Origin: Eledone cirrhosa
Taxonomy: Eukaryota
Assembly (NCBI GenBank): GCA_964016885.1
Contig: OZ024740.1
Location: 89,466,001-89,530,000 of the forward strand
Length of the DNA: 64,000 bases
Direction of reading: 5' to 3'
Notes under the pieces: model-generated
The model's database searches: none
Seen by the model: the letters and a program-made list of their open reading frames with translations, nothing else
Told to the model about the DNA's origin: nothing
Position numbers and translations under genes: made by a program
Shown: positions 1 to 64,000 of the stretch, one piece after another
Position numbering within the stretch: position 1 is the first letter of the stretch
How the letters are laid out: the number at the start of each line of letters is the position of its first letter

Positions 1-189
1 GTACCGTCCTGTACCATCCTGTGCTGTCCTTAATAGTATACTTTATATCAAAACTTGTGGATAATGAAGCAATCATTATTATTATTTTTTTTCATTTAAC
101 ATGCTTTATGTACATGCGAGTTATCACCATGTCACAGAGCAGTGTCCTCAAGATTATTATTATCATTATTATTATCAATAATTTAGTTC

Positions 190-2691
190 AGCAAAATTTG
201 ACAGGGGAGATCATCAACAACATATGCTGGGGCTTTCTCAAAAGAGAGATTAGAGTAACGTCGATAAAGATCAGCAAAGAACTAGCGTTAGAGAAAACTA
301 GAAAGAAGGGGGAGTTGGTAGACAAGTTAGACGAGGCTATTTGTACTGGTATGGCAACTGACGTGCTAACGGCAAGAATGTCATTAGATCATTTCTTCAA
401 TTCTAAACACGAAACTTGCATTGTCAGAGCCAAGCCGCGTGCTGTGAAAAACTAGGGAACCAAAGCTGCTTGATGGGCCTGCGTGGCAGAGGCGCAGCGT
501 TGTAACAAAACCACGATTCGGCCTTTGAAAGACCGAGACAGACACCAGCTGAGCGATTCCAAGCGGATGTGTGAGGCCTTTCGCCCACATTTTGCTCGGT
601 TTTTCGGGGATGTGGCGGGTTAGAGACGGTGGCGGACTTCAGTCCCTACCTTGATGGCTTGCCGCAACTCTCGACGGTCGATGCTGAGCGCCGCAAAATG
701 CCAATTACTTCAGCCGAGATTCAGGATGCCCTTGACGGCTGCATGAGACGCAAGCCACCCGGTCTTGATGGTCTGCCCTACGAGCTTTGCGCAAACATGC
801 CAGACTTGTTCTCCGATCTCATCGAAACGTTCTACTGCAACTGGCAGCAGAACGGAAGTATTCCCAGTTCTGTGAGCCGGGGCGTAGTGACGTTGATAAG
901 AGGGAAGCATTAGACAATGTTAGGCCCATAACTCTGCTCAACACAGAGTTTAAGAATTTGGCCAAGGTGCTGGCGAAGAGTTTGGTGCTTTTCGTCGAGG
1001 ATTTCGTTGGAGAGGCGCAAACATGCGGCATCTTCTCAGTGGTCAAAGTTAATGGCCACCTCTCAGAACCGTTTCAGATCCTCCGATTGGTCCGCCAAGG
1101 GTTCCTGCTCTCCTACCTTCTATACGTATTGACTCTCGAGCCTTTACTACGGAAGCTGAAGCTGTGGCAGGGCATATCCCGCTCGAACCAGGACGCGGAA
1201 AGGCTGTGTCGGCTTATGCTGACGACATCGCCGTGATGGTGTCGGGCACCTCAGAAATCGAGGTGGTCGGCAACTTAGTGGAGGAATATGAAAGGTTGAC
1301 GGGAGCAAAATTTAAACTGGAAAAGTCAGTGGGCTTGCAAGTCGGCACATGTTTTGTTTTGGGCCACAGCTCCAGGTAGAAAAGAATTGTGGCGAGGGGA
1401 CGGGTAGTGTTGCCAGTCTCACCCAGAAATGTGCTGCGAGGAAGCTATCACTGAAAGGTCGGGCAGAGGTGTCGAACGCGGACATTGCGTCCGTCATCTA
1501 CTACCGCCTGACCGTAATCCCTTGCCCCCGTTCGCACCTCACCAACTTGGAACGGCTCCTCTTCAAATTCATGTGGAGGGGACAGGTTCCGTTTGTGAGT
1601 CGGTCCATCTACTGCCAGCACCCTCTATGTGGAGAGCTGGCTAACGATGCGCAGACATGCGCTGAGACTGCGGCTTCTCCAGATATTATGCCTAAAAGAT
1701 CAACAGGTGTGGTCGCCGTTTATCAGACGGGCGTTTCCGCAGCTCCTCTCTTTGACTGAGCTGCAGTTCTGGATCAAGTAGAGACCGAGACTGGGTGATT
1801 TGCATCGGAAATGTTGCCAGGCACTCACTGCGCTCTACCAGGTGGGCAATGCGGCCAATGGCACTTCCACTCTCGAGTTCTATAGCGGATTATTGGTGGG
1901 CAAGTGCGACGACGCACTCGGTGATGCTCTGGGCGTCGACGAAGTCGAACTAACCAGTCTATTCCGGAGGACCCTCGAGCCTGCGACGATGGATAATTTC
2001 CAAAAACGGGGGGCACTGCCAGTTCGAGATAAACTCTACAGGAACGGAAGTGCTGTCAGACGTACCTGCCCGAGATGCACGCAGAGCGACGAACCGTTCT
2101 GCCCGCACTCGTCCAGTGTCCTTACATTACTGGCTTGAGGAGTTATGTCAAACAGCTGTTGTCGCGTGTAGATCGACCCGCCGCCTTATTTTGGCCAAGA
2201 AGGGCAGGAAATGTTCCTATGTCTGGTGGTAGTAGGGAAAGAGGTTGTATGCTGGACCATATTGAAAGGATTGAAGACAGGCACTTTTCTCTTCGGCCAA
2301 TCCCTCATCAACTTTTTCAAGTTTCACCTGGAAAGGAAGCTGAGGGTGGAGAGAGAAGTGCTGCCGCAGTACATTTGCTGAAAGGTGTTTGAATGTGGTG
2401 AGAATGGCCCGTGTGAGTGGGTCTACTATGATCATGCACCTGTAAGAGAGTGGCGCCGTTCCCGGGTTCTCTCGGTTCGTCGGGTCGTTCAGGATTGGTG
2501 GGTTACCTGAGTGAACCCTGAGTGGTCATCCCCATTATTGGGGATTTTTCCTTGTTGTATGTTTATTATTATGTTGTTATGTTTTTTATATTGTTTACAC
2601 GTAGTGTATGTAACCCTCCACTTTCCCTGCCTTTTGTATTGTCCCCTATATATCGGTCCTTCTGGCCAATAAATGGAACTTTTATTATTAT

Positions 2692-2692
<1 letters not shown>
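190..2692 (+). mobile_element. 5'-truncated, decayed L1/Tx1-clade non-LTR retrotransposon (RT, C-terminal Zn-knuckle, 3' UTR)
   Basis: Frameshifted ORF2 pieces: PGLDGLPYE, RPITLLNTEFKNLAKVLA, VRQGFLLSYLLYVL, SAYADDIAV, KLSLKGRAEV, ALPVRDKL..TCPRC..ALVQCP. AATAAA at 2668-2673, then a TTA tail. RT motif 3 (D..KAFD) is absent. Confidence 0.9.
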
Positions 2693-2752
<60 letters not shown>

Positions 2753-2783
2753 GGTAGTAGTATAGTAGTAGTAGTAGTAGTAT

Positions 2784-2826
<43 letters not shown>
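2693..2826. repeat. (TAG)n trinucleotide microsatellite
   Basis: agtagtagt tract directly after the LINE tail. Confidence 0.95.
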
Positions 2827-5800
2827 TTCATCATTATTGTTGTTGATATTATTATCTATTTATATTCTGTCGCCAAACCATAAATTGACACGTATAATAA
2901 CAAATACATAATTCGAAAATATTATACTAATAAAAATAACATTAATAATAATAGTAATACTTTCCCGTGTAAGCATCACAAGTTAAATGTTTGCCACTTG
3001 AAAGGGAAAATATCAATTCGAGTCTTTGACGTTCACATTGTTTAATTTCCCAATACACCAATTATCATATAATATTTACGGGAAATCAAATACTAACTAT
3101 TGTATATATTCAAAAGACATTTACATTACTCAGCATTGTTATATCAAGATGCCATTTTGCGTAAATACTATGATGCTTTCTTTCGGCTTCTTTATAATTC
3201 AATAATAACAATAAATTATCCTATTAAACGATTCAGTAGTGTACAACAATTGTAAGCCATTAAAGTGGAGTAATATAACATAATTCGCTATCATTTTAAA
3301 ATACTTAGTAAAATGAACAAATCCCCGCGTGTGGATAAGAAACTTGAAGCATTAATACAATATGTTTATAGAGATGATGATACAATAAATTTGATCGCAG
3401 GCTCTTCAGAATATGTTTCACAGGAGTTTAGACAACATTGAATATGGAGCGAGTTCGTGGAGAACAATAAGCGAGATAATGAACTACATATAATGCGAAT
3501 ATGTTTTTATTCAAATATTAGAAACATTGAATCTAGGAATTACTGAATGCCGGAAATATCTAAATGTTCGCATATTCTTAGCAAACAAGTTTTATTCCAT
3601 CCTATACATTTAATGCGCATGTTCTGGATACAAAATTCAACAATAATGCAACGTTCCTGGCACCTTGGTTTCTACTCTGACAATTTTGATAAAATCCTTC
3701 CCTCTTACAGCACCAATATTTCCTGGAAAAATTCAATGACTAGAAAGATTGACTTTCCATCTGACAACGTTCGACTCTCCGGTTTGTGGTCATCATACAA
3801 ATTATTAACAGCTTCTTCCAGTTGAAACCTATTTACTATTTCAAAAACATATTTTACAGGAATATATAAAATACAGTCAAGGCATTCATTTCTGTGTAAT
3901 GATAATGAGTTTAAATAACATAACATTTAAAACCTCATTCATTTGTGGCTTTGCAAATTTTCCTTATGTTAGCTTGCCTGCACACACTTGTGTGAATATG
4001 TTTCTTGAATTGAATTTCACAGAAATTAAACAAAAATTGTAGTGTACAAATAAGGAAGTAATATCTTGTAAGGGTTGTACTGGAAATGACTAAATCCTGA
4101 GAAATGTATAACAAAAATATTGAAAGGTGGCATTGAATATAATAAAACATCTGATTTGGTATATTTTCATTGTATGTATATTAGAGAACTTTGAGGAGAT
4201 TCTGTCAACATGGCGTCGATTAATATAGATCGATTTGTCTACAATTACATTTTAGATTACTTATAATGAAACAATTATGAAACACTTTACATGTTTTTTA
4301 GTCATATTATTACACCATTTATTTTTTAAATAATATTATTACATAATTCGTTGCTGTCATTTCAAGCACAGATGTGAAACATTATAAATGATAATACTTC
4401 CATGCTGAGCATCTCGCTTGTTAAATGTATCTCTTCTGCTTATTTATGAAGGGGATGCTTTGCTGTCTGATTAAGCATCACCAAGTCTGCAACACATTAA
4501 TTCAAATGCTCCTGCATTTATGTTTCAAACCTTTTTTATTCAATACGATTCAGCTTTTGTTGAAAATCAAATGAGTCCACCTATTTCACAATCCGCACAG
4601 TCTGTTCCGCTATCTTTGCACGTTACGCCTTTAATTTGCGGTAATAAAATGAATTGTGTTTTATTGTTTGGTCGCTTTTTGTTAGTCTGATCTACGATCG
4701 AAATAGGGTTTTAGATAGATAATATTATGTTTGATCTTTCATGAATCCTCAATCATGTTAGACCAATAAAAGTAAACGATAGTTTGAGGAGATATTTATT
4801 CTCAGCAGATCAATGGATTGCGTCAGTCTCTTTTGTTTTTCAATGATAAAATAATTCAATCAAATATTAAAATATATCAGGAAAGGAATGTTACATATTT
4901 GACGAATGTTGCTATATGTAAACTAGTCTGAGCAATTATCCTTAAAAATACAAAAAAAGCTGCGACAATAATTATAAATATTAATTGATGTTTTTAAATA
5001 TGAGTTGTATTAGAGCGCCGTTCTTGTATGACATGTGAAAAAAAACTATCACTTATCTCGGCACGAGTTTCCTATAAATTATACTATAATATCCGCATTA
5101 TTTCCTTGATTTTTTAATATATTTGATCTTAATTTTCATAAGGATATATGCTGTTATTTTGGAGAAATATTATCGGTACTCAAAATTATTTCCAGTCCAA
5201 ATCATTATTTATCTATCGCATAAAAATAAAAATTATAATTACAAAACCATATTTGTAATTTCGACACGGTATCTATATCTCAAAGCCTGCATGTTATGAT
5301 GTTCGTTTTGTATCCATTTTATTTAAGCACTGAAACATGAAACATTGACGTCTAAGGAACTAAATATATTTTTAAAAGTTATATTCATCAATATAATACA
5401 TATTTATATCATATGACATCTAACAGATTTTATAGACATTTATTATATATTTCTTCCGTTAAATGTATGCGCTCGTCACAAAAGTGTGAACAAGATACTA
5501 TATGTAAAATATTATGGAACCTAATACGTTATTTATTAATCTACATATTATCGATAAATGTCACATAACTAAATGATATAGGGATACGAAAAATAACTCT
5601 GGCCTCTTTAGAAACATTAAAATCGTATTGAATTTTTCCTGTACAAAGTTACAATATCAGTTACTATTCAAATGTTTTCCCATCGAATTGACCCGTACGT
5701 AGTCATAAGTTTCTATATAATATCGATCGGTTAATCAGAGAAATCTACTGTCTATATTGATTTTTGTTCAATCAAATGTTTCGCCGTCACATAGATCATT

Positions 5801-6074
5801 GCTTTCGCTATTACGTCACATACATAAATTTCCCAAATGTTATTGATTACCAATGAGATCTTCGGAGAAACATACTGATATTCTTGTCATCCAATGAATA
5901 AATAACATTCCGTTATCCTTCTAACTGTTTTTCCCAGCTGAATTGCCAATTGCCTGCTTTTGTAACATGTACTATACATATTTGACATAATGAATACACA
6001 CACACACAACACACACTTATATATATCTATATATATCTATATATGTGTATGCATATATATATGTATGTGTATGC

Positions 6075-6147
<73 letters not shown>

Positions 6148-6183
6148 ATATATGTGTATGCATATATATATGTATGTGTATGC

Positions 6184-6235
<52 letters not shown>

Positions 6236-6396
6236 TATAGATATAATGCTCTGAAATAGCGATATATATGTGAAGACAAACATAGAATATTCGAAAATAT
6301 TCTGTATGTTTATAATAAACATTTCGAAGACCCAATCGCTATAGAATAGAATACGTCACGTATTACAATTTGAGATTCTCGATAAAAGCAAGGGAA

Positions 6397-6439
6397 GTAA
6401 CCTACGCGTTTCATTCTCATTAGAAATCATCAGGATTAC
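6397..6439 (-). ncRNA. Type I hammerhead ribozyme (identical copies at 6709-6751 and 7021-7063, minus strand)
   Basis: Reverse complement reads GUAAUC-CUGAUGA-U UUCU AAUG AGAA U-GAAA-CGCG-UA/GGUUAC, with a 6-bp stem I and palindromic stem III ACGCGU. Confidence 0.85.
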
Positions 6440-7234
6440 ATATCCAGTGCTTTTATCGAGAATGACACAGCTAGAGACTTATAGAATACTTAGCTGTGTA
6501 CAGGAACCGGTTTGAAAGAGCGGTTGCCGGCCCGGCAGAAATTAGAATTTGGATATAATGCTCTGAAATAGCGATATATATGTGAAGACAAACATAGAAT
6601 ATTCGAAAATATTCTGTATGTTTATAATAAACATTTCGAAGACCCAATCGCTATAGAATAGAATACGTCACGTATTACAATTTGAGATTCTCGATAAAAG
6701 CAAGGGAAGTAACCTACGCGTTTCATTCTCATTAGAAATCATCAGGATTACATATCCAGTGCTTTTATCGAGAATGACACAGCTAGAGACTTATAGAATA
6801 CTTAGCTGTGTACAGGAACCGGTTTGACAGAGCGGTTGCCGGCCCGGCAGAAATTAGAATTTGGATATAATGCTCTGAAATAGCGATATATATGTGAAGA
6901 CAAACATAGAATATTCGAAAATATTCTGTATGTTTATAATAAACATTTCGAAGACCCAATCGCTATAGAATAGAATACGTCACGTATTACAATTTGAGAT
7001 TCTCGATAAAAGCAAGGGAAGTAACCTACGCGTTTCATTCTCATTAGAAATCATCAGGATTACATATCCAGTGCTTTTATCGAGAATGACACAGCTAGAG
7101 ACTTATAGAATACTTAGCTGTGTACAGGAACTGGTTTGAAAGAGCGGTTGCCGCTCTTTCAAACCAGTTCCTGTACACAGCTAAGTATTCTATAAGTCTC
7201 TAGCTGTGTCATTCTCGATAAAAGCACTGGATAT

Positions 7235-7277
7235 GTAATCCTGATGATTTCTAATGAGAATGAAACGCGTAGGTTAC
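7235..7277 (+). ncRNA. Type I hammerhead ribozyme (inverted-arm copy)
   Basis: gtaatc CTGATGA tttctaatgagaat GAAA cgcg TA ggttac. Confidence 0.85.
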
Positions 7278-7429
7278 TTCCCTTGCTTTTGTCGAGAATC
7301 TCAAATTGTAATACTTGACGTATTATATTCTATAGCGATTGGGTCTTCGAAATGTTTATTATAAACATACAGAATATTTTCGAATATTCTATGTTTGTCT
7401 TCACACATATATATATATATATATATATA

Positions 7430-8112
7430 TGTGTATGTTTTGAAACAGTTTTTTACTAAATCAAGTTTAATCTGATAATGGGGTTTACAATCCTCAGATA
7501 AATGGAAAAAGATGAGTATTGACGAACATGGGAGTCGAACCCAGATATTTGGTTATCCAGACCACTGTGCTGCCATTTACAGTATAAATGACAAGTAAGT
7601 ATGTTTTGAAACTGTGAGCAGGTTTGAAATAAAAAAAATAGAATAGCTTTCACCCTACTTTTTAACTAAAGTAATTTTAGTCTGATAATGGGGTTTATAA
7701 CCCTCAGATGAATGGAAAAAGATGAGTATTGAAGTGGATCGACTCCCATGTACGTCAATACTCATCTTTTTCCATTTATCTGAGGGTTCTAAACCCCATT
7801 ATCAGACTAAAATTTCTTTAGTAAAAAAATATGGTGAAAGCCATTCTATTTTCTAATTTCAAACCTGCTCACAGTTTCAAAACATACTTACTTGTCATTT
7901 ATACTCGCTAAGAATGTAGCTTCTAATTTGAATGGCAGGAGATGGGTGATGTGTTGGTGTAAATGGTAGCACAGTGGTCTGGATAACCAAAGATGTGGAT
8001 CGACTCTCATGTACGTCAATAGTCATCTTTTTCCATTTATCTGAGGGTTCTAAACCCCTTTATCAGACTAAAATTTATTTCGTCAAATAATACGGTGAAA
8101 GCTATTCTATTA
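7430..8112 (+). mobile_element. Fold-back/tandem repeat (261-bp period) containing a tRNA-like gene, between (TA)n tracts
   Basis: gtggatcgact recurs at 7734 and 7995. 7430-7733 is an inverted copy of the same unit. A related fold-back copy lies at 52433-52800. Confidence 0.75.
7948..8018 (+). tRNA. tRNA-like sequence (pseudo-tRNA or SINE head), apparent anticodon GGA with short variable loop
   Basis: Acceptor stem GATGTGT/GTACGTC, D arm GTGT-AAATGGTA-GCAC, anticodon arm TGGT-CTGGATA-ACCA. The B box is intact (GGTTCGACTCC) in the minus copy near 7520-7582. A T-run lies about 10 nt downstream. Confidence 0.55.
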
Positions 8113-8619
8113 TATATATATATATATATATATATATTTGCGTTTGTGTACTTACGGTCTAATTTGTGTGGTCCGCATCCTGGATCAAGTTGTGTGTTGA
8201 TTCTTAAGGTAATATATACGTTGCTCCCGTCTACCCAACTTTTAGTCAATTTCAATGGCATCTGGGTCTTAAGCCTACAATGAATTGGCCTCTTGAGCTT
8301 GAAGGATATTGTATTCTCAATTACGTACCAACATTGAAATCGAAAGAAAAAGCACTAGCCTGATGAGCCTCTGTGGTTTGGGCAAACTTCAAAGACATTT
8401 AACATTGTAATTATAAAAATAATACACACACACATATTGCTCGTATTTATGCTTTTTCGATAGCAAAATCGAAAATAAATCTATCGTTGTAATTTAGCTG
8501 AAAACTATTTGTTCGCTGCCATGCTTTTATTGGACATTTTAACCGGCAGTGCCTAGAGAATAATAGAAATTAAGCGAGAGAGTAAATGAGAATGAAACAT
8601 AACGAATCGACCACAATTC

Positions 8620-8760
8620 TAGATTGGCACTTATTTCATCTACTTCAAAAAGACGAATGGCAAAGTTGACTACGGAGGTATTTGAACTCAGAAAGCAGAG
8701 TGCCAGACACTGTAAATCCTTTTATCCGATATTCTAAAGCCTGTGTCAATTAACTGCCTA
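8620..8760 (-). mobile_element. Decayed tRNA-derived SINE (same family as 58370)
   Basis: Reverse complement resembles the gagttcaaat..gtcaactttgcc..aaataagtgcca core of the 58370 copy. Confidence 0.5.
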
Positions 8761-9299
8761 CGATGAGATCGTATAAATGCCATTTATTTTCCTTTTCTAT
8801 CTCTGTGGTTATCACTGGTATAATCCATATAATAATGCAAGTATCACACATAATGTAATTATTTTAACGTGCACCAATTGTTATTGCACAAATCATATAA
8901 ATGAGTATGACAAAAACAGAAAGCTGTATCATTTAGATGTATGAAACTGTAGTCAATCGGGGTTTAATACGAAACTGGTATAGTATGCTAGGTTTTATTC
9001 ATTTTTGATCTTTATAGTTAAACTGACATTAACATAGACTTTAGCGAATATCGTATAATATTTTCCATAATAATTGTATATACACACATTTAAGTTATTA
9101 TAAAAAGTTGAGACACTGCTTCTATATTTCCGTTTCATAAAATATTTCCATCGTAATACATCAAAAAATATGTAATAAAGTACATTAACTCACTGCCTCC
9201 GTCTCTCCCGCTCTCACAATTACTCTTTATTATAAGCACATGGCGGCCTTGGTTGACATAATAGATAAAGCGTTTCCGCGGAGGATGGTGAGAGAGAGA

Positions 9300-11150
9300 G
9301 ACGTTGGAGGATCAATCCAGCTTGCAATGTTCATACCAGTGGGTAGCCAACTCTGTGCCGATGGTGTTGGGTAGGGAGGTGGTCCTATGGCCAAGGACAA
9401 CTACAGGTCTCTACTGCTATTATCTCGACCGGAAACATGTCGGAAAGCGACTAACACTTGGAAAGTTTACCCACCTGGGCACGAAGAGCAGCAGAGCCTG
9501 CATCGTATTTAATATTCACCATTTCCGATTTGGACGAGAAAACATTCGCAGGTCGGGCTCGATTAACGTGGCATCATCCGATCCGACCAGTGTGATTTAT
9601 CTCAATAGGAACGTAGAGGGGTTCCGCATGTCAGACTGTTGAACCCCAGTGGCTGAGGTAGGACCGTGTCAGTAGCAAAGAGAATGATTGGGGCTCCATA
9701 AGGCAGGGAGGCCAGTCCGTAGCCAGGTTGTATTGGCTGATACAGGTCACAAGCAGATGGTCATGTGATTGACAATGAGGTGTCTGGCATCCCTCGATGC
9801 AGGTTCCGGTAGCAGCTGTTGAAGAACTGTTTAGCTGCATGTACATCCTCCTCCCACACAACGGATACGCTGAGACCTAGTTGCACAGGAGTGAGCGTCT
9901 CGGCAAGTTTAGGTATTATTAACATGCGGAGCTCCATAGCAACCATCATCCGGAAGACCATAGTGATAAGGCGTATGTCATCCTATTTCTTCCTGAGAGT
10001 GGTCAGGCTTGGCGAAAGGAAGAGGTCCCATGCGTTAGGTTCCAGGGTGTCATGCATGACAATGTGGATGAGCGTCACAATTCCACTAAGAACGCAGAAC
10101 ACGGCCTCTGTAGATAGATGGTATAGCAACAAGGTAAGGTCGCCAGGTCGCCAGGTCGCCAGGTCGGAGACCATCAGTAACTCCGCTGGCAGGCATAAAA
10201 ACTGTGTCCCAATCAGTATATAGCAGGTGAGGATCAGTTGGGGGTACGGCTCTGAAATATGCTGGTGGCTCAGGATGCTTGTGCCAATGAGCAGCCAGAA
10301 ACTCCTCGGTCGGGTGGAGAGATGTGTGCTCCGATGCACCCACTCTGACTGCGGCCGAAATATCTCCCCCAATTAATTCGGCGTTTACGCAGTTACGTAA
10401 ATGATTTGTATTGGTTTCAGGGGTTGAGAATTGAGGACACCCGAGAGCAGAGGATGTGGTATCCTTGGGTACACTTGAATGGGCGCTTGCCCAAAGGACG
10501 AAACGTTGGCCTTGATGAAATCCGCTGTCGAGAGGCTTCCTCGGTTAGTGCCAGAGTTGTGGAGGCCTAGGATGTATTGGGTAAAATAGAAGAGGCGCTC
10601 GCAGTTATTGGTGCGAATAGAGTCCAGGGTACTCTCAGATGAGGATGTGAGGTCACCGGCCACCAATACCTGGGCTGCTTTTAGGTTCTGGAACGGGAAA
10701 TACCGCAGCCGCCGGAGCGTTGTTGACCAGCAAATTTGAATATCTGACTAGCTATGTCTCATCAGGTGGTGTTGTGGATGACCGCAGCTGTACTGATGTG
10801 TGGGAAGAGACAGTTACTGCACATTCACACTGTTATGGCAATGGAGGCTTGTCGCCTTCGACCAACACAATAATGGTGGAGGAAACATCCACACCACAAA
10901 CATTCTTGCCTTTTTTTTGTCTGTTTCTGATGGTGCATGTACTGCTGGTGTCACCTGGTGGGGCTGGTAGGTGGTGCGTGGTGACGGGACTGGATTACTA
11001 AGTGGAAACAAGGGTCTGTGTCTCTGGTTGGGGCCTCTAGCTCAACGGTGGAAGGAGGTGAGAAACTAGAATCATGAGGAGGTAGTAGGATGATGATATG
11101 ACGGAGACAGCATATCACACATACAACACACCCAATGGCAAAATCATCCA
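9300..11150 (-). mobile_element. Heavily decayed CRE-clade non-LTR retrotransposon
   Basis: Minus-strand pieces GDISAAVR..HKHPEPP..DGLRP, SLTTLRKK*DDIRLI, and LTPVQLGLSVSVVWEEDVHAAKQF match the remembered CRE RT pattern L.P.QLG.GV..G.EAAVHA.R. The block is GC-richer than its flanks. Confidence 0.7.
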
Positions 11151-12689
11151 AAAAGGGGAGAAAGTAGGTTCATCGAGGTGGACCTAAAAACAATGAAAAA
11201 ATGGGGGTGTTAAAATGGAGAATTTTAGAAATCTATATGTATATATGTATTCGCACACACTCCCACGTTTTGGCCATGACACCAAAGTATATACATGGTT
11301 GTATGTGGACATTCTCATGTCCATCTGTAAGCGTGTGTTTTTATATAAACTTCAAAAAAATAAGAATTATTGCAAGTGTATTATTTAGGCAAATTTATAG
11401 GTGCGTGAAAATATGTTATGGATGTATGTATGTTGCCATATGTATGGTATAAGATGTATGTTGCCAGTATATATAGAGTAAGAGAGCGAACAACAACACG
11501 TTTGCGGGTATTTTACACATATGTTACACATATTTACACATATTTACACATATTTACACATATTTACAAACAAGTAATTGGCCTGATTATAAAATGTTTC
11601 AATAGTTCATAATATAGTTATGTATTTATATACACAGATTATCTTATATAGACAAATGTACAATGCGTGTTTGTGTATGTTTTTAAGTGTGTAAATATAC
11701 ATAGTGGATGTTTAATATAGTGTTGTTATAAACAGGTATAGGTACATATATCAATATGTATGTAATTGTGTATGTATTTGCGTGGTAAAATTAATCCAGG
11801 CTAATTCATTACGTTTGTCACCAGTGAAACATTGTTGTGGTGCATTATCACAAGGCCACAACCGTTACCTTTTGATGGTCATGAAATTCTTTTTACGCCC
11901 CTCTGTTTTCTTCCTCCAGGCATATAAACACTTGGATACTGCATTAGTGAAAATTGCTTTGGTGGTGGAGTGATGGCGAAAGTGATGTTCGGTTGGTTGT
12001 GATTATGATGATACATATGTATATATGTATATATCTTACATGATTAATGAAAATTCCCGGCATTGCAGTTACTGTAGGGTGATGGTATTTTGTTGTCCTC
12101 ATCGTTTTGTTGATATTTTCTGAGTTGTTGATTTTTCTTGCCGATGTCGATTTTCCAAGGCTACTTATTTTTGAGAGAGAGAAGGGATTGCCACCTTTGA
12201 ATGACGGGAAACTGTAATTACACACACACAATTATGGATAAAGACGTATATATAGAGAGAGAGGTAGAATGGATTGATAGTTTATTATATAGATATATTC
12301 AGTATCTGTACAAATGTTAGAACATCAAAAACAGTATTTCCGGTTTTATTTCCGGCACTCTGCACATTTCAGTTCAATTGCGGTATAAGCTAACTCCATT
12401 CATTATCCTTTCGCGGTTCATAAATAAGATACCATTTTTAGTACCGGAGTAGTTTGCCCATCCTTCCAATTTATTATCAGTTTGTCAAGATAAGAATTGT
12501 GTTCTCTTCTGACCTGTAGAGTGATGGGATCCACCACACTCGATTGCCCAAGACGTGATTTATATTGCCTTTACGATTTCAGGAGGAATTAAGGTATGGT
12601 CGTCCATTACTTGAATACACCCACACACCCACACACACAAACATACACATAGACACACCCATACAAACACATACAATCATACACACACA

Positions 12690-12741
<52 letters not shown>

Positions 12742-13600
12742 AACATGTTTATATAATCGCAGAAATTGATAAATTGGGGTCAATTGCGTTGCCTAATAGG
12801 ATGCCACTCTATATTGTTTACTATAAAAATTGTAAAATAAATATAAGCTATTTAATGGATTGCCATTTCCCACTAATGTTTATTCTCTTTTGTAATCCTT
12901 GTTTTCATTCATTACACATAACAGTTTGTTTTAATTTCAATTGTTGGCATATATGAAAGTATGCTAATCCTCAAATAGAAACGAAAGCACCAATATCTAC
13001 CAAGAACTCAATAGAAGATCATTATTGATTACATTAATAGAAATAAATATTATTATCCTGAATGTTATTTCTATGGCTTTGAAATAACCTTTAACAAAAG
13101 AGTTTGTTCTTGACTTTTTATGATAATGAAATTGTTCAAATTTGAACTTTTGTGATGAATTATAATTAATTTCTTTATCCGAATAGGAGCCGATATTTTA
13201 TTATAAATATAGCATTCAAAATAGTCTGTATATACTCAGTCATTCGATAAGTAATATTCAGTAAAAAGGCACATTTTTCGGTGAATTGATAAGGCAAATA
13301 ATGATATACTACTTAGAGCCATCATAAATAAATATTAGTTGATATTGAATAAAGTATCTATTACCTTATCTTTTTATTATATATTTGATTGACTTTAAAA
13401 CGTTAAGTCCAAAGTGGCATAATTTGGAATAAACACTTATTAGATAGCTTTTATGAATATTATAAAATATTTATTCGTGCATTCAAGCATCTTCACCGGC
13501 TTCATGGCATTGATTTTATCATAATATTTTAAAAATACATCAAACTAGTACATTTAATCTATTCACGAACGTAATGTAAATATACCTATGTATACATACG

Positions 13601-42497: not shown

Positions 42498-42500
42498 ATG
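41476..42500 (-). repeat. PLE terminal repeat (47.5-kb family) interrupted by other repeats at about 41720-42280
   Basis: 41476-41710 and 42290-42470 match consecutive parts of 47510-47920. Confidence 0.7.
42028..42281 (+). mobile_element. 3' end of an RTE-group LINE
   Basis: RLSLAGHAHRHP..LLWESLHG..RRRPRLTYVDAL..DTGL..DRDCWR. Confidence 0.8.
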
Positions 42501-42622
42501 TGCGCGCGTTTGTGTTTATACCCCGGGGTCGATAAAATAAAGTCCCAGTAATGTACTGGGTAATTGCTGGCCTTGTGCCTAAAATAGAAACAGTTATATA
42601 TATATATATATATACACACACA

Positions 42623-42698
<76 letters not shown>

Positions 42699-42954
42699 GA
42701 CACACACACACACAAATACACGCCCGCCACATATATATACATACTACCCGAATTACCCGCGCATTGTTGCGTTTCACAAGTTTTTTTTTGTAAGAATATG
42801 ATGATTGATTTTAAATCAGTGATATAATTCATGGAGAAAAACTGTGCATTTCAATATTACTCAATGTAAAATATCATGCATGAAAAATTGGAAAACACTA
42901 TGTTTTGTAATATATCAAATCAAAATTACATTATTAAATCTTATTTTTATTTCG

Positions 42955-43666
42955 TTATAGCTCTGATTTATCTGAATTATTGAGCCCTCTGCCGCTCATT
43001 TCGAATTTTGTTTATCGTGAACTCGTGCGCCGATTGTTCGATACTCGATTATTCTACTATATTTAGCTCTAGACTTAGCTATTGACCAGTTAATTTTATT
43101 GTTCATTTTTTGTCGATTCTATTAAATGATGAATAGCTCCTGTTTATTTTAACATGTCTATTGAGCACTCTTATTCGATATGTGTATTTCCACATTTTCC
43201 CGAATATTTTTTGCGGATATAGAGGTTGTCTCCCTTGCTGAATTCCATGTGCGTTTTTTCAACTTGGGTTATGCCTTTTTATTCGTTCGGACAAAAGCTC
43301 GTTGAGGAAGTAAATTCCGGTCCGCTGCTCTCCAGAAGTCTTATATATTTTTATGTGGGCTGATAGAGGGCAGTTTAAGGATTTATAGAAACCAAAGAAG
43401 ATAGATTTACCATCTTTCTAGCGGGTCCGGGTATGCTTTTTACATTCATTTGATTTATTGATTTATTGATATTTTATCTGAGTGTCCCGAATCTTCCAGA
43501 TCGTAATTTTTCGGTCGTATGGTTGATTTTAGACATGTTCTATGTGTGTCAGTATTTTAACGATAGTTATAGCTCTGATTTATGTGAATTATTGAGCCCT
43601 CTGCCGCTCATTTCGAATTTTGTTTATCGTGAACTCTTGAGCCTATTTTTCGATACTCGATTATTC

Positions 43667-43672
<6 letters not shown>
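42955..43672. repeat. Unclassified element bounded by direct repeats of about 105 bp (period 612)
   Basis: ttatagctctgatttat.tgaattattgagccctctgccgc at 42955 and 43567. Confidence 0.75.
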
Positions 43673-43731
<59 letters not shown>

Positions 43732-43785
43732 TAATATAATAATAAAATGTGAAGAGGAGGCACACGAGTTAGGATATATATATAT

Positions 43786-46501
43786 AAAACAACAGGGAGA
43801 AAGAGACGATTATGGGGAAGGAAAATATATTTTTTCCTTTCTTGTTTCTCTCTCTCTTTGTTCTGGGTTAGAAAATGATTAAAACGAAATGTTTTACTTT
43901 GTGTGAAGTGTTAAGGTATTAGTTGATTTATTTATTATTTAACAATGGCATTTGTTTATCTATTTATATATTTAATTATTGTCTATTACCGGTTTTCAGC
44001 ATTTATATGCATTATCAAATGATAGTGAAATGTATTAGTGTGGTGTCGCACATGTTTAACAGAAGGTGCAGACAGAATAATGTTATATACAAACAAGGTT
44101 TAAGAAGTGAAAAGAAACAAGAAAAAGGAAAAAAAACGTGCATAATGTGGAACGTAAAAAAAAAAAGTGAATGTGGAAGATAAAATAATGTTATTTACAA
44201 GCACAGTTATTGAAGTTAAGCTGTTAAAAATGTGTTATTATCGCAAGAGTGCTTAGTTGAACCATGGTTCCGTGAAGGAAGCAAATGGTGGACTGTGGTT
44301 TGATATGATTTAATATGCAGGGGAAGCAATTCTTGCTGAGTGTTATTTAATTTATTTAAGAAAAAGGATTAGGTAGGGAGTGAGGGAGGTAACTCTTGTA
44401 AATGTTTGATGGTCTGTTGCAGTTTTAGATTGGTCCGATTTTGAGGGCATTGAATAGAGGTTGAAATTTAGTACTGAAATAGTGTTTCCTTATTGGTACG
44501 TTCGATGAAAGTAGCGTTGTCTATGAATCTGTAAATGGGGAAAATTTAAAAGTTTGGATGTTGGTTGAGAGCACAATTGGTGATATGTTCACTAAATGCA
44601 AACTTTCAGTATTCCTGTATTTTAATTTGTGATTCATGGACGGTCATACGTTGACGGAGACTGTTTTTTGTCTGTCCTATGCAGAGTTCTTGACAACCTG
44701 AGCAGGTCAAAACATATATAAGGTTTTCAGAAGCACGTGTAAAGTTGTGTTTAACTGTGAAACGTTCTCCTTGCTTAAAATATAATGTTGAGACTTCTAT
44801 TAGATTTATGCACATGCCACATTTTTGCATATGCGATATACTCATCAAGAAAACAAGCAACAAAATAGAAAAAGACATATACTACAAACCCACAGACACC
44901 AAACAATACCTTCCATTCAACTCGTGCCACCCTAGACACACCAAAATGGCAATTCTTTATAAGCGAGCCAGAAGGATCTGCACAATAGTTTCAGATAAAT
45001 ACACATGCTACACACGACTAGAAGAATTGAAAAACACACTTATCATCAGAAACTGCCCACCATCCCTAATCACCAATGGATTTCAACGTGCCTTAAAACT
45101 AGACATCCAGGAACTCAGACACCCCAAACCCAGGAGTGAACCGCAACAAAAAACTCTACCATACATCTCCACACACAACCCGCTCCACAATGAGGTATTC
45201 GACACCACCCTCCAGAACTTTCCTTTACTATAAAGAGACGCAAGAATTAACAATATCCTCCAAACACACAACATCATAAAGAGCAAAAGACAACCCAAAT
45301 CCATAAAAAAAATCCTCACACAAGCCAAAATCCAACCAACCATCACAATGAAACCTACAGTAACAAAATGCGGAATGCCCAACTGTGGCATATGCATAAA
45401 TCTAATAGAAGGTTCAACATTCCTTTTTAAAGAAGGACAATGTTTCACAATTAAACACAACTTTACATGTGCTTCTGAAAACCTTATCTATGTTTTGACC
45501 TGCTCAGGTTGTCAAGAGCACTACATAGGACAGACAAAATACAGCCTCCGTCAACGTATGACCGTCCATAAATCACAAATTAAAATACAGGAATACAGAA
45601 AGATTGCATTTAGTGAACATATCGGCAATTGTGCTCTCAACCAACATCAAACTTCAAAATTATCCCCATTTACAAATTAATAGACAAAGCTATATTTATC
45701 CAACGTACCAATAAGGAAACACGTGTCATTAATATATTTCAACCACTACTCAATGCCCTAAAAATCGGACAAATCTAAAACTGCAACAAACCATCAAACA
45801 TTTACAAGAGTGATATCCCTCACACCCTACCTAATCCATTTTCTTAAATAAATTAAATATCACCCTGCAAGAATTGCCTTCCCCTGAATATTAACTCTCT
45901 AAAAAGGGAAATCATATCAAACCACAATCCACCATTTGCCTCCTTCACGGAACCATGGTTCAACTAAGTACTCTTGTGATATTAACACATTTTGAACTGC
46001 TTAAGTTCAATGACTGTGCTTGTAAATAACATTATTTTTCCTTCCACATTAACTTTTTACGTTCCGCATTATGCACGTTTGTTTTCCCTTTTCCTTTTTT
46101 CTTTTCACTTCTTAAACCTTGTTTGTATATAACATTATTATTTACGGGGTAGATAAAATAAAGTACCAGTAATGCACTGGGTAATTGCTTGCCTTATGCC
46201 TAAAGTAGAAACAATTATTCTTTCTGCACCTTCTGTTTAACATGTGCGAGACCACACTAATACATTTCACTATCATTTGATAATGCATATAAATGCTGAA
46301 ACCGGTAATAGACAATAATTAAATAGATAAATAGATAAATAAATGCCATTGTTAAAAAATAAATACATCAACTAATACCTTAGCACTTCACACAAAGTAA
46401 AACATTTCGTTTTAATCATTGTCTAACCCAGAAAAAAAGAGAGAGAAACAAAATAGGAAAAAAAAAATGTTTCTTCCTCATAATTGTCTCTTTCTCCCTG
46501 T

Positions 46502-46506
<5 letters not shown>
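43786..46506 (+). mobile_element. Penelope-like element (Neptune-like) with an inverted 5' arm of about 1.05 kb (43786-44830)
   Basis: DILIKK..IYYKPTDTKQYLPFNSCHP, YISTHNP, CGMPNCGIC, FTCASENLIYVLTCSGCQEHYIGQT..LRQRMTVH. The same GIY-YIG text occurs on the minus strand at 44606-44830. Confidence 0.92.
46140..46219 (+). mobile_element. Truncated SINE 3' fragment with ATTATT target-site duplication (similar fragment at 42522-42595)
   Basis: ggggtagataaaataaagtaccagt..gccttatgcctaaagtagaaac, absent from the inverted arm near 44075. Confidence 0.8.
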
Positions 46507-46559
<53 letters not shown>

Positions 46560-47448
46560 CGGAAGTTTTGCGTCTGTGTGAGTATGCAGGTTCGTACGTA
46601 TGTAGGGCGTGTGTATATGTGTACTTCATGTTTGGGTTGACTTACGTCTCCGAACATTCGTGTATTTACATATAGGTATGTGTGTGCGCTTGTTATATAC
46701 GTATTTATTTATTTATATACGTTTATATAATTATTTATTTATTTGTATACACGCATACATACACACATACATTTATATGTGCGTGGTTTTGTTTACCTAT
46801 GATAAGTGTGTGCGTATGCTTGTGTATGTACGTATTTGTTTGCGTGTACGTATTTATTTATTTCTATTAGTTCTGTATTGTATTTATTTACTTTGTTCTT
46901 AACTCTGTAGCGGAGATTCAATTAGTCTCCTAGTTAGAATTTTAGTCTACGACTTCTGCTATACCATTTACGTGGTTTTGTCTTTACGTTCTATTGTTCT
47001 CCACGCTCCACATATGACGTATTAGCTTCGTTTTTTTCGTTCATTGACAGAGAACGTCTCTATGCACCACCTAAGAGAACATTAATCTACGACCTCTTTT
47101 ATACCATAAACGTGGTTCTGTCTTTGCGCGTAATTGTTTTTCACCGCTCCTATTAATGACGTATTATAATCGTTTTTTCCCGTTCTTTGCCAGCGAACGT
47201 TTCCACGAACCAAAGTATCGTCTTCCTGTCTTCCTCCGGTTGCAAGGTAGTTTGAAATATCCAGTTATGCGTTTATAGATTGACTTTATTAGTTTCAGAA
47301 GATCCCGTTAAGGGTGAAAGCAGCGATTCTTTGCTTAAACTTTAATCTGTTATTTTAATAAATATTTGCTCTACGGTTCTTATATATTTGATATATATTT
47401 ATCCTTATCGAGCCCTCTTCGGATTTTAGTCTTCAAATTTATTATTAT

Positions 47449-47493
<45 letters not shown>

Positions 47494-47494
<1 letters not shown>

Positions 47495-48339
47495 CGGCGA
47501 TGAATTTGTTTTGTGAGGGTTTTGATAGATATGAAATAGTGTGTCGAAACAAATATTGTTATACTTGGGGAGGGTCATATTTGTTGTAATAATATTGCCA
47601 GAAAAAATAACTGAACACACTAACTGTTTGGTTGGTTTTCGCTTCTGCATCTTTTATATCTCCATAGTTTATTCATTCGGCCATCAATGTTTACCATTAC
47701 TGACCAACGGTCAAAAACATGGATGTAAATATTTATATTGTAACAAATTTCTTTCGTTGCACATCTGCAACATACTTATTGGTACTATTATCATGTTTAC
47801 CCTATTGTATTGTATTGGAATGTCTACGCCATTTTTATTTTATCTATCTATTGATTTAGTTCTTTTTGTCTCCGTCTCTGCGCATGCGTTTGCGTGTGTG
47901 TATAGTGTTTGGTGTGTGTGTTCACGATTGGGTGTATGTGTTTTGGTTTTTGTATTCTATCTTTGTTTATTAGTATGTGTTTATATGTGTTTGTTGTTAT
48001 TGTACTTGTGTATATATATATTTTTATTTATTTATTTATATTTCTCTTCAGTCAGTATTGTTTGTTTGGCTATGTTTGTTGTTATTACATTCATTTTTTT
48101 CTGTTTAACATTTAACTGATGATGTTGCCGATGTGCAACGAAAGAACTTTGTTAGACTATATATATATATTTATATCTGTATTTTTTACCGTTGGTCAAT
48201 GATAAATATTAATGGCCGAATGAAATAACTATGATGATATAGAAGATACAGAAATGAAAACCAACCAAACAGTGAGTGTGTTCTGTTATTTTTTCTGGCA
48301 ATATTATTATAACAATATGATATTCCCCAAGTATAACAG

Positions 48340-48340
<1 letters not shown>
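47494..48340 (-). mobile_element. Fold-back PLE terminal-repeat element (arms about 47555-47780 and 48116-48340, tail 47494-47555)
   Basis: Inverted gaacacact.actgtttggttggttttc / gaaaaccaaccaaacagtgagtgtgttc. HHR motif at 48113-48153. Confidence 0.8.
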
Positions 48341-48432
<92 letters not shown>

Positions 48433-48436
<4 letters not shown>

Positions 48437-48949
48437 CAGGAAAGAAGGTTTACATGGTTTGCTATACAAAAAAGTTTTTAATCACATAGCTTACATTTGT
48501 TTCACTGAACTGGTATGTCTAGAGATCGCTATCCGCCTAATTTTGCGTCACTCGATCGCCAATACAGAATTATAACCAGTCAGATCTTCGGAGCATGCGA
48601 GAATGAAGAAAATACACAGGCAAGAAAAGAAAAGAAAATATGGAGTAGTTATGGCATTCAATTAGAACAATAACAACAATTACAACAATGCTATCAATAA
48701 ACTATTTAAGGAGACCCTGACATTACTTAGGTGGGGGGTATCTAATATATCTAATGTTACGGCGTGAAAACCAGCTGTCATAAGGCAAAAAGTATCGTAG
48801 TGTGTATCAATTTTAAATTATAAAGATAAGCTAGTTTTTACAGTCTTTCTCTTCATCTTCAACAGTATACATGAGTGGGACCACTGTCAAAGCTCAATAG
48901 TAGTAGAGTTAATACAGAGGTTAACGAATTAACATACACATATATCTAC

Positions 48950-48996
<47 letters not shown>

Positions 48997-50049
48997 AATA
49001 TATATACACATATATGTGTACATAGACACATACATACACATCAATATACACTCGTACAAAAATATACATACATGCAAAGAGAAAAGCGTGCTAATTGTAA
49101 TTATGGCAAAAAGAAGGTAAAGTAACATTGTAGTAGTGAAATGAGAAAAACTAGGATCTAGGAGCTGCTGCAATCATTTGATCCTAGATCCTAGTTTTTC
49201 TCATTTCACTACTACAATGTTACTTTACCTTCTTTTTGCCATAATTACAATTAGCACGCTTTTCTCTTTGCATGTATGTATATTTTTGTACGAGTGTATA
49301 TTGATGTGTATGTATGTGTCTATGTACACATGCATGTGTACATATATTTATATATATGTGTGTGTGTGTGTGTGTGCGTAGATATATGCGTATATTAATT
49401 CGTTAACCTCTGTATTAACTCTACTACTATTGAGCTTTGACAGTGGTCCCACTCATGTATACTGTTGAAGATGAAGAGAAAGACTGTAAAAACTAGCTTA
49501 TCTTTATAATTTAAAATTGATACACACTACGATACTTTTTGCCTTATGACAGCTGGTTTTCACGCCGTAACATTAGATACATTATATACCCCCCACCTAA
49601 GTAATGTCAGGGTCTCCTTAAATAGTTTATTGATAGCATTGTTGTAATTGTTGTTATTGTTCTAATTGAATGCCATAACTACTCCATATTTTCTTTTCTT
49701 TTCTTGCCTGTGTATCTTCTTCATACTCGCATGCTCCGAAGATCTGACTGGTTATAATTCTGTATTGGCGATCGAGTGACGCAAAATTAGGCGGATAGCG
49801 ATCTCTAGACATACCAGTTCAGTGAAACAAATGTAAGCTATGTGATTAAAAACTTTTTTTGTATAGCAAACCATGTAAACCTTCTTTCCTGATTTATTAT
49901 TACTCCAAGTGTTTACAACATAGGAATTACAGCATACCCGCAGCATCACTATGAAAACGCCTTGTTGAGTCAAACCAAGCCAAGCGTTAATATCATCCAC
50001 TACCTGGAATACTATAACTGGACTTCACCTAAGTGGACTGCATTTACCT

Positions 50050-50055
<6 letters not shown>
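48433..50055 (+). mobile_element. Fold-back HHR element: arms of about 720 bp (48433-49163 and 49182-49893), 18-nt loop, tail to 50055
   Basis: Near-identical reverse-complement arms, mirrored ORFs 48946-49173 and 49178-49381, and (TA)n flanks. Confidence 0.92.
49733..49838 (+). ncRNA. Hammerhead-like motif with CCGAAGA core and expanded stem II
   Basis: gct CCGAAGA tctgactggt..accagttcagt GAAA caaatg TA agc. The inverted arm carries the same C4. Confidence 0.6.
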
Positions 50056-50112
<57 letters not shown>

Positions 50113-50121
<9 letters not shown>

Positions 50122-51039
50122 ATGTAAATATAATGTATTTTGCAATACACTTTATGCTTAATTAAAAGCATTTTGAAGACCGTAAGCTATTGTTTTAAAG
50201 AAGTGACAAATTCACTCACTTCGATCTCAGCAAACAGGAGGTGATAAGCCGACATGACATGTTTCGCTTTTGTTGAAGCTTATCAAGGCCAACTACCCCG
50301 CCCGTCTGCTGAGATCAATGATGTTATATTCTTATAGAAATCTAGTAAATAATCAGGAGCTGATTATGCAGAGCGATTGTTGGTCAGGCTATTTCAGAGC
50401 TACAATTCTAATTTTTAATTTCTGCCTGACCAACAACCGCTCTGCATAATCAGCTCCTGATTATTTACTAGATTTCTATAAGAATATAACATCATTGATC
50501 TCAGCAGACGGGCGGGGTAGTTGGCCTTGATAAGCTTCAACAAAAGCGAAACATGTCATGTCGGCTTATCTCCTCCTGTTTGCTGAGATCGAAGTGAGTG
50601 AATTTGTCACTACTTTAAAACAATAGCTTACGGTCTTCAAAATGCTTTTAATTAAGCATAAAGTGTATTGCAAAATACATTATATTTACATCCATATATA
50701 TATTGCTATTTCAGAGCTACAATTCTAATTTTTACTTTCTGCCTGACCAACAACCGCTCTGCATAATCAGCTCCTGATTATTTACTAGATTTCTATAAGA
50801 ATATAACATCATTGATCTCAGCAGACGGGCGGGGTAGTTGGCCTTGATAAGCTTCAACAAAAGCGAAACATGTCATGTCGGCTTATCTCCTCCTGTTTGC
50901 TGAGATCGAAGTGAGTGAATTTGTCACTACTTTAAAACAATAGCTTACGGTCTTCAAAATGCTTTTAATTAAGCATAAAGTGTATTGCAAAATACATTAT
51001 ATTTACATCCATATATATATTGCTATTTCAGAGCTACAA

Positions 51040-51046
<7 letters not shown>
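50113..51046 (+). mobile_element. Retrozyme-like array: inverted arm plus two tandem 317-bp HHR monomers and a partial third, in (TA)n
   Basis: gctatttcagagc at 50388, 50705 and 51022 (period 317). 50113-50389 is inverted. Confidence 0.9.
50523..50566 (+). ncRNA. Type I hammerhead ribozyme, U3-A8 core variant (copies 50840-50883 plus, 50247-50290 minus)
   Basis: ggcc TTGATAA gctt caacaa aagc GAAA catgtcatg TC ggct, nested in the outer stem gatctcagcagac/gtttgctgagatc. Confidence 0.8.
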
Positions 51047-51094
<48 letters not shown>

Positions 51095-51350
51095 TTATAT
51101 ATATATATATATAGATATATATATATATATACAATGATATTAAAAGAATGGAAATGATATTTATAAAACCATATTTATTCTATTATATATATTTCAAGGG
51201 TACCAAAACTTTGATACTCTTTCATCAGATAAAGTACAAAGTTTGTTTTAATAATTTTGACACAACCAAGAAAAAGACACCTTAACGGTTCAAGTTTTCC
51301 TTGAATTACCAACAAATCGAATATCCCTTTTGCTTATATATATATATAAT

Positions 51351-51382
<32 letters not shown>

Positions 51383-51612
51383 TATGAAAGGTATAGAAAA
51401 CACTGCAGTGAAAAGCGAACAGCATTTCATAATATACAAGTGACTATAGCGTCAAAATGGGATAAATAGTTAACGTAGATGTGGGAACAATAATTCAAAC
51501 TCATCTCAAAGAGAATCAGGATATAAATTCATCCACAGAATTTAGTGAAATCCACGGAAAAATCAATAGAGCCTTAATTCATGATAAAATAAAGTTTAAA
51601 ATACTTATCCTT

Positions 51613-51696
<84 letters not shown>

Positions 51697-51705
51697 GTAT
51701 ATATA

Positions 51706-51764
<59 letters not shown>

Positions 51765-51836
51765 TTAACCACAGATCCTCCATCTCAACTCTACTTTTGA
51801 AAACCAGAAGAAATGTGACGCCGGTAAAGGAACCAA

Positions 51837-51884
<48 letters not shown>

Positions 51885-52084
51885 TTTGATAAACTATATA
51901 TATGTGTTTGTGTCTATATTGTATCTGTATTATTTTTGACCGTTGGTCAGTCAATGGCAACATTGAGGACCGAATAAATTAGATTACCGATATAAAATAC
52001 ACAGAAGCGAAAAGCGAAAACCAACCAAACAGTGAGTGTGTTCTGTTATTAATTCTGGCAATATTACACAAATATGACCCTCCC

Positions 52085-52172
<88 letters not shown>

Positions 52173-52336
52173 AATATTTCTTTTTACATTTGTTGGTTCT
52201 CCACTGGATAGAATTGGTCGTTCCGTATCGTCAATTTTGGTGTAATATTCTGTAATATTGTGTAGTTAGTGGTGCGAATACGGAGTTAATTATAAATAAA
52301 ATAAAATAACAGGAGGCTGGACTATATATATATATG

Positions 52337-52431
<95 letters not shown>

Positions 52432-52432
52432 A

Positions 52433-52800
52433 ATAAGTATGTTTAGAAACAGTAATCATGTTTCAAATTAGAATTAGAAGATTTCGCCTTTTTTTTCACT
52501 AATGAAATGTTAGCCTGATTGGGGTTTAGAACCCTCTAAGAAATGGAAAAAGGTTGAGTATTAACTTCTATGCGAGTCGAACCCCCATATGTAGTTATCC
52601 AGACCACTGTCTTACATTTAGATCAACACATCTCCTTCCATTGAAATTAGAATCTGCTAGAATGTGATGGTAGCACAGAACCAAAGATGTGAGCCGACTC
52701 CCATGTACGTTAATACTCACCTTTTTCCGTTTCTTAGAGTGTTGTAAACCCCACTAATATCTATTTAGTAAATAATACGGCTAAATCTTCTATTTCTAAT
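52433..52800. repeat. Second, more diverged fold-back copy of the tRNA-containing repeat
   Basis: gagtcgaaccccc..gttatccagaccactgt (minus-strand tRNA) followed by plus-strand gactcccatgtacgttaatactcacctttttcc. Confidence 0.7.
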
Positions 52801-52829
52801 ATGCATACGTAAATATATATGTATATATA

Positions 52830-54293
52830 TTGTTCTATTTGAGGAGGGTCATATTGTTATAATATTTCTCAGAAATATATAATTAAACACACTCACTGTT
52901 TGGTGTGGACAAGTTTTCCCTTCCGTATATTTTATATCTCTTTAATTATTTTAGCTGGCAATTAATGTTTATCAATGATTGATCAACCTTTATAAATTAT
53001 TGGTATAAATAGTTATATATTGTCTATCAAAGTTCTTTCATCACTCAAATCTGACATCATCAGTGGTACTATTGTGTTTCCTCCCGGTATATTGTAATGT
53101 CCGTTCTATTATTATTATTTTTTTTTAATTCTCGTCTCTGTTTGCGTATGCGCTTGTGTAAGTGTTTTCTGTTTGATGTGTGTACGTGTCTGAGTCTGTG
53201 TGTTTGTATTCTGTATTTGCTCACTTATGTATGTTTGTGTGGTTGTTGTTGTTGTACATGTGTACATTTATTTATATTTATTTTAGTTCACTATTGTGTG
53301 TTTGTGCGTGGTTGTTGTTATTCCCTTCATTGTTTCTGTTCAACTTCGGTTTTCTTACTTCTGTTGCTTCCCTAAAGTGTCTGCCTGTTGTGTCATTTCT
53401 ATGTTTAGATATTAATTTAATTTCTATTTTGTCTATATTACCATCAAGTATTATAGTACCGAACCGTATTTTTGTCATGTTAGTTCACCCAAGTGTTGGT
53501 TCATCTATTCCCTATTCTCCGAGTTGTCTCTCCTATATATGCCGTTGTCATATTTCTACAAGTACCCTCTGAACATCTTGTGCTATAGTCTGCATTTATA
53601 GTTTTGCAATTTATTTGTGGATTTATTCTACATATAGCACATTTCTTATTAGTAGAGTGAGTTTCTTGAAGGGGCATGTCTTGCTCATCAGGAATTCTAT
53701 GTTTGTTCCTGGCTTTTCTCCCTCTTTAATCTTTAAAGGAGTCTTTCTTATGGCCTTTCTAAATTGGTTAGCTAATTAACCTCCAGTGATTACATCCACG
53801 AACATTACTCTCTGGTATCTCTGTTTATCATATCATAAAATGTATTTCGCTATATTAGGTTTAATCCCATCTATACTACTCCATGTTTTACACCTGTACA
53901 ATGAGCAAATCCTTTCATGTCCATCTTTATGAGGGTCTTATATTTCTCCGTGGATTTTTTCACACCCTGATTCTGTCTCTTTGGCTACGGGACACATTCT
54001 TCATCACTCTTACCAAGTTTGCGATCTCATTATTAAACTTAGCATTATTAGATGCTATTGGGGTTTTTCTGTCTAAATTACTTGGAGGTCATGGGTTTAG
54101 AATAGTGAGAGTGGAGAATTTGGGTTTTCTCGTTGATAGTGTGTAACCAGAGTTCAGTGTTTAATACTTGTAGTCCATTGTTAGGGTATATATTTCAGAC
54201 CATATTACAACAATATGGTCCTCACCAAACATAGGAATATTTGTTAAAACACGATTTCATATCAAAAAAACTTGCAAAAGAAATTCATCGCCG

Positions 54294-54295
<2 letters not shown>
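52830..54295 (-). mobile_element. Decayed Penelope-like element (same family as 31775) with an opposite-orientation terminal repeat at 54185-54295
   Basis: Minus strand QILHSHYSKPM and HRNDTTGRHFREATE..PKLN. HHR at 53027-53067. Confidence 0.75.
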
Positions 54296-54328
<33 letters not shown>

Positions 54329-54329
54329 G

Positions 54330-54572
54330 CATGCCCTTGTGCGCTGCCGCCACCACGTTGATCTCGTGCTTATCCCGGCTTCATGGCCTGAAGCGACTGA
54401 GAGTAGAAGAGAGCTCTCTGGATAGGACGTCTGTCAATCGCAGGTTTAATCCCCCAGATAGTGCTTATTTTCAGCTGAGTATACTGGAGCAACGTGAAAT
54501 GATGTGTTATGCTCAAGAACAGAACACACAAACCCGCCCAGGAATCGAACCCACGGACGTACGATCGAGCGA
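54330..54572 (-). mobile_element. tRNA-derived SINE with a CORE-like central domain
   Basis: Minus-strand B box GGTTCGATTCC followed by gttcttgagcataacacatcatttcacgttgctccagt..ctcagctg. Confidence 0.7.
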
Positions 54573-54613
54573 ATGCGAGAGAGAGAGGAGTGGGAGTGAT
54601 ATATATATATATA

Positions 54614-55180
54614 TATAATGAAATGACAGGAGGCTGGATTTGTGTAAATCCTTGAAAGGTTTATTATACTATGATCATTTCAATGACCGGGTTCCGTATG
54701 AATCCGGTGATATCATCAGGTATTCGAAATATAATACGTGAATGTAATAGGTAAAATCCATGGGGCTGAAAATCGAGACCCGAGGGCGACCGCTATTCTG
54801 TTCCTTCAACCTCAGCCGGTCGTCCAGGGCGACAGGCTGAGGTTGAAGGAACAGAATAGCGGTCGCCCTCGGGTCTCGATTTTCAGCCCCATGGATTTTA
54901 CCTATTACATTCACGTATTATATTTCGAATACCTGATGATATCACCGGATTCATACGGAACCCGGTCATTGAAATGATCATAGTATAATAAACCTTTCAA
55001 GGATTTACACAAATCCAGCCTCCTGTCATTTCATTATAATATTTAACTCCGTAATATCACCACCAACTACAAAAACAAAGACGGTTGAACTGCTTTACGT
55101 TGAGTACTCTCTATATTATTGCATTACGATTGACCATACGGAATAGACCAGCTCTATACAGTGGTGAACCTCAAACCTGA

Positions 55181-55185
<5 letters not shown>
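54614..55185 (+). mobile_element. Short fold-back HHR element (palindrome 54614-55038 plus tail), same family as 33217
   Basis: Arms of about 205 bp centred on 54826. The tail 55039-55185 matches 35422-35567. Confidence 0.93.

Positions 55186-55238
<53 letters not shown>

Positions 55239-64000: not shown

What the first reader, a model, noticed from the sequence alone, without database searches (positions are those of the whole stretch)
50113..51046. Homologous 317-bp retrozyme-like array whose HHR shows a compensatory C3-G8 to U3-A8 swap
Seen: this unit shares landmarks with the 312-bp unit: ATATATAT.GCTATTTCAGAGC, AATTCTAAT..TTCTGCC, CAACCGCTCT and GGTCTTC.AAATG. Its HHR stems have a completely different sequence that still pairs, and the core reads UUGAUAA in all three copies. 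Known: positions 3 and 8 form a Watson-Crick tertiary pair in the active hammerhead, and U3-A8 is a functional rare natural variant. Inference: two diverged subfamilies of one element kept the ribozyme by covariation, which points to selection on self-cleavage. Searches requiring CUGANGA would miss this family. The stem III reading ACAU-guc-AUGU (a CATGT duplication) might allow cleavage as a monomer.
Basis: partly seen in the sequence, partly recalled or inferred. Interest (0 to 1): 0.88.

Follow-up and report, generated by a model that had tools for sequence, protein, structure and literature searches.

The report
Retrozyme whose ribozyme core flipped twice
This is a young copy of a small non-coding jumping repeat of a known kind that carries a predicted self-cutting RNA motif with an already described variant core pair, and its many thousands of older relatives in the genome show that this pair was likely swapped away and then back again while the motif stayed intact.

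Summary
Observation confirmed. The 317-bp unit is homologous to the 312-bp unit (61% identity; score 119 against shuffles of -38±13). It holds a type I hammerhead with core UUGAUAA in all three copies, one of them inverted.

It is a non-LTR retrozyme: 488 exact-motif units in a superfamily of over 24,000. Core counts: C3-G8 19,596; U3-A8 4,524; mixed 78+71. A tree with both bases masked needs 2-3 double switches and rejects one U3-A8 origin (AU p 0.0002). Copy ages suggest U3-A8, then C3-G8, then U3-A8 again, so 317 did not take its core from 312. A U3·G8 twig moved to three loci.

Stem III is an inherited palindrome, not a CATGT duplication, and points to dimer cleavage. Insertions carry Penelope marks: inverted arms, (TA)n targets, and a tail at one end in 31 of 32.

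U3-A8 is in print, and Penelope-like elements in this genome carry it too. This scan already noted U3-A8 retrozymes and two-armed insertions elsewhere in this genome; I found no note of the reversal. Cleavage and expression are untested.

The parts
50052..50119 (.). (TA)n tract, left side of the target site
   Evidence: 3' ends of most young copies abut TA runs
50110..50389 (-). Inverted arm: one 5'-truncated unit (positions 37-316) whose 3' end stops at the unit's own ATATAT run, without tail; joined to the + arm over a 2-nt GC overlap
50247..50290 (-). Hammerhead copy in the inverted arm (U3 at 50286, C17 at 50251)
50388..50704 (+). Full 317-bp monomer 1
50498..50597 (+). Long rod that extends helix I and encloses the hammerhead; 15 pairs, 10 with changes on both sides across 47 relatives
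50523..50566 (+). Type I hammerhead: helix I GGCC/GGCU, core U3 U4 G5 A6 U7 A8 A9 (50527-50533), helix II GCUU/AAGC with loop CAACAA, G12-A15.1, helix III ACAUGUCAUGU (50551-50561), predicted cut after C17 (50562)
50705..51021 (+). Full 317-bp monomer 2, hammerhead core at 50844, C17 at 50879
51022..51046 (+). 25-nt tail beyond the internal ATATAT run: second fixed 3' end, Penelope-type tail
   Evidence: PMC8557442, PMC11167929
51047..51131 (.). (TA)n tract, right side of the target site
6240..7412 (.). Related 312-bp array (about 2.9 units on -, inverted arm 7151-7412 on +) with C3-G8 core, U10.1.U11.1, helix III ACGCGU, GUA site; a separate lineage of the same superfamily

Best explanation
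The array is one recent insertion of a non-coding 317-nt retrozyme with a type I hammerhead that has a U3-A8 core; the RNA is predicted to self-cleave, likely as a dimer, and is likely copied into (TA)n repeats by a borrowed Penelope-like reverse transcriptase/endonuclease. Shown: the hammerhead fold with covariation, hundreds of near-identical dispersed copies, back-to-back arms with two fixed 3' ends, and exclusion of mixed 3-8 cores from all large subfamilies. Inferred mechanism: (1) tandem transcripts are cut at GUC once per unit, two adjacent hammerheads pairing through the palindromic helix III; (2) monomers are ligated to circles, as shown for coral, mussel and axolotl retrozymes; (3) a Penelope-like protein cuts both strands of a TA tract and primes two cDNAs at two internal sites about 25-30 nt apart, one per strand; (4) each cDNA runs through the cut site for one to many rounds, and the truncated 5' ends are joined. 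Inferred history: one source lineage went U3-A8, then C3-G8, then U3-A8 again, and the 317 family is its youngest tip; the 312 family holds C3-G8 on a separate long branch.
For: Copies: 892 candidate places, 40 scored, 172 matches, most full-length ones 98-100% identical; 488 units with the exact 35-nt core-to-GUC motif, reversed control 0. Core table with a shared upstream landmark: C3-G8 19,596, U3-A8 4,524, C3-A8 78, U3-G8 71; reversed controls 0, 0, 2, 0. Structure on 47 chosen relatives: 92% of cells paired, 21 of 28 pairs with double changes, covariation 0.50 against 0.27 shuffled and at most 0.12 when slid; all 4+4 pairs of helices I and II show double changes; two loop II adenines are invariant. 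Tree of 100 representatives with 3 and 8 masked: 3 changes; 2 without the hammerhead columns; one U3-A8 clade rejected, AU p 0.0002 and 0.0003. End branches lengthen with distance from the 317 tip, 0.009 to 0.096 (rho 0.60, n 97, rows not independent). Sister groups across each switch differ at only 7-16 other sites. Insertions: 14 of 19 distinct complete 317 loci and 18 of 26 312 loci are inverted; 13 of 14 and 18 of 18 have a tail at exactly one end; no listed 3' end lies at the ribozyme cut site. This matches PLE inverted copies and tails (PMC8557442) and two internal RT start sites with extension of both strands (PMC11167929). RT plus GIY-YIG elements ending in TA tracts are present, one with a 938-aa open frame between two pLTRs.
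Against: No cleavage or RNA data exist for this family. In the 53-nt hammerhead region the predicted minimum-energy fold is an alternative rod (-10.3) rather than the hammerhead (-5.9 kcal/mol), and helices I and III had pair probability near 0 in the linear two-unit transcript (tertiary contacts not modelled). Only 1 of 9 predicted Xenopus retrozyme dimers cleaved in vitro, and an Anolis PLE did not need its hammerhead for insertion in vitro. A U3.G8 twig was copied to three loci, so the pair is not strictly needed for every jump. No sequence similarity linked the retrozyme to the pLTR of any of 50 GIY-YIG loci, so the partner is unidentified. The tree has no outgroup; direction rests on copy age. 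The 312 branch is long (0.37) and its place changes when the hammerhead is left out. The 3-8 pair is 100% paired by choice of rows, so that row is no test.
Confidence: 0.82

Rival explanations
1. The core was not changed by two point mutations in turn; the 6-nt core was swapped in one step by template switching or gene conversion from another U3-A8 or C3-G8 hammerhead RNA packaged by the same enzyme.
For: At the second switch position 7 also changes (mostly G to U), so three of six adjacent bases differ on a branch with only 7 other diagnostic changes. UUGAUAA donors exist: the older grade and one Penelope-like family. No large intermediate subfamily was found at either switch.
Against: Helices I, II and III on both sides of the core are continuous with the parent subfamily, so a tract would be under about 10 nt. 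Position 7 varies freely among C3-G8 subfamilies (T, G, A). At the first switch position 7 is unchanged. A mobile U3.G8 intermediate exists.
Confidence: 0.25
2. The template is an uncleaved linear multimer read through from an existing array, not a circle; the hammerhead is kept for another step (5' end definition, stability, release from host transcripts).
For: cDNAs pass through the cut site. For the Anolis PLE unprocessed RNA was the main substrate in vitro.
Against: Variants inside an array are mostly private to single units, and a few locus-wide variants lie in both arms (L031, L054, L071), as expected from repeated copying of one short template. Circles are shown for other animal retrozymes. 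The unit folds as a stable circle, z -4.9.
Confidence: 0.2
3. The hammerhead cleaves mainly as a monomer because helix III has four base pairs.
For: Four pairs with a GUC loop can be drawn. Mussel and coral retrozymes with longer helix III cleave as monomers.
Against: Helix III stays self-complementary to within 0-2 nt of the centre in 74 of 89 parsed representatives, through changes such as AGCU, GGCC and GUC in the would-be loop; a monomer loop would not need this. The hairpin is unstable alone (0.0) and the self-duplex is -10.5 kcal/mol.
Confidence: 0.3
4. An ordinary satellite or decayed repeat in which the hammerhead-like motif is a chance or dead relic.
For: No RNA evidence; Rfam score below gathering.
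Against: Dispersed short arrays on many contigs, strong covariation, mixed cores at 0.6% only, fixed insertion ends.
Confidence: 0.03

Closest known systems
Metazoan non-LTR retrozymes (Cervera and de la Pena 2020, PMC7229834; Li, Clavereau and Pollet 2026, bioRxiv 10.64898/2026.07.22.740005)
   Same: Non-coding tandem units of about 300 bp, low GC, one type I hammerhead per unit, stable predicted circle, thousands of copies, co-occurring with PLEs. The 312 type has the U.U at the base of helix II seen in axolotl HHR_Amex2.
   Different: U3-A8 core; long fully palindromic helix III; back-to-back arms with one tail in (TA)n; a time-ordered series of subfamilies with a core reversal. None of these was seen in the parts of the two papers that I read. 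RNA and cleavage are not shown here.
Natural U3-A8 hammerheads (Perreault et al. 2011, PMC3088659; Schistosoma mansoni Cercyon PLE minimal hammerheads, about 1,300 hits, Cervera and de la Pena 2014, PMC4209133)
   Same: The same compensated 3-8 pair, described as natural covariation and active in vitro.
   Different: Those are scattered or minimal motifs; here it is a full type I motif with extended helix I in a tandem retrozyme, with both states and the transitions kept in one lineage.
Endonuclease-bearing Penelope-like elements (Craig et al. 2021, PMC8557442; Anolis PAc, Frangieh et al. 2024, PMC11167929)
   Same: Inverted 5'-truncated copy, tail at one end, microsatellite and AT-rich targets, two internal start sites, hammerhead in the repeat.
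   Different: No ORF; tail 21-31 nt; no detectable sequence match to the pLTRs sampled. PAc showed no strand difference in start site in vitro, whereas here the two arms almost always use different ends.
Dolichopoda pDo500 satellite hammerhead (Martinsen et al. 2010, PMC2837043, abstract only)
   Same: Phylogenetic footprint of selection with compensatory stem changes in a tandem repeat.
   Different: There the core was nearly invariant; here the core pair itself switches.

Membership tests
Type I hammerhead ribozyme | Core YUGANRA / GAAA / UH with helices I-III, helix I open | tested here: met
   U3-A8 in place of C3-G8
Type I hammerhead ribozyme | Covarying helices | tested here: met
   21 of 28 pairs with double changes; slid controls far lower
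Type I hammerhead ribozyme | Rfam gathering score | tested here: not met
   HH9 31.1 bits against 52, E 4e-6; none at gathering in the window
Type I hammerhead ribozyme | Loop I - loop II tertiary contact | tested here: inconclusive
   Two loop II adenines invariant and an upstream U at 90% or more in 47 rows; the contact itself not modelled
Type I hammerhead ribozyme | Self-cleavage at C17 | not testable with these tools
   needs an in vitro assay
Non-LTR retrozyme | Tandem 150-450 bp units, GC under 50%, one type I hammerhead each, non-coding | tested here: met
   no ORF of 120 aa or more overlaps the array
Non-LTR retrozyme | Many dispersed genomic copies | tested here: met
Non-LTR retrozyme | Expressed as linear and circular unit-length RNA | tested here: inconclusive
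   no run on record as RNA was available
Non-LTR retrozyme | Long target-site duplication when present | tested here: inconclusive
   target is (TA)n, so a duplication cannot be told
PLE-mobilised non-autonomous element | Inverted 5'-truncated copy and a tail at one end | tested here: met
   31 of 32 inverted loci
PLE-mobilised non-autonomous element | Autonomous PLEs with matching target in the genome | tested here: met
   10,595 GIY-YIG candidates, 150 scored; RT+GIY-YIG 938 aa with pLTRs ending in TA
PLE-mobilised non-autonomous element | Sequence similarity to a partner's pLTR | tested here: not met
   profile of 100 monomers hit none of the pLTRs in 50 GIY-YIG loci at E 5; only 50 of 150 listed places examined
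Autonomous PLE | RT and GIY-YIG ORF | tested here: not met

The most novel reading that the evidence does not exclude
The genome holds a dated fossil series of one ribozyme: a single retrozyme lineage swapped the catalytic 3-8 pair from U-A to C-G and back to U-A by stepwise point mutation, crossing the valley through a still-mobile U.G wobble core, while helices I-III were rewritten around it and helix III was kept palindromic for dimer cleavage. It would be direct in vivo evidence that self-cleavage is selected for Penelope-driven mobility, and a ready-made natural mutant series for testing how tertiary pairs evolve.
Probability: 0.45. Interest if true: 0.65.

Novelty: new variant of a known kind. 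Interest (0 to 1): 0.48.

Why it matters
Why Penelope-like elements and retrozymes keep hammerheads is open: PMC8557442 calls the function unclear, and the Anolis element did not need it in vitro (PMC11167929). Here over 24,000 genomic units show both paired states amplified and mixed states nearly absent, across at least two independent switches, which is comparative evidence for selection on the active core during mobilisation. The ordered subfamilies give natural ancestors, intermediates (U3.G8) and descendants to assay. Searches fixed on CUGANGA would lose about 19% of this superfamily. The element type and the core variant are both already in print, which limits the surprise.

Tried and rejected
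RNA evidence: no RNA holder listed. Runs X1 and X2 each hold a 317-type contig that closes on itself (347 nt in X1), but they also hold the 312 type at 6.5 and 12 times the depth, in the same direction as genomic copy number, so I read them as trace DNA, not as circles. CATGT duplication: rejected, intermediates show substitution from ACAGAGCTCTGT and ACAAGGCCTTGT types. Single origin of U3-A8: rejected. Partner search: no long ORF joined to the unit among 198 loci, no pLTR similarity in 50 GIY-YIG loci. The pattern aimed at the U3.G8 twig had a gap one base too long and missed it; it returned 6 U3-A8 units of a neighbouring twig, so the twig's full U3-A8/U3.G8 ratio is not counted. Secondary-structure prediction did not favour the hammerhead fold in monomer or linear dimer; my pair indices for the long rod in that script were off and that line is not used. 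Look-up of earlier notes by sequence returned nothing. Literature searches found no paper on a U3-A8 tandem retrozyme or on a reversal of the 3-8 pair; the library lacks most subscription journals, and supplements of PMC7229834, PMC4209133 and the bioRxiv preprint were not seen and may list such families.

Full report
1. Observation. The region holds one 5'-truncated unit on the - strand (50110-50389), two full 317-bp units on + (50388-51021) and a 25-nt tail (51022-51046), flanked by (TA)n. Each copy carries a type I hammerhead: helix I GGCC/GGCU, core UUGAUAA, helix II GCUU/AAGC, GAAA, helix III ACAU/AUGU, GUC with C17 at 50562, 50879 and 50251 (-). The 312-bp unit has CUGAUGA, a U.U at the base of helix II, ACGCGU and GUA. 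The monomers align at 200 of 326 columns, score 119 against -38±13 (max 7) for 1000 shuffles; the ends carry most of the signal and the hammerhead segment alone is reached by 1 of 1000 shuffles. Both units fold as circles well below shuffles (z -4.9 and -4.0). Rfam HH9 scores 31.1 bits, E 4e-6, under gathering.

2. A young family in a large superfamily. G000 is a 3.0-Gb genome; I did not identify the organism (an earlier scan note calls it octopus-type). The 317 unit gave 892 candidate places, 40 scored, with mostly 98-100% identical copies on several contigs; the exact core-to-GUC motif occurs 488 times. With a shared upstream landmark and the GAAAC box, whole-genome counts are C3-G8 19,596, U3-A8 4,524, C3-A8 78 and U3-G8 71; reversed controls gave 0, 0, 2 and 0. 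About 18,000 of the C3-G8 units appear to be 312-like, since only 1,555 have the other background. These count units, not events, and only units that keep the exact landmarks. By my reading of the two full lists, 16 of the 149 mixed cores are of 312 background, and nearly all the rest are single diverged copies; about 1% per site in older families fits decay after insertion (median end branch 0.04). One row (L169) looks like a chance match. In the 317 background I saw one C3-A8 unit and no U3-G8.

3. Covariation. On 47 representatives chosen from 73 with paired cores, 92% of cells pair, 21 of 28 pairs change on both sides, the covariation score is 0.50 against 0.27 in shuffles and 0.08-0.12 with slid partners; every pair of helices I and II shows double changes. 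Relatedness inflates the shuffle test, the structure was drawn from the window copy, and the 3-8 row is paired by selection of rows.

4. History of the 3-8 pair. From 666 extracted units I kept 616 near-full, 217 distinct, 100 representatives at 95%, with positions 3 and 8 masked. The tree is a ladder: an older U3-A8 grade, a C3-G8 grade, then a second U3-A8 grade ending in the 317 family; the 312 family sits on a long branch (0.37) inside the older grade. Three changes are needed; two if the hammerhead columns are removed (bootstrap range 2-3); one U3-A8 clade is rejected both ways (AU p 0.0002 and 0.0003). There is no outgroup, but mean end branch rises from 0.009 near the 317 tip to 0.096 in the far U3-A8 grade (rho 0.60, 97 rows, 312 rows left out), which orders the ladder in time: U3-A8, then C3-G8, then U3-A8. 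The first 100 listed units of a pattern enriched for the older grade are almost all U3-A8. Across each switch the neighbours differ at 7-16 other sites and the helices are continuous, so the change happened in place; a very short conversion tract is not excluded, since position 7 also changed at the second switch. Three loci (L165, L219, L220) share a diagnostic background and have U3.G8 in 7 of 8 units: a wobble core was retrotransposed at least three times. It is a side twig within the younger U3-A8 grade, not the node of a switch.

5. Helix III. It is not a CATGT duplication. Relatives read ACAGACTGT, ACAGAGATCTGT, ACAGAGCTCTGT, ACAAGGCCTTGT, ACAAGTCTTGT and ACATGTCATGT. In 74 of 89 parsed representatives (11 of 100 not parsed) the arms pair to within 0-2 nt of the centre, more than a hairpin can use. 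The 317 helix gives a -10.5 kcal/mol self-duplex and no stable hairpin alone. Palindromic helix III and dimeric cleavage are described for metazoan hammerheads (PMC4209133; axolotl, PMC7229834). Monomer cleavage stays possible. Against activity in general: an alternative rod is predicted to be more stable than the hammerhead fold (-10.3 against -5.9).

6. Mode of insertion. Of 19 distinct complete 317 loci (from 30 top hits) 14 are back-to-back; of 26 312-type loci (from 60) 18 are. In 13 of 14 and 18 of 18, one arm ends at the unit's ATATAT run and the other carries a 21-31 nt tail. One of the 13 (L019) has its tail-less end cut by an assembly gap; the exception (L007) has flanks that are themselves reverse complements, so it looks like part of a larger fold-back. 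No listed 3' end falls at the ribozyme site (unit position 175), so cDNA passes through it. PLE insertions are described with an inverted truncated copy and a 30-40 bp tail at one end, with microsatellite bias (PMC8557442); the Anolis PLE protein cuts and extends both strands and starts at two internal sites that bound the tail (PMC11167929). Variants within arrays are mostly private to one unit; three 312 loci have a variant in all or nearly all units of both arms, consistent with repeated copying of one template.

7. Partner. GIY-YIG gave 10,595 candidates. [quoted passage not shown] One family (L268, L271, L315) has an internal AT run followed by a tail of about 30 nt, the same geometry as the retrozyme. 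None matched the retrozyme profile, so the partner is unnamed.

8. Expression. No run on record as RNA was listed; see Tried and rejected.

9. Comparison and novelty. The element meets the sequence criteria of non-LTR retrozymes (PMC7229834, passages and parts 2-3 of 6; bioRxiv 10.64898/2026.07.22.740005, parts 1-3 of 5, supplements closed). U3-A8 is in print as natural covariation, active in vitro (PMC3088659, passages and section 8) and in about 1,300 Schistosoma PLE motifs (PMC4209133, five passages). Also seen: PMC8557442 (12 passages), PMC11167929 (parts 1-2 of 4), PMC7151607 (one passage), PMC2837043 (abstract). Searches showed no report of a U3-A8 tandem retrozyme or of a reversal of this pair. 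Earlier notes of this scan describe other U3-A8 retrozymes (320, 591 bp), two-armed insertions and U3-A8 pLTRs in this genome; I had reached those readings before the look-up, and none listed mentions the reversal. Hammerhead numbering and the expected role of loop II adenines are recalled knowledge.

10. Verdict. A real, young retrozyme of a known kind with a known core variant. What is added is the time-ordered series with at least two double switches of the 3-8 pair, a mobile U.G intermediate and a helix III kept palindromic. Interest 0.48; novel case probability 0.45, interest 0.65 if true.

Noticed in passing
L298 (G000:C1:145870300-145876600), also L299, L307, L309: Apparently intact Penelope-like element, 938-aa RT plus GIY-YIG frame between two pLTRs, each with a U3-A8 minimal hammerhead (UUGAAAA, helix III ACCGGU); copies end in TA tracts at two positions about 75 nt apart.
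   Followed up: partly
L268, L271, L287, L290, L315: A second Penelope-like family with a UUGAUAA minimal hammerhead 390-500 nt after the ORF; several copies have an internal AT run plus a tail of about 30 nt, the same end geometry as the retrozyme. Candidate partner by geometry only.
   Followed up: partly
L165, L219, L220: Small subfamily with a U3.G8 wobble core in 7 of 8 units at three separate loci.
   Followed up: partly
L220:1974 (+) and L271: Another, unrelated repeat with a UUGAGAA (U3-A8) hammerhead core, helix II GCCC/GGGC.
   Followed up: no
L219 (- strand, 340 from the end), L136:2826-2930, L277, L294, L303, L316: Further hammerhead families with C3-G8 cores outside this superfamily.
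   Followed up: no
L168:1500-1654: Distant relative of the superfamily (E 2e-6) with core UUGACGA; possible outgroup.
   Followed up: no
G000:C2:207687142-207701654: Long array of 317-family units with mixed spacings of about 304, 316 and 620 bp, unlike the short two-armed insertions; may be a secondary DNA-level expansion.
   Followed up: no
L006-L009 (G000:C4:358.177-358.179 Mb): 317 array with a tail at both ends whose flanks are reverse complements of each other (a Penelope-like fragment); a larger fold-back.
   Followed up: partly
window 7440-8110: Inverted repeat next to the 312 array with a tRNA-like segment (Rfam tRNA 29.9 bits at 7948-8018); may be a SINE-like fold-back.
   Followed up: no
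old U3-A8 grade, e.g. L108, L199, L243, L248: Helix II opens with an A.A or C.A mismatch at 10.1-11.1; it becomes A-U with the switch to C3-G8 and G-C later, while the 312 family has U.U.
   Followed up: partly
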